Of a DNA stretch of 60,768 bases, positions 1 through 60,768 are shown in pieces; position 1 is the stretch's first letter; each line of letters begins with the position of its first letter. The DNA is from a virus: the IMG/VR virus record IMGVR_UViG_3300045988_117276; one strand, written 5' to 3'. The notes below the pieces were generated by a model that made no database searches, was not told where the DNA came from, and saw only the letters and a program-made list of their open reading frames with translations. The translations under genes and the position numbers were made by a program.

Positions 1-55
1 CCACATTGGTTACTCCACTTCCCTCCCAGGCATGTTCGTTGGAACTGCTATATGA
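1..55. repeat. Terminal direct duplication, identical to 60714..60768 (circular-assembly overlap)
   Basis: ccacattggttactccacttccctcccaggcatgttcgttggaactgctatatga occurs verbatim at both window ends. The reading frame stays in phase across the junction. Confidence 0.95.
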
Positions 56-2605
56 TGTATCAAGGGCTTCTACGATACCTTTGTCGTAGTTCTGCTCAGA
101 TGATACATCAATCTCTATATGTATCATCTGATTAGCTCTTCTTGTCGTAAACGACACTCTTTGCTTGTATGTCGAGGAATGAGATGTAGGAGATGGAGAG
201 ACATAGTAATCACCGTCTTTTGTAAAGTTACCCGAATAAGAGAAGGTAATATCCTCCCGATCCGGAGAAAGGGACCATCCTGCCGGATTTGCACCGGTAG
301 GCGTAGCAGGCTTTCCGAAAGCATGCTTATACCGTAGCTCCGTATATTTACCCGGTAATCCCTTGAATCGTATAGGATCACCCCATGTGCCGGAAGAAGC
401 GCTTGAAGCGACCTTCTGAGAAATCCAGACAACATCTTTTGTTGCGTTAGTGTGCCATCCTCCGCTTGTCCCGCTTCCGGTCGGACGGGATGGTTCATCT
501 TCGCTGTCATGGTATGTAATGAAAACACTCAGGCCATCCGTGCCGTCAGTACCATCTGTTCCGTCCTGACCGTCCGCAACCATCAACTCCCAAGCAGCGC
601 CGTTATAGATATAGACGATACCATTACTGGTATTGCGATAAGCCCAGTTTTTTTGAGGATTGGCAGGAGCGCTTGATAAATCCCCTTTCCACGTAATACT
701 GAGCCCGTCTTTACCATCTTCACCATTTATACCGTCAAGCCCCTTCTTCCCGTCTGAGACAACAGCAATCGTTTCGCGGTCGATCAGTACTACTCCCGAT
801 GTTTCATTGTAAAGCCGGAACTGTATCTTATCTGTTATCCCGGAGACGGATATTTGCTTATCCGGAGTATAGCTAGTCGCATTTCCTGAGTCTATAATAT
901 AATCCATTGAGTAGCCAACTGGCAGAGAGGATACGACAGTAGAAGCTCCGTCGGTCTTCATCACCCGGCAGGATATATTCGAGACATCACTGTTCCCGTC
1001 AGCATCTCTCTTTATGATATTGGTCGATGGCTGAAGCGAGTAAATGACCGCGTTCTGACCATTTGTTCCGTCAGTCCCATCCTCTCCATTCTCCCCCGGC
1101 TTCACTTTGTTTATCGATAAATGCAGGGTACGTTCATACTGAGAACCTTTGTATGTTACCCGTCCCGTTATGGGTATACGAATTACATCAGCCACCGCAG
1201 CAGTAATAGCTGTTACCTTAACTATCCCTGTGCTACGATCAGCCGTTGCTGTCACGCCTGTGATGCTGCCTACAGAAAGAGAATCAAGAGGAAGCTCGGT
1301 TGTTCCGTAGAACATAGAGAATGTTGTTGTGACAGGTAAACCGAATACCACCGTCCCGTCCAGAGAGCAAGCTACAGACTGCATTTCATCGTCAAGATCA
1401 GCAGAGATGCTTCCTTCTCCGTCAAGACCATTCTTACCATCCTCAGTCATCACATACCATGCGCCATCCTGGTATACGTAGCATTTCTTGTCGGTAGTAT
1501 TACGATACCAGTATCCGTTCTGAGGATTTGCCGGAGCAGAAGAGAATTCCCCCATAAAAATGAGGCTTGTACCGTCTTTGCCGTCAGTACCATTCGTACC
1601 GTCCTGGCCATCTTTACCCGGTTCGCCCTTGAGATTTTCCTTTGTTTCCTCGTCCAGATTATCCCACGTTAAGACCACTCCCTTCATGGAGCACACATAT
1701 TTTTTTTTCGATGCGTCCCAATACCACGAAATGGCACCTCCGGCTATGTGACCGGATTTATCTGTAGCAAATCGGGCTGATCCGTCTCCAAACTCAGCAG
1801 TACCGTCCGGATAGATACAGTAAACGACATGCCCTTTAGAGTCTGTACCTTTGATCATACCATTTTCGCAATAGAAACCCTTAAGCCCGTCTGTTCCGGG
1901 AATATCACCGCCCATACGGATTTTCGTACAACCGGCAAAACTCTTGCTGTTGATACCAAACAGAATATCGATTGCAGGCTGTCCACCTTCATCGGCATGC
2001 AAATAGATCGCACTCTGACGATTTACATCCTTCGAGTTACCGAACTGGACAATCTCATCACTGACAGCCGGAGTAGTCATACCCGACAATGCCGGATCAA
2101 CAGCCTCCATGCCGTCTGTGTAACCTATACCGCCGGTGAACTCACTGACAGGTATGACGATTGTATCAACACCGTCAATCTTGCGTATTTCGGCTATCTC
2201 GACCCAATAGCCTTTAAGGGTACCATTCGTCCAATCCTGGCACCGGATGAAATCGTGTGCGACAAAAGACATCTCATCCTCTATGGTGACCAGCCAGTTT
2301 TGTCCGGACTCATCCAGCGTGGCAGTCTTTATACGACCGCATGCCTGAGTGATACCCAGTGCACCCTTCACCGCGCGGATCTTCTGAATAAGAAGCTCAA
2401 AAACGACCATTGTCTCGCGAACAACGAGACTGTCTATCTCCAGTTTCCATTTACCCTTGATATACTCCCACAGCTTCCATCCATGACCGGCAAATCCGGA
2501 CACGAAGTCTTCGACGTATTCCTTTACGCCGTTCGACAACTTACGTCCTGTCGCTTTCACAGAACAAAGAAATCCGTAGAACTTACCGTTACTTAGTATT
2601 GCCAT
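1..2605 (-). CDS. Giant collagen-like tail fibre, N-terminal 850 codons (continues at 60713..59269 after removing the 55-bp duplicate; 1349 aa in total)
   Basis: Own translation. The ATG at 2605-2603 lies 1 nt after the TAA of the Tal-like gene. The frame (MAILSNGKFYGFLCSVKATGRKLSNG...) is open down to position 1. G-X-Y runs are present (GEPGKDGQDGTNGTDGKDG, GENGEDGTDGTNGQN, GKKGLDGINGEDGKDG, GQDGTDGTDGTDG), and a module SSAPANPQ..W.YRNT...Y.Y..GAW..M occurs twice. It is absent from the ORF track because there is no stop before the window edge. Plus-strand ORFs 1121..1339, 1560..1751 and 1829..2596 are shadow ORFs. Confidence 0.85.
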   Translation of the reverse strand, partial: MAILSNGKFYGFLCSVKATGRKLSNGVKEYVEDFVSGFAGHGWKLWEYIKGKWKLEIDSLVVRETMVVFELLIQKIRAVKGALGITQACGRIKTATLDESGQNWLVTIEDEMSFVAHDFIRCQDWTNGTLKGYWVEIAEIRKIDGVDTIVIPVSEFTGGIGYTDGMEAVDPALSGMTTPAVSDEIVQFGNSKDVNRQSAIYLHADEGGQPAIDILFGINSKSFAGCTKIRMGGDIPGTDGLKGFYCENGMIKGTDSKGHVVYCIYPDGTAEFGDGSARFATDKSGHIAGGAISWYWDASKKKYVCSMKGVVLTWDNLDEETKENLKGEPGKDGQDGTNGTDGKDGTSLIFMGEFSSAPANPQNGYWYRNTTDKKCYVYQDGAWYVMTEDGKNGLDGEGSISADLDDEMQSVACSLDGTVVFGLPVTTTFSMFYGTTELPLDSLSVGSITGVTATADRSTGIVKVTAITAAVADVIRIPITGRVTYKGSQYERTLHLSINKVKPGENGEDGTDGTNGQNAVIYSLQPSTNIIKRDADGNSDVSNISCRVMKTDGASTVVSSLPVGYSMDYIIDSGNATSYTPDKQISVSGITDKIQFRLYNETSGVVLIDRETIAVVSDGKKGLDGINGEDGKDGLSITWKGDLSSAPANPQKNWAYRNTSNGIVYIYNGAAWELMVADGQDGTDGTDGTDGLSVFITYHDSEDEPSRPTGSGTSGGWHTNATKDVVWISQKVASSASSGTWGDPIRFKGLPGKYTELRYKHAFGKPATPTGANPAGWSLSPDREDITFSYSGNFTKDGDYYVSPSPTSHSSTYKQRVSFTTRRANQMIHIEIDVSSEQNYDKGIVEALDTSYSSSNEHAWEGSGVTNV

Positions 2606-2606
2606 A

Positions 2607-5249
2607 TTATTCTAATTCTTCAATCAATGAATCTTCAACTTCTTCTATCAATTCTCCGCCACGAACTACAAGGCCACCGTTAGCTGCAGAAAATCCTTCC
2701 GACACAAATCCCTTACCGAAAGTTATCAATCCTTCTGCTTTGTCATCTTCAATGCTGCTAAGGGAGCGACGTTCAATCTCATCAATAATTCTTTTTGCCG
2801 AAAATGTATTGCGATCCGTAGGAACAGTCTTGTCATTCAAACCGATGAGATATATACTCGTTCCTCCACTTCCTGACACAGAACCGGTATATGCCTGTCC
2901 CTTGTATGTAAGAGAATCAAGTTTGCTTTCTATCTCGCCTATACGCGAATATGAGGCAGTCTCTCCAACCGTATAAATTGGATGATCGTAAGGAATATCC
3001 AGCGGCCACTCAAAACCAATTATTCTGGATTGTCTGCTTTTAGGAAAGAAAGCCTTATTGATCAGGTTAACTTTGTCTCCCACCTCATAGGTGATAATAT
3101 TCTCATTATTATAGATGAACTCAGGGTCCATATCACAATCGTAGGTGGAAGGATCAATCATAGACTTTTTGACATAGTCTTTTGCCTTTTTCAATAACTC
3201 ATCTTCGGCCTCCGGAATCAATTCTTCTGAGACATAAGCCGTATCAAAACCATAAAGAACATATGTGTCAGAATCAGCAGGAAACAAAATGTCATCAGGA
3301 AGGTAACGGCCGTAATCCTCATTACGCACAATTTCGAAAGTGGTACCGGAATCATCACTCTCCTGCAGAAGTAACTCAAAGTCCAGGCCGGCGAGTTTGC
3401 CCGTCTGAAAGGTCAAGCGGAAACTTTCTCCGTCCAGCCGGAAGTCATTTGTAAAATTCTTCAACCCTGCATCCTTGAACGTATAGATACGATACTTGTC
3501 TCCGGTTGGATTGTCGTCCTCGTCAAGTTCATCTTCCTCCCGGTATGTTACATTTGATAATGTGCCGACATATTTGGGATGTTCATCTTCAAAGATGACA
3601 ATTCCCTCTACAGCTTCTTCCTGCGACATCTCCACATTATTATTGTCATCATAATGAGTTTCACCAATGTATATACGTTCTCCAGTAGGACTATAACGGT
3701 AAGCATCCACATAAGGAACTTCCTCCGGGAGCATAAGACGTTTCTGGACCACACCATTTAAAGTAAGCTCCTTGTCATCTTTGCTAAAGTAGCTGTCAGG
3801 AACCTTTCCCTTAATGATGTTGTCAATTGTATATCTATCACCGAGCGAGGCCGTTACTCCGCTAGGCAATTGTATTACGTTAGCGGAATCACCGATTAAA
3901 TGGTCCGGATTATATACACAGGAGAATGTCTTACCCGAATTTAGTCCGGAAAGAAAGGTCACTGTAGCATCTGCCGACGATCCTTTGAATAGAGTTATAT
4001 CATACGAAACATAAGCCGAGAAAGAATCATTCAGAATAGAGGATTCACGGGATGGGACATGTGCGTATATCCTGATCTTTAAATCAGTAGCATTCCCTTC
4101 AATCTGCAAAGAAGAAGCGACAGCAAACACAGCAGAGACTTCGTACTGCTGCTCTTGGGATAAGGTAACCGTTTGATTACCTATAGAAACTTCTTTAGTT
4201 ACACCAGATAATTTATAGACATAAGATGCCCTCAAAACATAATCACCGGCAGGAAGAAAAGAACGTCCTGATCCGATTGAAGGAATAACCGTGGATACAT
4301 TAATTGATATGCCTTCTCCTGATGAAACCTTATAATCTCCTGCAGGTAACGAAGTTACGATATCAGTGTCATGCGTCCATTCTACATAAGATGCAGTAAA
4401 ACTGCCACTACCTATACTTTCCTTTACCGGATACTCTTCTTTGTGAACGACGCGACTTGGGAAATACTTTACATCAAGCGGTCTTGCCGTATCGGATATT
4501 TCCCTACCGTTTGCCTGCTTGACATCAAAAATAAGATTCTTACGGTAAGTAGAAGGAATGTTTCGCGTTGAACCAAAGGCATAAACACGAGTAGCGAAAA
4601 CCGTCTGACTATCGCTACGCTGCATGGAGCTTACGTTTACATCCTCAGTATCTGTCAAATCTCCGGCCTTGAAATCTACGGGAGAGCTGTATTCGCAACG
4701 TCCGAAATGAATTGTCTTATCAGTTATCCACCATTCACACTCCCATGTCTCCGCCATTTGGGTAAGGGCATCAATCAGGTTTACGCTATCATACGAAACG
4801 AGCTTGGAAGTGTTTTCAACCGTAGTGTCAATCTCATATTTAAAATCCTCTTCTCTATATTTGTATCCGAGTGATTTCAGGTTATCAAGGAAGACTTTAA
4901 GATGAACGTCAAGAGTGGCTGTCAGGTTCCAGCTCGCCTCGCGACCGGTACTCTCCGGAGTATAGAAAAACTTCTTGTTTTTCCACTTCCAGTAGTAGGC
5001 GTCCAGCCGGAGTTCGTAATCATAACCACCGCTCGTAGAATTATAGGTGGGCTTGTACAAGTCTACAAGCTCAAACATGCCAATATTTTCGTCATCAATG
5101 TAATCCCCGAGCTGAAAGTAGACAGGTTCAGCTAATGAGAACTTGAGAGTAATGTAATCAGAACTCATTAGCTGGAACTTTCTTTTACTACCTTCGTTGA
5201 TAGGAGTAGAAAAACGAATGTTGCCGGATATGTCTTTGATGTCTATCAT
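2607..5249 (-). CDS. Tail-associated/baseplate hub protein (Tal-like minor structural protein)
   Basis: 880-aa ORF directly after Dit and before the fibre. The N-terminus (MIDIKDISGNIRF...YDYELRLDAYYWKWKNKKFFY...CEWWITDKTIHFG) resembles siphophage Tal/prophage-tail proteins. The start is moved to the ATG at 5249 because the track start at 5285 lies inside a terminator hairpin. Confidence 0.7.
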   Translation of the reverse strand: MIDIKDISGNIRFSTPINEGSKRKFQLMSSDYITLKFSLAEPVYFQLGDYIDDENIGMFELVDLYKPTYNSTSGGYDYELRLDAYYWKWKNKKFFYTPESTGREASWNLTATLDVHLKVFLDNLKSLGYKYREEDFKYEIDTTVENTSKLVSYDSVNLIDALTQMAETWECEWWITDKTIHFGRCEYSSPVDFKAGDLTDTEDVNVSSMQRSDSQTVFATRVYAFGSTRNIPSTYRKNLIFDVKQANGREISDTARPLDVKYFPSRVVHKEEYPVKESIGSGSFTASYVEWTHDTDIVTSLPAGDYKVSSGEGISINVSTVIPSIGSGRSFLPAGDYVLRASYVYKLSGVTKEVSIGNQTVTLSQEQQYEVSAVFAVASSLQIEGNATDLKIRIYAHVPSRESSILNDSFSAYVSYDITLFKGSSADATVTFLSGLNSGKTFSCVYNPDHLIGDSANVIQLPSGVTASLGDRYTIDNIIKGKVPDSYFSKDDKELTLNGVVQKRLMLPEEVPYVDAYRYSPTGERIYIGETHYDDNNNVEMSQEEAVEGIVIFEDEHPKYVGTLSNVTYREEDELDEDDNPTGDKYRIYTFKDAGLKNFTNDFRLDGESFRLTFQTGKLAGLDFELLLQESDDSGTTFEIVRNEDYGRYLPDDILFPADSDTYVLYGFDTAYVSEELIPEAEDELLKKAKDYVKKSMIDPSTYDCDMDPEFIYNNENIITYEVGDKVNLINKAFFPKSRQSRIIGFEWPLDIPYDHPIYTVGETASYSRIGEIESKLDSLTYKGQAYTGSVSGSGGTSIYLIGLNDKTVPTDRNTFSAKRIIDEIERRSLSSIEDDKAEGLITFGKGFVSEGFSAANGGLVVRGGELIEEVEDSLIEELE

Positions 5250-5273
5250 ATCCCCAAAGTTCGGAGATAGAAG

Positions 5274-5298
5274 AAAAAAGCCCAAAACTTTTGGGCTT
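5274..5298 (-). terminator. Rho-independent terminator between Dit and Tal
   Basis: Minus strand reads AAGCCCAAAAGTTTTGGGCTTTTTTCTTC: a 6-8 bp stem, a short loop and a T6 run. Confidence 0.55.
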
Positions 5299-5338
5299 CA
5301 AGAAATAACACTTTGTATAAAGTTACATAATAGCAATT

Positions 5339-5755
5339 TTATATCCTATTTGAAGGATTCGGTTCGTTCAGCTTAACTGAAATCTTAGAAAACGTTCTTG
5401 CAGTATTGAAACCGAAAGATGCTGACCGGAGATAGTATAGATGATAAACCTCTTCACCTAATGCCGGAACTTTGACTGTAAATTCCCCCTTTGTTATCTC
5501 ATTCTGAAACGCCTTGTACTTGGCTGTATAATCGGATGGGGAACTTCCTTTCAGTGTAAATGTAAGAGTCAAATCCCGTTCGTCCACCTTTCTGTTCTCG
5601 ATTATAATTCTTTTCCCGTCTTGTAGACGCGATTTGTTTTCAATCACATCTTTCATCGGAAGTGGAGCGTAAATAGCTTCTATGAATCCATCTCCCATAT
5701 TGACTCCCCACATCGTGTAGGCATCTTTGTTATTGATTAGTAGGTCTCCTGTCAT
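5339..5755 (-). CDS. Distal tail protein (Dit-like)
   Basis: 138-aa ORF starting 4 nt after the tape-measure stop, the canonical Dit position. Start taken at the internal ATG at 5755 (MTGDLLINNKDAYTMWGV...). Confidence 0.6.
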   Translation of the reverse strand: MTGDLLINNKDAYTMWGVNMGDGFIEAIYAPLPMKDVIENKSRLQDGKRIIIENRKVDERDLTLTFTLKGSSPSDYTAKYKAFQNEITKGEFTVKVPALGEEVYHLYYLRSASFGFNTARTFSKISVKLNEPNPSNRI

Positions 5756-5759
5756 AATA

Positions 5760-8700
5760 TTACTTTTTTGATAATCCATTAGTATTTCGCTTGACCTCTG
5801 CAATATCAGCCGCCATCTGCTGTATAGGTTTCACCATGATGTTAGTATTGTCACGAATGTCTGTTATAGCCTCATAGGAAAGCCGTATCAGGTCCCTTGT
5901 CTCTCCTGCAATATCCTTTATTCCAGACGTGTTTGCGCCTATGGACAACATACCTGCTTTCAAGTCAAGAATAGACATTGTTTGAAGTTGATTCTGATTC
6001 TTGATTTCCTCTCCAGCGATTTGAAGGGCAGTGAAGCGTCCGTTCAATTCGTCAGCAGAATCCTGAGACATTGTAGCAAAGCCTTTCTTGGAAGATTCCT
6101 GAGAAGAAGCAGAAGATGTCCACCCAAAAACTTCTGCCATAGCATCACGTTCTGCGATCATCTCTTCAGCCAATTCTTGCTGTGCTCTTCTCAACTCATC
6201 CGCTTCTGAAGATGTTAAATCAAAAATACCATCTCCATTGCTGTCAGATTTATTCGCCCAGTCATCATACAAGGCCTCTATCTTATTTCTATACTTATTA
6301 GCTATAAGATTAGAAAGTATTGCATTTTTAAGATAATTCTCAAAATCATCTGCAAAATCCTTACTATCCTTATCCATGTCGGATAAAGTAGACACGAAAT
6401 TGTCATAAAAAGAATCAAAAGAGACACCGGTCATAGTTTCTTTCAGTTGCTCTTTCATATTTTCAATTTCATCGTTGCAGTCGATTATATCCTGCAAATA
6501 TCCCTTTACATCGTCATCCAATTTAGCCCAGAAAGTAGGAGCATCCTCTTGCAATTTAGATAATTGTTCTGCCGTCAAACTGAACAAACCTGTTAACCTT
6601 CCGCCAATGGCATCTGGATCTATCCCTATTGATTGAGCAAATTCATCCCATTGTCTCCACCCCTCATTGCTCATACTTTTACGAATTCTCACTCCAATAG
6701 AATGAGAACCTGCAGAAGCACCACTATTTAGCCTTTCTATACCTAGTTCTATATTGCTTTGTAGTTTCTTTCCAATTAGGTCTATGGCTTCCTCTCCTGC
6801 TTTACGCGCTTCATCACCATAGCTAATATCGACATATTCCTTCTTCTTACTAATAAGGATATCCCATACATCAATCAAAGAAGCATATTCTTCTTTCATC
6901 TTGTTATAAGCAGAATAATCAGCACCAAGAACACCTACAAGCCCAGTAGCCATTCCGATTGCTCCACCAATAATAGCTCCCCATGGACCGCCGACTGATG
7001 CCCCCGTTGCAGCATAAGAAGCAGTATTACCTAATACAGATGTTACTTTCCCAGCCGTACTGTCTGATTCCACCCCTAATTCTTCAAGAATGCCGGTTAA
7101 TTCTTTTGCAGCCGATGCTATTCCTTGAAATCCTTTAGAGATACTTTCGGAATCTTTGGTTTTAAAACCTTCAGTTATTTGCTTGAACGGATTATTCTCG
7201 TCAAGCATCTTCTTAAATTTCTTAATCGAAGTTTCAAGGTTAGCTATAAATTTACTCAGAGCTGCCGGATTAGACATGGCATCATTTATGGCTTTCACCG
7301 TTTTCTCATTATTTTTGAATATATCCGGTATCTGAGCACCCTCTACGCCATTCATGTAGTTAATAAGCTCTTGAATGTCCTCTATTATACTTCTGATAGA
7401 TGAAGAAGATCGATTAGAGAAGTCTGCGAAAAATTTGCTCCACAGTTCTGAACTATCCAATAGCTCTTTATCCAAGTCATCAAGTTCTTTTTTCCTTTGA
7501 GCCGTAAGAGTGGCTTTTTCAACACTCCCTTCTTCTGCTTTAGCTATTTGCTTATCATATTTCTCCATGATAGCCATACGCTTCTCTTGATACTTCCCGT
7601 ATTCGATATAATATTCATTCCAAGCGTCTTTTTGTAGGCTTTGGTATTCTTTCAAGTTTTTTTCAAAAGCTGCAATCTGAATCTTATACATCTCGTTAAA
7701 ACCTTGATTTTCACTATCCGATAAAGATATACCGGTTGCATCAAAGGTTTTTCCTTTGTTTTCTGGATTTGCTTCCCATATAGAACGAGCATCATCTATT
7801 TTCTTACGCAAAAGATCTTCTTTTTGCCGGTCGATGGCCTGCATTTCCTTTTCAAAATTAAACTCTATTTCAGCAATAGTCTTCTTCGATCCCTCATCCA
7901 TTGCCTTTATACGCGCTTCATCTATTTCCATCTGCATATCCTCTGCGGAACGCTTCTGTTCTAAGGCCTGTTTGTCCATCAACTCAGCTATTTTATTTTG
8001 CTGATCGGTGAGAGAATCAATATCTTCAGTTCCTAAAGGACTACCATTATTAGCTACAAAGGCACTTACATCTATAGATTTTACAAGAGCATCATTAGCG
8101 GCTTTTAAAGCATTGACGGCTTCTGTGTTTTCTTTCAAAGCCTTTTTCCTCCTGTTGTATTCCATAGCTTCTTCTGTTAGCACTTCTCCTGTTTGTGTAT
8201 ATCCAGTTATGGAACTACCAACAACTGCCGTAACACTAGCCGTCCCCTCCTTAGTTTTTTCCCTGTTGCGGTTAGTCCAGTTAGTATCTGCATTTATTGC
8301 TTTTTGTAATTGATAAATCTTATTGTAATTATCTTCAATAATCTTCATTGCTGATCTCGCCTGTGCTGCTTTTAGTATATTATCATTCAGAGACTTATAA
8401 GCAGTGGCAGCATTTCCCGCAAGAATAGCCTCATTCGATAAATTTCCAAAATATTGGGGATACTTTCTTTGTAACTCGTCTGCTGCATCATTCCGCTCCT
8501 TTAACAACCGAGTATGGTCTTGGGTAGCTTTATACAATATATCAAGTTCCACACGTTCAGCAGCTGATTGTTTTGCTCCATCTTTCATAGCTTTGCTAAG
8601 ATTCTGCATTCGGACAATCATACCATCAACAGCATCGGAAGAACGAGATAGTGTATTAATCCAGTTAATTATATCCTTACCATACACAGAAAGCAGAGTT

Positions 8701-9659
8701 AATCCAACAACAAGAGCAGTCTGCCAGCTTATAAGAGACTTTGTTAATTGCCGCCAAACTGGAGCAACAGCCTTGACACCTTTATTTCCGGCAGCAATTT
8801 CAGCCTTAAATGCAGCATATTCTTTTCTTGCTTTAGCAATCTCACCTACAAGGGTAGGAAGGTTGTTTGAAATTGCAAGGAAAAAAGTATTTGCACTAAC
8901 AGCCAATGAAGGCAATTCACGAGCCACCTGTTGTACAGAGAAACTGAGCCCATTCCATGCACTGGCATAATTACCTACATTTCTTTGAAATCTACCAGAA
9001 GCTTGTTCAGCCGCACTCAATTCCTTCTGAACATTTGCAATTTGGGCCAACAACGCTTTGCCAGCATCACCGTTTCTTCGCGTTCTTCCGAGGTCATCAT
9101 AATCCTTAGTCAAGAGGATTATTTGCTTTCTGAGAGCTGTTATACTGCCTTCTTCCGCCCTACTCTGAATTATCTGATCCTTCTGTGCCTTAATTGTCCT
9201 TCTGATAGATTCCTCCTCGACTAGCCTTTGTGCTGCCAGTTGCTGCACCTGTCTTAATATTCCAGTTCCGGAAGAACCTGTTTTTTCAGAATCAGCAAGG
9301 GAAACAAAGCTTTTCTTTAGCTGTTTTATTTGCTTATCCGTTTCAATTACAGCTTCAGTATTGGCTACAATCCATTTATTAGTGGACTGCAATGCGGCTG
9401 TCTCTTCCTTTGCCTTTTTGATTGCAGCATTGGAAGAATCAATGTCATGCTTCAGCTTTTGGATTTGAAGATATTTATTTTTATACTCTTCTAATTTTTG
9501 GCTAGCCGCCGCTATCTCTTTCTCTAATTGCTTTATGGCCGCATCACTATTTGGTATCCCCGCAACAGCTTTTAGAGAATTCTTCAATTTATCTATTTCT
9601 TGGCGCAGTTTTATGATGTTTTTCACATCAATATCTGCGGTAAATTTCATTCCTGCCAT
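5760..9659 (-). CDS. Tape measure protein
   Basis: 1299 aa, very long coiled-coil-rich (K/E/A/Q) sequence with a glycine-rich hydrophobic segment (GGPWGAIIGGAIGMATGLVGVLGA). It lies between the chaperone genes and Dit. Confidence 0.9.
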   Translation of the reverse strand: MAGMKFTADIDVKNIIKLRQEIDKLKNSLKAVAGIPNSDAAIKQLEKEIAAASQKLEEYKNKYLQIQKLKHDIDSSNAAIKKAKEETAALQSTNKWIVANTEAVIETDKQIKQLKKSFVSLADSEKTGSSGTGILRQVQQLAAQRLVEEESIRRTIKAQKDQIIQSRAEEGSITALRKQIILLTKDYDDLGRTRRNGDAGKALLAQIANVQKELSAAEQASGRFQRNVGNYASAWNGLSFSVQQVARELPSLAVSANTFFLAISNNLPTLVGEIAKARKEYAAFKAEIAAGNKGVKAVAPVWRQLTKSLISWQTALVVGLTLLSVYGKDIINWINTLSRSSDAVDGMIVRMQNLSKAMKDGAKQSAAERVELDILYKATQDHTRLLKERNDAADELQRKYPQYFGNLSNEAILAGNAATAYKSLNDNILKAAQARSAMKIIEDNYNKIYQLQKAINADTNWTNRNREKTKEGTASVTAVVGSSITGYTQTGEVLTEEAMEYNRRKKALKENTEAVNALKAANDALVKSIDVSAFVANNGSPLGTEDIDSLTDQQNKIAELMDKQALEQKRSAEDMQMEIDEARIKAMDEGSKKTIAEIEFNFEKEMQAIDRQKEDLLRKKIDDARSIWEANPENKGKTFDATGISLSDSENQGFNEMYKIQIAAFEKNLKEYQSLQKDAWNEYYIEYGKYQEKRMAIMEKYDKQIAKAEEGSVEKATLTAQRKKELDDLDKELLDSSELWSKFFADFSNRSSSSIRSIIEDIQELINYMNGVEGAQIPDIFKNNEKTVKAINDAMSNPAALSKFIANLETSIKKFKKMLDENNPFKQITEGFKTKDSESISKGFQGIASAAKELTGILEELGVESDSTAGKVTSVLGNTASYAATGASVGGPWGAIIGGAIGMATGLVGVLGADYSAYNKMKEEYASLIDVWDILISKKKEYVDISYGDEARKAGEEAIDLIGKKLQSNIELGIERLNSGASAGSHSIGVRIRKSMSNEGWRQWDEFAQSIGIDPDAIGGRLTGLFSLTAEQLSKLQEDAPTFWAKLDDDVKGYLQDIIDCNDEIENMKEQLKETMTGVSFDSFYDNFVSTLSDMDKDSKDFADDFENYLKNAILSNLIANKYRNKIEALYDDWANKSDSNGDGIFDLTSSEADELRRAQQELAEEMIAERDAMAEVFGWTSSASSQESSKKGFATMSQDSADELNGRFTALQIAGEEIKNQNQLQTMSILDLKAGMLSIGANTSGIKDIAGETRDLIRLSYEAITDIRDNTNIMVKPIQQMAADIAEVKRNTNGLSKK

Positions 9660-10087
9660 GTGACTTTTACATTTTCGTTTCCAAATGATTCCTTTAACTC
9701 TTTCTCTACGGTTAGGCTTGCCGAATCCAGAACGTCAAAGCCCTTGCTAGATACAAAGCTCGCATATTCCATTCCATCGGCGAACACAACACCGTTTTTG
9801 GGTAGTTTCCCATATATAAGCAAGTTCTCTGTCTTGCCTTTGGCCCCCGCATGTTCGCTATCTGCCGGAACATATAGATAAACAATATTCCCATCACGAA
9901 CTACAGCAGCTCCCGGAGCATTACGAAGATTCCACGTATGGTTCTGATAAGTCTTCTTGCTACTCACATTTCTTTCTTTTTGAGTGTCAACTGCATTATG
10001 CGCCGCTTCCTTCATAAGCTCATTTGCATACTCCTCCACCTCTTCAACAAACTCGTCCAGGCCAGACAAATCAACCGTTACTTCCAT
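9647..10087 (-). CDS. Tail-module protein of unknown role
   Basis: 146-aa ORF translationally coupled to both neighbours. Weak resemblance to HK97 gp10-type proteins (TWNLRNAPGA...YASFV); not secure. Confidence 0.5.
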   Translation of the reverse strand: MEVTVDLSGLDEFVEEVEEYANELMKEAAHNAVDTQKERNVSSKKTYQNHTWNLRNAPGAAVVRDGNIVYLYVPADSEHAGAKGKTENLLIYGKLPKNGVVFADGMEYASFVSSKGFDVLDSASLTVEKELKESFGNENVKVTWQE

Positions 10088-10275
10088 TACTCATCAAATT
10101 TCATATTTTCACCAAAGAAATCCTTATCAGATACTTCCTTAAGTACCTCCCCATCGTATACAGCGTGCAACTTATCTTTTTGCATGATGATCAAATTGCG
10201 ATATGGAATTTTACAAACGACTTCATCATACGACAAATGAAGGCTATCCATGAACGACGCAATTTGCCCCAACAT
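10087..10275 (-). CDS. Tail assembly chaperone, downstream -1-frame segment (gpT-like)
   Basis: 62-aa ORF in the -1 frame relative to the preceding chaperone gene. By my translation its frame is open for at least about 30 codons upstream, into the 3' end of that gene. Confidence 0.5.
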   Translation of the reverse strand: MLGQIASFMDSLHLSYDEVVCKIPYRNLIIMQKDKLHAVYDGEVLKEVSDKDFFGENMKFDE

Positions 10276-10286
10276 ACAATCATTGC

Positions 10287-10670
10287 CTATAACCTCTGTT
10301 TTGCTGTTAGATTTGCTACGTTCTTCGCTAAACCTAACAGCGTCATAAAATTTTTCACATCTATCAGAGAGTAAGCCGCTGTAAGACCGGATAATACTTC
10401 TTCTAAGGTCCCATGAGACAATTCTTCGGACAATGAATCACTTCCATCTATAAACCAAGAAAGTGCGCTAGAAGCGACAGAAATGTCCTTCAATGAAGAT
10501 ATAACACCTGCTATATCCTTGTTGTCATCAAGAACTGCGAGATAGGCCGAAGCACCGGCTATTTTATGTATAGTAGGCGGATTTACGCGATACATTTTCC
10601 CATTTACAATGATTGGGATGAAATCCTTTCCTGTGATAGCTTCTGATATAAGTATGGCTGCTTTATTCAT
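10287..10670 (-). CDS. Tail assembly chaperone (gpG-like)
   Basis: 127-aa ORF between the tube protein and the tape measure. Start set at MNKAAILISE (ATG 10670) because the upstream part of the track ORF covers a terminator. Confidence 0.55.
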   Translation of the reverse strand: MNKAAILISEAITGKDFIPIIVNGKMYRVNPPTIHKIAGASAYLAVLDDNKDIAGVISSLKDISVASSALSWFIDGSDSLSEELSHGTLEEVLSGLTAAYSLIDVKNFMTLLGLAKNVANLTAKQRL

Positions 10671-10683
10671 AATGATATTTATT

Positions 10684-10715
10684 AAAAAGGGGTGAGATAC
10701 ATAAATCCTCACCCC
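10684..10715 (-). terminator. Rho-independent terminator after the major tail gene
   Basis: Minus strand reads GGGGTGAG-GATTTATGTAT-CTCACCCC followed by TTTTT. Confidence 0.6.
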
Positions 10716-10884
10716 CCTCACCACTTTATAATATAGATAATGTTTCTGCTGATCGCGAAGTATCTTCCTCTCCATTCCCCTCATAGTTAACAGCAGTTCC
10801 AGCGTTCACCCGCTTTGACTTAGTCGTAGAACTATTCAAATTGAGAGAAGCATCAGAAGACATAGATGCGACGTTCTCATCAGC

Positions 10885-11409
10885 TCATGCGGCATCTACT
10901 TTTTCCCCGTCGAACATATAGTCACTCTTCACGCTGGCGCTAGGATTTCCCATAGCAACAGCTGTTACTCCCAGACCAATATTCTTTTCCACAGCATTCC
11001 CTTTAGCAATGACCGCAGCATTGGTGAATACAATATAGTTTCCGGTCTTTGTCTGTCCGACAATGGCTTTGTTGACAATGCCCGGAGTATCAGAAGCGGC
11101 CCATCCTGCATCTGTATCAACTTTTTCTCCGCCTTGCAGATCTACCTTGTCATCAAAGGAGAAAACTCCCATAGTGAAAGCAATTGTTTTAGCCCCTTTT
11201 TGCGTCACATCACGATAATAGATGCTACCATTCAACTCGTTAATATAGTCGGTATAGGTAGGATCATCTTCCGTATACGTCCAAGTATCTTGATGAGAGT
11301 TCTCAACTTCTGTAGCAGTACCTAACCAAGTTTTAAGGCTAGTTTTAGTTACAGCAGAAGTAATAACATCACCGTACCAAATCTTTTTAATTCCTATAAA
11401 CGGTTTCAT
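10885..11409 (-). CDS. Major tail (tube) protein
   Basis: 174-aa ORF in the tube-protein position, after the neck genes and before the chaperones, followed by a terminator that would favour high expression. Confidence 0.65.
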   Translation of the reverse strand: MKPFIGIKKIWYGDVITSAVTKTSLKTWLGTATEVENSHQDTWTYTEDDPTYTDYINELNGSIYYRDVTQKGAKTIAFTMGVFSFDDKVDLQGGEKVDTDAGWAASDTPGIVNKAIVGQTKTGNYIVFTNAAVIAKGNAVEKNIGLGVTAVAMGNPSASVKSDYMFDGEKVDAA

Positions 11410-11415
11410 ATCTTT

Positions 11416-11820
11416 TTAATTTACGTTTAATACTTCAAATAATAATTTTAGATTCACATAGTAACAACATAACTCCTTATCTTCCTCTATCCCGATAGTC
11501 TCAGAAGAATACCGGTACCATGAACCGTCATATTGCCCTACAGTTCCATCTTTGAACATCTCTTTAGCCTTTCTCTCCAATTCATTCAAACGAATCAAAT
11601 TGGCCTTCCCCGATCTAGATAAAGGAACACAAAGATTAACTTCAACGTATCCTCTTTCCCAATAGGTATCGGGCTGTTGAGTCTTGGGATAAACTACAAT
11701 CCTTTCAGCATTTACCTTACCTTCAGGTATATTACCTCTCTGGTATACTTCAGAAATTCCAAAAGACTTGCAATCCTTAAATATTATGTTCGCGATGTCT
11801 GTTGTTGCAATCATATCCAA
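11416..11820 (-). CDS. Neck / tail-completion protein
   Basis: 134-aa ORF, last of three small coupled genes between the capsid and tube genes. Confidence 0.5.
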   Translation of the reverse strand: MDMIATTDIANIIFKDCKSFGISEVYQRGNIPEGKVNAERIVVYPKTQQPDTYWERGYVEVNLCVPLSRSGKANLIRLNELERKAKEMFKDGTVGQYDGSWYRYSSETIGIEEDKELCCYYVNLKLLFEVLNVN

Positions 11821-12146
11821 ATATCACATCTACCTTTAAACTCTTCCGAATAACACTCGGCATTTTTCTTCACTTCACCTTCTCCAACAGTATTATCGTC
11901 AGAATCCAAGCATCTTACACGGTTTCCTAGAGGAATCTTACCTCCTTCGTAGACAACATGATAGTTATAAACCCAACGCTCACCGTTTACCGACACTTCC
12001 TTCTGCTGTGAATTGTCATGGCAGAAGCAGTCAGCGACATCCTGCCAAGATTCTCCGCCTGTTCCTGGAACTAGCCGGCCATATTCGTCATTCTCTTCTG
12101 GAGTAATAACCAACATTTGCAGTTTATGTGGAGCTGTTTCTAGCAT
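11811..12146 (-). CDS. Head-closure / head-tail adaptor protein
   Basis: 111-aa ORF in the neck module, overlapping its neighbours. Confidence 0.5.
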   Translation of the reverse strand: MLETAPHKLQMLVITPEENDEYGRLVPGTGGESWQDVADCFCHDNSQQKEVSVNGERWVYNYHVVYEGGKIPLGNRVRCLDSDDNTVGEGEVKKNAECYSEEFKGRCDIWI

Positions 12147-12147
12147 A

Positions 12148-12471
12148 TTACCAAAAAGTTAATTTAGCCTTATCGGTATTCAATTCATCCTCTAATCCAT
12201 ATTTATTGCATAAGTATGAATAATAGGACTTTACTCCATTTATATCCCAAGATAAAGACTTTGAGTGACCGTTTTCACTAACAGACTTAGATGTAGCCCG
12301 AAGGAGCAAGGATGGAATAAAGCGAGCAATAGCAACTGCTACTGTATCAATAGTGTCTTTATCAACCTCGTCCACCTCTCCGGATGAAAGAATGATTTCA
12401 AATAAGTCAGCCTCCGACAATTGAATGCCGAAGGTCTGAAACTTCTGTTTTATGTAGTCACCGGTTGTCAT
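12148..12471 (-). CDS. Head-tail connector protein
   Basis: 107-aa ORF immediately after the capsid gene. Confidence 0.5.
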   Translation of the reverse strand: MTTGDYIKQKFQTFGIQLSEADLFEIILSSGEVDEVDKDTIDTVAVAIARFIPSLLLRATSKSVSENGHSKSLSWDINGVKSYYSYLCNKYGLEDELNTDKAKLTFW

Positions 12472-12473
12472 AT

Positions 12474-13553
12474 TTACGCATTCATGGTGTCAAGGTCGAG
12501 AATAACGATCTTGTTTGGAGCCGTATATTCCGGAATCCATTCAGCACCATATTCCATAAAACGGCCTTCATCTGTACGTACATTAGAAATATACATACCA
12601 CCTTCCGAACGAGTATAGGCCTTTCCCGGAATTGGATCAGTAATTTCATACGGAGTATGCCAGCGCATCTTTCCCTGCTTAGGCGTGGTAAACAAAGAAA
12701 TACGGTTGTCTTTGAATACCTGTTTAAAAGAACCATCTGACAGTTCCACCAAATCTTCATTGATAACAATAGGAGGCAATCCCAATCCCCTGAAGATAGT
12801 CGTAGCCATCTCGCTAGACATAAGTCCGGCAGATAGTTGTACTTCTTTAGAGTCAAAGCTTTGCTTATAGAATTCGCCAAAATCTTTTGCACCAACAATA
12901 CTGTTGATGAAAGTCTTACGAGACATCTCCATAGATACAAACATGCCAAACTTTGTACGTAATTCTACAACCTTTTCCATGAGATAACGTACAAAATTTA
13001 ACTTATCTTTCACTTCTGGAGTGATGCGATGAACAGGAAGTACCATATCAAGCATTTCAATCCCTTGCGGATTATCATCTACCTTGACAGACGCTTTTCC
13101 GTCAGAGCGAAGATCACCGTCCACAATATCCATACGTTTGTGGGGAGCAAGCATAACTTGACGCATATCGTCTACAATATAATTGATAATATCGTCCAAT
13201 GCTGCCCGTTGATCAGCAGTCTTTGCCTGATTGAACTTATTGATTAGTTCTTGCAGCATATCTAGTCTATCGTTATCCATTTGATAGCGGTCTCCTAGAT
13301 AAGCTACTTCGCCATAACCGGAACCTAGAGATTTGCGTTCCCTCAAAGGTTTATTGGAATTGCGATCAATTACAGAACCAGCGGTAACACCTGTTACTGT
13401 GCCCAAATATGTTTTGAACACACGGGATTTTGTTTCTTCAAAATCAAGGTGCTTTTTCCAAAATATCTGATCTAATTTTAGAGCCTGAACGCGGTCAATA
13501 ACCGCTTTTACAACTCCGGGATCATTTAGTAACGTTTGAATAGTCAAATACAT
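12474..13553 (-). CDS. Major capsid protein (lambda gpE-like family)
   Basis: 359 aa in the expected position after the scaffold. A GGAGG Shine-Dalgarno motif lies 4 nt upstream. Length and sequence feel match capsid-E-type proteins. Confidence 0.8.
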   Translation of the reverse strand: MYLTIQTLLNDPGVVKAVIDRVQALKLDQIFWKKHLDFEETKSRVFKTYLGTVTGVTAGSVIDRNSNKPLRERKSLGSGYGEVAYLGDRYQMDNDRLDMLQELINKFNQAKTADQRAALDDIINYIVDDMRQVMLAPHKRMDIVDGDLRSDGKASVKVDDNPQGIEMLDMVLPVHRITPEVKDKLNFVRYLMEKVVELRTKFGMFVSMEMSRKTFINSIVGAKDFGEFYKQSFDSKEVQLSAGLMSSEMATTIFRGLGLPPIVINEDLVELSDGSFKQVFKDNRISLFTTPKQGKMRWHTPYEITDPIPGKAYTRSEGGMYISNVRTDEGRFMEYGAEWIPEYTAPNKIVILDLDTMNA

Positions 13554-13567
13554 AGTTCCTCCTTTCT

Positions 13568-14158
13568 TTAATAAGTGAACATAAATCTGTCACCCAGAGT
13601 CTCTTTATCCTTATCGGAGACAGGAACAATGAGTCTTGTCGGTCTAATCTCATATGCTTGACCAATAGCAGTTACAGTCGCACCTGCTTCGACTTTAGTC
13701 CACGCATAGTTTAATGCTGTAGCCGTTGCTTTTGCCGTTTTCCCAGCTACTGCAGTAGCTTCAAATAATACTGCACCCTTCTCGGAGGCAAGCGTTGGAG
13801 AAGCTGCAAGTGTAACGGTGTCGTATTCTGCACTGCTTTTGTCAATAGCTTCAATAGTACCACCATTTGTTCCATTACCAATATGCATACCATTGTATGC
13901 AAGAGAATTTTTCTTGATTTTCAAAGAAGTAGAACCGGCAGTAATCTTTTCAGCTACTTCAACATTAATAACAGCTTTTGCCGTCCGTTTTACAAAATCA
14001 AGAACCAAGGGGGTAAGAGGCGGAATTTGCGCAACCCCTGTTAAATTCGAAATATCCAAATTGAATCCACCAGAATAACGATATACCGTTTCAAAACGGC
14101 ACATTTCTGGCATTGATGCTTCAATTGGCTTTAAATCATACTTAAAACCTGCTGGCAT
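13568..14158 (-). CDS. Capsid-associated protein (possible decoration/cement protein)
   Basis: 196-aa Ala/Thr-rich ORF between the scaffold and capsid genes. Confidence 0.4.
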   Translation of the reverse strand: MPAGFKYDLKPIEASMPEMCRFETVYRYSGGFNLDISNLTGVAQIPPLTPLVLDFVKRTAKAVINVEVAEKITAGSTSLKIKKNSLAYNGMHIGNGTNGGTIEAIDKSSAEYDTVTLAASPTLASEKGAVLFEATAVAGKTAKATATALNYAWTKVEAGATVTAIGQAYEIRPTRLIVPVSDKDKETLGDRFMFTY

Positions 14159-14160
14159 AA

Positions 14161-14790
14161 TTAATCCTGTTTAGAGTTTTTAATTTCTTCTGTACCCTTA
14201 TTTATCAGGCTTGCAATATCGTTGGCATCGTTCTGCCCACCATTACCTGACTCGGGAGTTCTCACATCTTGAAATCCTGCGTTGGCAAACGTTTGTTTTG
14301 CGTCCTTGAAGTAATTATCCAAGTCAGCATCTTCTGGAATGTTCAACATAGGAACAAGGTTTTCGGGAATACCATAATCCTTAGCCTTTGCAATGACCTG
14401 CTCCTGACGTGTGGCTTGTGCCTTCTCGGTTTCAAATTGAGCGAGCTTATCAGAAAGAGGCTTAACAGCCATGCTTACCGCATTTGCAATCAGAGTTGCC
14501 ATATCTTCTTTCTTTTCGCCTGGAGAAGGATTGGGATTAGGAGCTGGATTCTCGATTTTCTTTCTCAATTCGTCCAATTGTTTTTGTAGACCCGTTTTTT
14601 CGTTTCTAACAGTATCAATGTCCCCTTGAAAAGCCTTCAAAAGCCCTTCGACCCCGCTAGTAGCAGTTTCTATTTGGCTTTCTTCAGTTACGGTTTTAGA
14701 CAAGTAGTCAGCCACCCCGTCAAACGCTTTATCACCAAACCCAAAGGTTTTATACTTCGTTTTTAGTGCTACTAAGATTTTTTCTTTCAT
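14161..14790 (-). CDS. Capsid scaffolding protein
   Basis: About 209 aa, charged helical sequence with a PNPNPSPGEKKE linker, directly upstream of the capsid genes. Start at MKEKILVALKTKYK. Confidence 0.6.
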   Translation of the reverse strand: MKEKILVALKTKYKTFGFGDKAFDGVADYLSKTVTEESQIETATSGVEGLLKAFQGDIDTVRNEKTGLQKQLDELRKKIENPAPNPNPSPGEKKEDMATLIANAVSMAVKPLSDKLAQFETEKAQATRQEQVIAKAKDYGIPENLVPMLNIPEDADLDNYFKDAKQTFANAGFQDVRTPESGNGGQNDANDIASLINKGTEEIKNSKQD

Positions 14791-14984
14791 ACTGTATGAA
14801 TTTAATTTTAATTTCAACAGCATAAAATTAAGCTCTATAACGCAGATTTATAAGTATTTCCGTGAAAGAGAAATAACACTTTGCGAATAGTTACAAAATA
14901 GACATTTCTTTCATAAAACAGAGGGACAATTGGTGATAATGGTGGTGAGAAGTAAGAAATAGATTGGGGAATAAAGGAAAGGGC

Positions 14985-15012
14985 AAAAAGAAAGGCGGAT
15001 GTTAGTCCGCCT
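14985..15012 (-). terminator. Rho-independent terminator ending the 15731..15051 cassette
   Basis: Minus strand reads AGGCGGA-CTAACA-TCCGCCT followed by TTCTTTTTG. Confidence 0.6.
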
Positions 15013-15050
15013 TTATAAATTCTAATAATGATTTGTACATTTGCCAAAAA

Positions 15051-15239
15051 TCAATAGAATGTCCCACCTGAGATTGATACTAATAAATTGTAATTTTCTT
15101 CCATCTCTTTAATTTCTTTCTTCTTAGCATCCTTTTCTTCAGGCGTGAGTTTCTTTGTCAAAGATTCCAAAAGACCTTTTCTGAATCTTTTGGCATCTTC
15201 TCCTTTAATTTCAGGAGTATCTTGAATAGGATATGTCAT
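15051..15239 (-). CDS. Small charged protein (62 aa), partner of the 148-aa ORF
   Basis: ORF with a K/E-rich helix (TPEIKGEDAKRFRKGLLESL...). It shares a transcription unit with 15285..15731. Confidence 0.55.
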   Translation of the reverse strand: MTYPIQDTPEIKGEDAKRFRKGLLESLTKKLTPEEKDAKKKEIKEMEENYNLLVSISGGTFY

Positions 15240-15284
15240 AATTACAACATGAATTAGTTTATTATGTATCTATATTATTAAATT

Positions 15285-15731
15285 TTACTCGAAATAATCG
15301 TACTGATCTATAAAAAACTGCTCTATCTCCTCTATTAAATCGGGATTTTCCTTTAATGCAATATTATTTATGAGCATATAAGCGCTTTTATCAATATTTT
15401 CTTTGTGATAAAAATGCACGTCACTAAAATAGGTTGCAACAATTCTTGCATATACTTTATATCGCTTTGTACAACTAACATCTTCATCAAACCCATTTGC
15501 CCCAATAAAACCAAAAGAGGCTTTTTGATCGTTTTGATATATAGTAAGCATAATATTGATACAAGTATTTATAATACGCCTAGGCTCATAGGTGTTAGCC
15601 ATTATCCTATATTTATTCTTAGATAACGAATGATTCTTTTGGTAAAATTTCACTGCATAAATATTAAATTCATACTCTTCAACTCTAACTATATAAGTGA
15701 GATGAGATTTAGTGGATTTAAATCTATACAA
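15285..15731 (-). CDS. Hypothetical protein (148 aa), accessory cassette
   Basis: ORF. The track start is a TTG codon, so the true start is uncertain. No recognisable motif. Confidence 0.55.
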   Translation of the reverse strand: MYRFKSTKSHLTYIVRVEEYEFNIYAVKFYQKNHSLSKNKYRIMANTYEPRRIINTCINIMLTIYQNDQKASFGFIGANGFDEDVSCTKRYKVYARIVATYFSDVHFYHKENIDKSAYMLINNIALKENPDLIEEIEQFFIDQYDYFE

Positions 15732-15796
15732 TGAAACAAAAAGAAGGCCTTTAGAACCCTCTTTATCTCTTTGAATAAAATAATATATTTTAATAG

Positions 15797-16087
15797 TTAA
15801 TCTCCTACGTAATGTGCGCCCATGTAACCTCTGCTACTAGGATTATAGATTTCCCCCGAGAAGTTATATCTTACCACCTCTGCCGGTCTACTGTTTTTAA
15901 GAGAGTCTAGTCTCTTTTCTTCTTCAGCTTTGCGTTTTGCGTCCGCTTCCTGTCTGGCTACGTCCAATTTGGCAAGTCTCCAAGTTGATTTTAGGACCTC
16001 ACCGAAGGTTTTACCTTGCTTCTTACCTACATACTTGTAGGTTCTATGTGCGGTGCGCATTATTTCTGATAAGTTGTAGCGTTTCAT
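15797..16087 (-). CDS. Small basic protein, paralogue of 40624..40881
   Basis: Shares the pattern IM(R/Q)xAxxxxxKYG...(L/A)(K/R)(S/T)(T/S)Wxx A(K/R)L with the 40624 ORF, and the upstream TATATTTGCATCAT promoter motif. Confidence 0.6.
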   Translation of the reverse strand: MKRYNLSEIMRTAHRTYKYVGKKQGKTFGEVLKSTWRLAKLDVARQEADAKRKAEEEKRLDSLKNSRPAEVVRYNFSGEIYNPSSRGYMGAHYVGD

Positions 16088-16133
16088 ATATATATAATTC
16101 TATTATTTCACGTATGTGTTATTAATTATGATG

Positions 16134-16141
16134 CAAATATA
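16134..16141 (-). promoter_or_regulatory. Bacteroidetes-type -7 box (TATATTTG) for 15797..16087
   Basis: The plus strand reads caaatata within gatgcaaatata. The same context recurs at 40959..40966. Confidence 0.45.
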
Positions 16142-16236
16142 ACACATATGTGAATATTAAGCAAGAAAAAGAAAGATTATTTTTCATGTATATGTGAATT
16201 TTATCGTATTTCTTTCTACATATACATTAAATTTTA

Positions 16237-16244
16237 TATATTTG
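16237..16244 (+). promoter_or_regulatory. Bacteroidetes-type -7 box (TATATTTG) for the XRE gene
   Basis: TAnnTTTG match 24 nt upstream of the ATG at 16269, divergent from the 16134 promoter. Confidence 0.45.
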
Positions 16245-16268
16245 CCTCAAAATTTAAATATAACGTTT

Positions 16269-16511
16269 ATGTTAAGAGTAAAAGAAATAGCAAAAGAAAA
16301 AGGATTGACTATGGCAGACGTAGCTAAAAGAATGAATATGTCTCAATCAGGATTATCTATGGCATTAAATCGAAACTTGACATTGGATGTGTTGAGTAGA
16401 ATAGCTGATGCATTAGAAGTAGAGATACCAGACTTATTTGAACGTAAAAAAGAGGAAGAAAACACTATAATCTGCCCAAAATGCGGTTCTAAGTTTAAAT
16501 TAATCGAGTAA
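16269..16511 (+). CDS. XRE-family HTH regulator with C-terminal CxxC zinc-ribbon-like tail
   Basis: MLRVKEIAKEKGLTMADVAKRMNMSQSGLSMALN... is a classic HTH_3 pattern, and the protein ends ICPKCGSKFKLIE. Confidence 0.75.
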   Translation: MLRVKEIAKEKGLTMADVAKRMNMSQSGLSMALNRNLTLDVLSRIADALEVEIPDLFERKKEEENTIICPKCGSKFKLIE

Positions 16512-16575
16512 AATTTGCTTTTTTGTGTGTTTGTATGTTATTTTGTTGCATTGTATAACTAAAACACACAAAGTT

Positions 16576-16914
16576 ATGGAAGGAATTGCACTATTTGTAT
16601 CTATTGTAATCATCGTATTCGGTGTATTACAGATTATTTTGTTTTTTAAGTTATGGGGAATGACTAATAATGTTAAGAAAATAAAGCGCATTTTGAATAA
16701 TAAGAAGGAACAAGATATGGAAATTGGTAAAACAGTCATTGCTGATGGTATAAAGGAAGGAGATCTTGTAGTTGAATTAAAGACGGAAAGACAGATGAGG
16801 GTGGAGAACATTACAAATGATGGGAAATTTGAATGTAAAGCATCGGGAATGATTGTTGGAGTTTTCAAAAGAAATGAGATAGAATTGTTTAATAAATACT
16901 GGGATAAAAAATAA
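16576..16914 (+). CDS. Single-pass membrane protein (112 aa)
   Basis: N-terminal TM segment (GIALFVSIVIIVFGVLQIILFF). Same operon as the XRE gene, and a terminator follows. Confidence 0.6.
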   Translation: MEGIALFVSIVIIVFGVLQIILFFKLWGMTNNVKKIKRILNNKKEQDMEIGKTVIADGIKEGDLVVELKTERQMRVENITNDGKFECKASGMIVGVFKRNEIELFNKYWDKK

Positions 16915-16924
16915 AATTTTTCCC

Positions 16925-16955
16925 GCCCCGTTCCAATTAAGGTTCGGGGCTTTTT
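16925..16955 (+). terminator. Rho-independent terminator
   Basis: GCCCCG-ttccaattaaggtt-CGGGGC followed by TTTTT. Confidence 0.7.
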
Positions 16956-17042
16956 ATTTTCCAGAAGTTAAATTTTCATATTGCATTGAAATATCCAGCT
17001 ATAAAAGTTGTATTATTGTATAACTTTTCTTATCTTTGTTCC

Positions 17043-17375
17043 ATGAGAAAGATAATCACATATAAAACCTATTTCAGCGACTTCATTAAGAAGTTATCCA
17101 AGGATGAAGTAAATAAAATACGTCGTGCATTAGACTTGTTTAAGGTAGAAGATAAAATGCCACGACATTTTATAAAGTTTATACGTGATGGAGTTTATGA
17201 GTTCCGTGTAAATTATGGAAACAATGAATTCCGTATTTTTTTCATATATGACGGTGACACTATTGTGGTTCTTTTTAATGCATTCAAGAAGAAGACGCAA
17301 AAGACACCAAATAATGAAATAGAAAAGGCGTTAAAATTAAAGGAGGAATATTATGGAACTAAAAGAAATCAGTAA
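17043..17375 (+). CDS. higB: Type II toxin, Gp49-like/HigB (RelE/ParE superfamily)
   Basis: YEFRVNYGNNEFRIFFIYDGDTIVVLFNAFKKKTQKTPNNEIEKA matches the Gp49-like killer-protein signature. The toxin gene precedes the antitoxin, as in HigBA. Confidence 0.8.
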   Translation: MRKIITYKTYFSDFIKKLSKDEVNKIRRALDLFKVEDKMPRHFIKFIRDGVYEFRVNYGNNEFRIFFIYDGDTIVVLFNAFKKKTQKTPNNEIEKALKLKEEYYGTKRNQ

Positions 17376-17658
17376 AGACATCTATGATGTAGATGCTTGG
17401 TTGGACGAAGGTCTTGGGAAAGAAGGTACTCCCGAGCGTGAAAAAAATCGAGAAAAGGCATGGGAGGAATATAACGCCCAAATACTCCTTGAGGCCCGAA
17501 AAAATGCACGTCTTACGCAGTCAGAACTTGCTAAGCGTATTGGAGCTGACAAAGGCTATATTTCAAGGGTTGAACGTGGGCTAACAGTTCCTACTGTTGC
17601 TACATTGTATAAAATAGCCTCTGCTATGGGGCTAACAGTGGAATTGCGTCCCGCATAA
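17353..17658 (+). CDS. higA: HigA-type XRE-HTH antitoxin
   Basis: Overlaps the toxin gene by 23 nt. C-terminal HTH_3 (ARLTQSELAKRIGADKGYISRVERG). Confidence 0.8.
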   Translation: MELKEISKDIYDVDAWLDEGLGKEGTPEREKNREKAWEEYNAQILLEARKNARLTQSELAKRIGADKGYISRVERGLTVPTVATLYKIASAMGLTVELRPA

Positions 17659-17699
17659 ATATGCTGTAATGGGAATAAACAATCATCAAAAAATAAATC

Positions 17700-17960
17700 A
17701 TGGAAACATCAAACCAATACTCCGAACTATCTGTTCATTGCGGTAGCAACACGGACAGCATGGAAAAGCTAGTAGATATATGCAAAGAAGAAGCTGATAA
17801 GCTAGCTGAAACTTTATCACTTATCGAAGGTGAGGAAGTGTCCGTCCCTTTTTGGACATCAGGCCCAGGATTCCCCGAACTAATCTGCACCGGGGTATTT
17901 AAAAGGAACGACAGCGGAAAGATCTGCTACGATCTAGACTTTTCGGAATCAACTTTGTAG
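17700..17960 (+). CDS. Hypothetical acidic protein (86 aa)
   Basis: ORF followed by a terminator. Confidence 0.5.
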   Translation: METSNQYSELSVHCGSNTDSMEKLVDICKEEADKLAETLSLIEGEEVSVPFWTSGPGFPELICTGVFKRNDSGKICYDLDFSESTL

Positions 17961-17982
17961 TCCACCTCCCTAACCAGTCTTC

Positions 17983-18007
17983 GCCCGCCGGAAGGTGGGC
18001 TTTTTTT
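17983..18007 (+). terminator. Rho-independent terminator
   Basis: GCCCGCC-GGAA-GGTGGGC followed by TTTTTTT. Confidence 0.75.
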
Positions 18008-18020
18008 GTTTCTGACTAGT

Positions 18021-18060
18021 CAAAACTATCCAAAACTATTAAAAACTATTAAAAACCGAT
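18021..18060. repeat. Four tandem 10-bp A-tract repeats ((c/a)AAAACTAT(c/t), the last degenerate)
   Basis: caaaactatc caaaactatt aaaaactatt aaaaaccgat, with helical-turn periodicity. Confidence 0.85.
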
Positions 18061-18081
18061 AGTATAAATAGTTAATCTGCT

Positions 18082-18097
18082 AATCAATCAATCAATC
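18082..18097. repeat. (AATC)4 microsatellite
   Basis: aatcaatcaatcaatc read directly. Confidence 0.9.
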
Positions 18098-18228
18098 TTG
18101 ATTTGTATTATTTATATTTGCAACATCAAAATAGCGTATCAAAGTTGTGTTACGAACAAAGATATAACTAATTCTGTTAGTGATACTATAAGTAGTACTC
18201 ATAGAAAGTTTATTTTAATTCATCTGAA

Positions 18229-18390
18229 ATGGGAAATATAAAGTTAAAATCGAAAAAGACTAGTTTTTTAAAAAAAGACTCTTCTACTGATGTTAGAAAA
18301 AACAATTCTAATATTAAGTTTGTATTGACTGACGTTTCCAAACAAGAACTTGAGAAGAGAAGAATTCCTGTATATTCTTATCTGCTGTAA
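18229..18390 (+). CDS. Possible small basic protein (53 aa, below the track cutoff)
   Basis: Own translation: MGNIKLKSKKTSFLKKDSSTDVRKNNSNIKFVLTDVSKQELEKRRIPVYSYLL. Confidence 0.3.
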   Translation: MGNIKLKSKKTSFLKKDSSTDVRKNNSNIKFVLTDVSKQELEKRRIPVYSYLL

Positions 18391-18566
18391 TGTTACAAAG
18401 TGCATATCTATACGGATATGATAGAAATGACAATCATCGTTTTAAGTCTGTTTGCCGGATACAAGATGTTCGGTGACGACAATGATAAGTTTTTTATGTG
18501 CTAACCTATTATTAACAATGTGAGCAGGCGTTCGCAACACCTGCTCACTGTAAACAACTTAATTAT

Positions 18567-19343
18567 ATGAACAATCCAGTAGTTTACGACTACAAAGGTA
18601 GTCAAATTTCTTTTATGAGTGGCGAAAATACAATGATTAACGCCACACAAATGGCAAAGCCATTCAATAAACGTACAAATGATTGGCTTTCGTTGAAACA
18701 GACTAACGAGCTAATTATCTCATTATCAGCCAAAACGGGAATTCCCGCAACGGGCTTAGTTATTGTAAATCAAGGTGGTAACAATCAAGGAACTTGGTTG
18801 TATGAAGATTTAGCACTAATTTTCGCTCAATGGCTGTCTCCAGATTTCTATTTATGGTGCAACGACCGCATCAAAGAACTTTTAAAGACCGGAGTAACCA
18901 CCGTTTCAAACGACGACGAAGCAATAGCCTACGCCATGCAAGTACTCAACAAACGTCTAGAACAAGCCAAAGCGGAGAAAGCGATGCTTGAACAACAAAA
19001 TGCCTGCCTTGCGAACGAAATCAAACAAACAGCCCCGAAAGTGCAATATGTAGATAATGTGCTTCAATCAGTCAACACCTACACATCTACCCAGATGGCG
19101 AAGGAACTGTCATTGAGAACAGCCGAGCAGCTTCACAAGTCTCTAAAAGGAAAGGGAGTCATGTTTTACCAGTCCGGGCAATGGATGTTAACAGCTAGAT
19201 ATAGTGAAAACGGGTACACGAAAACAAGAACAAGTCAGTTCACTCGATCAGACGGAAGTATAGGAACCAATACGATAACCGTATGGACTGAATTAGGGAG
19301 GGCTTTCCTTCATAAGATATTTAAAGATGAAAGAGCCGCCTAA
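18567..19343 (+). CDS. KilA-N / ANT-domain antirepressor
   Basis: N-terminal KilA-N pattern (INATQMAKPFNKR...GGNNQGTWLYEDLALIFAQWLSPDF) plus a C-terminal ANT-like segment (VQYVDNVL...YTSTQMAKEL...GQWMLTARY). Confidence 0.75.
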   Translation: MNNPVVYDYKGSQISFMSGENTMINATQMAKPFNKRTNDWLSLKQTNELIISLSAKTGIPATGLVIVNQGGNNQGTWLYEDLALIFAQWLSPDFYLWCNDRIKELLKTGVTTVSNDDEAIAYAMQVLNKRLEQAKAEKAMLEQQNACLANEIKQTAPKVQYVDNVLQSVNTYTSTQMAKELSLRTAEQLHKSLKGKGVMFYQSGQWMLTARYSENGYTKTRTSQFTRSDGSIGTNTITVWTELGRAFLHKIFKDERAA

Positions 19344-19543
19344 TCCTCTTTTCCATATGCTATTAAGTGGTATTTAATAGCGTAATTAATTATGGCTATT
19401 AAATGCTACTTAATATTGTTGCATAATTTACCCCCAGGTGTACATCCGGGTGTAACACTGGTGTGACATCGGTGTGTGGTTATTCGGGAATTCCGAACAA
19501 CTGCATTGAAAAATCAAAAGAATACACGAAAAATCAAAAAGTT

Positions 19544-19975
19544 ATGAAACAGAATTATTTCACATCGAAGCAAAGTAGACAGATAAACAAGATATATAAC
19601 GAAGTACAGAGCTATATGCCATTCGAGGAAGCCACATTTCCGGCTTTTATTTCGAAGATAATCCCGTTCGTAAGGGAATATTCCCGCTACACGGAAAACA
19701 GCAAGGAATACGCAAAAGAATTGTTCGTAGAAGGGATAAGGAAGCTGGCAGACAAGTATTATCCTAACGGATTCAAGTTCAGCAAGAAGCAAAGGTACAG
19801 ATTCTCTTTGATTGAGATTCCCCGAATGAGCACTTTCGAGTGCGAATACAAGCCTATCGAGGGAGTTGCATGCATGAAGGTTATCAGAGCTTTCCGGGAC
19901 TTCGCTTGTTCCGGATTCGAAGACGAAGAAGAATTTGTAAAGAAATTAATCAGAATATCCAATATGCTTAATTAA
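19544..19975 (+). CDS. Hypothetical protein (143 aa)
   Basis: ORF; start set at MKQNYFTSKQ. Confidence 0.5.
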   Translation: MKQNYFTSKQSRQINKIYNEVQSYMPFEEATFPAFISKIIPFVREYSRYTENSKEYAKELFVEGIRKLADKYYPNGFKFSKKQRYRFSLIEIPRMSTFECEYKPIEGVACMKVIRAFRDFACSGFEDEEEFVKKLIRISNMLN

Positions 19976-19991
19976 GTCAGGGGATTTCGGT

Positions 19992-20015
19992 CCGACACTG
20001 AAGTTGACGCCAATC
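19992..20015 (+). repeat. 24-bp dispersed element; inverted copy at 49706..49730
   Basis: ccgacactgaagttgacgccaatc compared with the reverse complement of 49706..49730 (ccaacactgaaagttgacgccaatc): 1 mismatch and 1 indel. Confidence 0.85.
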
Positions 20016-20022
20016 AGCGGGA

Positions 20023-20046
20023 AAGGGTAGCTTTAGGGCTGCCCTT
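20023..20046 (+). terminator. Terminator-like hairpin after 19544..19975
   Basis: AAGGGTAGC-tttagg-GCTGCCCTT, a 9-bp stem with a weak U tract. Confidence 0.45.
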
Positions 20047-20100
20047 TCTTATGCCCCAATGTTAAATAATGTAGTGAATCACAATATTTCTCTCTTTTTA

Positions 20101-20180
20101 TTTGGAGCATATCACATCAACTACTATCTTTGTAACATCAAAATAAGAAACAAAGTATTAACAACTAAAAACATAAAGAT
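20101..20180 (+). promoter_or_regulatory. Promoter (-33 TTTG at 20101, -7 TATCTTTG at 20125) plus 56-nt leader; near-identical inverted copy at 44063..44141
   Basis: 20-nt spacer between the boxes. 20125..20180 matches the reverse complement of 44063..44118 with 2 mismatches and 1 indel. Contains the CTTTGT...ACAAAG inverted repeat. Confidence 0.6.
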
Positions 20181-20181
20181 C

Positions 20182-20379
20182 ATGAAGACGTTTGAATTTA
20201 ACAACGAGACAATTACTATCGAGAAAACAGGTTACGGACAGTATGTATTAAGCGGTATGGGTACATCAGTGCATTGTACTGACTCTGAAATCTGGGATTG
20301 GTGTGATGACGATGAAAACGAAGAGAAACATTTGTCAGCTAAAGAATCTGCGTACAGACTGCTTGTAAATTCTTTGTAA
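20182..20379 (+). CDS. Small acidic protein (65 aa)
   Basis: MKTFEFNNETITIEK...EIWDWCDDDENEEKH. It is the first gene behind the duplicated promoter. Confidence 0.6.
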   Translation: MKTFEFNNETITIEKTGYGQYVLSGMGTSVHCTDSEIWDWCDDDENEEKHLSAKESAYRLLVNSL

Positions 20380-20398
20380 AACAAAAAAAATAAACAAC

Positions 20399-20725
20399 AT
20401 GGAAAAAGTGAGTAAAAAAAGAGGAAAGATTATCACAGACCGAGAAGAACTGCTTGTTTGTCAGCAATATAAGGATGGCTGGACACTTAGAAAGATAGCG
20501 ACGTATGCTAACATCTCCCAGACAACCGTGATGGCGATCTTAAGGAGAAGGGAGATCCCTCTCCGGAACGGGAAACAGATCACCGAAGAGCAGGAAAAAC
20601 AGGTGATAGACCTGTATCTGTCAGGAGGAAAGATCAAAGAGATAATGTCAAAAACCGGGGTAAAGTCAGAGCAGACGATTTACAGGATCATCAACAATGC
20701 TGGAATAGATAAGAGGAGGAGATAA
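20399..20725 (+). CDS. DNA-binding protein with two Hin/resolvase-type HTH modules and no catalytic domain
   Basis: GWTLRKIATYANISQTTVMAILRR and GGKIKEIMSKTGVKSEQTIYRIINN. Confidence 0.55.
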   Translation: MEKVSKKRGKIITDREELLVCQQYKDGWTLRKIATYANISQTTVMAILRRREIPLRNGKQITEEQEKQVIDLYLSGGKIKEIMSKTGVKSEQTIYRIINNAGIDKRRR

Positions 20726-20738
20726 CAACTCCTCTTAT
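20709..20738 (+). terminator. Terminator hairpin spanning the stop codon of 20399..20725
   Basis: ATAAGAGGAG-gagataacaa-CTCCTCTTAT, a 10-bp stem. Confidence 0.5.
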
Positions 20739-20957
20739 CTATGGCTTTTATCAAAAGGCCTTGCCGTAATCTTGCCGTTATTGCTTAATTACCCTTACCA
20801 TAACCTTACCACTTTCAAGTGGGCTGTTTAGTAAAATATCAATACACAAATTTCTACCATGCCTCACTCTGTAAAATATTGTTACCCCACCCTTGCTTCG
20901 AGGCAGGATTGTCCTATTTTTCCTCTTATTTTTGTATAATCCCCGTGATTTTTCTGA

Positions 20958-22451
20958 CTAAGTAGTCTCATTTTTGGTCTGTTTGTCTGATTCCTTTTCC
21001 CCTCTTTCCTCTTCTTCGATCTCTTTTAGAACTTCGTCTACCCTTTCGGCATTACCGGCAAACAATATACCTTCTCTCCGAGACCAAACCTTACCATTTA
21101 TTGCGCTAACTGCCGTTGTTACCCGTTCGTCAATATCATCAATCATATATGGGACCAAGTCTACGTCTATGTCGATAGTCTGTGAAGCTTTATTGAACTC
21201 CGAAGGATTGACATCAGCTAAAGCAGACACAAGAAAGTTGATTCTACGCTGAAAGAACTCCCCTATTACTTCTGCGTGATTCGAAACAGCCATATGTGCA
21301 CCCATAAAGATGTATCTAAAAGCTCTTCCTGAAATAGCATTGCCAAGCCCTTTTAACTCCTGTGGAGATATTCGCGGAGTGTTAGTTAAATCGTATGCTT
21401 TGTTAGTAAGCCCTTCAAGTTCCAGCTTAACTGTATCCGGAACTTGGTTCCAGGTCAGATATTGAGCATTCGCTTTTTCTCCGGTTAATTGTATGATCCT
21501 GTTGCGTTTCTTCCCTGTGAAGTTAGAGACATCGCCAAAAAGCATTAAATATGGGAAGAAATGGTAATCTATACAATCGGCATAGCTAGATAATATCTTT
21601 TCGATTCGTACACGTATGGTCTTTATTTTATGACAGTAAGTTTCCGGACGATAACCATACAATACAGGGAGTTTTCTAAAACCATGCCGGAAGGATTTTT
21701 CCTCCACAGCTTCCCATCCATTTGTATTCTCCCAATGGTAAACATGACTGGAAGTAACTGTTTGAAAACAAACAATTTCTACATCATCTAAATCCTTCTT
21801 CTTATATTCACGAGAAAAAGCAACTAAGTCTCCCGCATCATCAAAGAACGGATAAAGTTTGTCTCCTCTAAAAGGAGACCAGATGACACTACGCAGTTTA
21901 TTTTGAGGCCTCACCTTACCCCCAAAAGTTTTTTGTATCTTATTCCAAAATTTGAGCCAAAAAGAATCATCTTTTACCGCATACCAATATTCGGCACATT
22001 CCTGTTCAGACAGCCATGAACGAACTATACGCTTGTTTTGGTATTGAATCTTATTTTTTTTGAGGACTTGCTGAATTGCATAAAAAAGACCTTTTTCGCT
22101 TTCATTAGATGGAGAACAATCCATTTTAGGTTCAGTTCCTACCGTAAATGCCGTTTGAATATTAGTTATATCTTGCTCCAGCGGGATAGAGATGCGGTTA
22201 CACGGTTCTGTACGTTTTTTAGGAGGAATGGTAATGCTTTTGCCGTTAGTATCATCCCATTCTTCTCTTCCTTTTTCTTCCACAATTTCTATATCAGGAT
22301 ATTTTTCTTTATCCACAATGATTTCATGCAAATCAGCATTCCAATCTTTCCAGTTTTCACAGGTGTTAGGTTCCTCTGTTCTCCGTCCTTTTTTTAAATA
22401 TCCGATCTTCTGATCTACATCTTCTAGTGCTAAAATGTCCTCTAATGTCAT
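20958..22451 (-). CDS. Portal protein (SPP1 gp6-like size and position)
   Basis: 497-aa ORF immediately downstream of TerL. Confidence 0.7.
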   Translation of the reverse strand: MTLEDILALEDVDQKIGYLKKGRRTEEPNTCENWKDWNADLHEIIVDKEKYPDIEIVEEKGREEWDDTNGKSITIPPKKRTEPCNRISIPLEQDITNIQTAFTVGTEPKMDCSPSNESEKGLFYAIQQVLKKNKIQYQNKRIVRSWLSEQECAEYWYAVKDDSFWLKFWNKIQKTFGGKVRPQNKLRSVIWSPFRGDKLYPFFDDAGDLVAFSREYKKKDLDDVEIVCFQTVTSSHVYHWENTNGWEAVEEKSFRHGFRKLPVLYGYRPETYCHKIKTIRVRIEKILSSYADCIDYHFFPYLMLFGDVSNFTGKKRNRIIQLTGEKANAQYLTWNQVPDTVKLELEGLTNKAYDLTNTPRISPQELKGLGNAISGRAFRYIFMGAHMAVSNHAEVIGEFFQRRINFLVSALADVNPSEFNKASQTIDIDVDLVPYMIDDIDERVTTAVSAINGKVWSRREGILFAGNAERVDEVLKEIEEEERGEKESDKQTKNETT

Positions 22452-22463
22452 AGCTATATATTT

Positions 22464-23684
22464 TTAATGATTAAACGCTTCTAAACCTTTTGAAACCTGC
22501 TTTCTTCCCATCAATTCCATCATACAACAATAGCGCACTTCGTCAATAATATGATTATAATCATCTACAGGAACGTTAAGCCATTTGCCATTCTTATCCT
22601 GTTGATACGTGTAATTATCCAATTCTTTTTTAGCATTAATGGAATTCTCGGTTATATACAGTTTCTTTGATTTCATAAAATCGATTCCTGCTTCTACCGA
22701 TCCATGATATTTTTCGACTGGCTGTATATTAAATCCCGCATTATATATTTCAGCGATCAAACGTGGATCAGCGCTTTCTGACCATATTTTCAATCTAGGC
22801 ATCCTCTTAAACTTCTTGATGATATCAGTAGAAAGAAGGTTTGTTTCATAAAATTTTTCATCTATATAAATAGCATTATCTAAAAAGCCATTTTCAGAAC
22901 AAGCAGTAGGATCATTTGAGTATCCAAAATCAAGCCCATACCACCTGCGTTTTACCCAAATAGGTACTTCTTTAATAATTGTATAGTTCTCAAAGATAAG
23001 ACCTTCGATCTTAGACCTCTTTCCTAATCCATATATAAGCCATTTTCTCTTATCTGCAGTCCCTTGCGAATAATTATACTCTGTAGGTTCATATGATTCA
23101 ATCTTGCGCTTCATATTGGCTGGAATAAATGGATTATCCAACATCGTTGAATGATCAAAGTAGCAATCTTCACGTGTACATACATTGTCATATATCCAGT
23201 GCTCTTCTGCCGAAGGGTTATAATCAAGTATTGAAAACCGCGCACATCTTTGTTCTAACTGGTCAAAATCATCTTTAGAAGCTTCCATCGCCTCATTTAT
23301 CCAAAAGATATCAGAAGTCAGACCATGCAGCCTTTGAACATCATCAAGCCCCACAAACTCAAATGAAGTAGAATACATTTGTATCGTTTTTAAGGTGTTG
23401 TTAATCTTGCAATCATTGTATAATCCCGTTTCAAGAAGTATGTTTTTAAAATCGGTCCACACTGTTGAAGATAGCCATGTCCCTTTCTTTCTAGCAATTA
23501 CGATTCTATTTGAACGTTGCCAGTTATTTATTGCATAAACAATAAAAAATTGTATAAGTGAATATGTTTTTGATGAGCGTGATCCCCCTTCGAATACATA
23601 GACATTAAACCTGTTACTCTCCAAAGCAGACATGGCCCTATGAAAAACAGGTGTGCAATTTATATTTAGTTCAGCAACTCCCAC
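22464..23684 (-). CDS. terL: Terminase large subunit (PBSX/XtmB-type)
   Basis: Walker A-like FEGGSRSSKTYS and nuclease-half motifs. 406 aa; overlaps TerS. Confidence 0.85.
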   Translation of the reverse strand: MGVAELNINCTPVFHRAMSALESNRFNVYVFEGGSRSSKTYSLIQFFIVYAINNWQRSNRIVIARKKGTWLSSTVWTDFKNILLETGLYNDCKINNTLKTIQMYSTSFEFVGLDDVQRLHGLTSDIFWINEAMEASKDDFDQLEQRCARFSILDYNPSAEEHWIYDNVCTREDCYFDHSTMLDNPFIPANMKRKIESYEPTEYNYSQGTADKRKWLIYGLGKRSKIEGLIFENYTIIKEVPIWVKRRWYGLDFGYSNDPTACSENGFLDNAIYIDEKFYETNLLSTDIIKKFKRMPRLKIWSESADPRLIAEIYNAGFNIQPVEKYHGSVEAGIDFMKSKKLYITENSINAKKELDNYTYQQDKNGKWLNVPVDDYNHIIDEVRYCCMMELMGRKQVSKGLEAFNH

Positions 23685-24285
23685 TATTATTCAAATTAGT
23701 TTGCTTATCCTGCAGTTCCAAATCCTCTTTTTTATTATAAACCACATTGACATTAACGTTAGCTGGAGGAGCTATTGACGATCCGTTAGAAGTAACATCC
23801 ATCTTTTCCGGCGCATCCCAACCTAACATCTTACAAATGCGTTCTATGGCTTTTAATTTATCATGAAGCTCTATTTTCACATATTCCACATCCACAATTT
23901 CTGGATCATCACTTGTGCCAATATTCTTTTTTAAGATCTTAGTTGATATACTCTTTATCGCAGATTTTTGCTTTGAAGTAAGTTTATCAAATTCCGCCCT
24001 TTCTATCCAGCTATTATGCATATCTGCAATAGAGGAAAAAGCGATACTTGACAATTCATCTAATATCTTTTCCTTAGTAATATCAGATTTGTTTTTTTGC
24101 TCTTCCTGTAATTCCCGAACCCTTGTCACAATATTGCCGTTATTCAACAATTCAACAGCTTTACGATTTATTGATTCATCTTTCATATTAGAGCAGGAAT
24201 ACGCACGTCGATAAGCCTCAGATGCATTACCGCACTCGAGGTAGTAATTACAGAAGTTTTCTTGCTTAACAGATAATTTCGCCAT
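23671..24285 (-). CDS. terS: Terminase small subunit (P27-family type)
   Basis: MAKLSVKQENFCNYYLECGNASEAYRRAY is the family's signature N-terminus. Confidence 0.85.
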   Translation of the reverse strand: MAKLSVKQENFCNYYLECGNASEAYRRAYSCSNMKDESINRKAVELLNNGNIVTRVRELQEEQKNKSDITKEKILDELSSIAFSSIADMHNSWIERAEFDKLTSKQKSAIKSISTKILKKNIGTSDDPEIVDVEYVKIELHDKLKAIERICKMLGWDAPEKMDVTSNGSSIAPPANVNVNVVYNKKEDLELQDKQTNLNNSGSC

Positions 24286-24289
24286 GTTT

Positions 24290-24721
24290 TTAGCTTATTA
24301 TTTTTTCAGCCTCCAAATGATACATAATCTCAGTGTAAAGGTAATCCAGTTCTTCCCTAAAATCCTTATAAGTCTTATAGTAAGAAATAACACTATCGCA
24401 ATAGTGCGAAATTGATGGTAGGCAATTTACATTAATAGCTTTTGCTATTCCTTTTCTAAGCCCTTTGGGAAGTTGTTCATCAAATAATATAGTAGCAGGA
24501 GAATACAGACGCAAAATAACAAAACAAAAACGTTTTTTTTGGATAACACTTCCCTTAATCGCTTTAGAATTTCTGTACGATTCTATATAATTAAACATTG
24601 AATATATGTGCTCAATGTGAATAAGACTGGTTAATACAGGAGTGGATATTAAATCTTTTCTTTGAGATAATGACATTTGAAGCTCTCTAATAGATTTAGC
24701 TTCTGAAATTTGCTCAATCAT
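24290..24721 (-). CDS. Hypothetical protein (143 aa)
   Basis: ORF at the head of the packaging operon. Confidence 0.5.
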   Translation of the reverse strand: MIEQISEAKSIRELQMSLSQRKDLISTPVLTSLIHIEHIYSMFNYIESYRNSKAIKGSVIQKKRFCFVILRLYSPATILFDEQLPKGLRKGIAKAINVNCLPSISHYCDSVISYYKTYKDFREELDYLYTEIMYHLEAEKIIS

Positions 24722-24770
24722 AGTACTATAGTTTAGAAATTAATAGTATATTTGTACTATTAATTGAGAA

Positions 24771-24805
24771 AAGAGGATCTATCTGATGGTTCGGGTGGTC
24801 CTCTT
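24771..24805. terminator. Hairpin with T-rich flanks on both strands (putative bidirectional terminator)
   Basis: AAGAGGA-21 nt-TCCTCTT, with ttttatttt on the plus side. Confidence 0.4.
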
Positions 24806-24949
24806 TTATTTTGCTTTTCTCGCCCACATATGAGCGTTGTACAGAGCATAGGCGTACATCTTAAGCTCCCTGCTGTTGCTTATATACTCTACCTTCATTG
24901 CAGCCTTCAAGCATTCCGCCAGAAGGTTATTGTCTATTCTTTGGTTCAT
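24806..24949 (-). CDS. Possible small protein (47 aa, below the track cutoff)
   Basis: Own translation: MNQRIDNNLLAECLKAAMKVEYISNSRELKMYAYALYNAHMWARKAK. It starts 4 nt after the stop of the upstream gene. Confidence 0.35.
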   Translation of the reverse strand: MNQRIDNNLLAECLKAAMKVEYISNSRELKMYAYALYNAHMWARKAK

Positions 24950-24953
24950 AATC

Positions 24954-25601
24954 TTAGTCTATTAATTCAAATTCATAAGCAAATACATAAGGATTAGATG
25001 CAAACATTCCTTTGCCTGAGACTTTATCTATCAGGGCAGAAAAGGCTTCTCTAGGACTTCTTTTCATATCTTGCCAACTAAACATCTCAAATCTGTCTGA
25101 TAAATCATATTTAAAAACTGTTCCGTCTTTAGTATATTTTATAATCCCTTCTTTCAAACAGTCCGCTTCCGATATGTCCTGTAGGCGTTCGCACTTGACT
25201 CCGGTGATTCTGATATGTTTCTTGCAAGCAGCAGCCGAAACAAACATCTTGTTATTCCAGCCTGCGGAATGTTTCATAAAACCACGAATACCTAAGTCTT
25301 TGGGATCTCTATCTAATGAGTCTGGATCATACCCTAAATCCTTGTAGCTTTGTGCAATGGCAACTACTTCGCCAACTTTATATTTTGGGAGAATTTGTCC
25401 GCCATCAATCATACGTTCATCTTCGTCATACATACATATTTCAGTGACTTCACCAGAAGGTCTCTTACATACAAAATATCCTGCAACGTTTACACCTCTA
25501 AACTTTAAAGGATAAGTAACTATTCTTCTCGTCATGGTCTTCCGACCTTCTAATACAGCTTGTGTTAGGGAAAATTTATCGTTAAACATTATCTTCTTCA
25601 T
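24954..25601 (-). CDS. Hypothetical protein, tentatively ASCH-like
   Basis: The N-terminus MKKIMFNDKFSLTQAVLEGRKTMTRR resembles phage ASCH-type proteins. A GGAGG motif lies upstream. Confidence 0.35.
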   Translation of the reverse strand: MKKIMFNDKFSLTQAVLEGRKTMTRRIVTYPLKFRGVNVAGYFVCKRPSGEVTEICMYDEDERMIDGGQILPKYKVGEVVAIAQSYKDLGYDPDSLDRDPKDLGIRGFMKHSAGWNNKMFVSAAACKKHIRITGVKCERLQDISEADCLKEGIIKYTKDGTVFKYDLSDRFEMFSWQDMKRSPREAFSALIDKVSGKGMFASNPYVFAYEFELID

Positions 25602-25936
25602 GATTCCTCCTTCCTATTATCGCTTTCGTTTTTACTTTGATCATCTATCTTTCTTTTAAGACGACCGTATTCCTGTTCAATGCACTTGCTTATCCCTTCT
25701 ACATCTTCGTAACGTTCAGCCTTTATAAGCTCTCTTTTGAGGCTTTCAAGCATATTGATGTATGCAATGTCGTTACGGTCCGTTACATGCTGAATATACA
25801 TTTGTATATCGTTCAGCTTATTCTCCATGCGCCCATGCCATTTGCTTATCATGATTAAGATAATGGCAACGGTTGTAGCATTAATAAAAAACAATGCTAT
25901 TTTGATGATTAAGTCTAATACTTCATTTGCTGGCAT
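25598..25936 (-). CDS. Membrane-anchored coiled-coil protein (112 aa)
   Basis: N-terminal TM segment (IIKIALFFINATTVAIILIMI). GGAGG lies 7 nt upstream. Confidence 0.55.
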   Translation of the reverse strand: MPANEVLDLIIKIALFFINATTVAIILIMISKWHGRMENKLNDIQMYIQHVTDRNDIAYINMLESLKRELIKAERYEDVEGISKCIEQEYGRLKRKIDDQSKNESDNRKEES

Positions 25937-25966
25937 GGCTATTCCTCCTTTCTCTCTAATCCGTTA

Positions 25967-26179
25967 TTATTTGTGCATTAATTTTTCTTCAAACTCCGCA
26001 ATGATACAGTCTGCATCACCGCCATGTACCCAATTCTCTAAAACGGAGGAAAGGATTTCAATTGCTTGTTCTTTCTCCCATTTTGCGCCAGCTTTAAATC
26101 CGGACTTATAAATAACTTGTCCAACTATATTATATCCTTCAGCTCCTTGTTTAGCGGCTTCTTCTAATGTCTGTTTCAT
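25967..26179 (-). CDS. Hypothetical protein (70 aa)
   Basis: ORF in a tightly packed minus-strand run. Confidence 0.5.
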   Translation of the reverse strand: MKQTLEEAAKQGAEGYNIVGQVIYKSGFKAGAKWEKEQAIEILSSVLENWVHGGDADCIIAEFEEKLMHK

Positions 26180-26182
26180 AAA

Positions 26183-26599
26183 TTATTTATCGTTTTTTAA
26201 TTCTTTAATATATCCGTGTTCAATGCACCAACAAAGCATTTCATAAACTGCGTCAATCAATGAACTGTCAGTAAAATGCTTGATACAATCATTAACATCC
26301 TCTACGTTACGATATGCTATGGTATCCCTTTCAATCATCCATGAAAATAGAATCTGCTCATATGGCATTGGGTTTAGATAATGTGGCAGTTTGTTGAGAA
26401 TGTCTTGCAAGTCGTAAGTAGGGACTATCTCCCAAAATGTACTATCTCTTTTTTGATTAATTACATCTTCATATATTTCAAGTTCCCATTCTTCCTCTAT
26501 ATTGCCATAAAAACAGCAATAACACATACTTGCATCACTTGTGTCCAATCCAAGTTCCTGCAAGTGCTTCATTTGCAAAATTGATAATACCTGTTTCAT
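26183..26599 (-). CDS. Hypothetical protein (138 aa)
   Basis: ORF. Confidence 0.5.
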   Translation of the reverse strand: MKQVLSILQMKHLQELGLDTSDASMCYCCFYGNIEEEWELEIYEDVINQKRDSTFWEIVPTYDLQDILNKLPHYLNPMPYEQILFSWMIERDTIAYRNVEDVNDCIKHFTDSSLIDAVYEMLCWCIEHGYIKELKNDK

Positions 26600-26602
26600 A
26601 AA

Positions 26603-26833
26603 TTATTCATCTTGAAAATCATCAATCTCATATTCCCATTCCATTGCATCCGCTTCTCGAATATTATCACTAAGCCATTCTTTTGCGTTTTCAAGCTCAT
26701 CATCCCATTCAGGTACATCACCACCTTCATCATAGGCTTTAGCTAATTCATTATAAACTTCGTCAGGGACTTCAACATTTCCAAGTCCAACTCGATAAGT
26801 TACTTTGATTGTTAAATCTTTAATATTCTTCAT
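26603..26833 (-). CDS. Small highly acidic protein (76 aa)
   Basis: ORF rich in D/E (EWDDELENAKEWLSDNIREADAMEWEYEIDDFQDE). GGAGG upstream. Confidence 0.55.
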   Translation of the reverse strand: MKNIKDLTIKVTYRVGLGNVEVPDEVYNELAKAYDEGGDVPEWDDELENAKEWLSDNIREADAMEWEYEIDDFQDE

Positions 26834-27201
26834 ATTTCCTCCTCTCTATATTCAAAGGGACCGTCGTATCCCATTTCTTTAAGACGTTGTGTAAACTCTT
26901 CGACTGAATCATTATATATACCCCAATCTCCTTTGTCGTTGATAAACATTTGGTTGTTATCAGTATCATCTCTCAGTGCGGCAATAGCAAGGAACAGGGT
27001 TCTATTATATTTGCAATCATACCCAACCTCATCATCTGTAATATTGGATGCGAACGTTGTGAAATATACTCCATGTTCAGTATCTGTATATATTATATCG
27101 TGATGATTTGAGGAACCTGCGTTTTTATACCCTATATCTTCTAACTTCTTACGGAGTTCCTCCGTATTTTTTCTAATAAAACATGGTGTTGTAAATCCCA
27201 T
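26830..27201 (-). CDS. Hypothetical protein (123 aa)
   Basis: ORF. Confidence 0.5.
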   Translation of the reverse strand: MGFTTPCFIRKNTEELRKKLEDIGYKNAGSSNHHDIIYTDTEHGVYFTTFASNITDDEVGYDCKYNRTLFLAIAALRDDTDNNQMFINDKGDWGIYNDSVEEFTQRLKEMGYDGPFEYREEEI

Positions 27202-27225
27202 AGTTAGTTCCTTTCTTTATTGTTA

Positions 27226-27348
27226 TTAGTCAATTATCAAAATTTCACGATATGCAATGTCTATCTCATTCGTCTTCTCATTCTCATTGAAACAATAGCA
27301 AAGAAACCATTTCAACGCACCTTCATTCTCATATTGTGCTTTCCACAT
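27226..27348 (-). CDS. 40-aa ORF in the -1 frame overlapping the 3' end of 27312..27521
   Basis: Own translation: MWKAQYENEGALKWFLCYCFNENEKTNEIDIAYREILIID. It fills the otherwise empty gap 27202..27311. Confidence 0.3.
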   Translation of the reverse strand: MWKAQYENEGALKWFLCYCFNENEKTNEIDIAYREILIID

Positions 27349-27521
27349 TTACCATTATAGAGAGCTGACGGTTGAGAACGAGTATAATCCATGAGTATTT
27401 CAAAATCAAGTCTACTCATCACTGCATGAGTATCATCAATTAGTATCAAGTAAGTTGGCGGCTGTTGCCAACACATCCCATAAGGATGCGTCATAGGTGG
27501 AATAATATTATCTTTATTCAT
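27312..27521 (-). CDS. Hypothetical protein (69 aa), possibly the 5' part of a frameshifted gene
   Basis: ORF; see the finding on 27226..27521. Confidence 0.45.
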   Translation of the reverse strand: MNKDNIIPPMTHPYGMCWQQPPTYLILIDDTHAVMSRLDFEILMDYTRSQPSALYNGKCGKHNMRMKVR

Positions 27522-27533
27522 TATTGATTTGTT

Positions 27534-28364
27534 TTACGTTATTTGATTTAAAATTTCCCTTTGAACAATTTCCTTTGCATTGAAACCGAATAAGCCTTTC
27601 TTTAATTCGTGAAACTCCGCAATGGGTATTTCATTGATGTAGTAGTAGAAAGCCTCGTATCCGTCCGAGAAATTGCGAGCAAGAAAGCCATTCGGATGAG
27701 TATTCATGTATATTCCAACGGATGCTATCACTTTACGAGCATAGCCGGGGAACATCTTAAATTCCAACTGCATCTGCCTGTAATTGCAGAGCGGGCAACC
27801 TACGCAACCATGTCGAGAAAGGTTATATGGAGCATCGTAATACTTTGAATATGGCAAACCACGCTCACGAATGTAATTCCAAACATCTTCTTCTGTCCAT
27901 GTGAGGATAGGAAGAATATGCTTTGCTCCTTTCATCCATTTTCTTGTATCACACTGCTCCGGCTCATAATCTTTTCGATTTATACTTTCGGCAGCTCTCA
28001 TTCCTTCAATACTTCGCTTACCAATTCCGTATCGTTCTTTCAGCTTCTCACAACAGAACCGACGCAAACGGGACGGAAAACCTTTTTCCTCAATCAGTCT
28101 AAAGAAAGATTTCTCCGGGTGCATTATCTGTACTTGTGGATAGTTCTTCTTTATAAAGCTAATCGTACCGGGAGGATCAACGGTAGTATTGGCATAGATA
28201 GCGTTATACTTTATACCGGAACGTTCTGCAAGGTCAAGAATAACAACGCTATCTTTTCCACCGGAAAAACCGAGGTTTAGGGGGGTATCGCATTCCATGC
28301 TGCGAAGGAAGTCGATTGCTTGCCGAATCTTCAAGTATAATTCCCAACTAATACTTTTGCTCAT
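27534..28364 (-). CDS. PAPS-reductase-family PP-loop enzyme
   Basis: GFSGGKDSVVILDLA is the SGGKDS PP-loop. A C-terminal Cys cluster (HGCVGCPLC) is present. Confidence 0.8.
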   Translation of the reverse strand: MSKSISWELYLKIRQAIDFLRSMECDTPLNLGFSGGKDSVVILDLAERSGIKYNAIYANTTVDPPGTISFIKKNYPQVQIMHPEKSFFRLIEEKGFPSRLRRFCCEKLKERYGIGKRSIEGMRAAESINRKDYEPEQCDTRKWMKGAKHILPILTWTEEDVWNYIRERGLPYSKYYDAPYNLSRHGCVGCPLCNYRQMQLEFKMFPGYARKVIASVGIYMNTHPNGFLARNFSDGYEAFYYYINEIPIAEFHELKKGLFGFNAKEIVQREILNQIT

Positions 28365-28386
28365 TACTGATTTGTTTTGAGCCTTT

Positions 28387-29547
28387 TCAGGCTACGTTAA
28401 TATTCATTTTCTCTTTCATAAAGGATAGGATGTGCACAATATAATCCCCTGTCCATCCGTTGCCTAGCATTCGGTACTGCTGCGTGTCGGAACATTCCCA
28501 TTTATACCAGGAAGGAATAGTCTGAAGGCGGGCGCATTCGGTAGGAGTCAGACGACGGATTAATCCTACAGCAATATTAGGAGACATTCCGCCACCACCC
28601 CTACATAAAGCAGGAGAAATACCATTAACATCGTAGATACGGTCCTGTTGATACGATTGTTTACCTCCGCTACCGGAAACCGGATTTATCTGGATAATAT
28701 TCCTAAGGGTCTCGCCAAATACTCCTCCTGTGTTGTTTCCACGGGGAGAACATACCAGATTTTCTTTTCCGTCTTTATAACATCTAGCCAACAAGGCATT
28801 GCTCTTCACGGTCGGAAATTGCGCTCCGAAGCCACTCTCCTTTTCCATGTGTCTTTTCTTATGGTTAATTATACCCGAAAGGGCTTTATCGCTCAAAAAA
28901 TACTTCTCGTCCACTTCGTCTTCAAGGATGTCTTTCAGCAAAATCCCCTTATCTTCCGGTTGCGGTATGTCAGAATGAAGTTCGCCAAACAATCCATTTC
29001 TCTTAGTCCGGATATTCGTCCAATAGATACGTCTCCGATTCTGTGCCGATACCAAGGCAGAATTGATATGCACACCATACACACCGATTGCTTCGCTCAG
29101 TACCCGTTCCCATTTCTTGCCCATTTCTACGTTTTCCAGCAAGAACAGCACATTCGGATTATATTTACGGATGTCAGTCAGAATACGCATATACTCCCAG
29201 AACAGATAAGACTCCCCTTCGAATTGAAAGCCTTCTTCTTTTAATCCCAGGTAGCGATCCAGAGTGTATATCTCTTCTTTATCCACAGTAGACATCCCGA
29301 CACGTTTGCCGGCAAAAGAGGATGACTGACAAGGACTGCCTCCTATCAACAAGTCAATTGGTTCCAACCGAGATACATCTACTCGGGTGACATCTCCGAG
29401 CTGAATTGTGTTCGGGAAGTTCAGTTGTGTCTGCTTGATGGCATGCTTGTCTATCTCAGAAGCGTAATACTTTTCCGGGATAATGCCAAGCTGCTTCAAA
29501 GCAATCTGACCACAGGACATGCCATCGAATAAACTTAGTACATTCAT
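28387..29547 (-). CDS. dcm: DNA (cytosine-5) methyltransferase
   Basis: Motif I LFDGMSCG, motif IV GGSPCQ, motif VI LLENV, motif VIII QNRRR and motif X GNGW. Confidence 0.9.
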   Translation of the reverse strand: MNVLSLFDGMSCGQIALKQLGIIPEKYYASEIDKHAIKQTQLNFPNTIQLGDVTRVDVSRLEPIDLLIGGSPCQSSSFAGKRVGMSTVDKEEIYTLDRYLGLKEEGFQFEGESYLFWEYMRILTDIRKYNPNVLFLLENVEMGKKWERVLSEAIGVYGVHINSALVSAQNRRRIYWTNIRTKRNGLFGELHSDIPQPEDKGILLKDILEDEVDEKYFLSDKALSGIINHKKRHMEKESGFGAQFPTVKSNALLARCYKDGKENLVCSPRGNNTGGVFGETLRNIIQINPVSGSGGKQSYQQDRIYDVNGISPALCRGGGGMSPNIAVGLIRRLTPTECARLQTIPSWYKWECSDTQQYRMLGNGWTGDYIVHILSFMKEKMNINVA

Positions 29548-29627
29548 CTCTATCTTAAATTTAATTTCAAGTCAATTCTTCATCGCTAAGATTAAGTCGC
29601 TCACCGTTTCTTTCGGATCATTAAGGG

Positions 29628-29656
29628 AGTCCTGCTCACATACAATGAGCAGGACT
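29628..29656 (-). terminator. Strong hairpin after the DUF4494 gene (no U tract)
   Basis: agtcctgctca-catacaa-tgagcaggact, an 11-bp perfect stem. Confidence 0.4.
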
Positions 29657-29675
29657 GCAACTACCTTTGGATTAC

Positions 29676-30161
29676 TCATTCCTCCTTTTTCTTTTCGTCC
29701 GATTCAAGCTTGGCATCCTTGTCAGCTGTATAAGGATATACATCCATGATAGCTGTTTCTACGACTGAGGGCACCTGATAGTCTGCCATTGTGCCTTTCA
29801 TGCCGGCATCAAGGTTCTTCTTCGCCCGTTCGAGGTCCGAAGCCTGTACCAACACATAGGTACTTGTTTTTTTCTCGGCTCCGCTCTTATCATCCAATGT
29901 GATGTAGCACAGTTTACATTTAAACCAGCGGTCGTCACACTCTGCGTCGCTGGGGAATATCTCGCTATAGTTGGCGCGTTTGATATCAGAGACGGTAAAC
30001 ACTCCGGAGATGAAGGGAGTCGTCTCTTCTATTATCCGTGCTTCCGCCTCCGTGAAGCTGAGAGCATCTACCAGATAAGGTTCAGTCACTTTTTTCTGCA
30101 TTCCGTTTTCAACGACTTTCTCGTAACGGATCTTACATTCAAACCATGTGTGCATTCCCAT
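29676..30161 (-). CDS. DUF4494-type protein, copy A
   Basis: MHTWFECKIRYEKVVENGMQKKVTEPYLVDALSFTEAEARI... About 75-80% identical to 35121..35564. Confidence 0.75.
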   Translation of the reverse strand: MGMHTWFECKIRYEKVVENGMQKKVTEPYLVDALSFTEAEARIIEETTPFISGVFTVSDIKRANYSEIFPSDAECDDRWFKCKLCYITLDDKSGAEKKTSTYVLVQASDLERAKKNLDAGMKGTMADYQVPSVVETAIMDVYPYTADKDAKLESDEKKKEE

Positions 30162-30163
30162 AA

Positions 30164-30538
30164 TTATTTGTCTTTTTCAGGTTCGTCAATATATTTATCT
30201 GCAAAACGGTCAAGCGCTTTGATACACTTGTCCGGAAGCTGCTTTGTTGTATCATTTGTTCTGATATAGTCAATCGTACCACCGATACCATAGATATAAA
30301 GCAGCTCCTTGGTCGTCGGAATGAAAATATTCGCCATTGCCGCTATTACACCACAGACAACAAAGCGCTTCAACCATTTGAAGAATGCGTGTGCGCTGTC
30401 CTCATCATCGATTACATCACCCTCCGAAGCTGCCAGGACAAACAACATACCAAGGATAATTATCAAAGTTACAATCCATACGACCATAAACGCAGTGGAC
30501 AGGTTACCAACTACGGTCATCCAATAAATTTCATTCAT
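30164..30538 (-). CDS. Two-TM membrane protein (124 aa)
   Basis: Hydrophobic segments (MTVVGNLSTAFMVVWIVTLIIILGMLFVLAA and VVCGVIAAMANIFI). Confidence 0.55.
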   Translation of the reverse strand: MNEIYWMTVVGNLSTAFMVVWIVTLIIILGMLFVLAASEGDVIDDEDSAHAFFKWLKRFVVCGVIAAMANIFIPTTKELLYIYGIGGTIDYIRTNDTTKQLPDKCIKALDRFADKYIDEPEKDK

Positions 30539-30558
30539 AATGTAAAAAAATTAAATTA

Positions 30559-30789
30559 TTAATATTTGAGGTTATTTTTTCTCTTCTCAGGTTCTTCATA
30601 TTTCCAGCCGTTGAGCCGGTAACACTCCTTGCGGGCTTCCTCACAGGTGGGGAATTCACCAACCTTGTCTACCTCGAGGATATCTCCTATCTCCAACCAG
30701 TGATAAACTGCCCACCGGCTACCGATGGGAGCATATGAGTATTTAGGACGCCTGATCTTCTTTCTTTGGTTCCACATAGAATGTTTCAT
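30559..30789 (-). CDS. Hypothetical basic protein (76 aa)
   Basis: ORF. Confidence 0.45.
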   Translation of the reverse strand: MKHSMWNQRKKIRRPKYSYAPIGSRWAVYHWLEIGDILEVDKVGEFPTCEEARKECYRLNGWKYEEPEKRKNNLKY

Positions 30790-31126
30790 CTTGTACTACG
30801 ACCATACCACATTTAGCCAATTTTTCTGCTACCTCTTCCTTGTCGTCGTCACCGCAGCGATCTATCAGCAGCTTGATGAAGGCAAGGAGACAGTCTGAGT
30901 CGTTTCCGAAGTTCTCCTGAGTAGAAAGCTGGGTCTTGTCTACATCTTGCTTCAGCCGGCGTATAGCGGCTATCGCCGTGTTGAAATTGTGCTTGGCATC
31001 GTGACGCAGATCATAACCCTGCTTTTTCATTTCACTTCTCATGTCGAGGAGAAGAGTTTCTACGACATCTGTCAACACATACGTTAAGTTGAGAGTCGTA
31101 TTAAGATCTGTTGTTCCTATTAGCAT
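30743..31126 (-). CDS. Hypothetical protein (127 aa)
   Basis: ORF. Confidence 0.5.
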   Translation of the reverse strand: MLIGTTDLNTTLNLTYVLTDVVETLLLDMRSEMKKQGYDLRHDAKHNFNTAIAAIRRLKQDVDKTQLSTQENFGNDSDCLLAFIKLLIDRCGDDDKEEVAEKLAKCGMVVVQDETFYVEPKKEDQAS

Positions 31127-31144
31127 GATTTATGTGTTATAACA

Positions 31145-31810
31145 TTAAACATTTCTTTTGCTATCTGACGTGTAAAACTTATCAAGATTCCCCTTTTGCT
31201 TGACAAACTTTCTTTGACATAGCATTTCAGATATACTGTTGGAAAGCTCCAAAGCCTTTATAGCTTCTTCATCGCCATCTTTAGCTCTTGATTCAAGTTC
31301 AGCACGATATTCCTCATAAAACAAGCCATTCGTCGGCTTGGCTTCTTCTGCATTGTGAGCTTTATGTTCGTTATATGACTGATTATCAGCAGTAGAGCAA
31401 CGCTCTTTATTGTATTCCTTAAACCAGCTCATAATAACTTGACCGTCAATGCGATTATATATCTTGCCATACTTCATCTTCATAGCATTTTTAAAGCACA
31501 ACTTGATATCGTCCAGTTTCATGTATGCATATTCCTCAATAATCAGATCTACGGTCATTGCAACTTGGACATCAGACATCGTTTCTGCTGCATTGAAGAA
31601 TTCTAATGCGTCAGCTAGTAGATATACTACTGCTGCACGAGCTTTTGTCTCTCCAAGATTCTTAATTATAGTCCCAATCAAAGGTTCATGGGAAAGAAAT
31701 ACGTCTTCAATCCTTCTTGGATTCAGCGCCTTGCAGTATTGCTCCGGCGAGTTGCTTAAGGCGGCTAACTGACTCCCTTCTTGTTGTCGCAGTATCAGCT
31801 CGTTTTCCAT
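31145..31810 (-). CDS. Replication-module protein of unknown function
   Basis: Start set at MENELILRQQ. Even so, it overlaps the 3' end of the initiator gene by 104 nt. Confidence 0.5.
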   Translation of the reverse strand: MENELILRQQEGSQLAALSNSPEQYCKALNPRRIEDVFLSHEPLIGTIIKNLGETKARAAVVYLLADALEFFNAAETMSDVQVAMTVDLIIEEYAYMKLDDIKLCFKNAMKMKYGKIYNRIDGQVIMSWFKEYNKERCSTADNQSYNEHKAHNAEEAKPTNGLFYEEYRAELESRAKDGDEEAIKALELSNSISEMLCQRKFVKQKGNLDKFYTSDSKRNV

Positions 31811-32630
31811 TATAATTTCCCTCCAGTATCTTTGTATAATTAGCTTGTTTAAATATCCAATCAAAATCACATTTCCAGTTGTGGTCATTGCCCCCGAGGA
31901 GAAAAGAACTTTGAAGCACAAGGTTAAATACAGTTCTAATGCTTTCTTTGCCGTATTGGGCTATACGTGCTTTAACTGCTTTCTTCCGTGTTTCGGTCAT
32001 TGATTTTATAGCCGGAAGCTTATCTCTAAACAAGCTATTATACCAATTCATCAAACCTACCCAATCAATTTTTTGGGAGTGGGACAAAGAAAGCTCGTCT
32101 TTCTTTTCTTCTCCGTTAGGAGAAGTTTCTTTATTATTTTCCTTTTCTTTTCTTTTCTTTCTATTTACTTTTACTTTACTTTTACTTTGTTCATTATCGC
32201 TATGATTAATTGAATTATTTGTGCAATTAATTGAATTGTTTGCACAATTAATTAAATATTCGGGGATAATAGTCGTTTCTTTGCGTTGATAAGTAGCAAG
32301 AAGAAATCTCTTTTGAATGCCAGAAGATGTGAGTATTTTATATTTCTCATAAAGTTCCTGATCGAAAAAACCAACCTGTAATGATTTTATCAAAACTTCT
32401 TTTACTGCGCCCTCGGAAACCCCAACTGTGTCAGCAATAACAAAAGGCAAATCTTTGTCCCACAAAATGTAATACCCTTCATCCTTGTAGATATTACACA
32501 GCAGGCAAATAAGTATAGAAGTAGATTGAGACCCACAGGCCCGTGATATCTTTCTTATCTTAACATCTGTAAAGAAACCAACATCCATAGGGAAATAATC
32601 TATTCCCTGCTTTGTAGGTCTTCCAGCCAT
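31707..32630 (-). CDS. Replication initiator/organiser, DUF4373 (Lin1244/Lin1753-like N-terminal) with a DnaD-like C-terminal half
   Basis: GIDYFPMDVGFFTDVKIRKISRACGSQSTSILICLLCNIYKDEGYYILWDKD...ILTSSGIQKRF matches the DUF4373 pattern. Confidence 0.75.
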   Translation of the reverse strand: MAGRPTKQGIDYFPMDVGFFTDVKIRKISRACGSQSTSILICLLCNIYKDEGYYILWDKDLPFVIADTVGVSEGAVKEVLIKSLQVGFFDQELYEKYKILTSSGIQKRFLLATYQRKETTIIPEYLINCANNSINCTNNSINHSDNEQSKSKVKVNRKKRKEKENNKETSPNGEEKKDELSLSHSQKIDWVGLMNWYNSLFRDKLPAIKSMTETRKKAVKARIAQYGKESIRTVFNLVLQSSFLLGGNDHNWKCDFDWIFKQANYTKILEGNYNGKRADTATTRRESVSRLKQLAGAILQGAESKKD

Positions 32631-32640
32631 AATTGTTTAA

Positions 32641-32808
32641 TTAATACGCATGAATACAATTTCTCTTACTATCAGCGACAAAACGCCGTTTAAGCTTATA
32701 ACAGTAGGCAATACGTGGATTTCCCTTGGCTGTGGGAACAATAGTTCCATTATTGCATTTTGCGCAAGTATCTGGGCGGATAACTTGCTTGTCTGATTTC
32801 TTTTTCAT
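32641..32808 (-). CDS. Possible small Cys-containing protein (55 aa, below the track cutoff)
   Basis: Own translation: MKKKSDKQVIRPDTCAKCNNGTIVPTAKGNPRIAYCYKLKRRFVADSKRNCIHAY. Confidence 0.35.
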   Translation of the reverse strand: MKKKSDKQVIRPDTCAKCNNGTIVPTAKGNPRIAYCYKLKRRFVADSKRNCIHAY

Positions 32809-32856
32809 GATTAATATTGTTGTAGGGCTACCTACCAGTAGCCCCCGTTGGTTACA

Positions 32857-33546
32857 TTAAATCGGTAATACGTTTGGATGTTTTTTGTAATACAAGTTGG
32901 TAAGTGCAGATTTTAATTGCTGATAGTTTTTTACTATACCTATCTCAATCCATTGTGCGATATTCATTTCAAGTTCGTATAATTCCCTCAACTTGCTTTC
33001 GTCTGCAATTTTGTTTCTCATTTCACTTTCATGCTTCCCATATACTATGATATTAAGAGAACGAGCAAGGTCTTTTACTTTTTCTCTGAATATTTCTTCG
33101 GGAAGAATAGATTTTACGGCCTTACACATTGTTGGATAAGCATCGCCAGACAAATTACGAAACTTAATCATTTCGTCTTGAACAAATTTTACTACATCGT
33201 ATTTGAAGTAGGGATTAATCCACATACTTATATCTATAAATAGCATCGGATGAACCCAAGTACCTCCATGTTTTCCTCTTGTGGCATCAATTATACCCTT
33301 GCCGCTGTGAATGTTCTCCTTCTCTAATATCACCTTTATATAATCAGATGTTGAACTATTATTCATATAGTCATCCAAATCCTTCTTTTTTAAAACCCCA
33401 TTTTTCTGGGTATTTAGAATTTGCTGATTATCAACATGTGAATTCCACTGCTTCAGCAATTCCGTTGCATTGAAAAAGCCATCACAAGTTCGTTGTGTTA
33501 CTTTGAATTCACCCATCGGGCGAACCATAATTTGATTTGTCTTCAT
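32857..33546 (-). CDS. KilA-N domain protein
   Basis: FFNATELLKQW...RGKHGGTWVHPMLFIDISMWINPYF. Confidence 0.7.
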   Translation of the reverse strand: MKTNQIMVRPMGEFKVTQRTCDGFFNATELLKQWNSHVDNQQILNTQKNGVLKKKDLDDYMNNSSTSDYIKVILEKENIHSGKGIIDATRGKHGGTWVHPMLFIDISMWINPYFKYDVVKFVQDEMIKFRNLSGDAYPTMCKAVKSILPEEIFREKVKDLARSLNIIVYGKHESEMRNKIADESKLRELYELEMNIAQWIEIGIVKNYQQLKSALTNLYYKKHPNVLPI

Positions 33547-33659
33547 ATAATTAAATTTTTAGATTTTACTTTGGTAAAAAAACTTCTCTCCCTTTTTGCG
33601 AAAAGTGAGGTAGCCCACATATAGGATACCAAGCACGATTAATATTTCAATCATGGCTA

Positions 33660-34136
33660 TTATCTTTTAATTATCCCTGTCCTTCTATATTCTTCCCATT
33701 TATCGTACTGTTTCGTTTTAACGAGATAATGGAAACATGAACACTTTAGCTCTACTTCCTGTCGCTCGATTATTCTAGTCCATCGGAGCGTTTCCCTTGT
33801 TCGTTCAAGCTCTTTTTCAAGAGCCGCTATTCTTCGTTTGTCTGCTGCGCTTGACTTGGCTACTTTTGGTAGTACTTCGGCTGTCTTGTGGAACACTTCA
33901 CGATACACATCAAATACAGGACGAACCTTGCGAGCGATGAAGTATTCAAGGCAGGAGACGGAGAGGTAGTAGTCAATCTTATTTTGCCCGCCTCTCGTTC
34001 GCTCACCATTTTGGGCGAGCGGCTGATAATCAACGCCTTCTATGAAACTTTCTTTTAAAGCTCGTACAGCCTTGTCTTTTGCTGAATAGCACAACATCCA
34101 GCAACTATCAAGGTTTACAGGATAGGTTATTTCCAT
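33660..34136 (-). CDS. AntA/AntB-type antirepressor-like protein
   Basis: FIEGVDYQPLAQNGERTRGGQNKIDYYLSVSCLEYFIARKVRPVF. The start may lie further upstream, up to 34280. Confidence 0.6.
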   Translation of the reverse strand: MEITYPVNLDSCWMLCYSAKDKAVRALKESFIEGVDYQPLAQNGERTRGGQNKIDYYLSVSCLEYFIARKVRPVFDVYREVFHKTAEVLPKVAKSSAADKRRIAALEKELERTRETLRWTRIIERQEVELKCSCFHYLVKTKQYDKWEEYRRTGIIKR

Positions 34137-34468
34137 TTTGGAAATAGCCAGAATAGTTTTGAAATAACGTTTGATTTCTTCGGTTGAAGAAGATAATGAT
34201 AAGATGCACGTGTCGTGTGCAGACGTGAGTCTACAATTTACTATACTTCGATTGCTACTCAATTTCATTGGACTTGGCATGTGATGAAATTTGAGTTATT
34301 AAAATAAGAAAGGCTATCGCCTCACGAACCGCCAAGTCCAAGTTATTACATAATTGTAGTAACTCATGTGAGTGATAGCCCCTATATCTTGCAATATAAA
34401 CGCAAAGCATAGCCACAAAAATAGCTACTACAAATAATGTCTAATACATGAACTTGGCGTGTTCACCG

Positions 34469-34499
34469 CAAAGATACACTCAAATTTCAAAATACCAAA
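34469..34499 (-). promoter_or_regulatory. Promoter: -7 TATCTTTG (plus-strand caaagata 34469..34476) and -33 TTTG (34496..34499)
   Basis: TAnnTTTG match with a 19-nt spacer to TTTG. Confidence 0.45.
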
Positions 34500-34515
34500 T
34501 GAAAATCTTATTTTT

Positions 34516-34878
34516 TTAATCCAAAGTCCTAATCGTTATCTCCACACGTGGATTTTCCTTGTCTACAAACTTGCGTGCATGAATAAGACAACAATTATTG
34601 TCGTTCTTAATGCATTTGATTCGCTGAAGCACATCTAATTGTAGCTTTAATACATTATCAAGGTCGCTCCGTTTACTTGGGTAGTACACATCAATATAGA
34701 ACTCAAATGGCTCGTTGATATTCAAATCCCTCAACTTTCCTGCCTGCCAAATAAAGGATTCCTCATACTTTTTCAAGGAATGAGTTTTGGCTAGGCATCC
34801 GTGCCCGTTGATTGATACTATCTTATAGCAATTAGCCTTAGAAGGAGCGTTCCCTTTGATTATTGTCTTATATTCCAT
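34516..34878 (-). CDS. rusA: RusA-like Holliday-junction resolvase
   Basis: YIDVYYPSKRSDLDNVLKLQLDVLQ carries the D-x-DN catalytic region. Start set at MEYKTIIKG; the longer track ORF runs into the tRNA-like element. Confidence 0.7.
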   Translation of the reverse strand: MEYKTIIKGNAPSKANCYKIVSINGHGCLAKTHSLKKYEESFIWQAGKLRDLNINEPFEFYIDVYYPSKRSDLDNVLKLQLDVLQRIKCIKNDNNCCLIHARKFVDKENPRVEITIRTLD

Positions 34879-34920
34879 ACTATCGTCTGGCATTCTTGTT
34901 TGGTGATTGTTATTTTCATG

Positions 34921-35064
34921 TGGAGACGGGGCGATTCGAACACCCAATCAAGGACTAAATCCTTTTGCGCTACTTCCAAGGTTAATTACTCCTTATATCT
35001 CACGTACCGTACTTTCTAACATGTGCACCTCTCGAAAGTCAAAAGCACTCCACTGCGCATCTCC
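34921..35064 (-). ncRNA. Non-canonical tRNA-like RNA no. 1 (144 nt)
   Basis: 7-bp acceptor stem GGAGATG/CGTCTCC. T arm GGGTG-TTCGAAT-CGCCC. A73 discriminator. 19-nt D region. A 5-bp stem begins at canonical position 27 but closes a 17-nt loop containing GUGCAC. The variable region is about 66 nt. Confidence 0.5.
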
Positions 35065-35120
35065 ATGTTCGCCCGCCAATCTTCACAGACAAGCAGGCTG
35101 GGGTAAAAAGGTTAACAAAG

Positions 35121-35564
35121 CTATTCCTTTGCTTCATAAGGATATACATCCATAATAGGCGTTTCAGACACAGATGCTATTTGATAATCTGCCATCGTCC
35201 CCTTCATGCCTTCGTCTAGCTTCTTGACAGCATCTCTTAAATTGGAAGCCTGAACAAGTACATGAGTAGATGTTTTCTTTTCAGCACCGCTTTTTTCATC
35301 AAGCGTGATAAATACCAATTTGCATTTAAACCAGCGATCAGCCGATTCTTCTTCAGAAAAGAATATCTCCGAATAATTAGCTCTCTTTATATCAGAAACT
35401 GTAAACTCCCCACTGATAAAGGGTGTCATTTCTTCAATACATTTACCTTCACTCTCTGTGAAAGACAGAGCATCAAACAAATAAGGTTCTGTAACCTTTT
35501 TCTGCATTCCATTTTCCGCTACTTTCTCATAACGGATTTTCACTTCAAACCATGTGTGCATCAT
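35121..35564 (-). CDS. DUF4494-type protein, copy B
   Basis: MMHTWFEVKIRYEKVAENGMQKKVTEPYLFDALSFTESEGK... Paralogue of 29676..30161. Confidence 0.75.
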   Translation of the reverse strand: MMHTWFEVKIRYEKVAENGMQKKVTEPYLFDALSFTESEGKCIEEMTPFISGEFTVSDIKRANYSEIFFSEEESADRWFKCKLVFITLDEKSGAEKKTSTHVLVQASNLRDAVKKLDEGMKGTMADYQIASVSETPIMDVYPYEAKE

Positions 35565-35576
35565 AAATAACTATTT

Positions 35577-36011
35577 TTATACAAATTCTTTGTTTCTTCC
35601 AACTTCAATTTCCATCAGTTGTATTAGTCGTTCCTCGTTTGGGGCAGGGAGATATACAGAAAAAGCTTCATTCATTACAGACCAATTTCTCCATCTTTCT
35701 ATAGATAGCGACATTTCTCTCGTGTCAAGCTCGTAAGTATGCCTTATGTATCTCACTTTCTCACCGGCTATTTCTTTATCTACAAAATAAATGTCCTTGT
35801 TTATTTCCTTATATATTGACTCTGCTTCATCATTTGTATATCCTGTTTGCGTAGCCCAGTATCCAATAAGAAGCCATAAATAAGAATTTTGATTCAGGCT
35901 TCTTTTAGGCTTCTTTTCTGTTAATTCTACTATTTTCCCGTTTTTAACAAGCAAAGCGGAACGAGATTTAAACTGTTCCGCTTGTAATGGATTAGAAAGA
36001 TCGTACAACAT
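35577..36011 (-). CDS. NinB/Orf-family recombination mediator
   Basis: KRSLNQNSYLWLLIGYWA matches the RSLDQNRKLWACLGD motif of lambda NinB. Similar length (144 aa). Confidence 0.6.
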   Translation of the reverse strand: MLYDLSNPLQAEQFKSRSALLVKNGKIVELTEKKPKRSLNQNSYLWLLIGYWATQTGYTNDEAESIYKEINKDIYFVDKEIAGEKVRYIRHTYELDTREMSLSIERWRNWSVMNEAFSVYLPAPNEERLIQLMEIEVGRNKEFV

Positions 36012-36161
36012 GATTTATAATTTACTGTAAATCATTATTAGCCATGATATTATCATATAGATTCCTGATATGATATATCTGTCATCACGCTTTCCTCTAA
36101 AATTTATCAGAATAGCTATCGCCAACACTGATAAGGCACATAACCGCATTGCTAACATAGG

Positions 36162-36473
36162 TCAAAAAGGAAGGTCGTCATCAGGTGAAACACTGGGAGC
36201 TGAATCAACCTGTTCCATACTTGGAGCACTTGGTTGTGGATTATAAGTTTGCAAGTCACCCAAGAAGTAATTTACCCCATCTTTTCTTTCTTCCTTTTTA
36301 GGAGAACAGGATACATAGTGTGTGTAAGTGTTACTTCCAAATGTAGCAGGTTCCTTACGCTCTCCTACCCATATATTCAGGAAAATACGCTCTTTACCAT
36401 CTTTACACATTACTTTTTTCATCTGCTCACGGGGAATATCCGAGAGGCAGATGCTACCAAATAAACTACTCAT
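36162..36473 (-). CDS. Putative ssDNA-binding protein with an SSB-type acidic tip
   Basis: The C-terminus ...SPDDDLPF mimics the SSB DDDIPF tail. It sits within the recombination module. Confidence 0.5.
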   Translation of the reverse strand: MSSLFGSICLSDIPREQMKKVMCKDGKERIFLNIWVGERKEPATFGSNTYTHYVSCSPKKEERKDGVNYFLGDLQTYNPQPSAPSMEQVDSAPSVSPDDDLPF

Positions 36474-36478
36474 ATTAC

Positions 36479-36958
36479 TTACTTTTTAAATGTTATACTA
36501 TACGATGTTGTACTTTGTTTACATGGAGGATTTAAGGTAAAAACTTCTCCACTATCTTCGTCAATTTCAGTTTTAGGCTTAGAAATTGCTTTTAAAAAAG
36601 TCTCCCTGTCTTTACATTGCTGGTTTATTTCTTCCCTCTGTTTAATAAGACGACTATATACAGGATCATTGCAAATGGAAAAATCATATGTAACACCAAT
36701 TTCCTTTATTTGAATTACTGCACCTAAATAGCTGGGAGACTCACCTTTCCCATATTTCTCGCATTCTTGTATTACTGCATCTTTTATGTTTTCATCCTTT
36801 AAAAACGTATTTATTGTTTCAGAAATACTTTTCATCTGAACCACTGCATCAATCGGATTTATATCACCATCAATAACTTTGGAAATAAAAGCATTAGCCA
36901 TTTCTTTCTGTTCCGTCTTGGAAGATGGGATTCTGTTGATTATTAGTTTATTACTCAT
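36479..36958 (-). CDS. Hypothetical protein (159 aa)
   Basis: ORF. Confidence 0.5.
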   Translation of the reverse strand: MSNKLIINRIPSSKTEQKEMANAFISKVIDGDINPIDAVVQMKSISETINTFLKDENIKDAVIQECEKYGKGESPSYLGAVIQIKEIGVTYDFSICNDPVYSRLIKQREEINQQCKDRETFLKAISKPKTEIDEDSGEVFTLNPPCKQSTTSYSITFKK

Positions 36959-37623
36959 TGCAGATTATGATTTACTTTATATTGATAATAATTTTCGGAA
37001 ATCTTATTTATGTCATCATTCGTACATCTATAATTCTTCTCTATCAAATTAATTATAGAAAAACGTTGTTTATTTTCTCTTGCAAAAGATTCATTCCTAT
37101 AAATCCATTTCATCAAATCTTCTCTTCCGAGAAGAGAAGCGTTTAAAACTTTGCGATTATCATTTTCTATTTGTGATTTATTATACTTGGTAGAATCATT
37201 GTCCCAATACACATCAGCAGCCATACCCAAAGCCTTGCAAGAAACAGATATAGCGTCAGTTAAAGCCATTTTATAACATTCGTCTGACGTATATGCTCCA
37301 TTCTTTTCGTTAACAACAAATGAAGCTCCTCCAACCCCCTGTATTCCTTCACTCCACTCACCATTATATTTGACGAAAAGGTTGATATGCACAAAGCTTG
37401 ATATTTCTCCATTTGCACCTTGTTCATTCCACATTTTTATAATCTCATAACGCCAACCAAATCCGCAAGGGCCAAACTGTTCTGTTAGAGTTTTAATTCT
37501 CCACATAGGATTGATATCTGTCTTTCCTTTTAAACGACCTGCTGAAATTGTTTTTTTAGCATTGCCTGGAACTTGCCTTATCTTATCGTAAAGTTCAAGA
37601 CAATTATCATTCCATTCCTTCAT
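36955..37623 (-). CDS. Rad52-like single-strand annealing protein (Sak type)
   Basis: ISAGRLKGKTDINPMWRIKTLTEQFGPCGFGWRYEI is characteristic of phage Rad52-like annealases. Confidence 0.6.
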   Translation of the reverse strand: MKEWNDNCLELYDKIRQVPGNAKKTISAGRLKGKTDINPMWRIKTLTEQFGPCGFGWRYEIIKMWNEQGANGEISSFVHINLFVKYNGEWSEGIQGVGGASFVVNEKNGAYTSDECYKMALTDAISVSCKALGMAADVYWDNDSTKYNKSQIENDNRKVLNASLLGREDLMKWIYRNESFARENKQRFSIINLIEKNYRCTNDDINKISENYYQYKVNHNLQ

Positions 37624-37689
37624 ATCATATATTATTTAAAGTGGTTAAAATAGTTCCCGGATACCGAATCAACGGACACCGGGATTAAA

Positions 37690-38402
<713 letters not shown>

Positions 38403-38403
<1 letters not shown>

Positions 38404-38687
38404 CACCTTGCCCATACTGAAACACTTTCGATAGATTTAACAGATTTATCTGAGCACGGAATAATCTCAATTGCATCCAGAATCTCTATCTCTGGAACCG
38501 TAACAGTGAATTTACATTCACCTGGATTAGTCGTACCATTGATCGCTAATTGCGATATGCTAGCAGCACCGTCCCAATACCATAATCTACGACAATTTTC
38601 GAGCTTAACTTCTCTACCATTTCTTTCTACTAACTCTCCAAAAAATACACCGGAATAATTTCCTCTTACAATTACTTTCTTTTTCAT
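38403..38687 (-). CDS. Hypothetical protein (94 aa)
   Basis: ORF coupled to the repeat-protein gene. Confidence 0.55.
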
Positions 38688-38818
38688 GATTATATATTAT
38701 TAAAGTGGTTAATCAAAAAGCCCCGAACAGCAAAGCCATACGGGGATAATTCAAAACTTAAATAGCGGACTGGATACCGCACGGAGTCCTTACTCCGGGA
38801 TTATAGTTAAACAATAGA

Positions 38819-39094
38819 TTATCTACCAAAGAGTTCTAATGCTTTTTTAGCGTCTGTAATTATTTTACGCCCATCCTGCTTTATAGCCTTTTTTATCTTT
38901 CCACTGCGCTTAATACGATAAGCTTCCGTATAAGAGCAATGAAACAATTCAGCTATCCCTTTTAGCCCATATACATATTCTTTTGATTCCGGAGGATTAT
39001 TTACAGGGATAGCATCTTGAAGCAATGCCCTTAATTCCCCAACTGTCAAATCTATCAAGCGAGTATCATTTGATATTCTTTCTGATCCAATCAT
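38819..39094 (-). CDS. Excisionase-like / HTH_17-type DNA-binding protein
   Basis: YVYGLKGIAELFHCSYTEAYRIKRSGKIKKAIKQDGRKIITD. GGAGG upstream. Confidence 0.55.
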   Translation of the reverse strand: MIGSERISNDTRLIDLTVGELRALLQDAIPVNNPPESKEYVYGLKGIAELFHCSYTEAYRIKRSGKIKKAIKQDGRKIITDAKKALELFGR

Positions 39095-39112
39095 AATTCC
39101 TCCTATTATTTT

Positions 39113-39496
39113 TTATAATAAACAACAATCATATCTCTTAGCCCTAGATCGGAAGACCATTTCGACCCTTGCTATACTTCGCGTACTTCTTAATCTTATC
39201 CTTTCACAATGCGAATCAAGGATTAAAACAAACAATAAACAGCACGTTACTACCGTTCTAACTATCGGAGAAAAATCAAAGGTAAATTCAATTCCCGATA
39301 ATCGTTCATAAAACTTACGGCATAATTCACGTCCGTTTTTTACATTTAGCTTCTTAAAAGCTTCCTGTAATTGGTTATTGATCGTACTAACTGCCTTATA
39401 TTTTAATGATGCTATTTCCTTTTTCTCCAATCCAGATATATACATCTGAGCTGGCAGCTCGCATTCTTGTGTCAGTTCTGTTAATACTCTTTTCAT
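39113..39496 (-). CDS. LuxR/GerE-type HTH protein with a hydrophobic C-terminus
   Basis: ISGLEKKEIASLKYKAVSTINNQLQEAFKKLNVKNGREL. Confidence 0.45.
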   Translation of the reverse strand: MKRVLTELTQECELPAQMYISGLEKKEIASLKYKAVSTINNQLQEAFKKLNVKNGRELCRKFYERLSGIEFTFDFSPIVRTVVTCCLLFVLILDSHCERIRLRSTRSIARVEMVFRSRAKRYDCCLL

Positions 39497-39515
39497 GATT
39501 GTGTGTTTTCTAAAG

Positions 39516-39758
39516 TTACTTTAACCGGATAACTGAGGTATATCCTGTATATTCAGTTTTTGAGACTCTAAACATTAAGTCTATCTTAGCTTTTAGCTTA
39601 TTAGTCAAGCGTGCCTCACGATTTCTTCTAGCAGCTTCAGACTTAATACCAATGTGACGTGATTCATCGTAGGGAATATTATAGATATCTCCTACTTTCA
39701 TAGCATCAAACACTTTAGTTGTTTGATAGCTTTCATCAATAACGATTTCTTTTACCAT
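39516..39758 (-). CDS. Hypothetical protein (80 aa)
   Basis: ORF 23 nt downstream of tRNA-like RNA no. 2. Confidence 0.5.
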   Translation of the reverse strand: MVKEIVIDESYQTTKVFDAMKVGDIYNIPYDESRHIGIKSEAARRNREARLTNKLKAKIDLMFRVSKTEYTGYTSVIRLK

Positions 39759-39781
39759 AAAATATTCATTTATAAATTGAG

Positions 39782-39861
39782 TGGACAGTGCTGGAGTCGA
39801 ACCAGCCTCACGGATTATTGATGCACTTCACCGTAGTTTCAGCCACGAGACATAACTGCCC
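39782..39861 (-). ncRNA. Non-canonical tRNA-like RNA no. 2 (80 nt)
   Basis: Acceptor stem GGGCAGT/ACTGTCC with G3.U70 and A73. U8. D loop with GG at positions 18-19. A 5-bp stem starting at position 27 closes a 17-nt loop (UGAAGUGCAUCAAUAAU). T arm GCTGG-TTCGACT-CCAGC. Confidence 0.55.
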
Positions 39862-40070
39862 GTTTGCCTGTATCACTTTAGATACAGGGCTTTACATTGA
39901 AATACAACAGATATCAATATTCTCACGAACGACGATATCTCCTTAAAGTATATTTTTATTATTTTCATTTTTCCATTTAAAAAGGGATGCACTATCTTCA
40001 CAGACAATACACCCCGAACACACAAACACAAAATAAAAACACGACAAAACAAAAAGTTTTAAGTAGCTAA

Positions 40071-40232
40071 TTACTCTTCTCTCTCTAGTCTCTTTTTGTT
40101 TTTCTCTATGCACACTTGACACAATGCAAATGCGACAAAAGAAAGCCAAAAAACAACATTAAATTCATTTGCGAACAATATCGTCATGGCAAGAGATATT
40201 ATCCAAATAATAAATAATGGTATACGTTTCAT
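40071..40232 (-). CDS. Possible small membrane protein (53 aa, below the track cutoff)
   Basis: Own translation: MKRIPLFIIWIISLAMTILFANEFNVVFWLSFVAFALCQVCIEKNKKRLEREE. Two hydrophobic helices. Confidence 0.4.
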   Translation of the reverse strand: MKRIPLFIIWIISLAMTILFANEFNVVFWLSFVAFALCQVCIEKNKKRLEREE

Positions 40233-40239
40233 ATTATAT

Positions 40240-40620
40240 ATGTATTAGTTAGTGCCCGCACCTTGATCCGATCAAGACTCACGCAAACAGTGCAACTGTT
40301 CGTGCGGGCTATATATTAACTTACTCACGTTGCTTCCTTCCGCTCATATCATCGCTGGTTGGCTATTACGCTATACTTCGCATCGGCTATACTGCTTATC
40401 TGCGCAGGCTACTTTAACGTGCCCTGAACACGACTTCATTTTTGAGGGTTAAGCCTCCCATCCCGAATTGGGATTCATCGGTTTACCGTTGTGCCCGTAG
40501 CAAATATTCTCTACGTTGATACGGGCTTTTATCCCCCGTCCGACTGGTTTCCCTTACTCACAGCGCTGATTGTCGTAGGTGCTTTATGTCGGATTATCAG
40601 ACTACCTTTTTACGGGTTAT
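40240..40620. other. Non-coding, hairpin- and repeat-dense island (candidate structured RNA or origin)
   Basis: No ORF of 60 aa or more in any frame. A three-way junction at 40254..40309. Hairpins at 40460..40474 and 40493..40526. Competing helices at 40539..40600. GGCTA(T/C) repeats at 40361, 40385 and 40407. The 9-mer CTTACTCAC occurs at 40320 and 40553. Confidence 0.6.
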
Positions 40621-40623
40621 ATC

Positions 40624-40881
40624 TTATCTCCAAGAACTATCATAATTGACATATTTATCAGCAAAGAATGCTTTCAACACATTTCCCTGTTTTGGTTCAA
40701 TCGTTCTCGGATTCAATGATGCTACATATTCATCCATTTTGAGGCGAGCGTCCACCCAAGAAGTACGCAAGGCAGATTTCAGAGAATAACCATACTTGTG
40801 AACGTAAGCCCAAGCTCTTTGCATGATGGCTTTCATGTTATACTTACCATTTCTTACAAGTTCATAATCTCTAGTTTTCAT
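40624..40881 (-). CDS. Small basic protein, paralogue of 15797..16087
   Basis: IMQRAWAYVHKYGYSLKSALRTSWVDARLKM aligns with IMRTAHRTYKYVGKKQGKTFGEVLKSTWRLAKLDV. Confidence 0.6.
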   Translation of the reverse strand: MKTRDYELVRNGKYNMKAIMQRAWAYVHKYGYSLKSALRTSWVDARLKMDEYVASLNPRTIEPKQGNVLKAFFADKYVNYDSSWR

Positions 40882-40958
40882 AACTTTCTTACTTTTAATG
40901 CATTTATACTATTGCGAATCTCTGCCAAGTTGCGTATCCTTGTAGCGGTTCGATGATG

Positions 40959-40966
40959 CAAATATA
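40959..40966 (-). promoter_or_regulatory. -7 box TATATTTG for 40624..40881
   Basis: The plus strand reads caaatata within gatgatgcaaatata, the same context as 16134..16141. Confidence 0.45.
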
Positions 40967-41058
40967 CTGATTTATTTTCAGCGCACAAAGATTGTACTGA
41001 TTTTATTTCAGTATTAAATATTATTTAACTATTAGAGTAGTTTATACCTTATTATAAT

Positions 41059-41667
41059 ATGAAGAAAGAAAGTAAAGATAGAAATTGGATAGCGTGGATA
41101 GCACTTGGCTTGAGTGTTATTGCGATAATAGTAAGTGTTATTGCAATATGTATTGCATGCCCTCATATGCCTGAATTGGGATTTGATTATCAAGGAATAA
41201 TAGTGGGTATATTAGCATTATTAGTAACTATGCTAATTGGTTGGAATATCTTCTCTATTATTGATATAAGAAAAATAAGAGATGAATTATTGACTACAAA
41301 GGTTAGCTCTGTATTCAATGCCGAAAAGAATAATGCAATAACATGCCATGCTGTATCTGATTATTATTATCATGTGCTATTAAAATCAGACCCTTTAGGT
41401 ATCGAATATCAATTTCTTTATTACAGAATAAGTGAATTATTTCATGTGTCAAATATAGGAGACACAGAAACTTGTAATATAATAGTCAAGGTTTTATTGG
41501 AAATGATTAAATCGCCCGAAGATATACATATCCTGCAAAGTTGTAAGGATAGGCTTATAGGATTATTGTCAATGGTTAATGAAAAAGAGAAAATAATAAA
41601 GTACAATGAATTAATGTCTGTTATTGCAAGACTAGGTACTAAGCCACGTGACAATAAACAGCCTTAA
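41059..41667 (+). CDS. Two-TM membrane protein with a cytoplasmic domain (202 aa), next to the repressor
   Basis: TM segments WIAWIALGLSVIAIIVSVIAICIA and IIVGILALLVTMLIGWNIFSII. Confidence 0.6.
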   Translation: MKKESKDRNWIAWIALGLSVIAIIVSVIAICIACPHMPELGFDYQGIIVGILALLVTMLIGWNIFSIIDIRKIRDELLTTKVSSVFNAEKNNAITCHAVSDYYYHVLLKSDPLGIEYQFLYYRISELFHVSNIGDTETCNIIVKVLLEMIKSPEDIHILQSCKDRLIGLLSMVNEKEKIIKYNELMSVIARLGTKPRDNKQP

Positions 41668-41800
41668 AATAAGTATCTGCATATTCATCTGCGCTTCGTT
41701 CAGAGAGAGGTACCATAGCAATAAAAGTTAAAGCGACCAGCTCCAAAGTTGCGGTTGGAAGGGTCTAATAAAACAAAGTACCGCAATACATAGTTGTTTG

Positions 41801-41841
41801 AAAATAAAAATATCCGCAATAGGTTGCAGCTACTACGGATA
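41801..41841 (-). terminator. Rho-independent terminator (minus strand)
   Basis: Minus strand reads TATCCGTAGTA-GCTGCAACC-TATTGCGGATA (11 pairs including G.U) followed by TTTTTATTTT. Confidence 0.5.
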
Positions 41842-41912
41842 CCATATATTAAACTTCTTATGAGGAAAGTTTAATCACTTTGTCTCTGTAACATCTGCAA
41901 CTTGTTACGACA

Positions 41913-41920
41913 CAAAGATA
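41913..41920 (-). promoter_or_regulatory. -7 box TATCTTTG inside an imperfect 15-bp inverted repeat (operator-like)
   Basis: ctttgtctctgtaac...gttacgacacaaag (41878..41917), 20 nt upstream of the repressor ATG and divergent from it. Confidence 0.4.
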
Positions 41921-41936
41921 CAGAAATATATTCAGT

Positions 41937-42440
41937 ATGACAACAAAAGATAGATTAATAACATTTCTTGCATATATAAATATAAGTCAAGGAAGATTCG
42001 AAAAGGGAGTTGGTTTATCGACTGGCTTTGTTAACAATGTAGGAGATAGCATAAGAAAATCTTCTCTTGATAAAATCTCGTCTGTATATCCAGAATTAAA
42101 TACAGCATGGCTACTCACGGGTGTTGGGAATATGATAAATGAAAATAAAAATAACGTAGGAAGAGATAACTATGGTGTCCAAGGAGGTGGCTCTCAAAAC
42201 ATTTCAGGCAACATGGTTAACGTAACTATGCCCGAATCCGGGACCCAAAAAATTATTAAGCCTACCGGAGAGGTTGAAATACAGCGACTAGACCCAAGCG
42301 ACAAATCAAACTCGGGCGAGCTCGATAGGCTACAACAGCGTATTCAAGATTTGGAAAGAATTATATCTGAAAAAGACGCTACAATAAAGTCTAAGGATGA
42401 TTTAATATGTGTGCTGAAAGAAATGCTCAATAGGCAGTAA
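41937..42440 (+). CDS. CI-like phage repressor (N-terminal HTH, C-terminal coiled coil)
   Basis: RLITFLAYINISQGRFEKGVGLSTGFVNNVG...YPELNTAWLLTGVG. Lysogeny-module position. Confidence 0.55.
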   Translation: MTTKDRLITFLAYINISQGRFEKGVGLSTGFVNNVGDSIRKSSLDKISSVYPELNTAWLLTGVGNMINENKNNVGRDNYGVQGGGSQNISGNMVNVTMPESGTQKIIKPTGEVEIQRLDPSDKSNSGELDRLQQRIQDLERIISEKDATIKSKDDLICVLKEMLNRQ

Positions 42441-42631
42441 GTGTTAGGTTAAGGTTATGTTTTATTCGTAAAATTATACAACAGGTAAAATACGAAAAAG
42501 TTTAATAAAAACATCATATAAAACAAGAATTTATAAGACAAAAGTCATTATAAACAACAATTAGATATATTAATCAATAAAAATACGATGTATTAAAAGT
42601 AAAACTAATCAATGGCATTTATAGAAAAGCT

Positions 42632-42970
42632 ATGAATATTAAAAGAAACTGTATATTTCTACTCGATAAAGAGAAAGACAAAACTGACGCAAAGCTTCGC
42701 TACCGAATAAAATGGGGAGATAACATCGTCGCGTTTAATGTGGGATACCGGGTGGACATAGACAAGTGGAGCCCAGACAGTCAACGCTGCAAGAATAATA
42801 CAACACACGGCACAAAAAAGGTTCATTCTTCCATTATAAATAAAGCTATTCAAAATTATGAGGATATATGCGACAATTTGGATCATTGCCTCTATATGAC
42901 TTTTGCAGTCTATTACTTTGATGCATTTATCCAAGACCAGTCCGCCTTCCGGGTAGGTCTTGTTATTTAG
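42632..42970 (+). pseudogene. Truncated tyrosine integrase: arm-type DNA-binding N-terminus only
   Basis: LRYRIKWGDNIVAFNVGYRVDIDKWSPDSQRCKNNTTHGTKKVHSSIINKAIQNYED resembles Bacteroidetes integrase N-termini. Similarity stops after about 85 aa. There is no catalytic domain anywhere in the genome. Confidence 0.5.
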
Positions 42971-43036
42971 GGTATCCTGCGCCCATGAGAGCAACTCTCT
43001 GATTGATTCTTGGTCGTATTTATTATCTTCTGCCAT
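42659..43036 (-). CDS. Hypothetical protein; only the N-terminal ~50 aa look genuine
   Basis: MAEDNKYDQESIRELLSWAQDTLNNKTYPEGG... The rest of the ORF is antisense to the integrase remnant. Confidence 0.35.
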   Translation of the reverse strand: MAEDNKYDQESIRELLSWAQDTLNNKTYPEGGLVLDKCIKVIDCKSHIEAMIQIVAYILIILNSFIYNGRMNLFCAVCCIILAALTVWAPLVYVHPVSHIKRDDVISPFYSVAKLCVSFVFLFIE

Positions 43037-43037
43037 C

Positions 43038-43223
43038 TTATTGAGTTATTACTAGCTTTATATTCAAAAAGTCCAAGATCTTTTCAATCTTTTCTTGTCC
43101 TAAATTCGTTTTTCCGTTAAGAAACAAGGACATGGTACTCTTTGTTACTTCTACATGCTCCGCAAGATCCTTTGATTTGACATTGCGGAGTTTCATTGCT
43201 TCTTTGACCGATTCTCGTATCAT
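43038..43223 (-). CDS. Small XRE-family HTH protein (Aca-like position)
   Basis: LRNVKSKDLAEHVEVTKSTMSLFLNGKTNLGQEKIEKIL. Confidence 0.7.
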   Translation of the reverse strand: MIRESVKEAMKLRNVKSKDLAEHVEVTKSTMSLFLNGKTNLGQEKIEKILDFLNIKLVITQ

Positions 43224-43498
43224 GCAATTTCGTTAATAGAATATACTGATTTATCTAAACGTAATTCCCTTGTAATTATCTCTTTCCATTTAGGATCAGG
43301 AGAATGAAACACGATAATGGCACAATCATGAACACCGATAGATTGCTTATATTTTACCGTAAACTCACCGTCGAATTTTTCCCAATCTTCAGGTGCTTCA
43401 TTCCAAAATATTTTTTTGCATTGATTCAACGCTCTTTCTCTACCATTAGCAACATTGGTATCTGCATTCTTGTAAATAATTTCAATTTTAGAATCCAT
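43220..43498 (-). CDS. Hypothetical protein (92 aa)
   Basis: ORF overlapping the HTH gene by 4 nt. Confidence 0.55.
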   Translation of the reverse strand: MDSKIEIIYKNADTNVANGRERALNQCKKIFWNEAPEDWEKFDGEFTVKYKQSIGVHDCAIIVFHSPDPKWKEIITRELRLDKSVYSINEIA

Positions 43499-43512
43499 AA
43501 TTATACTTTTCG

Positions 43513-43752
43513 TTATTTATTTAAATTATATTCATCCGCTATACTCCATTCAAACGACGGATATAGCGCCTTATTTTCCTTTATTGTTACGTGTGCTGGG
43601 CAACCTTGTGCAGCTAAAATTGACAGATGCTTAAGCTCGCTCATATCATCAGATGTTAACGTAATTGTACTACCTACACCTTCTAAAGGTTTGTCAAAAC
43701 AAATTTGTGATGAAAACTTATGCTTAGGGCTTCTTAAACTGTTATTATTCAT
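43513..43752 (-). CDS. Hypothetical protein (79 aa)
   Basis: ORF. Confidence 0.5.
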   Translation of the reverse strand: MNNNSLRSPKHKFSSQICFDKPLEGVGSTITLTSDDMSELKHLSILAAQGCPAHVTIKENKALYPSFEWSIADEYNLNK

Positions 43753-43783
43753 ATCCTTATAGATTTATTGATGATTATTTTTA

Positions 43784-44062
43784 TTATTTGTAATATGCAA
43801 TGTATAATGGCTCCTCGTTAGTATTCCAAACTTTGTAAATCGCACATCCATTCTCTTTTTCTTCAGAGAGCTCTTCACATCCATAACCTTCTTCTTCCAA
43901 ATCTTCTACTTCCGCAATCTCTTTGCCATCCTTATTTACAACGCTTGCTATCCACTCCCTTACCTCGACGTCGTTAGCGTACATTATACCAGCTCCGTAA
44001 ACAAAAGCAAAGTCATTACTCATTACAAAATCTACTAGATCATTGCAGTTAATTGTTTTCAT
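43784..44062 (-). CDS. Small acidic protein (92 aa)
   Basis: EVEDLEEEGYGCEELSEEKENG. It is the first gene behind the duplicated promoter-leader. Confidence 0.6.
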   Translation of the reverse strand: MKTINCNDLVDFVMSNDFAFVYGAGIMYANDVEVREWIASVVNKDGKEIAEVEDLEEEGYGCEELSEEKENGCAIYKVWNTNEEPLYIAYYK

Positions 44063-44141
44063 ATCTTTATTTTTTTAGTTGTTATTACTTTGTTTCTTAT
44101 TTTGATGTTACAAAGATACAAATAGTTTTTGTAATATCAAA
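44063..44141 (-). promoter_or_regulatory. Promoter (-33 TTTG 44138..44141, -7 TATCTTTG 44111..44118) plus 56-nt leader; copy of 20101..20180
   Basis: The reverse complement of 44063..44118 equals 20125..20180 apart from 2 mismatches and 1 indel. 19-nt spacer. Confidence 0.6.
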
Positions 44142-44191
44142 CTTTTAAGGCTAGAAAGTTTCGGTCATATCAAACTTTAACATTTGGGCAT

Positions 44192-44220
44192 AAAAAAGCC
44201 CGGCATGTTGTATACCGGGC
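44192..44220 (-). terminator. Rho-independent terminator ending the Ntn-hydrolase cassette
   Basis: Minus strand reads GCCCGG-tatacaacatg-CCGGGC followed by TTTTTT. Confidence 0.7.
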
Positions 44221-44248
44221 AATTCCATTATAAATACCATACTAAGGA

Positions 44249-44467
44249 TTATTGATCTTCATTTATCTTTTCGTCCAGCTTCTGGTGTTGTTCTTCTTTT
44301 GCTATAGCTATTTGGCGGCTAATCTCATCTAAAATAGATTCAGTAACCCGATCAACCATTGAATCTAATTCGTAATTAGAGATATTGCACAAATTGTCAT
44401 CATCAAGTTCTGAAATATTAAATATTTGCTTGCTTGAAATTCCTCTTTTATAATACATTGTTTCCAT
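44249..44467 (-). CDS. Small acidic protein (72 aa) coupled to the Ntn hydrolase
   Basis: ATG 3 nt after the hydrolase stop; a terminator follows. Confidence 0.55.
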   Translation of the reverse strand: METMYYKRGISSKQIFNISELDDDNLCNISNYELDSMVDRVTESILDEISRQIAIAKEEQHQKLDEKINEDQ

Positions 44468-44470
44468 ACG

Positions 44471-45751
44471 TCATTTTATATAATAGTTTGAGAAAAAATG
44501 ATGATTCAAATCTGGTTGAAAATAATGTTTTCTTTTAATCCAAACAAAACCGTCACTCTTTGATATTATCGCGACATCAACAGGTCCTCCTACGGTTTCC
44601 TCAGAAGACATCATCCGTCTTTTTAAGAAAGTTAGGGAAATAAGACTTTCTGCCATTTCTGCCATATCTTCCTTCTCTAAGTAGGCTACAGTATCAACAA
44701 GTGGGGAAATATATTGTTTACCAATTATATTATTTATAGCTTCATCAAATACTTTTCTTATTCCTGAAATATCCAGCTTTTCTATGGCTGTAGATAATAT
44801 TGAATCTCCATTATTTGCTTTTATCGTATTAGAGACTAGCGTTGAATATGCGTTTAACGATTTAAAAAACAGGTCACTTACAAAGTGCTTAACACTGGGA
44901 TCGATACCTGTCAAAATGGTCTCCATAACATCAGTTTGAGCAAAAGGGCAAATCGCAGCCATATTATTTTCTGATATAACTGCTTCTGACTGTTTGTCAT
45001 AAGAGTATTTCAAAAAACCATCAAAAGCTGTTGAAACATTGATAGATTTTAATGATGGGAAAATATCAAATTTACCATAACCAACAAATACCAATCCTGT
45101 ATATCCTAACAGATTGAAACTAGACTTCAAAAATGAAAAAGCTGTTTGTTTTGCATGCTCGTATAATTCCGGAGAAGCTCCTGTATGATTTACGATATAA
45201 TTATATAATTCATCAAGTATATCTATAGAGTACTTTTCAAATTTTTCAAAGGTGTATGATTTTAACCCTTCACAAGGTTCTGATTTATCCAATTTTTCTT
45301 TTAAAGAAGATAATTCGTCTTTAATCGTTTTAAAAAGATAAGGCTTATTAGAGTCTGTGACTTCCCCACCAATTATAGCTATCGCCTTTCTTTCTATATC
45401 TTGATAAAGCCTAAAAATATGCATACGAAGGACTTTTCTTTGGAAACCTTCACTACAGAAGAAAGAATTATCAGATAAAAATTTAATGAAATCCGAAATG
45501 TAATCCGAAACAGAATTAAAATCCTTTTCTTTTAAATTGTCCCTATATAGTTTGACAATCACATCCCAAGGAGTCCCTAAAAAAGACGAAGAACTATATA
45601 TCATTACCGCTATGGGATGATATTTGGATATTGTTATTATTTTATTGGCTTGATTTAGTACTTTACGTCCTAATGTTCCATTTATTGTTGCTGCGCTATC
45701 CGCAGCTACAGCAACTGCATGTTTATTTAAAACTCCAACTATCGCTGTCAT
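44471..45751 (-). CDS. Proteasome/HslV-like Ntn (Thr1) hydrolase with a large helical insertion
   Basis: M-TAIVGVLNKHAVAVAADSAAT aligns with HslV [21 protein letters not shown] (Thr1 and Asp17 in register; a Lys falls near position 33-36). The C-terminal VGGPVDVAIISKSDGFVWI resembles the beta-subunit SGG...dG strand. About 250 aa lie between the two segments. Confidence 0.55.
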   Translation of the reverse strand: MTAIVGVLNKHAVAVAADSAATINGTLGRKVLNQANKIITISKYHPIAVMIYSSSSFLGTPWDVIVKLYRDNLKEKDFNSVSDYISDFIKFLSDNSFFCSEGFQRKVLRMHIFRLYQDIERKAIAIIGGEVTDSNKPYLFKTIKDELSSLKEKLDKSEPCEGLKSYTFEKFEKYSIDILDELYNYIVNHTGASPELYEHAKQTAFSFLKSSFNLLGYTGLVFVGYGKFDIFPSLKSINVSTAFDGFLKYSYDKQSEAVISENNMAAICPFAQTDVMETILTGIDPSVKHFVSDLFFKSLNAYSTLVSNTIKANNGDSILSTAIEKLDISGIRKVFDEAINNIIGKQYISPLVDTVAYLEKEDMAEMAESLISLTFLKRRMMSSEETVGGPVDVAIISKSDGFVWIKRKHYFQPDLNHHFFSNYYIK

Positions 45752-45765
45752 ATATTATAAAATTG

Positions 45766-45804
45766 GTGTACACAAAGATATATAATCTTTTTATTTCAAA
45801 CAAA
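45766..45804 (-). promoter_or_regulatory. Promoter for the Ntn cassette: -7 TATCTTTG (45773..45780), -33 TTTG (45801..45804), abutting the palindrome GTGTACAC
   Basis: TAnnTTTG match with a 20-nt spacer. The 8-bp palindrome at 45766..45773 overlaps the -7 box. Confidence 0.45.
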
Positions 45805-46030
45805 TATAATTCAAAATCTAATATATTTTATATACATAACAATATAACCCTCGCAATAATCACAAAGGGAATCAGCCAATACAACCACCTTTCTAGGCGT
45901 TCCATAGCATCACAAGCAGGAGCCGGCAGAAATCCGAGTGATACCGGTCGTCGGCCTGTGAAATCAAATCATCTATGTAGTCTTTTTCTCTCATTTTCGC
46001 CTGTTACATATATTTCTAACAAAATGCCCC

Positions 46031-46456
46031 TTAATATCTTCGACATAAGTTTTTCCTGCAATGTTCACACAAGAAGTTCTTCGCTATTGGGAACATCTTC
46101 TGACCTACCTCGCTGGAAAGATATTGGGCTTCCTCCCCATAGGGATCAATATTGAACACCTGTGAGATATGCCGGCACAAGTGCCCTTTTTCGTGGTCCC
46201 ATGAGTTTTGGAACTCTCCCGGGGAAGAAGTGAGAGCAATTACCATAACAGTCTCACGGTCCTCAAAGTCCGAATAAGTAAGACCGGTATTGAGAGCCCC
46301 GGAAGAGAGGTTTCTGTACGCTTGTTTGAAATCCTCCCCTCTACAACCGATACGGTGAAGTTCGCACAGAATCTCACTGGTCCAGTAAGTCGTTACGGCA
46401 TAATACACCCTAACTCTCCAATCATATTTCGGTATGTAGAAATCCTGAACTATCAT
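46031..46456 (-). CDS. Small putative zinc metallopeptidase (HExxH)
   Basis: WDHEKGHLCRH contains HEKGH; several Cys/His lie nearby. Confidence 0.45.
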   Translation of the reverse strand: MIVQDFYIPKYDWRVRVYYAVTTYWTSEILCELHRIGCRGEDFKQAYRNLSSGALNTGLTYSDFEDRETVMVIALTSSPGEFQNSWDHEKGHLCRHISQVFNIDPYGEEAQYLSSEVGQKMFPIAKNFLCEHCRKNLCRRY

Positions 46457-46458
46457 AA

Positions 46459-46938
46459 TCAGAGCATATCATCCCATATTATAGGTGTGCCGCTTCCGAT
46501 GCAATCTGCATAGAAACGGGTAAAAGGAAGTCCGTCATATCCGTCTGGATCATCTATATAATCCTTCACAAATAACGCCAGATGGGCTTCATCCATGATG
46601 GAACTCTTATAATAATCAGCTTTCGCCATATTGGCTACATATACGCAATCGTACCCGGCGTCTTTCTCCAGTTTAATTCCGTATTTCTTCAGAAGCTCCT
46701 CCACCTCTTCCTTTTTGATCGGAACGAGCTTTTCCTCCTGCTTGGTAGTCTTGTTCTCAACCTCCATTTTAGAAACAGCCCATTCACACATCTTCTTAGA
46801 GAAGTGCCAACCGTATAATGACAGATAATTTTTCATTGCCGGCGGCATCTTGTCATACGTATCTAGTCTTTGTCCCATAATTAATTGCTTTTTAGAATAA
46901 GAGGGGATTTCTCCCCTCATACGATTAATAGAACTCAC
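46459..46938 (-). CDS. Hypothetical protein (159 aa)
   Basis: ORF. Confidence 0.5.
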   Translation of the reverse strand: MSSINRMRGEIPSYSKKQLIMGQRLDTYDKMPPAMKNYLSLYGWHFSKKMCEWAVSKMEVENKTTKQEEKLVPIKKEEVEELLKKYGIKLEKDAGYDCVYVANMAKADYYKSSIMDEAHLALFVKDYIDDPDGYDGLPFTRFYADCIGSGTPIIWDDML

Positions 46939-47206
46939 CGTTTGAGCGTCTGCGTCTGCGCTCTCCCATATCTCCGTACATAGGGGATTCAGGGAAATAG
47001 CCAGGCATACGACGTTCGTTCATGCCGTCACCGTCATAACGTCCATTATCACGGAATCCCATTCCACCGCCACGCATTTCACTCATAGCCTTTTCATAAC
47101 CATGACGGCAGCCTTCACGATAGGCTTCTTCAACCTCGTTTCTTCCTCTCATTCCGAAGTCACGATCATATCCATCATGCTCTTCTCTAATTGTCCACAT
47201 TCCCAT
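46925..47206 (-). CDS. Low-complexity R/G/M/D-rich protein (93 aa)
   Basis: Start set at MGMWTIREEH, 1 nt after the upstream stop. RGGGMGFRDNGRYDGDGMNERRMPGYF...GERRRRR. Confidence 0.45.
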   Translation of the reverse strand: MGMWTIREEHDGYDRDFGMRGRNEVEEAYREGCRHGYEKAMSEMRGGGMGFRDNGRYDGDGMNERRMPGYFPESPMYGDMGERRRRRSNGEFY

Positions 47207-47207
47207 A

Positions 47208-47750
47208 TTATTTACTGTTTTTAGATGTCTCCTTCGTTCCAAGTTGTTCCATCAGCCGTTTATTCATTTCCATAAGGTCCGCCATATTCTTGCTCATTTC
47301 GGACATTTGGCCTTTTAATGATGCTATTTCCTGCTCCTGTCTTTGCTTTTCGGCAAATTCCGGGTTAAGAACGGTTAGCATCTTGTCGCAGCCGGTAATT
47401 ACGCTTTGATGAAAATCTATGCTGTTCAGAATATCAATGCTTTTCTGTTTCATAGATGTGACCTCCGAGTTCATTGCATCACGGGAACAGGATAATACAA
47501 TATTACCGTTCTGTCCAAAATCCGCAATGTCTCCTCCTGCCGGAAGATTCTGAAAGGTTGTGTTTTGTCCGTTTATGTTAATTACAATATCCACAACCAT
47601 TTCCGTCTGGGGAATTTGACCAATAGGAGTAGGCATAGGGTACTTGGGTTTCGGAGCCGAAACACTGACTACTGATCCTATTTCAATATAAGGATTCGCA
47701 TCCTTATGAAGAATATACAACTGATTATTTGCTCTTAACGATTGAAACAT
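47208..47750 (-). CDS. Hypothetical protein with a C-terminal coiled coil (180 aa)
   Basis: ORF. Confidence 0.5.
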   Translation of the reverse strand: MFQSLRANNQLYILHKDANPYIEIGSVVSVSAPKPKYPMPTPIGQIPQTEMVVDIVININGQNTTFQNLPAGGDIADFGQNGNIVLSCSRDAMNSEVTSMKQKSIDILNSIDFHQSVITGCDKMLTVLNPEFAEKQRQEQEIASLKGQMSEMSKNMADLMEMNKRLMEQLGTKETSKNSK

Positions 47751-47796
47751 AGTGATTGATTTTATAGGGCTACCGCATTACACGATAGCCCGTGTT

Positions 47797-48213
47797 TTAC
47801 TTACTTTTTGCCGCTACCGCTTCCGAAGTTGGAGCCGCCGGAGTAGTCGGTCTATATCCTCCATTTACCAGATACAATTCGTTTGTATACTTGTTATAAT
47901 GGATTTCGTAGATACCTGTACCAGCTAGGTTAGCGACTGTTACAGGCTCGTTGTTATAAGCCATCAACGGTCTTGTGTCCCCGTTAGTCCCTATCAGTAT
48001 CGGAAGTGTTGCAGTCGTACCAGCAGGGATCGCCTGACGAAGATTGACATAGAACCCTCCGACATAATCCCTGTTGCGGAATGCATGATTGGGAAGTTCT
48101 AATGTCACATTCTCCGTGCCGACCGTTACACCTACTGTCGGAAGGGTGTTGTTATTATTCCTTCCGAGTGTCGGAAACAGAAAGGGAAATCCTGTAAAAA
48201 AGTTAGGCCACAT
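47797..48213 (-). CDS. Hypothetical beta-rich protein (138 aa)
   Basis: Start set at MWPNFFTGFPF, with AAAGGAGG 5 nt upstream. The longer track ORF overlaps the upstream gene. Confidence 0.5.
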   Translation of the reverse strand: MWPNFFTGFPFLFPTLGRNNNNTLPTVGVTVGTENVTLELPNHAFRNRDYVGGFYVNLRQAIPAGTTATLPILIGTNGDTRPLMAYNNEPVTVANLAGTGIYEIHYNKYTNELYLVNGGYRPTTPAAPTSEAVAAKSK

Positions 48214-48235
48214 AGCTACCTCCTTTCTTACCGGA

Positions 48236-49201
48236 TCAACCCCAGTAGTTATTACAACCGCATCCGCCACGTCCGTATGCTGCGTCACCGGCATAAGCAC
48301 CGAAAGCAGCCGCACGGTAAGTATCCATGTTTACACCAACAATGTTAGGGTATTGAACCGGAACCGTGTTGGGTAACTTGCATTTGATTCCATCAACATC
48401 GCTTTGCAATGCTTGTAATCCGGCTGCAAGAGGAGCAATCTGTTGACCTACTGCGTTCAAAATTGTTGCATTCTGATTGCGTTGGGAGATTTCTGCAGTA
48501 AGAGTTGCCTTTTCCGCAGTAAGAGATGCAATCTTATCCTGCAATGCCTGATTCTGGATTGCATCCAACTTGGCAAGGATAGCATTAGTGTTGGCAGTAG
48601 CACTGTCACGCAAAGAAAGCGTATTTTGGTTGGCTGTGTTGACTAATGTATTAGTCTGGTTGCACATCGCAAGCTGGCTCTCATATCCTTGTGTGGTTAC
48701 AAGCTGTTTCATGTCGCAGCAACAGCTACAGATTTGAGATGTCAGAGCGTTGTTGCCCTGCATGATTGCAGTAAGGATGCTGTTGGTGTTCTGACCCATT
48801 TGATTACCAAGCCCACAGATTGCTTGTGATACGGAGTTAATACCGGCAAGGATTTGATCGGAAGAAGTGTTCACGGCTTGTGCCAGTGATGCAATGTCGA
48901 CACCGTTTCGGTTAAGTGTCTGCATAATCATCTCCCTTCCTTCGTTCGCTCCCTGATTATTATTGCCGCCAAAGCCGAAATTACCATTTCCGAAAATAGC
49001 TGCAATCACAATAAGCGCAATGATGTCTTGAAAACCACCATTGTTACCAAAGAAGCCACCGTTGCCATTGCCGCCTCCAAGCAGCCCCATCAGGTAACCG
49101 GTGTCAACTCCTCTGTTTTGCAAAGACGGAAGAATAGAAGCAAGCAGACCGTTTCCTGAAGCCGCTCCACCGTCCTGGTTAAAAACGTACGTTCTTTCCA
49201 T
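48236..49201 (-). CDS. G/N-rich, single-TM, Q/N/A coiled-coil protein with Cys clusters (321 aa)
   Basis: GGGNGNGGFFGNNGGFQDIIALIVIAAIFGNGNFGFGGNN... CSCCCDMKQL ... GRGGCGCNNYWG. Confidence 0.55.
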   Translation of the reverse strand: MERTYVFNQDGGAASGNGLLASILPSLQNRGVDTGYLMGLLGGGNGNGGFFGNNGGFQDIIALIVIAAIFGNGNFGFGGNNNQGANEGREMIMQTLNRNGVDIASLAQAVNTSSDQILAGINSVSQAICGLGNQMGQNTNSILTAIMQGNNALTSQICSCCCDMKQLVTTQGYESQLAMCNQTNTLVNTANQNTLSLRDSATANTNAILAKLDAIQNQALQDKIASLTAEKATLTAEISQRNQNATILNAVGQQIAPLAAGLQALQSDVDGIKCKLPNTVPVQYPNIVGVNMDTYRAAAFGAYAGDAAYGRGGCGCNNYWG

Positions 49202-49271
49202 AGAGATTTATACTTTTTTATTACGGTCAATATCAACCGCATCACAAAGTATATAATAGGGACTGCATAAA

Positions 49272-49568
49272 TCAGAGCTCATTTTCAAGCGATTTGCGAA
49301 TATTTTGCAGATATATTGCAATCATTTTGTTTGCCAGTTTACGGCTTTCAAAAGTAGATATAAGATAACGGATACTAGCGGATGTCTTGTGAAGCAAAGT
49401 CGCTATTTGTTCAGGATATAGCCCGTATTCAGTGAGGAAGAATACTACAATAGAACGGGCGTCAACAACTTCAGTAACTTTACTTGATGAAAGGATCAAT
49501 TCAGTAGAAACTTCAGTTTCTTTTCCAACAATATTTAGAATCTCGGCAAAAATCTCTGACTTACACAT
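49272..49568 (-). CDS. DnaA-domain-IV-like HTH protein (98 aa)
   Basis: SSKVTEVVDARSIVVFFLTEYGLYPEQIATLLHKTSASIRYLIS resembles the DnaA C-terminal DNA-binding fold. Confidence 0.35.
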   Translation of the reverse strand: MCKSEIFAEILNIVGKETEVSTELILSSSKVTEVVDARSIVVFFLTEYGLYPEQIATLLHKTSASIRYLISTFESRKLANKMIAIYLQNIRKSLENEL

Positions 49569-49661
49569 AGTAATTTAATTTTTTGTTGTACTTTTGCCTT
49601 TGCCAATCGTACTCAGTACCAAATAAACAAAAGCATATATAGGAATGTTAAGGATATTATA

Positions 49662-49744
49662 CCCCCGACACTACCTATGTATGCTTTTGGTATGCTAAAA
49701 AGTTCGATTGGCGTCAACTTTCAGTGTTGGGGGTTCTTTTTTTT
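49662..49744 (+). terminator. Orphan plus-strand hairpin plus U tract (terminator or end of a small RNA)
   Basis: CCCCCGACACT (49662..49672) pairs with AGTGTTGGGGG (49723..49733) and is followed by TTCTTTTTTTT. There is no plus-strand gene upstream. Confidence 0.4.
49706..49730 (-). repeat. Inverted copy of the 24-bp element at 19992..20015
   Basis: gattggcgtcaactttcagtgttgg; see 19992..20015. Confidence 0.85.
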
Positions 49745-49938
49745 ACTCTATCCCCCAAAAGAGTTACATTTGTTATGATAACCGGCCTTCTACTTTACCG
49801 GATAACTTAGTGCTTAATAATCAATTAATGTCTCATTTTGTCCTCCTTTCTTAATAAACCTTTTTCCAATGGAAATTGTTATATAAATACAACTTAAACT
49901 TTTCATACCGGAAACGGTCTGTGAAGATAGTGCCGGTA

Positions 49939-50403
49939 TTACCACATAAATAAATTATAACTTACTCCACCACCGACATACAATCCACCGGGATAGCCGT
50001 ATCCAAATTGCAGGCCAAGGCCCCAGCGTTTTTGCTTCGGTTTAAGAGTGATGATTTCCTTTTCTCCGTAGACTTCCATAAAGTCAAGGCTGGGCTTATA
50101 ACCGCTAACTATTGCACGGTAATTATCAGTCTTATACTCCTTGATTGTAATCGGTATAATCACCGGAACCGAGTCGCCTTCTACGGTTCTGTCGGTAGTG
50201 GTATCTACTATTATCGGTAAATACACCGTATCGGTACGCTTTAAGGTCTCCTTTACCGGCATAAGCACGATGTCAACTATAGTGTCCCTTACTCTTATCG
50301 TATCTCCCTTTACATAGACAGTCGAAGGATCGTGCGGATTACAACGCATCCACACGACCACGCATACAAGCAGGCAGACTAATATCCAAGGGAGAGATTT
50401 CAT
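49939..50403 (-). CDS. Signal-anchored protein with a beta-barrel-like aromatic C-terminus (possible spanin/lysis accessory)
   Basis: N-terminal LPWILVCLLVCVVVW. The C-terminus reads GLGLQFGYGYPGGLYVGGGVSYNLFMW. Confidence 0.45.
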   Translation of the reverse strand: MKSLPWILVCLLVCVVVWMRCNPHDPSTVYVKGDTIRVRDTIVDIVLMPVKETLKRTDTVYLPIIVDTTTDRTVEGDSVPVIIPITIKEYKTDNYRAIVSGYKPSLDFMEVYGEKEIITLKPKQKRWGLGLQFGYGYPGGLYVGGGVSYNLFMW

Positions 50404-50678
50404 ATGATACTTTCACTTGATGACCACTCCGGACCGGACAATAAAGTATTCAGCTCTTCGCCTTCGTAGGTAGGATAAGGATAAATCGGATTTTCCGTTT
50501 TTTCTTCTTCGTCCAATAATGGCAAGGTCATAATGGACGGAAAAAGAGCTTCGTAATGAACTATCTTCATGATCACCTGAGTACCGTCAACGCTCTTTCG
50601 TGGGGTCAGGTGCAGTTCGTCGAGCATCTCTTGCGGTATCTCGTCCAGTTTCTCTGTAGGGAATACAATGTATTTCAT
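50400..50678 (-). CDS. Hypothetical protein (92 aa)
   Basis: ORF with an ATGA overlap to the next gene. Confidence 0.5.
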   Translation of the reverse strand: MKYIVFPTEKLDEIPQEMLDELHLTPRKSVDGTQVIMKIVHYEALFPSIMTLPLLDEEEKTENPIYPYPTYEGEELNTLLSGPEWSSSESII

Positions 50679-50737
50679 AATTGCTTCTTATAAAATGTGA
50701 ATAACATACCTAATACGGAAGGGAATTAAGTGAGCTT

Positions 50738-52132
50738 TTATAAATATAATCCTTCCAAAATATCCTCAATCGTGTAGAATGTGACATTTTCAATTTGAGA
50801 TAATTGGTCAATCAATGCTTTCCATCCATCACCATTGTTTGGATATGTTGCATCTTTCAAACGGTTATCCCAAGATTCACCGTGAAATCCCAAGACAGCC
50901 AAACCACCACATTCTACCGCTTGTCTTACACTCTCAACCATATATCCAATACCCTCCTGAACATTGTCTATTTTAACTTGCGAATCAAGTGCCGTAATGT
51001 TCAACAGTCGGGTCATTGGATATTCTGGATAACTTATCATATATTTATCCGTAAGACCCTCTCCCGCCCAATGGTGGTAGATCATTTTTGCCGAAGAGTT
51101 CATTTGCGCCAAATACCGTGTTGTAGGATAGGCGGCTGACGGATTACTCAATATCCTCGAACCATCTTTGAATCCGTTGCGTATCATCCACCTTGCCGCT
51201 TTTTCGTAATCTTGCATAACCTCATCATATGTCATGTCTGCAGAAATGTTGTGCGAAAATGTGTGGTTGAAAATAAAATGCCCGTCATCTTTCAATCTTT
51301 TTACAACATCCAAAGAAGAATGAGTTTTACCCGTAATAATAAAGTCTGGTATTATCGAAAGGCTGCATTCTATGCCTTTACTCTTTGCGTAATCAGCCAT
51401 CAAAGGTACATTTTCATTCATGTTATCTATAACAATCAAACAACCTCCTTTTGTTATATTCTCACGGAACTCAAGATTCGACAAATACACGTTTGCAGAT
51501 TGCGAACCGCTTAATGTACATATTCCAACACTTGTAACATTTTCCGCATCAAATTGGCTTCCAACCATATCACTATGCCATTGATTTAGCAATGGTTTGA
51601 TTGCCAAATTCATATGAAAAAATCCATTTCTATAATTAGCAATAGCGCCATAATAAACACGAAGAATTGCTCTGTGGTTCGCATCGTTGTAATCACCGCT
51701 AAATAGAACAATTGCAACAATAGGACGCTCATCGTCTTGCGTATCTAATCCTATCGCAAACGAAAGTGACACATGACAATTATTAATATTTATAGGTGAT
51801 TTAGTATTTGTTGTTATCCATGCCCTTCCAGATGATATTGTGCGGTTAACCTTTACACAAGTGCGATCGCATTTATATATTTCATCATATACATCAACAA
51901 GTTCGTTTGAAACCGTCACATCTACACCAATAAACGATGATGGCGAAATGTTGGCTTTGAAAATGGAATGCGGCGTTTTTGCATCATCAAATTTTGTTGA
52001 TTGTTTGTTTGATATATCCGTTTTGCATTCAGCAACATTTTGCGACAACTCATCAAAGTTCCCATCTATCCCTTGCGCAATGACTCCCCACGACTTTTCG
52101 GAGTCTTTTGCTATGGCAAATATCTTTTCCAT
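50738..52132 (-). CDS. Tail-associated protein with a putative polysaccharide-deacetylase (NodB-like) C-terminal domain
   Basis: FIFNHTFSHN matches the H(S/T)xxH metal motif. The gene is embedded among fibre genes. Confidence 0.45.
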   Translation of the reverse strand: MEKIFAIAKDSEKSWGVIAQGIDGNFDELSQNVAECKTDISNKQSTKFDDAKTPHSIFKANISPSSFIGVDVTVSNELVDVYDEIYKCDRTCVKVNRTISSGRAWITTNTKSPININNCHVSLSFAIGLDTQDDERPIVAIVLFSGDYNDANHRAILRVYYGAIANYRNGFFHMNLAIKPLLNQWHSDMVGSQFDAENVTSVGICTLSGSQSANVYLSNLEFRENITKGGCLIVIDNMNENVPLMADYAKSKGIECSLSIIPDFIITGKTHSSLDVVKRLKDDGHFIFNHTFSHNISADMTYDEVMQDYEKAARWMIRNGFKDGSRILSNPSAAYPTTRYLAQMNSSAKMIYHHWAGEGLTDKYMISYPEYPMTRLLNITALDSQVKIDNVQEGIGYMVESVRQAVECGGLAVLGFHGESWDNRLKDATYPNNGDGWKALIDQLSQIENVTFYTIEDILEGLYL

Positions 52133-52133
52133 A

Positions 52134-54269
52134 TTATTCGTTTTTAATTAATGTTTCATTTGAAATTAAAGTATCGTTACCTAACATTGTCAAGTAGCTG
52201 GAGATAACTATGCTGATCTTCTGAGGAGATTTGGTGACCTTTCCGGTTATCTCGTAGGTTCCATTGTCTCCAGAGATGGATATGTCGCTGATGGCGTTAG
52301 ATGATACGCCTATCAGCTTATCAGAAGCGTTTGACAAGGTTATGGTGATAGTTACCGTGCTACCTTCGGTTACATACACTCCCGGATTAACTGAGTAGGA
52401 GATCGAGGAGTAAGGGATGTTACTCTTTACAATCGGTCTAAACTCGATCATATCCGGATATAGCGTTCCTGCCTTATACTTCTTCAGTTGGCGTTCAAGG
52501 AGGAATTCGGAGAGGCTGTAGGGGAAGAGCATGAGAGACCATAATGCTAATTTAGCAAATCTAGTATCGTTGTCTCTATATGTACCAAGCCATAATTTAT
52601 CACTATCTACAAATGTTGGTATAATATTTATGTATTGACCATTATTTATATACTTAGACTGATAAAAAACTCTTCTTATTGTATCATCTGTATTAATTAT
52701 ATTTCTACCTCCGAAAGAATAAGAAATTTTTTCTCCATTATTGGATATAGTATTAAACATAAAAGCTCCATTGTTCTGTGATTCAGCTTTAGATAATACA
52801 GCAGCATCACCATTAGAGCCGATATTTATCCTAATTCTTTCATAATCGGCAACAACTGTATAGTCCTTCAAAACAGGGAGACCGGTCACCTTGCCGAAGT
52901 CGTTGATTCCGTCTAGGCTGAGAGCGTGTTCGATGGTGGGGAGGACTTCGATAGTAATATCCAAATCTATATTTTCTGGGTTAACTTTAAATCCTATCCA
53001 AACATTAGATAAAATTTCTGCTGGGACAAATATAGTGCTCTTAGGACAAACATATTCTCCATCTTCAGTGATTCTAATCGAGGTAATATCACTAACATTA
53101 TCTTCCGAAACATAATTATAAACAACATTTTGACCTTCTTTAAGTCCGGTTACTTTGAGTTTAAAAGTAGGAATAGAAACTTCATTAACTGTTCCGTCTT
53201 TATAAACATAAGTAAACAATAAGGCTAAATTATCATTTGCTTTTGTGAGGTGGATAGAATTTCCAGTAAGCTCAAATATAAAATCAGTATTATTACTACT
53301 AGCCATTTTATCCCAAGTTTTATTAGCACCAAACACAACCGGATAGCTATTGATACCACTCTCCCCTTCCCAACCGATATTGTTTAACTGGATGTTGTGA
53401 CCTCCTACAAAGTCGATCAACTGATCGTTAAACTCTGCATGGTTCTCGTTGGTGATACCCTGCTTCTTGATGTTGTAGTACAACTGAGGCTTGATGATCT
53501 GTCCCGGACGGTCAAGGTTATAGTAGGCGATGATCTGATTGATTTCGTCAGTGGTCAGAACTTTATTAGCGATGAATCCTCCTGCGTAGGCAATTTTAAC
53601 ACATTTTCGAGGAACATTATTTGTATCAAGATATCCGATAACTGAAAAATAATCAGCAACTCCAGCAGCTGTAGGATAGCTAGCAGTGAAATCATTCTTA
53701 TCTCCTAAAATATCATTGACAACCGTAACATTTCCTATCTCGTTAATACTTGGGGACGTATATCCACAAATATAATATTTGCCATTAAGGCCATTCCTTT
53801 CGAACATATTATTCCGGATAAACCTTTTGCCCAATACATTGACATGATCAGAGCCTATATCGGAAATATAGTTAATTATGCTAATGACAGTACATTCCTT
53901 GCTATCTCCTATCATTTCGTCAACGGTCTTTTCGCTGACGATCATGTCGTCTACTCCGTCTGTACATAGCCAGCCTTCGAAGTCGGTTCCCGGTAATCCA
54001 TACCCACTGCCCTCCGTAAATCCGAAGTTCAGCAGGCGCATGTCATTCCCGTTTGGTGTCAAGTCCTTCAAAACAGCCCGGTCAGGGTCGTCGTTTGTCT
54101 TGCCCCAGGTGGATATAGCCATCTTGACGTGGCTGAGTAGTTCGGGGTCGATGTAGGGACGACCGGAGCCCGAAGAAGCTACCGGAACTCCCAAGCGTAT
54201 CGCATTCATGCGAATAGGATCAAGCCCTATCGCATCAAGCTTAATTGGATTTAATCCTATTGCGTTCAT
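52134..54269 (-). CDS. Tail fibre / receptor-binding protein (711 aa)
   Basis: Large ORF in the fibre cluster. N-terminal 10-aa repeats NAIGLNPIK/LDAIGLDPIR/MNAIRLG (DNA 54186..54266). Confidence 0.55.
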   Translation of the reverse strand: MNAIGLNPIKLDAIGLDPIRMNAIRLGVPVASSGSGRPYIDPELLSHVKMAISTWGKTNDDPDRAVLKDLTPNGNDMRLLNFGFTEGSGYGLPGTDFEGWLCTDGVDDMIVSEKTVDEMIGDSKECTVISIINYISDIGSDHVNVLGKRFIRNNMFERNGLNGKYYICGYTSPSINEIGNVTVVNDILGDKNDFTASYPTAAGVADYFSVIGYLDTNNVPRKCVKIAYAGGFIANKVLTTDEINQIIAYYNLDRPGQIIKPQLYYNIKKQGITNENHAEFNDQLIDFVGGHNIQLNNIGWEGESGINSYPVVFGANKTWDKMASSNNTDFIFELTGNSIHLTKANDNLALLFTYVYKDGTVNEVSIPTFKLKVTGLKEGQNVVYNYVSEDNVSDITSIRITEDGEYVCPKSTIFVPAEILSNVWIGFKVNPENIDLDITIEVLPTIEHALSLDGINDFGKVTGLPVLKDYTVVADYERIRINIGSNGDAAVLSKAESQNNGAFMFNTISNNGEKISYSFGGRNIINTDDTIRRVFYQSKYINNGQYINIIPTFVDSDKLWLGTYRDNDTRFAKLALWSLMLFPYSLSEFLLERQLKKYKAGTLYPDMIEFRPIVKSNIPYSSISYSVNPGVYVTEGSTVTITITLSNASDKLIGVSSNAISDISISGDNGTYEITGKVTKSPQKISIVISSYLTMLGNDTLISNETLIKNE

Positions 54270-54550
54270 TACTCTTCTGATTCAAAAATAGAAGCCTTTA
54301 CCGGTTCCGTTTCACATTCGATTTTAAGATACTGTCCGGGGATACAACCGACAACCGGACAAGCAAACACTTTTGTATAGCCTCTACTCGGCAGTGGAGA
54401 GTAATTCTGCCCGTCATAGCTTATATACACCCAAAGTTTACCGCCTTTTTCAAATGTAATCTGCAATCCTACTTCCGCAGAATTTACCTGAACGGCATCG
54501 CTTACATAATTCTTCGCACCCTTCGTAAAGGTTATAGCTGTTTCTTTCAT
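54269..54550 (-). CDS. Hypothetical protein (93 aa)
   Basis: ORF with GGAGG upstream. Confidence 0.5.
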   Translation of the reverse strand: MKETAITFTKGAKNYVSDAVQVNSAEVGLQITFEKGGKLWVYISYDGQNYSPLPSRGYTKVFACPVVGCIPGQYLKIECETEPVKASIFESEE

Positions 54551-54561
54551 GATTATTCCTC

Positions 54562-55068
54562 CTATTTTTTTGCTGTTATCACTGTATTTCGTAAAAAATT
54601 CGGATACTCTGCCCGCACATCAAAACAAGGACACGCCTTGATAAATTCTGCCGGTTCCACCTCACCCGATCCATCCAGATCAGGTGAAGCATCCCGATGA
54701 CCGAGCAGCTCGATGATATCATACTCTTTACAGAGCTTCGCTATCAATTCGCGCAATGCTGTTTTTTGCTCGACAGTACGAGTATCGGCCGGTCTTCCAC
54801 TCGCGTCCAGACCACCGATGTAGCAGATACCGATACTGTGTTTATTATAACTAATACCGGAAAAACCTTTTGTGTTACAATGCGCTCCGTCAATGGATAA
54901 TGACCGGCCGTTTTCTACGGTACCATCTAAATCAATTACAAAGTTATAGCCAATTTGATTAAAGCCACGCGCCCGGTGCATCCGGTCAATATCCTTAGCT
55001 CGCAAGTCTTGCCCGGCAAGTGTTGCCGAGCAGTGAATGATGATTGAGTCTATATCTTCTCTTTTCAT
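54562..55068 (-). CDS. Endolysin, N-acetylmuramoyl-L-alanine amidase (Amidase_2/PGRP type)
   Basis: IIIHCSAT...HRARGFNQIGYNFVI...GAHC...HSIGICYIGG. GGAGG upstream. Confidence 0.85.
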   Translation of the reverse strand: MKREDIDSIIIHCSATLAGQDLRAKDIDRMHRARGFNQIGYNFVIDLDGTVENGRSLSIDGAHCNTKGFSGISYNKHSIGICYIGGLDASGRPADTRTVEQKTALRELIAKLCKEYDIIELLGHRDASPDLDGSGEVEPAEFIKACPCFDVRAEYPNFLRNTVITAKK

Positions 55069-55080
55069 ATACTTTTCCTC

Positions 55081-55350
55081 CTATAAAATTAATGTTAATA
55101 CTCCCAACGCCAAACCTCCGCAATCACAGATAATATCCTTGATGGAAAACTCGCTTTTCTTACAATACTTGTCGTATATTTCCTTCAGAATAAAGATCGC
55201 AACGGTTATAGCGACCGCTAACCATAGCGGAATATATTTTGATAGCCACATAACCAAATTCTGGCATACTATAATGTGGGCTATGCCGTCTATGCCTATC
55301 ATGGATAGAAGCTTGCCGGCTAATGCGCTGATTTTATTTATCATATTCAT
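55081..55350 (-). CDS. Small multi-TM protein (holin-like)
   Basis: 89 aa with 2-3 hydrophobic helices, adjacent to the endolysin. Confidence 0.5.
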   Translation of the reverse strand: MNMINKISALAGKLLSMIGIDGIAHIIVCQNLVMWLSKYIPLWLAVAITVAIFILKEIYDKYCKKSEFSIKDIICDCGGLALGVLTLIL

Positions 55351-55369
55351 TTTCTATTTTATAATTTAT

Positions 55370-55377
55370 TACTTTTG
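55370..55377 (+). promoter_or_regulatory. -7 box TACTTTTG for the plus-strand membrane gene
   Basis: TAnnTTTG match 17 nt upstream of the ATG at 55395. Confidence 0.45.
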
Positions 55378-55394
55378 CAAAAAATGATACACCT

Positions 55395-55847
55395 ATGGAT
55401 ATTTCAGAATTAATAAAAAGCTATAACGCTGAACAAAAGAATGTATTTACAGGATTTTGCATACAACTGCCACTATGCTTTTCTATTTTGTATTTATATA
55501 TACCAGAGTTTAAATCTCTCGATGTATATTTGCAAATCATATTTACGGCAACTTCTTCTATATTATCCATTTACTTTTCTTTTATATGGTTATGTCTATG
55601 TTCTTCTATATCAAAAAGAAGATACAAACTAGAAGCCTTTATACTAATTCTTCCCATATTAGTGACATCGTCTAAATTACTTATATCTCCTTCAGATTAC
55701 ATCCTAGGATATGAACATGCTTTAACTACGTTTCTTCAAGCTTCTGCGATTCTTTACACTCCTTTTGCCATTTTTGGGCTTATTCTCCGCAAATGCATAG
55801 AGTATGATAAAAAGCAAAAAGGGAAGAACATAAATAATAGTGTATAA
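55395..55847 (+). CDS. Multi-TM membrane protein on the opposite strand (moron)
   Basis: 150 aa with about 4 hydrophobic helices. It is the only plus-strand gene in the 43-60 kb region. Confidence 0.6.
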   Translation: MDISELIKSYNAEQKNVFTGFCIQLPLCFSILYLYIPEFKSLDVYLQIIFTATSSILSIYFSFIWLCLCSSISKRRYKLEAFILILPILVTSSKLLISPSDYILGYEHALTTFLQASAILYTPFAIFGLILRKCIEYDKKQKGKNINNSV

Positions 55848-55855
55848 ATTCATAC

Positions 55856-56317
55856 TTACTTCTCCTTTTCTATAATCTCCTTCACATCTTCTTTATCAAC
55901 CTTGAACACCTTCTTTCCAAAGACTCCCAAAGCTCCAATTACATTTATATTGATCCCCTTTGGTTTCAATATATTGCCGACAATCGAACACCCTTCAATA
56001 AAGCATACCAATAAGCAGGAATATACATCGATAGGATATTCGCTATGACTTGCCACAGTGATCATGCAGACCATGCAGACAAAAGCAAAATAAGTAACCA
56101 TCTTTCCCATAGTAGCGCGAATTGCACGAGAGAATCTGACTTTTTCACCCATTAGCATACTTTTTCTGACACCGAAGAGAAGATCACAAAGGATTACCGC
56201 GCATGATACAATCAGCCACGGAATCATATCCTGCAATGACTCGGAAACAAATGCGGTAGCGATTGCCGCAAATCCGCCTGTAGTTGTATGTACTATAGCT
56301 TCCTTCATAGCAAACAA
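55856..56317 (-). CDS. Holin-family membrane protein
   Basis: LIVSCAVILCDLLFGVRKS...GEKVRFSRAIRATMGKMVTY resembles the toxin-secretion/phage-lysis holin family. Confidence 0.55.
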   Translation of the reverse strand: MFAMKEAIVHTTTGGFAAIATAFVSESLQDMIPWLIVSCAVILCDLLFGVRKSMLMGEKVRFSRAIRATMGKMVTYFAFVCMVCMITVASHSEYPIDVYSCLLVCFIEGCSIVGNILKPKGININVIGALGVFGKKVFKVDKEDVKEIIEKEK

Positions 56318-56802
56318 GTCAAGTAAACGGTTAGCAATGAAATTAACTCAATCCAGAACATCGATTTGCATGCCGTCAGGTCCCATATAAGGTTTCCGGA
56401 CCAATTCTTGACTACAAACGTTATCGCGTAGATCAGAAATGCAGCCCATAGCAGCAGCCAATACCACGAATTGCATCCTACCCATATTTGGGAGAATACA
56501 AGCGACATCACCGCGCCGGCTATATGAGCTTTCTTGTGTGCTCCTTTAAAATTCGGGGATACTCCCAATACAATCATTCCGACTACAGAAAGAAAGATCA
56601 GGAACTGACTGTTTTCTGTACTTGCATCCAATGCGGCCGGAAGCAACAACAAAGACGGGAGAATCATGCATATACCGAACCAATACCTGTTACTCAGAAT
56701 GTAATAGGTATCGGAAATAGAATAAGGGATACCCTTTGTCTTGTAAATCATCACACCAACATAAGATGCGAAAACCAATAATGATAGTATTGCCAAAATC
56801 AT
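56305..56802 (-). CDS. Multi-TM membrane protein (165 aa)
   Basis: About 5 hydrophobic helices. Confidence 0.55.
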   Translation of the reverse strand: MILAILSLLVFASYVGVMIYKTKGIPYSISDTYYILSNRYWFGICMILPSLLLLPAALDASTENSQFLIFLSVVGMIVLGVSPNFKGAHKKAHIAGAVMSLVFSQIWVGCNSWYWLLLWAAFLIYAITFVVKNWSGNLIWDLTACKSMFWIELISLLTVYLTCLL

Positions 56803-56814
56803 AGTTTTATCTGT

Positions 56815-57348
56815 TTATAATGAAAACTCTAGTTTATTCGGATAACCGGTCTTGTAGTTGTAAGACTCGACTTCCTCTCCCGTCTGCAATCCCCGAACGA
56901 AAGCAATATGCTGCTGCGTCACATTATAGCAATCAAGAGCATATAACTCTAATGAGTTCAGCATAAGGAGAGCACTTGAAACAGGTATCGTATACTTTAC
57001 CGCATCAAACCATAAAACGGTATCCAGTCTTCCGGCCTGCTTCTCAATATTGATTGAGTTAACAAGACCTACGCGGTCCTCTTTGGTAAGCCACATTCTC
57101 TTTCCGGAGAGAGTGAATGAATTCACAGCGTCTGACTTGTCATAAGCATTAATATCCGCTATCTTCATCTCTTTTAGTTCATCAAGGGTATACTCATGAT
57201 CAACCAATACGGGATAGCCGCTTTCGTTCTCCCTTATTTCCTTTCCGGATGACTGACCGTCCAGCAACTCCTGCCAGTATTCTTCCGTTATCTCTACTGA
57301 ACCTTCTTGTGGCTCATCGTAGAATCCTTGTTTCCAATATTTTGCCAT
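56815..57348 (-). CDS. Tail-fibre-associated protein (DUF4376-like / assembly-chaperone-like)
   Basis: Start set at MAKYWKQGFYDEP. LDELKEMKIADINAYD...LWFDAVKYTIPVSS. Confidence 0.4.
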   Translation of the reverse strand: MAKYWKQGFYDEPQEGSVEITEEYWQELLDGQSSGKEIRENESGYPVLVDHEYTLDELKEMKIADINAYDKSDAVNSFTLSGKRMWLTKEDRVGLVNSINIEKQAGRLDTVLWFDAVKYTIPVSSALLMLNSLELYALDCYNVTQQHIAFVRGLQTGEEVESYNYKTGYPNKLEFSL

Positions 57349-57356
57349 AATATTAT

Positions 57357-57758
57357 TTATTTCCAACGCCCAACGGCTATCCAATAAAAAGGATTAGTTC
57401 CCGCGCCAGTACCATTACTATCCCCAACGGTATATCTACTACGCATTCTAAAAAAGTTTGTACCTACCGATATTATAAAACCAGAAACAACATTCATACC
57501 GCTGCCCGGTTCGTAGTAGGTAATCACAGGAACATAACTGGTATTATAAAATGATAGTGGTAAATACACATAGGTGTCGTTGCTTGATCTTGACTTGTAT
57601 CCCCACTGAATCAATAAACCATTATTAAACTTAGCATATCCGTTCATGCCCAAGGATACAGTCATAGCGTTAGACAAGTCTGCCTTTGCCAAGTCGGGAA
57701 TCATGTTCAGCAATTCTACAACTCTATCCCCTGTAAATCCGCTATTATAATCACTCAT
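57357..57758 (-). CDS. Tail-fibre tip protein (gp53-like C-terminal type)
   Basis: GYAKFNNGLLIQWGY is typical of short fibre-tip domains. Confidence 0.45.
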   Translation of the reverse strand: MSDYNSGFTGDRVVELLNMIPDLAKADLSNAMTVSLGMNGYAKFNNGLLIQWGYKSRSSNDTYVYLPLSFYNTSYVPVITYYEPGSGMNVVSGFIISVGTNFFRMRSRYTVGDSNGTGAGTNPFYWIAVGRWK

Positions 57759-58027
57759 GCAAACTCTTTTTTAATCACATTAAACGTACTTCCATCTGAC
57801 AACAAGAAACGTCCTTCAGCAACAGCAAATGCCTGTCTCTTGCCTATTTGGGAGATGGTAGTGGAGACAGATGCCTGTACTCCACTATTAGTTGTCCTAA
57901 ACACAACAGTCTGCTCCCTGTCGAGTCCTTCGTTGGCAACATCGCTTGACACGCTTGCGGTTCCATTTGAACCGGGAGTGATAACGATGTTGCCTTTTCC
58001 TTCTTTCCAAGGAATCTGCATGCTCAT
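57755..58027 (-). CDS. BACON-like single-domain protein
   Basis: Start set at MSMQIPW (TAATG overlap). GKGNIVITPGSNGTASVSSDVANEGLDREQTVVFRT...QIG. Confidence 0.4.
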   Translation of the reverse strand: MSMQIPWKEGKGNIVITPGSNGTASVSSDVANEGLDREQTVVFRTTNSGVQASVSTTISQIGKRQAFAVAEGRFLLSDGSTFNVIKKEFA

Positions 58028-58635
58028 TATGCGGCAGTCCAAGAAGTGTTAGACGTAACATTGACGGATACAGCAGATCCACTCTGAGGAATAATAATTT
58101 CCGTCGGAGAAACAGACAATGTAGCATCACCGGCAGCCTGTTTGATAGCAATCTGAGCAGCCTGTCCTCCATTCGCTGTTACCTTTAAGGTTCTAACGAC
58201 CTCTTCGATAGTATCGTTTTTAGGAAATTCCAACTCGATAGAGAAAGGAAATTCCGCAGTAGCCCCCGGGTCACCGGTAATAGTAGCCGCATTGTTAGTC
58301 TGAGTTCCATTCGCGCTATACTTTGTAGGCAACGTTACATCTGTTACGCTTCCCGCCCACGCAAACGTCAATTTCGAAGAGTTTGTTTTACCCTCGACGG
58401 TCACTGTTCCTGCTGTTTTAGGAGCAGACATCTCAGAACCATTATCAAAGGAAGCAAACTCAGACTTCGGTGACTGAGTTACCTTATAGGTCGAAGGAGT
58501 GGATACACCGACACCGGTCACCGTTACTGTTCCTGTACGGGCAGTACGCCCTGTGTGAGCGTCTGCGCTATTTGCAATTGTCCCGTTACCTGATCCGGTA
58601 GACGGATTTAACTTTAACCAACTAGGTTTTGCCAT
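58027..58635 (-). CDS. BACON-domain protein (two modules)
   Basis: PSWLKLNPSTGSGNGTIANSADAHTGRTARTGTVTVTG...YKVTQ, and a second module ending VNVTSNTSWTAA. Confidence 0.5.
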   Translation of the reverse strand: MAKPSWLKLNPSTGSGNGTIANSADAHTGRTARTGTVTVTGVGVSTPSTYKVTQSPKSEFASFDNGSEMSAPKTAGTVTVEGKTNSSKLTFAWAGSVTDVTLPTKYSANGTQTNNAATITGDPGATAEFPFSIELEFPKNDTIEEVVRTLKVTANGGQAAQIAIKQAAGDATLSVSPTEIIIPQSGSAVSVNVTSNTSWTAA

Positions 58636-58672
58636 AATACAAAATTTAAATAAAACAATTCAATTAACTATA

Positions 58673-58921
58673 TCATTCTTCCTGCACAGCATGCCATACC
58701 ACATTGGACAACACATCGACATTATCCTCAAAGTTGTTCGAAGGCATCAGCCATATGTAATCAGGGTCAACTTTTAAATAAGCCTGTTTACCAACATCAC
58801 AGACAACCCCTATCGACACCTTCATGCCCGTTGCCGAAGCGGAAACCTTCATCTCATCCGCTTTGGCCGAGACATTTCCAATGCCCTTGACAGCCTCGAT
58901 ATGTACAGATATGCATCCCAT
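58673..58921 (-). CDS. Hypothetical protein (82 aa)
   Basis: ORF. Confidence 0.5.
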   Translation of the reverse strand: MGCISVHIEAVKGIGNVSAKADEMKVSASATGMKVSIGVVCDVGKQAYLKVDPDYIWLMPSNNFEDNVDVLSNVVWHAVQEE

Positions 58922-58922
58922 T

Positions 58923-59228
58923 TTACACTGTCTTTATACCGGTATTCATCTTATCTACCTCTACTCTTGTTCCGCCTTCATAGTCGGAGTCAGGAAGGTA
59001 AGCCGTAGTCTCCAGCCAGATTTCCCCCGATCCGATTATCTTTGTGTCTATGTAGCAGGTGTAGCTATTCTCATTGACGCGGATCATCTCAGACTTCTTT
59101 ATTATCTGTGACGCATTCGAACAGTAATAGACAAAGAAGCGGCATGAGAAGTCTATATCGTCCATCGTCAATCCAGAAGGAAGGTCGATGGAGATGACTG
59201 TTTTAATTATCGTTCCTTTTACTCGCAT
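58923..59228 (-). CDS. Hypothetical protein (101 aa)
   Basis: ORF. Confidence 0.5.
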   Translation of the reverse strand: MRVKGTIIKTVISIDLPSGLTMDDIDFSCRFFVYYCSNASQIIKKSEMIRVNENSYTCYIDTKIIGSGEIWLETTAYLPDSDYEGGTRVEVDKMNTGIKTV

Positions 59229-59268
59229 ATATGTTATTTTTTTAAGTCTATTTTCATAAGTTATTATA

Positions 59269-60768
59269 TTATGCCGTTTTATTCCTTCCTATAACTACGA
59301 CCTCAAATGCACTATTAATCCATCCCTGGTCTTTATGAAATGTCTTTACTGTAAAAGTATTGGACTGTTTATCGGATATTATACAAATAGTCCAATTTTC
59401 ATTTACCCCTGTAGCTATTATAAAATAATCAGTATGATTTAAATCGTGCCGAAAGACATAGTTACCTGTATCCGTCCTGCTGACACTCATATAACACCCA
59501 TCCCCCCATCTGTTTGATATACCACCTGCTCCTGTGATGCGTCCAGCCCATAACGCTCCCGGAGCATTCCATTTTTCGCCTTTTCTCTGAATAAATTCAT
59601 GCGATCCAGCGCTTGAAATCGCATTAGATGCTCCATTACCAAGAATACTTAATACGTCTTTACCCGAACCTCCACTAAGACTCACAGCAGATCCTTTGTC
59701 ATTTCTTACTGAAAGTAGCGCAGCAGCAGGATTTCTCATTCCATACTCATTTATGCGAAGGAAATGAACACCATTCTCTTCAATTAAGATTGATCCATTC
59801 TCATTTAGAGAAGAAAGCGCATCACCCTCAATTTTAAAGCCCGCTATTTTCCCACCATCGGCCTCAATAGTTCCTTTGAATATGTACTTCTTAGTTAACG
59901 GATCAAGTTCAAAGACTATCTCATTATCAACCAGTGCGAAAATTCCGGTACGCTTTTCTCCGTCAACTGTGATACAATCTCGACCAATAGCAACTCCGGT
60001 CAGTTTACCATTGCTATCCTTCGTACCAGAAAACATCTTTGGGGATACGATATACTCCCCGTCAATCTCTGTCTTATTATTATTCCATTGTTCGACCCAA
60101 GGGAGTAGATTCGCGTCTTTTCCGTCCTCTCCCGGAATACCAGGTTCACCCGGTTTACCATCCTTCCCGTAATGACCAAAGAGACGATAGTTCTTATACT
60201 CTCCCCACTTTCCATCTTGCAGAGTACGCTCACAAGTGTACTCATAAGGATAAGTTTCCGATGCTCCACGAGGATTATCCACCCACCAGAGCACATCTTC
60301 CCAGTATGTTTCATTAGTCGGAACAATCCCCGAATGCGCCTGAATAGCTACCTTGTATACATCATTGTATTTTACTATGTTACCTGCCGAATAGAATTTT
60401 GAGCTACTGTATTCAGGAGCATCACCAATGTATTCGTTAACATATTCGTTGGATGCCGGAAGGTCAATAACATTACGCTTAGACTTTGCAAGCAGGTAAA
60501 CCTGCTCCTCGGTCTTGGAGTCCGTTGGGAATATGACAGGTTCGCTCCAGGAAGGAGTTGTTTTACCATCAATCACTGCAGTGGAATACCAACAGGTAGT
60601 AGGATCGAGCATACGAAACTTGACTCTGTCCTCGTTACTACTTGTGCTGCTGTCTTTCGTGTATACAATTTCAACAAAGTGACTGCCGGCTGTAGGCACT
60701 GCAATATCCACCACCACATTGGTTACTCCACTTCCCTCCCAGGCATGTTCGTTGGAACTGCTATATGA
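59269..60768 (-). CDS. Giant collagen-like tail fibre, C-terminal 499 codons plus stop (5' part is 2605..56)
   Basis: The frame is open to the window end: codons upstream of the track's GTG 'start' at 60717 read ...SYSSSNEHAWEGSGVTN. Contains GKDGKPGEPGIPGEDGKD. Confidence 0.85.
   Translation of the reverse strand, partial: SYSSSNEHAWEGSGVTNVVVDIAVPTAGSHFVEIVYTKDSSTSSNEDRVKFRMLDPTTCWYSTAVIDGKTTPSWSEPVIFPTDSKTEEQVYLLAKSKRNVIDLPASNEYVNEYIGDAPEYSSSKFYSAGNIVKYNDVYKVAIQAHSGIVPTNETYWEDVLWWVDNPRGASETYPYEYTCERTLQDGKWGEYKNYRLFGHYGKDGKPGEPGIPGEDGKDANLLPWVEQWNNNKTEIDGEYIVSPKMFSGTKDSNGKLTGVAIGRDCITVDGEKRTGIFALVDNEIVFELDPLTKKYIFKGTIEADGGKIAGFKIEGDALSSLNENGSILIEENGVHFLRINEYGMRNPAAALLSVRNDKGSAVSLSGGSGKDVLSILGNGASNAISSAGSHEFIQRKGEKWNAPGALWAGRITGAGGISNRWGDGCYMSVSRTDTGNYVFRHDLNHTDYFIIATGVNENWTICIISDKQSNTFTVKTFHKDQGWINSAFEVVVIGRNKTA
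60714..60768. repeat. Terminal direct duplication, identical to 1..55
   Basis: See 1..55. Confidence 0.95.

Follow-up and report, generated by a model that had tools for sequence, protein, structure and literature searches.

A two-gene phage cassette with a proteasome-beta-like N-terminal threonine hydrolase and a conserved small partner as a candidate mobile conflict module

Proteasome homologues with insertions and the phage enzyme

The closest described relatives of the enzyme discussed here are most likely found in PMI-4 ('Proteasome homolog with Multiple Insertions'), which was catalogued by sequence analysis in 2021 and has the largest membership among the new families of that survey (Fuchs, Alva, Lupas; Bioinformatics 37:4694; PMC8665760). 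PMI-4 proteins carry a long insertion after helices H1/H2 and another between H3/H4, lack a propeptide and are distributed over all major bacterial phyla, and their occurrence in phages has likewise been known since 2021; neither a function nor an informative genomic context was assigned to them (PMC8665760). A literature search found no later work on PMI-4, with nothing relevant in one citing review, and no biochemical or genetic data for any member of the enzyme family. The 20S beta subunits and HslV (MEROPS T1) are built on an Ntn alpha-beta-beta-alpha sandwich with a Thr1 nucleophile, Asp/Glu17 and Lys33, and HslV is a compact subunit of ~175 aa without insertions that is encoded together with the AAA+ protein HslU. 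Connectase, a monomeric archaeal sequence-specific protein ligase, is a proteasome homologue in which a helical insertion over the active site leads to high substrate specificity, and it represents a precedent for a non-ring, non-degradative role.

The enzyme gene described here (44471..45751, minus strand) lies in a viral contig of 60,768 nt (IMG/VR record IMGVR_UViG_3300045988_117276), the whole of which is termed the window. It encodes a 426-aa protein with the N-terminus MTAIVGVLNKHAVAVAADSAAT, which was classified as a PMI-type, proteasome-beta-like Ntn (Thr1) hydrolase using PHROG, AF2, Foldseek and a core profile. The protein is a full-length match to PHROG 5990 (E 4.9e-100), a family annotated as function unknown. 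An in-frame TAA is located two codons upstream of the ATG, and Met-Thr is therefore the true N-terminus. Removal of Met before Thr is expected from the specificity of methionine aminopeptidase.

The equivalents of the catalytic triad, identified by alignment, span 45641..45748 on the minus strand, with the codons of Thr2 at 45746-45748, Asp18 at 45698-45700 and Lys37 at 45641-45643. Conservation was assessed in 142 aligned rows, comprising the window protein and 141 cluster representatives that are 30-45% identical to it. Position 2 is threonine in 137 rows and serine in three, while D18 and K37 are each found in 140/140 ungapped rows. M1-T2, D18, S19, K37 and the motif EE[ST]VGGPVD are invariant across 34 homologues, and 245 of 265 family proteins begin with MT, the rest showing mostly MS or over-extended starts with an internal MT. 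In the HMMER register with the beta subunit of T. acidophilum (1pma_B), T2 corresponds to Thr1, D18 to Glu17 and K37 to Lys33. An earlier note, made from the DNA letters, had placed Thr1 and Asp17 in exact register with HslV, and both this alignment and the near-invariance of the residues in the 142 rows agree with it. The same note had put the lysine at 29 or 36; K37, mature position 36, is the Lys33 equivalent, whereas K30 is only ~90% conserved. It had also proposed that the conservation of Thr1/Asp17/Lys33 be checked in homologues, and across ~140 diverged representatives these residues proved essentially invariant.

The C-terminal core (H4, S10 and S11; 44516..44680, minus strand) contains the near-invariant sequence EE[ST]VGGPVDVA...DGF, in which E385 is kept in 137, V387 in 141, G388 in 138, G389 in 136 and D392 in 141 of the 142 rows. 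In the proteasome beta subunit, its aligned counterparts are D166-S169-G170 and strand S10, and HMMER pairs EE[ST]VGGPVDVAVISKGDGFV with DSASGGMIDVAVITRKDGYV of T. acidophilum beta, so that the strand ...GG.[IV]DVAVI...DG[FY] is shared with 20S beta and the C-terminal beta-subunit-like strand pointed out earlier is recovered by alignment. The equivalents of Gly47 and of Ser129/Ser169 show no clear conservation among the 142 rows: position 53, aligned to the oxyanion residue Gly47, is N in 64, G in 50 and S in 23; the Ser129 region reads P-F-A-Q with an invariant Q272; and Ser169 aligns to the invariant V387 or to G388. The Asp166 region offers E385 (137/142) or E384. Beyond the core, a tail of aa 413-426 (...PDLNHHFFSNYYIK; 44474..44515, minus strand) is predicted to be disordered, with pLDDT <50 for residues 408-426, and keeps L415, N416 and Y423 invariant in the homologue alignment. 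This tail may bind the partner or mediate oligomerisation.

The AF2 model of the monomer (pLDDT 84, pTM 0.80) has a predicted topology that matches the alpha-beta-beta-alpha sandwich S1-S11/H1-H4, in the order S1-S5, H1 (62-73), H2 (81-94), insertion, S6-S9, H3, insertion, H4, S10, S11. The insertion of ~250 aa described in the earlier note is indeed helical and is resolved in the model, by DSSP, into two insertions of ~116 and ~73 aa, between which the core elements S6-S9 and H3 are positioned. Insertion 1 (~aa 98-213; 45113..45460, minus strand) follows core helix H2 at the 'pore loop' site and consists of helices 101-126, 136-156, 168-174, 176-189 and 194-209 (pLDDT >90), whereas insertion 2 (~aa 285-357; 44681..44899, minus strand) separates H3 from H4 and consists of helices 285-314, 317-324 and 328-357. 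They occupy insertion sites 3 and 4, respectively, as defined in PMC8665760.

Searches with this model and with family profiles point to the proteasome. Foldseek against the PDB returned 20S subunits or Anbu for 46 of the top 50 hits, including all of hits 1-46, with probabilities up to 1.00 and a TM of ~0.5 normalised to the target; with the insertions diluting the alignment, E-values are only ~1e-3. The best structural match in BFVD is a 'Proteasome beta type-2 subunit' of a siphovirus. When the family profile was compared with the PDB, the top three hits were T. acidophilum proteasome beta with both termini matched (E 0.05), and a core-only profile freed of the insertions improved this to E 7e-4. 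Single-sequence phmmer against the PDB gave chance matches only, and Pfam and NCBIfam scans of both cassette proteins returned nothing meaningful, including no PF00227 (Proteasome) match at E up to 1. The lack of a PF00227 match together with the profile E-value of 7e-4 indicates a distant homologue outside the curated model. A fold prediction had been suggested as a check of the proteasome-like Ntn call, and three independent lines, namely residue conservation, profile-to-PDB hits and predicted fold, all agree with that call. The assignment as a proteasome-beta-like Ntn hydrolase is thus supported by a predicted structure and by sequence-level significance that is modest (E 7e-4 at best).

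Among described families, the enzyme most likely belongs to PMI-4, a placement made by architecture and distribution rather than by sequence comparison with the published set. The core with Thr1, Asp17 and Lys33, the absence of a propeptide, insertions that fit the H1/H2 and H3/H4 sites of PMI-4 and a large family spread over Proteobacteria, Firmicutes, Bacteroidetes, other phyla and phages are all shared; what goes beyond that catalogue is the conserved partner gene, the behaviour as a moron and the defence and toxin-antitoxin (TA) neighbourhoods documented below. Compared with 20S beta and HslV, the enzyme has ~190 extra residues in its two helical insertions, lacks a PF00227 match, does not clearly keep Gly47, Ser129 and Ser169, and is encoded in a mobile two-gene cassette without HslU or another AAA+ partner and without an alpha subunit. 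HslV differs further in the compactness of its insertion-free subunit, against 426 aa here. Connectase has its insertion between S3 and S4 and has lost H1/H2, which the phage enzyme keeps, with its insertions elsewhere; in addition, connectase is confined to methanogenic archaea and is neither paired with a small partner gene nor carried by mobile elements, whereas the present enzyme occurs in bacteria and phages.

The predicted proteasome fold and the catalytic residues, along with some loci that lie amid housekeeping genes, could suggest a bulk protease of the housekeeping type that compartmentalises itself in an HslV- or 20S-like ring and hitch-hikes on mobile elements. This is highly improbable, given that insertions at the pore-loop and H3/H4 ring-ring contact sites should prevent rings and double rings from assembling (PMC8665760), that neither the window nor the annotated homologous loci show an AAA+ gene as a consistent neighbour, and that the enzyme occurs sporadically and is polymorphic even between sibling phages whose flanks are 99% identical. 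The modelled architecture suggests that the enzyme probably does not form rings.

The small partner gene

Downstream of the enzyme gene, the previously noted 72-aa ORF was confirmed at 44249..44467 (minus strand), 3 nt from the enzyme stop (TGA-CGT-ATG) and, in the window, in the same frame. Programmed readthrough of the in-frame pair was considered and rejected, as spacing and frame vary among homologues. The ORF and the family alignment define a partner protein whose amphipathic helix (MVDRVTESILDEISRQIAIAKEE) is conserved, and the core of the partner family reads EI[SA][ED][IV]VS[ED]K[IL]I..[VI]K.QFE. The acidic character ascribed to it is seen in the window protein (pI 4.3) but is not conserved, the family covering pI 4.2-10.4 with a median of 5.75.

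The association of the two genes is conserved. An ORF of 47-86 aa whose ATG lies -8 to +19 nt from the enzyme stop is present at 73/74 genome loci, and inspection of the remaining genome loci revealed the partner in all except one frameshifted and one lacking case (80 species genomes). The ORF is likewise found in phage records, prophages and chromosomes, and it is kept in viral contigs and in enzyme clades that are only 28-35% identical. An enzyme gene without an intact partner is very rare, with one absent and 1-2 frameshifted among ~125 loci. Loci that appeared to lack the enzyme or the partner were artefacts of the motif pattern and search window. By BLAST, 76/100 partners fall in one cluster, and those of distant clades resist alignment with the Bacteroidota family. 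The evidence supports the small downstream gene as a conserved companion of the enzyme, an association that is new relative to PMC8665760.

One way to read the pair is that the partner is itself a substrate, which is cut or ligated at a short motif to yield a bioactive peptide or a modified protein in a connectase-like manner. Connectase is a precedent for sequence-specific ligation by a proteasome homologue (PMC8665760), and an F-x(1,2)-P motif in the N-terminal third of the partner is enriched in otherwise unalignable clades (15/42 partner clusters vs 4.6 +/- 1.8 after shuffling, while control motifs show no enrichment), although the motif was picked out post hoc and the clusters lack phylogenetic independence. 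The window partner, however, has IFNIS without a Pro, the best-conserved part of the family is the amphipathic helix and not a linear motif, and neither a signal peptide in the partner nor export genes nearby were found. Peptide processing or ligation is therefore quite unlikely.

A cargo slot with interchangeable cassettes

The cassette, as delimited by sibling alignments, is an indel of 1632 nt (44202..45833, minus strand) that comprises a promoter, the two genes and a terminator. Its GC content of 31.1%, compared with 38.8% for the genome, is among the lowest 2% of equal-sized stretches. Similar flanks (~82-99% nt identity, best 99%) were found in 80 viral contigs, all of which lack the cassette: the sibling alignments run down to 45820-45842, and those that re-align resume at 44234-44201. 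In three of them (L103, L111 and L112) the cassette is replaced by 21 nt, while other siblings hold alternative cargos, namely HicA+HicB, a HicB-like protein, SocA/Panacea with a 127-aa protein, an NYN nuclease or HTH-P63C. The position is thus a hypervariable cargo slot of a gut Bacteroides-type siphophage. Since sibling phages with matching flanks lack it, the cassette is a true moron, and the 80 cassette-free siblings with their precise junctions prove what had been proposed from the window by itself. A virion maturation protease was rejected as an identity for the enzyme, the cassette being absent from siblings with 99% identical flanks. An integrase gene was searched for in the window and not found; sibling phages carry one, which indicates a temperate lineage, and without an integrase in the window phage, expression in a lysogen is not assured.

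Transcription of the cassette would start from a Bacteroidota-type motif, TTTG (-33) ... TATCTTTG (-7), at 45773..45804 (minus strand), which ends 21 nt upstream of the enzyme ATG. The pattern TTTG-N17-23-TAnnTTTG has seven sites in the window vs 2.9 expected, a second one at 44111-44141 lying ahead of the next gene. The claim that the pair has its own promoter accordingly holds as far as this motif goes, as a putative promoter recognised by consensus. At the other end, an intrinsic terminator and the right junction of the slot share 44189..44234 (minus strand), with a hairpin at 44198-44220 of nine pairs, six of them GC, followed by TTTTTT. The terminator postulated for the cassette is real, but it is a slot-wide feature and not private to this cargo: an identical sequence closes the cargos of L104 (NYN) and L109 (HicAB). 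The palindrome GTGTACAC, which the earlier note had described as overlapping the promoter, is present once in the window. As an operator it was rejected and carries no weight, because it is a single copy and is not conserved upstream of homologous cassettes, where the regions are unrelated.

The slot invites a comparison with its other occupants. HicAB and Panacea-antitoxin modules use the same left junction and terminator and are also small, autonomous, translationally coupled two-gene cargos of sporadic distribution; they have no sequence or fold relation to the enzyme pair, and Thr1 hydrolases do not figure among the known classes of TA toxins or defence effectors (0 PADLOC hits). By analogy, the hydrolase might be a growth-arresting toxin that is neutralised by a labile partner, the pair acting as a TA-like addiction module that stabilises its carrier element without a dedicated anti-phage role. 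The toxin-first, coupled layout, the toxin-first HicAB and Panacea-antitoxin pairs in the sibling slot and the near-constant presence of an intact partner fit such a module. Recurrence of the pair beside restriction-modification (R-M) and Abi genes and the lack of evidence for enzyme toxicity weigh against it, and in this pure form it is unlikely. Since many TA systems double as phage defences, this explanation overlaps with that of a conflict module and does not exclude it.

Neighbourhoods elsewhere and proposed role

The enzyme family comprises 5929 clusters at 50% identity, with members in Providencia, Stenotrophomonas, Streptococcus and Porphyromonas phages or satellites and in Bacteroidota genomes. 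The pair is located downstream of type III R-M Mod+Res genes at one locus, between Schlafen/AlbA_2 and AAA_13+AIPR at another, and at the lysis or integrase ends of prophages; in a Providencia phage, the enzyme follows antiterminator Q and a DNA adenine methylase and precedes the holin, and in Streptococcus satellites it is found at the ends. Among 147 neighbours from 25 loci, ResIII (5), N6_Mtase (3), SWI2_SNF2 (3), Eco57I (3), PD-T4-6-like kinases (3) and AbiEii (2) were counted, whereas a second sample of 17 loci was mostly housekeeping with few integrase, HEPN or ResIII neighbours; these are raw counts without a background, and the enrichment is qualitative. Neither protein matched any of the 5027 models of PADLOC-DB v2.0.0 at E up to 1, and a literature search found no proteasome-like or Ntn hydrolase in phage defence. 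Taken together, the genomic context favours a defence, exclusion or TA-like role.

The presence of the enzyme on phages and satellites, and its proximity to late or lysis genes in lambdoid-like and Stenotrophomonas phages, could instead indicate an offensive or counter-defence protease that cleaves a host defence or regulatory protein, with the small protein as adaptor or timer; a specific protease is a plausible anti-defence tool. Most copies, however, are chromosomal or prophage-borne (488 species genomes vs 108 viral contigs matched by nearly identical motif patterns), and several are located within defence islands next to R-M and Abi genes. The cassette also has its own putative promoter and a terminator in a slot otherwise filled with TA modules, and its absence from siblings with near-identical flanks shows that it is dispensable for infection. 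Counter-defence is hence rather improbable.

The preferred explanation, held with moderate confidence, is that this autonomous moron cassette encodes a partner-controlled, site-specific proteasome-like hydrolase and serves as a mobile conflict module in defence, in exclusion or in a TA-like manner. We infer enzyme activity, specificity, partner role and a defence function as follows. In the propeptide-less enzyme, removal of Met1 would expose Thr as the nucleophile, and the active site would be completed by Asp17, Lys33 and a Glu at the Asp166 position. The two helical insertions are predicted to build a helical domain on the beta-sandwich, which, by analogy with the connectase insertion, may prevent proteasome-style ring stacking and provide substrate specificity; with such a domain, the enzyme would be a site-specific peptidase or transpeptidase and not a bulk degradation chamber. 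The second gene, translationally coupled to the first, encodes a small helical protein that appears to be an obligate partner across the family and that may regulate the enzyme as an antitoxin-like inhibitor, a pseudosubstrate or an adaptor. Expressed from its own putative promoter, the pair would most likely act in superinfection exclusion, anti-phage defence or abortive infection. A bolder version, which we regard as tentative, is a new prokaryotic immune or exclusion system in which a PMI-type Thr1 hydrolase is restrained or targeted by a small co-evolving helical partner and is spread by phages, satellites and defence islands across phyla.

For a large family known only from the 2021 sequence catalogue, the locus adds a small partner gene that appears obligate, a natural presence/absence polymorphism in near-identically flanked phages at a slot otherwise filled with TA modules, and repeated occurrence next to R-M and Abi genes. 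If the enzyme were sequence-specific like connectase, biotechnological use might be possible. If the defence, exclusion or TA-like role is correct, an N-terminal-threonine hydrolase would constitute a new effector chemistry in bacterial immunity and give this branch of the proteasome family its first biological role. Should the pair prove to be an immune or exclusion system, it would be the first case of a function assigned to one of the 22 'new proteasome homologues', and also of a proteasome-family enzyme at work in the conflict between phages and bacteria.

A proteasome-like enzyme from a catalogued family

As the earlier note described, the cassette consists of two minus-strand ORFs, the enzyme gene (44471-45751; 426 aa, beginning MTAIVGVLNKHAVAVAADSAAT) and, starting 3 nt after it, the partner gene (44249-44467; 72 aa). 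Because an in-frame TAA lies two codons 5' of the enzyme ATG, the enzyme N-terminus is Met-Thr. The enzyme has no matches in Pfam, NCBIfam or PADLOC, and its sole curated-library match is PHROG 5990 ('unknown function'; full length, E 4.9e-100). Three independent lines, namely conservation, sequence profile and predicted fold, place it among the proteasome-like Ntn hydrolases, in agreement with the Thr1 hydrolase first proposed. M1, T2, D18, S19, K37 and EE[ST]VGGPVD are invariant among 34 homologues, T2, D18 and K37 (numbered with Met1) being equivalent to proteasome Thr1, Asp17 and Lys33. When 141 cluster representatives (30-45% identity) are aligned with the window protein, position 2 is Thr in 137 and Ser in three, D18 and K37 are each found in 140/140 ungapped sequences, and Q272, D392 and E385 in 142, 141 and 137 of 142, respectively. 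This strict conservation of Thr1/Asp17/Lys33 argues for an active enzyme. The equivalents of Gly47, Ser129 and Ser169 are without clear conservation. An MT start is present in 245/265 family proteins, the remainder being mostly MS or over-extended start calls. Methionine aminopeptidase acts before small penultimate residues and, given this specificity and the lack of a propeptide, should uncover Thr1.

In the PDB, the family profile best matches the proteasome beta subunit of Thermoplasma acidophilum (E 0.05), with one match spanning Thr1 to Lys33 and another DSASGGMIDVAVITRKDGYV; once the insertions are removed, E falls to 7e-4 and T. acidophilum beta accounts for all of the first three PDB matches. 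The AlphaFold2 model (pLDDT 84, pTM 0.80) begins with S1-S5, H1 and H2, continues after five inserted helices with S6-S9 and H3, and ends, after three more inserted helices, with H4, S10 and S11. Its Foldseek PDB matches 1-46 are all 20S subunits or Anbu (probability up to 1.00), as the suggested fold check anticipated, and its top viral structural match is a phage 'proteasome beta type-2 subunit'. Inserted helices had been recognized earlier, but as a single ~250-aa stretch; the model instead has two insertions (aa ~98-213 and ~285-357, together ~190 aa), one at the pore-loop site, the other where rings make contact with each other.

Twenty-two new proteasome homologues were described by Fuchs, Alva and Lupas in 2021, including the PMI group ('proteasome homolog with multiple insertions'), with insertions at exactly these two sites (PMC8665760). 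Only PMI-3 and PMI-4 carry both, and PMI-4 alone is large, without propeptide, spread over Proteobacteria, Firmicutes, Bacteroidetes and other phyla, and flagged in phages; its authors found no informative genomic context (PMC8665760). The enzyme family is likely PMI-4, matched by the published description rather than by sequence to the PMI-4 representative HDY66466.1, and the enzyme adds to a catalogued, functionally uncharacterised family, being neither a new fold nor a new class. No later work on PMI-4 was found in the literature after the 2021 catalogue. A word-indexed search with the family returned 6023 matches, all unnamed or 'hypothetical', and the family comprises 5929 clusters at 50% identity, with members in Porphyromonas, Providencia and Stenotrophomonas phages and Streptococcus satellites; 488 matched stretches among species-representative genomes hold enzyme relatives. 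The fold would suit a housekeeping ring protease, but insertions at the pore-loop and ring-ring contact sites should prevent proteasome-like ring assembly (PMC8665760). By analogy with connectase, the enzyme is expected to be a specific peptidase or transpeptidase, not a degradation chamber, and peptide processing or ligation has to be weighed as a rival function.

An obligate but fast-evolving partner

In 73/74 genome loci, an ATG ORF of 47-86 aa begins -8 to +19 nt from the enzyme stop; in a widened set of 80 loci (six more with partner), the partner is frameshifted in one and absent in one. The arrangement also occurs in annotated phages and satellites, prophages and chromosomes, and a small downstream ORF is present even where viral contigs encode an enzyme of no more than 28-35% identity. 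The partners align as a family in which the N-terminal half varies and an amphipathic helix is conserved (...EI[SA][ED][IV]VS[ED]K[IL]I..[VI]K.QFE), a pattern that MVDRVTESILDEISRQIAIAKEE of the window partner matches. The small ORF noted earlier is upheld as a conserved partner, but its acidity is not a family trait (pI 4.2 to 10.4). Distant-clade small ORFs cannot be aligned to Bacteroidota partners, and one BLAST cluster holds 76/100 partners. A motif defined post hoc, F-x(1,2)-P in the N-terminal third, occurs in 15/42 partner clusters vs 4.6 +/- 1.8 in shuffles, and control motifs show no excess; this enrichment is a weak hint that the enzyme might recognise a linear partner segment. Distant-clade partners, mutually unalignable, often share phi-F-(N/K)-x-(S/P) in this third (e.g. 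FFNVP, FFNIP, FFNLS, FFKLP, KFNPS, YFKPQ; loci L225, L229, L230, L231, L238, L239, L244, L261, L003, L234, L227), and the window counterpart is IFNIS (44408-44422).

Universally linked and fast-evolving, the partner would most plausibly be a regulator, either an inhibitor or pseudosubstrate (antitoxin-like) or else an adaptor. Candidate contact sites in the model are the conserved, low-confidence C-terminal tail (408-426) and the active-site loop (384-388). Both window ORFs share a reading frame, with TGA-CGT between them (44465-44473), and stop readthrough would fuse them; this is probably incidental, since homologues vary in spacing and frame. Occasional frameshifted copies of the enzyme gene (L222 5001-6280) or partner gene (L062 ~2620-2900, L215 ~3530-3800) are either assembly errors or decaying cassettes.

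A moron in a cargo-exchange slot

The first 55 nt of the window (1-55) are identical to the last 55 (60714-60768), so it represents a complete, circularly closed assembly of a phage with 60,713 bp. The phage has genes for portal, large terminase and tape measure, no tRNA genes were found in the window, and the closest relatives in databases are phages of Bacteroides and the human gut. Among viral contigs, the 80 with the most similar DUF7841 genes (72-100% identity at the protein level) served as siblings; all 80 keep the p105-DUF7841-p141 flank, and all lack both enzyme and partner. Sibling homology at the nucleotide level reaches 45820-45842 and, where resumed, restarts at 44234-44201; in L103, L111 and L112, 21 nt replace 44202-45833. 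The cassette is therefore a moron in a cargo slot, as originally claimed. Between p141 and the HTH gene lies a hotspot of cargo exchange (slots at L103 7040-7290, L104 7050-8110 and L109 7020-7960), where the other sibling cargos are an NYN nuclease, HicA+HicB, a HicB-like trio, a SocA/Panacea antitoxin with a 127-aa protein, and an HTH-P63C protein. Such toxin-antitoxin company is where a pure addiction module has to be considered as a rival.

Cassette GC is 31.1% vs 38.8% for the genome. A Bacteroidota-type bipartite promoter motif, TTTG...TATCTTTG, lies on the minus strand at 45773-45804 (seven such sites in the window vs 2.9 expected), and a terminator hairpin of nine pairs followed by TTTTTT at 44198-44220. 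Of the signals ascribed to the cassette earlier, these two stand, although the terminator AATGGAATTGCCCGGTATACAACATGCCGGGCTTTTTT (44189-44234) is common to several slot cargos; the palindrome GTGTACAC was rejected as a meaningful element, occurring once and not being kept in homologous cassettes. Empty slots carry another hairpin, CCCTGGTTATGTAACTGGGG. As several cargos have the same terminator and TAnnTTTG lies within the left junction in siblings, cargo swaps seem to take place with a conserved promoter region on one side and a conserved terminator on the other.

Directly upstream of the cassette, a 141-aa protein (46031-46456, minus strand) has no match in Pfam or PHROG; its DHEKGH motif resembles HExxH, and it could represent a small metallopeptidase-like protein. 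Its gene follows the DUF7841 gene (46459-46938) in 80/80 siblings, directly in nearly all. Just downstream of the slot, siblings encode a 434-445-aa tyrosine integrase (L111 6710-8014, L114 7823-9160), for which tblastn gave no match in the window; ~1 kb of other sequence takes its place (41800-42900), likewise in L119 and L135. The phage may belong to a temperate lineage as a variant lacking integrase (non-integrating or virulent).

Neighbourhoods and proposed role

Elsewhere, one pair locus lies downstream of type III R-M Mod+Res, and another, inside a polysaccharide locus, is flanked by Schlafen/AlbA_2 on one side and AAA_13+AIPR genes on the other. The pair is also found at prophage ends adjoining lysis genes, UmuDC or integrase, at the element end in Streptococcus satellites, and in a Providencia phage between antiterminator Q plus DNA adenine methylase and holin. 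The 147 neighbours at 25 species-level loci include ResIII (5), N6_Mtase, SWI2_SNF2, Eco57I and PD-T4-6-like kinases (3 each) and AbiEii (2). R-M and Abi families are frequent near the pair, although these are raw counts and the association is qualitative only; in a second sample of 17 loci, neighbours are mostly housekeeping, with a few integrase, HEPN or ResIII. A DUF6808 gene, which may be a co-travelling accessory gene, adjoins the pair in two distinct Bacteroidales prophage contexts, lying downstream of it in one and upstream in the other (L005 6568-7038, L007 6568-7038, L091 7376-7837). In a Cyclobacteriaceae chromosome (L009 4850-8523), the pair sits between DUF4350, whose gene its start overlaps by 4 nt, and a MoxR-type AAA+ ATPase within a conserved DUF4129/DUF4350/MoxR operon, a context unlike the mobile-element loci.

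Because the cassette is mobile, polymorphic, self-promoted, in a toxin-antitoxin slot and recurrent in defence neighbourhoods, it would be a conflict module, acting in exclusion, defence, abortive infection or addiction; a phage counter-defence protease is a rival reading. The observation and main interpretation of the earlier note hold. Three features appear novel: the obligate partner gene, the clear-cut presence/absence polymorphism in a toxin-antitoxin cargo slot, and the defence-type neighbourhoods. Together they open a family long labelled 'function unknown' to direct testing.
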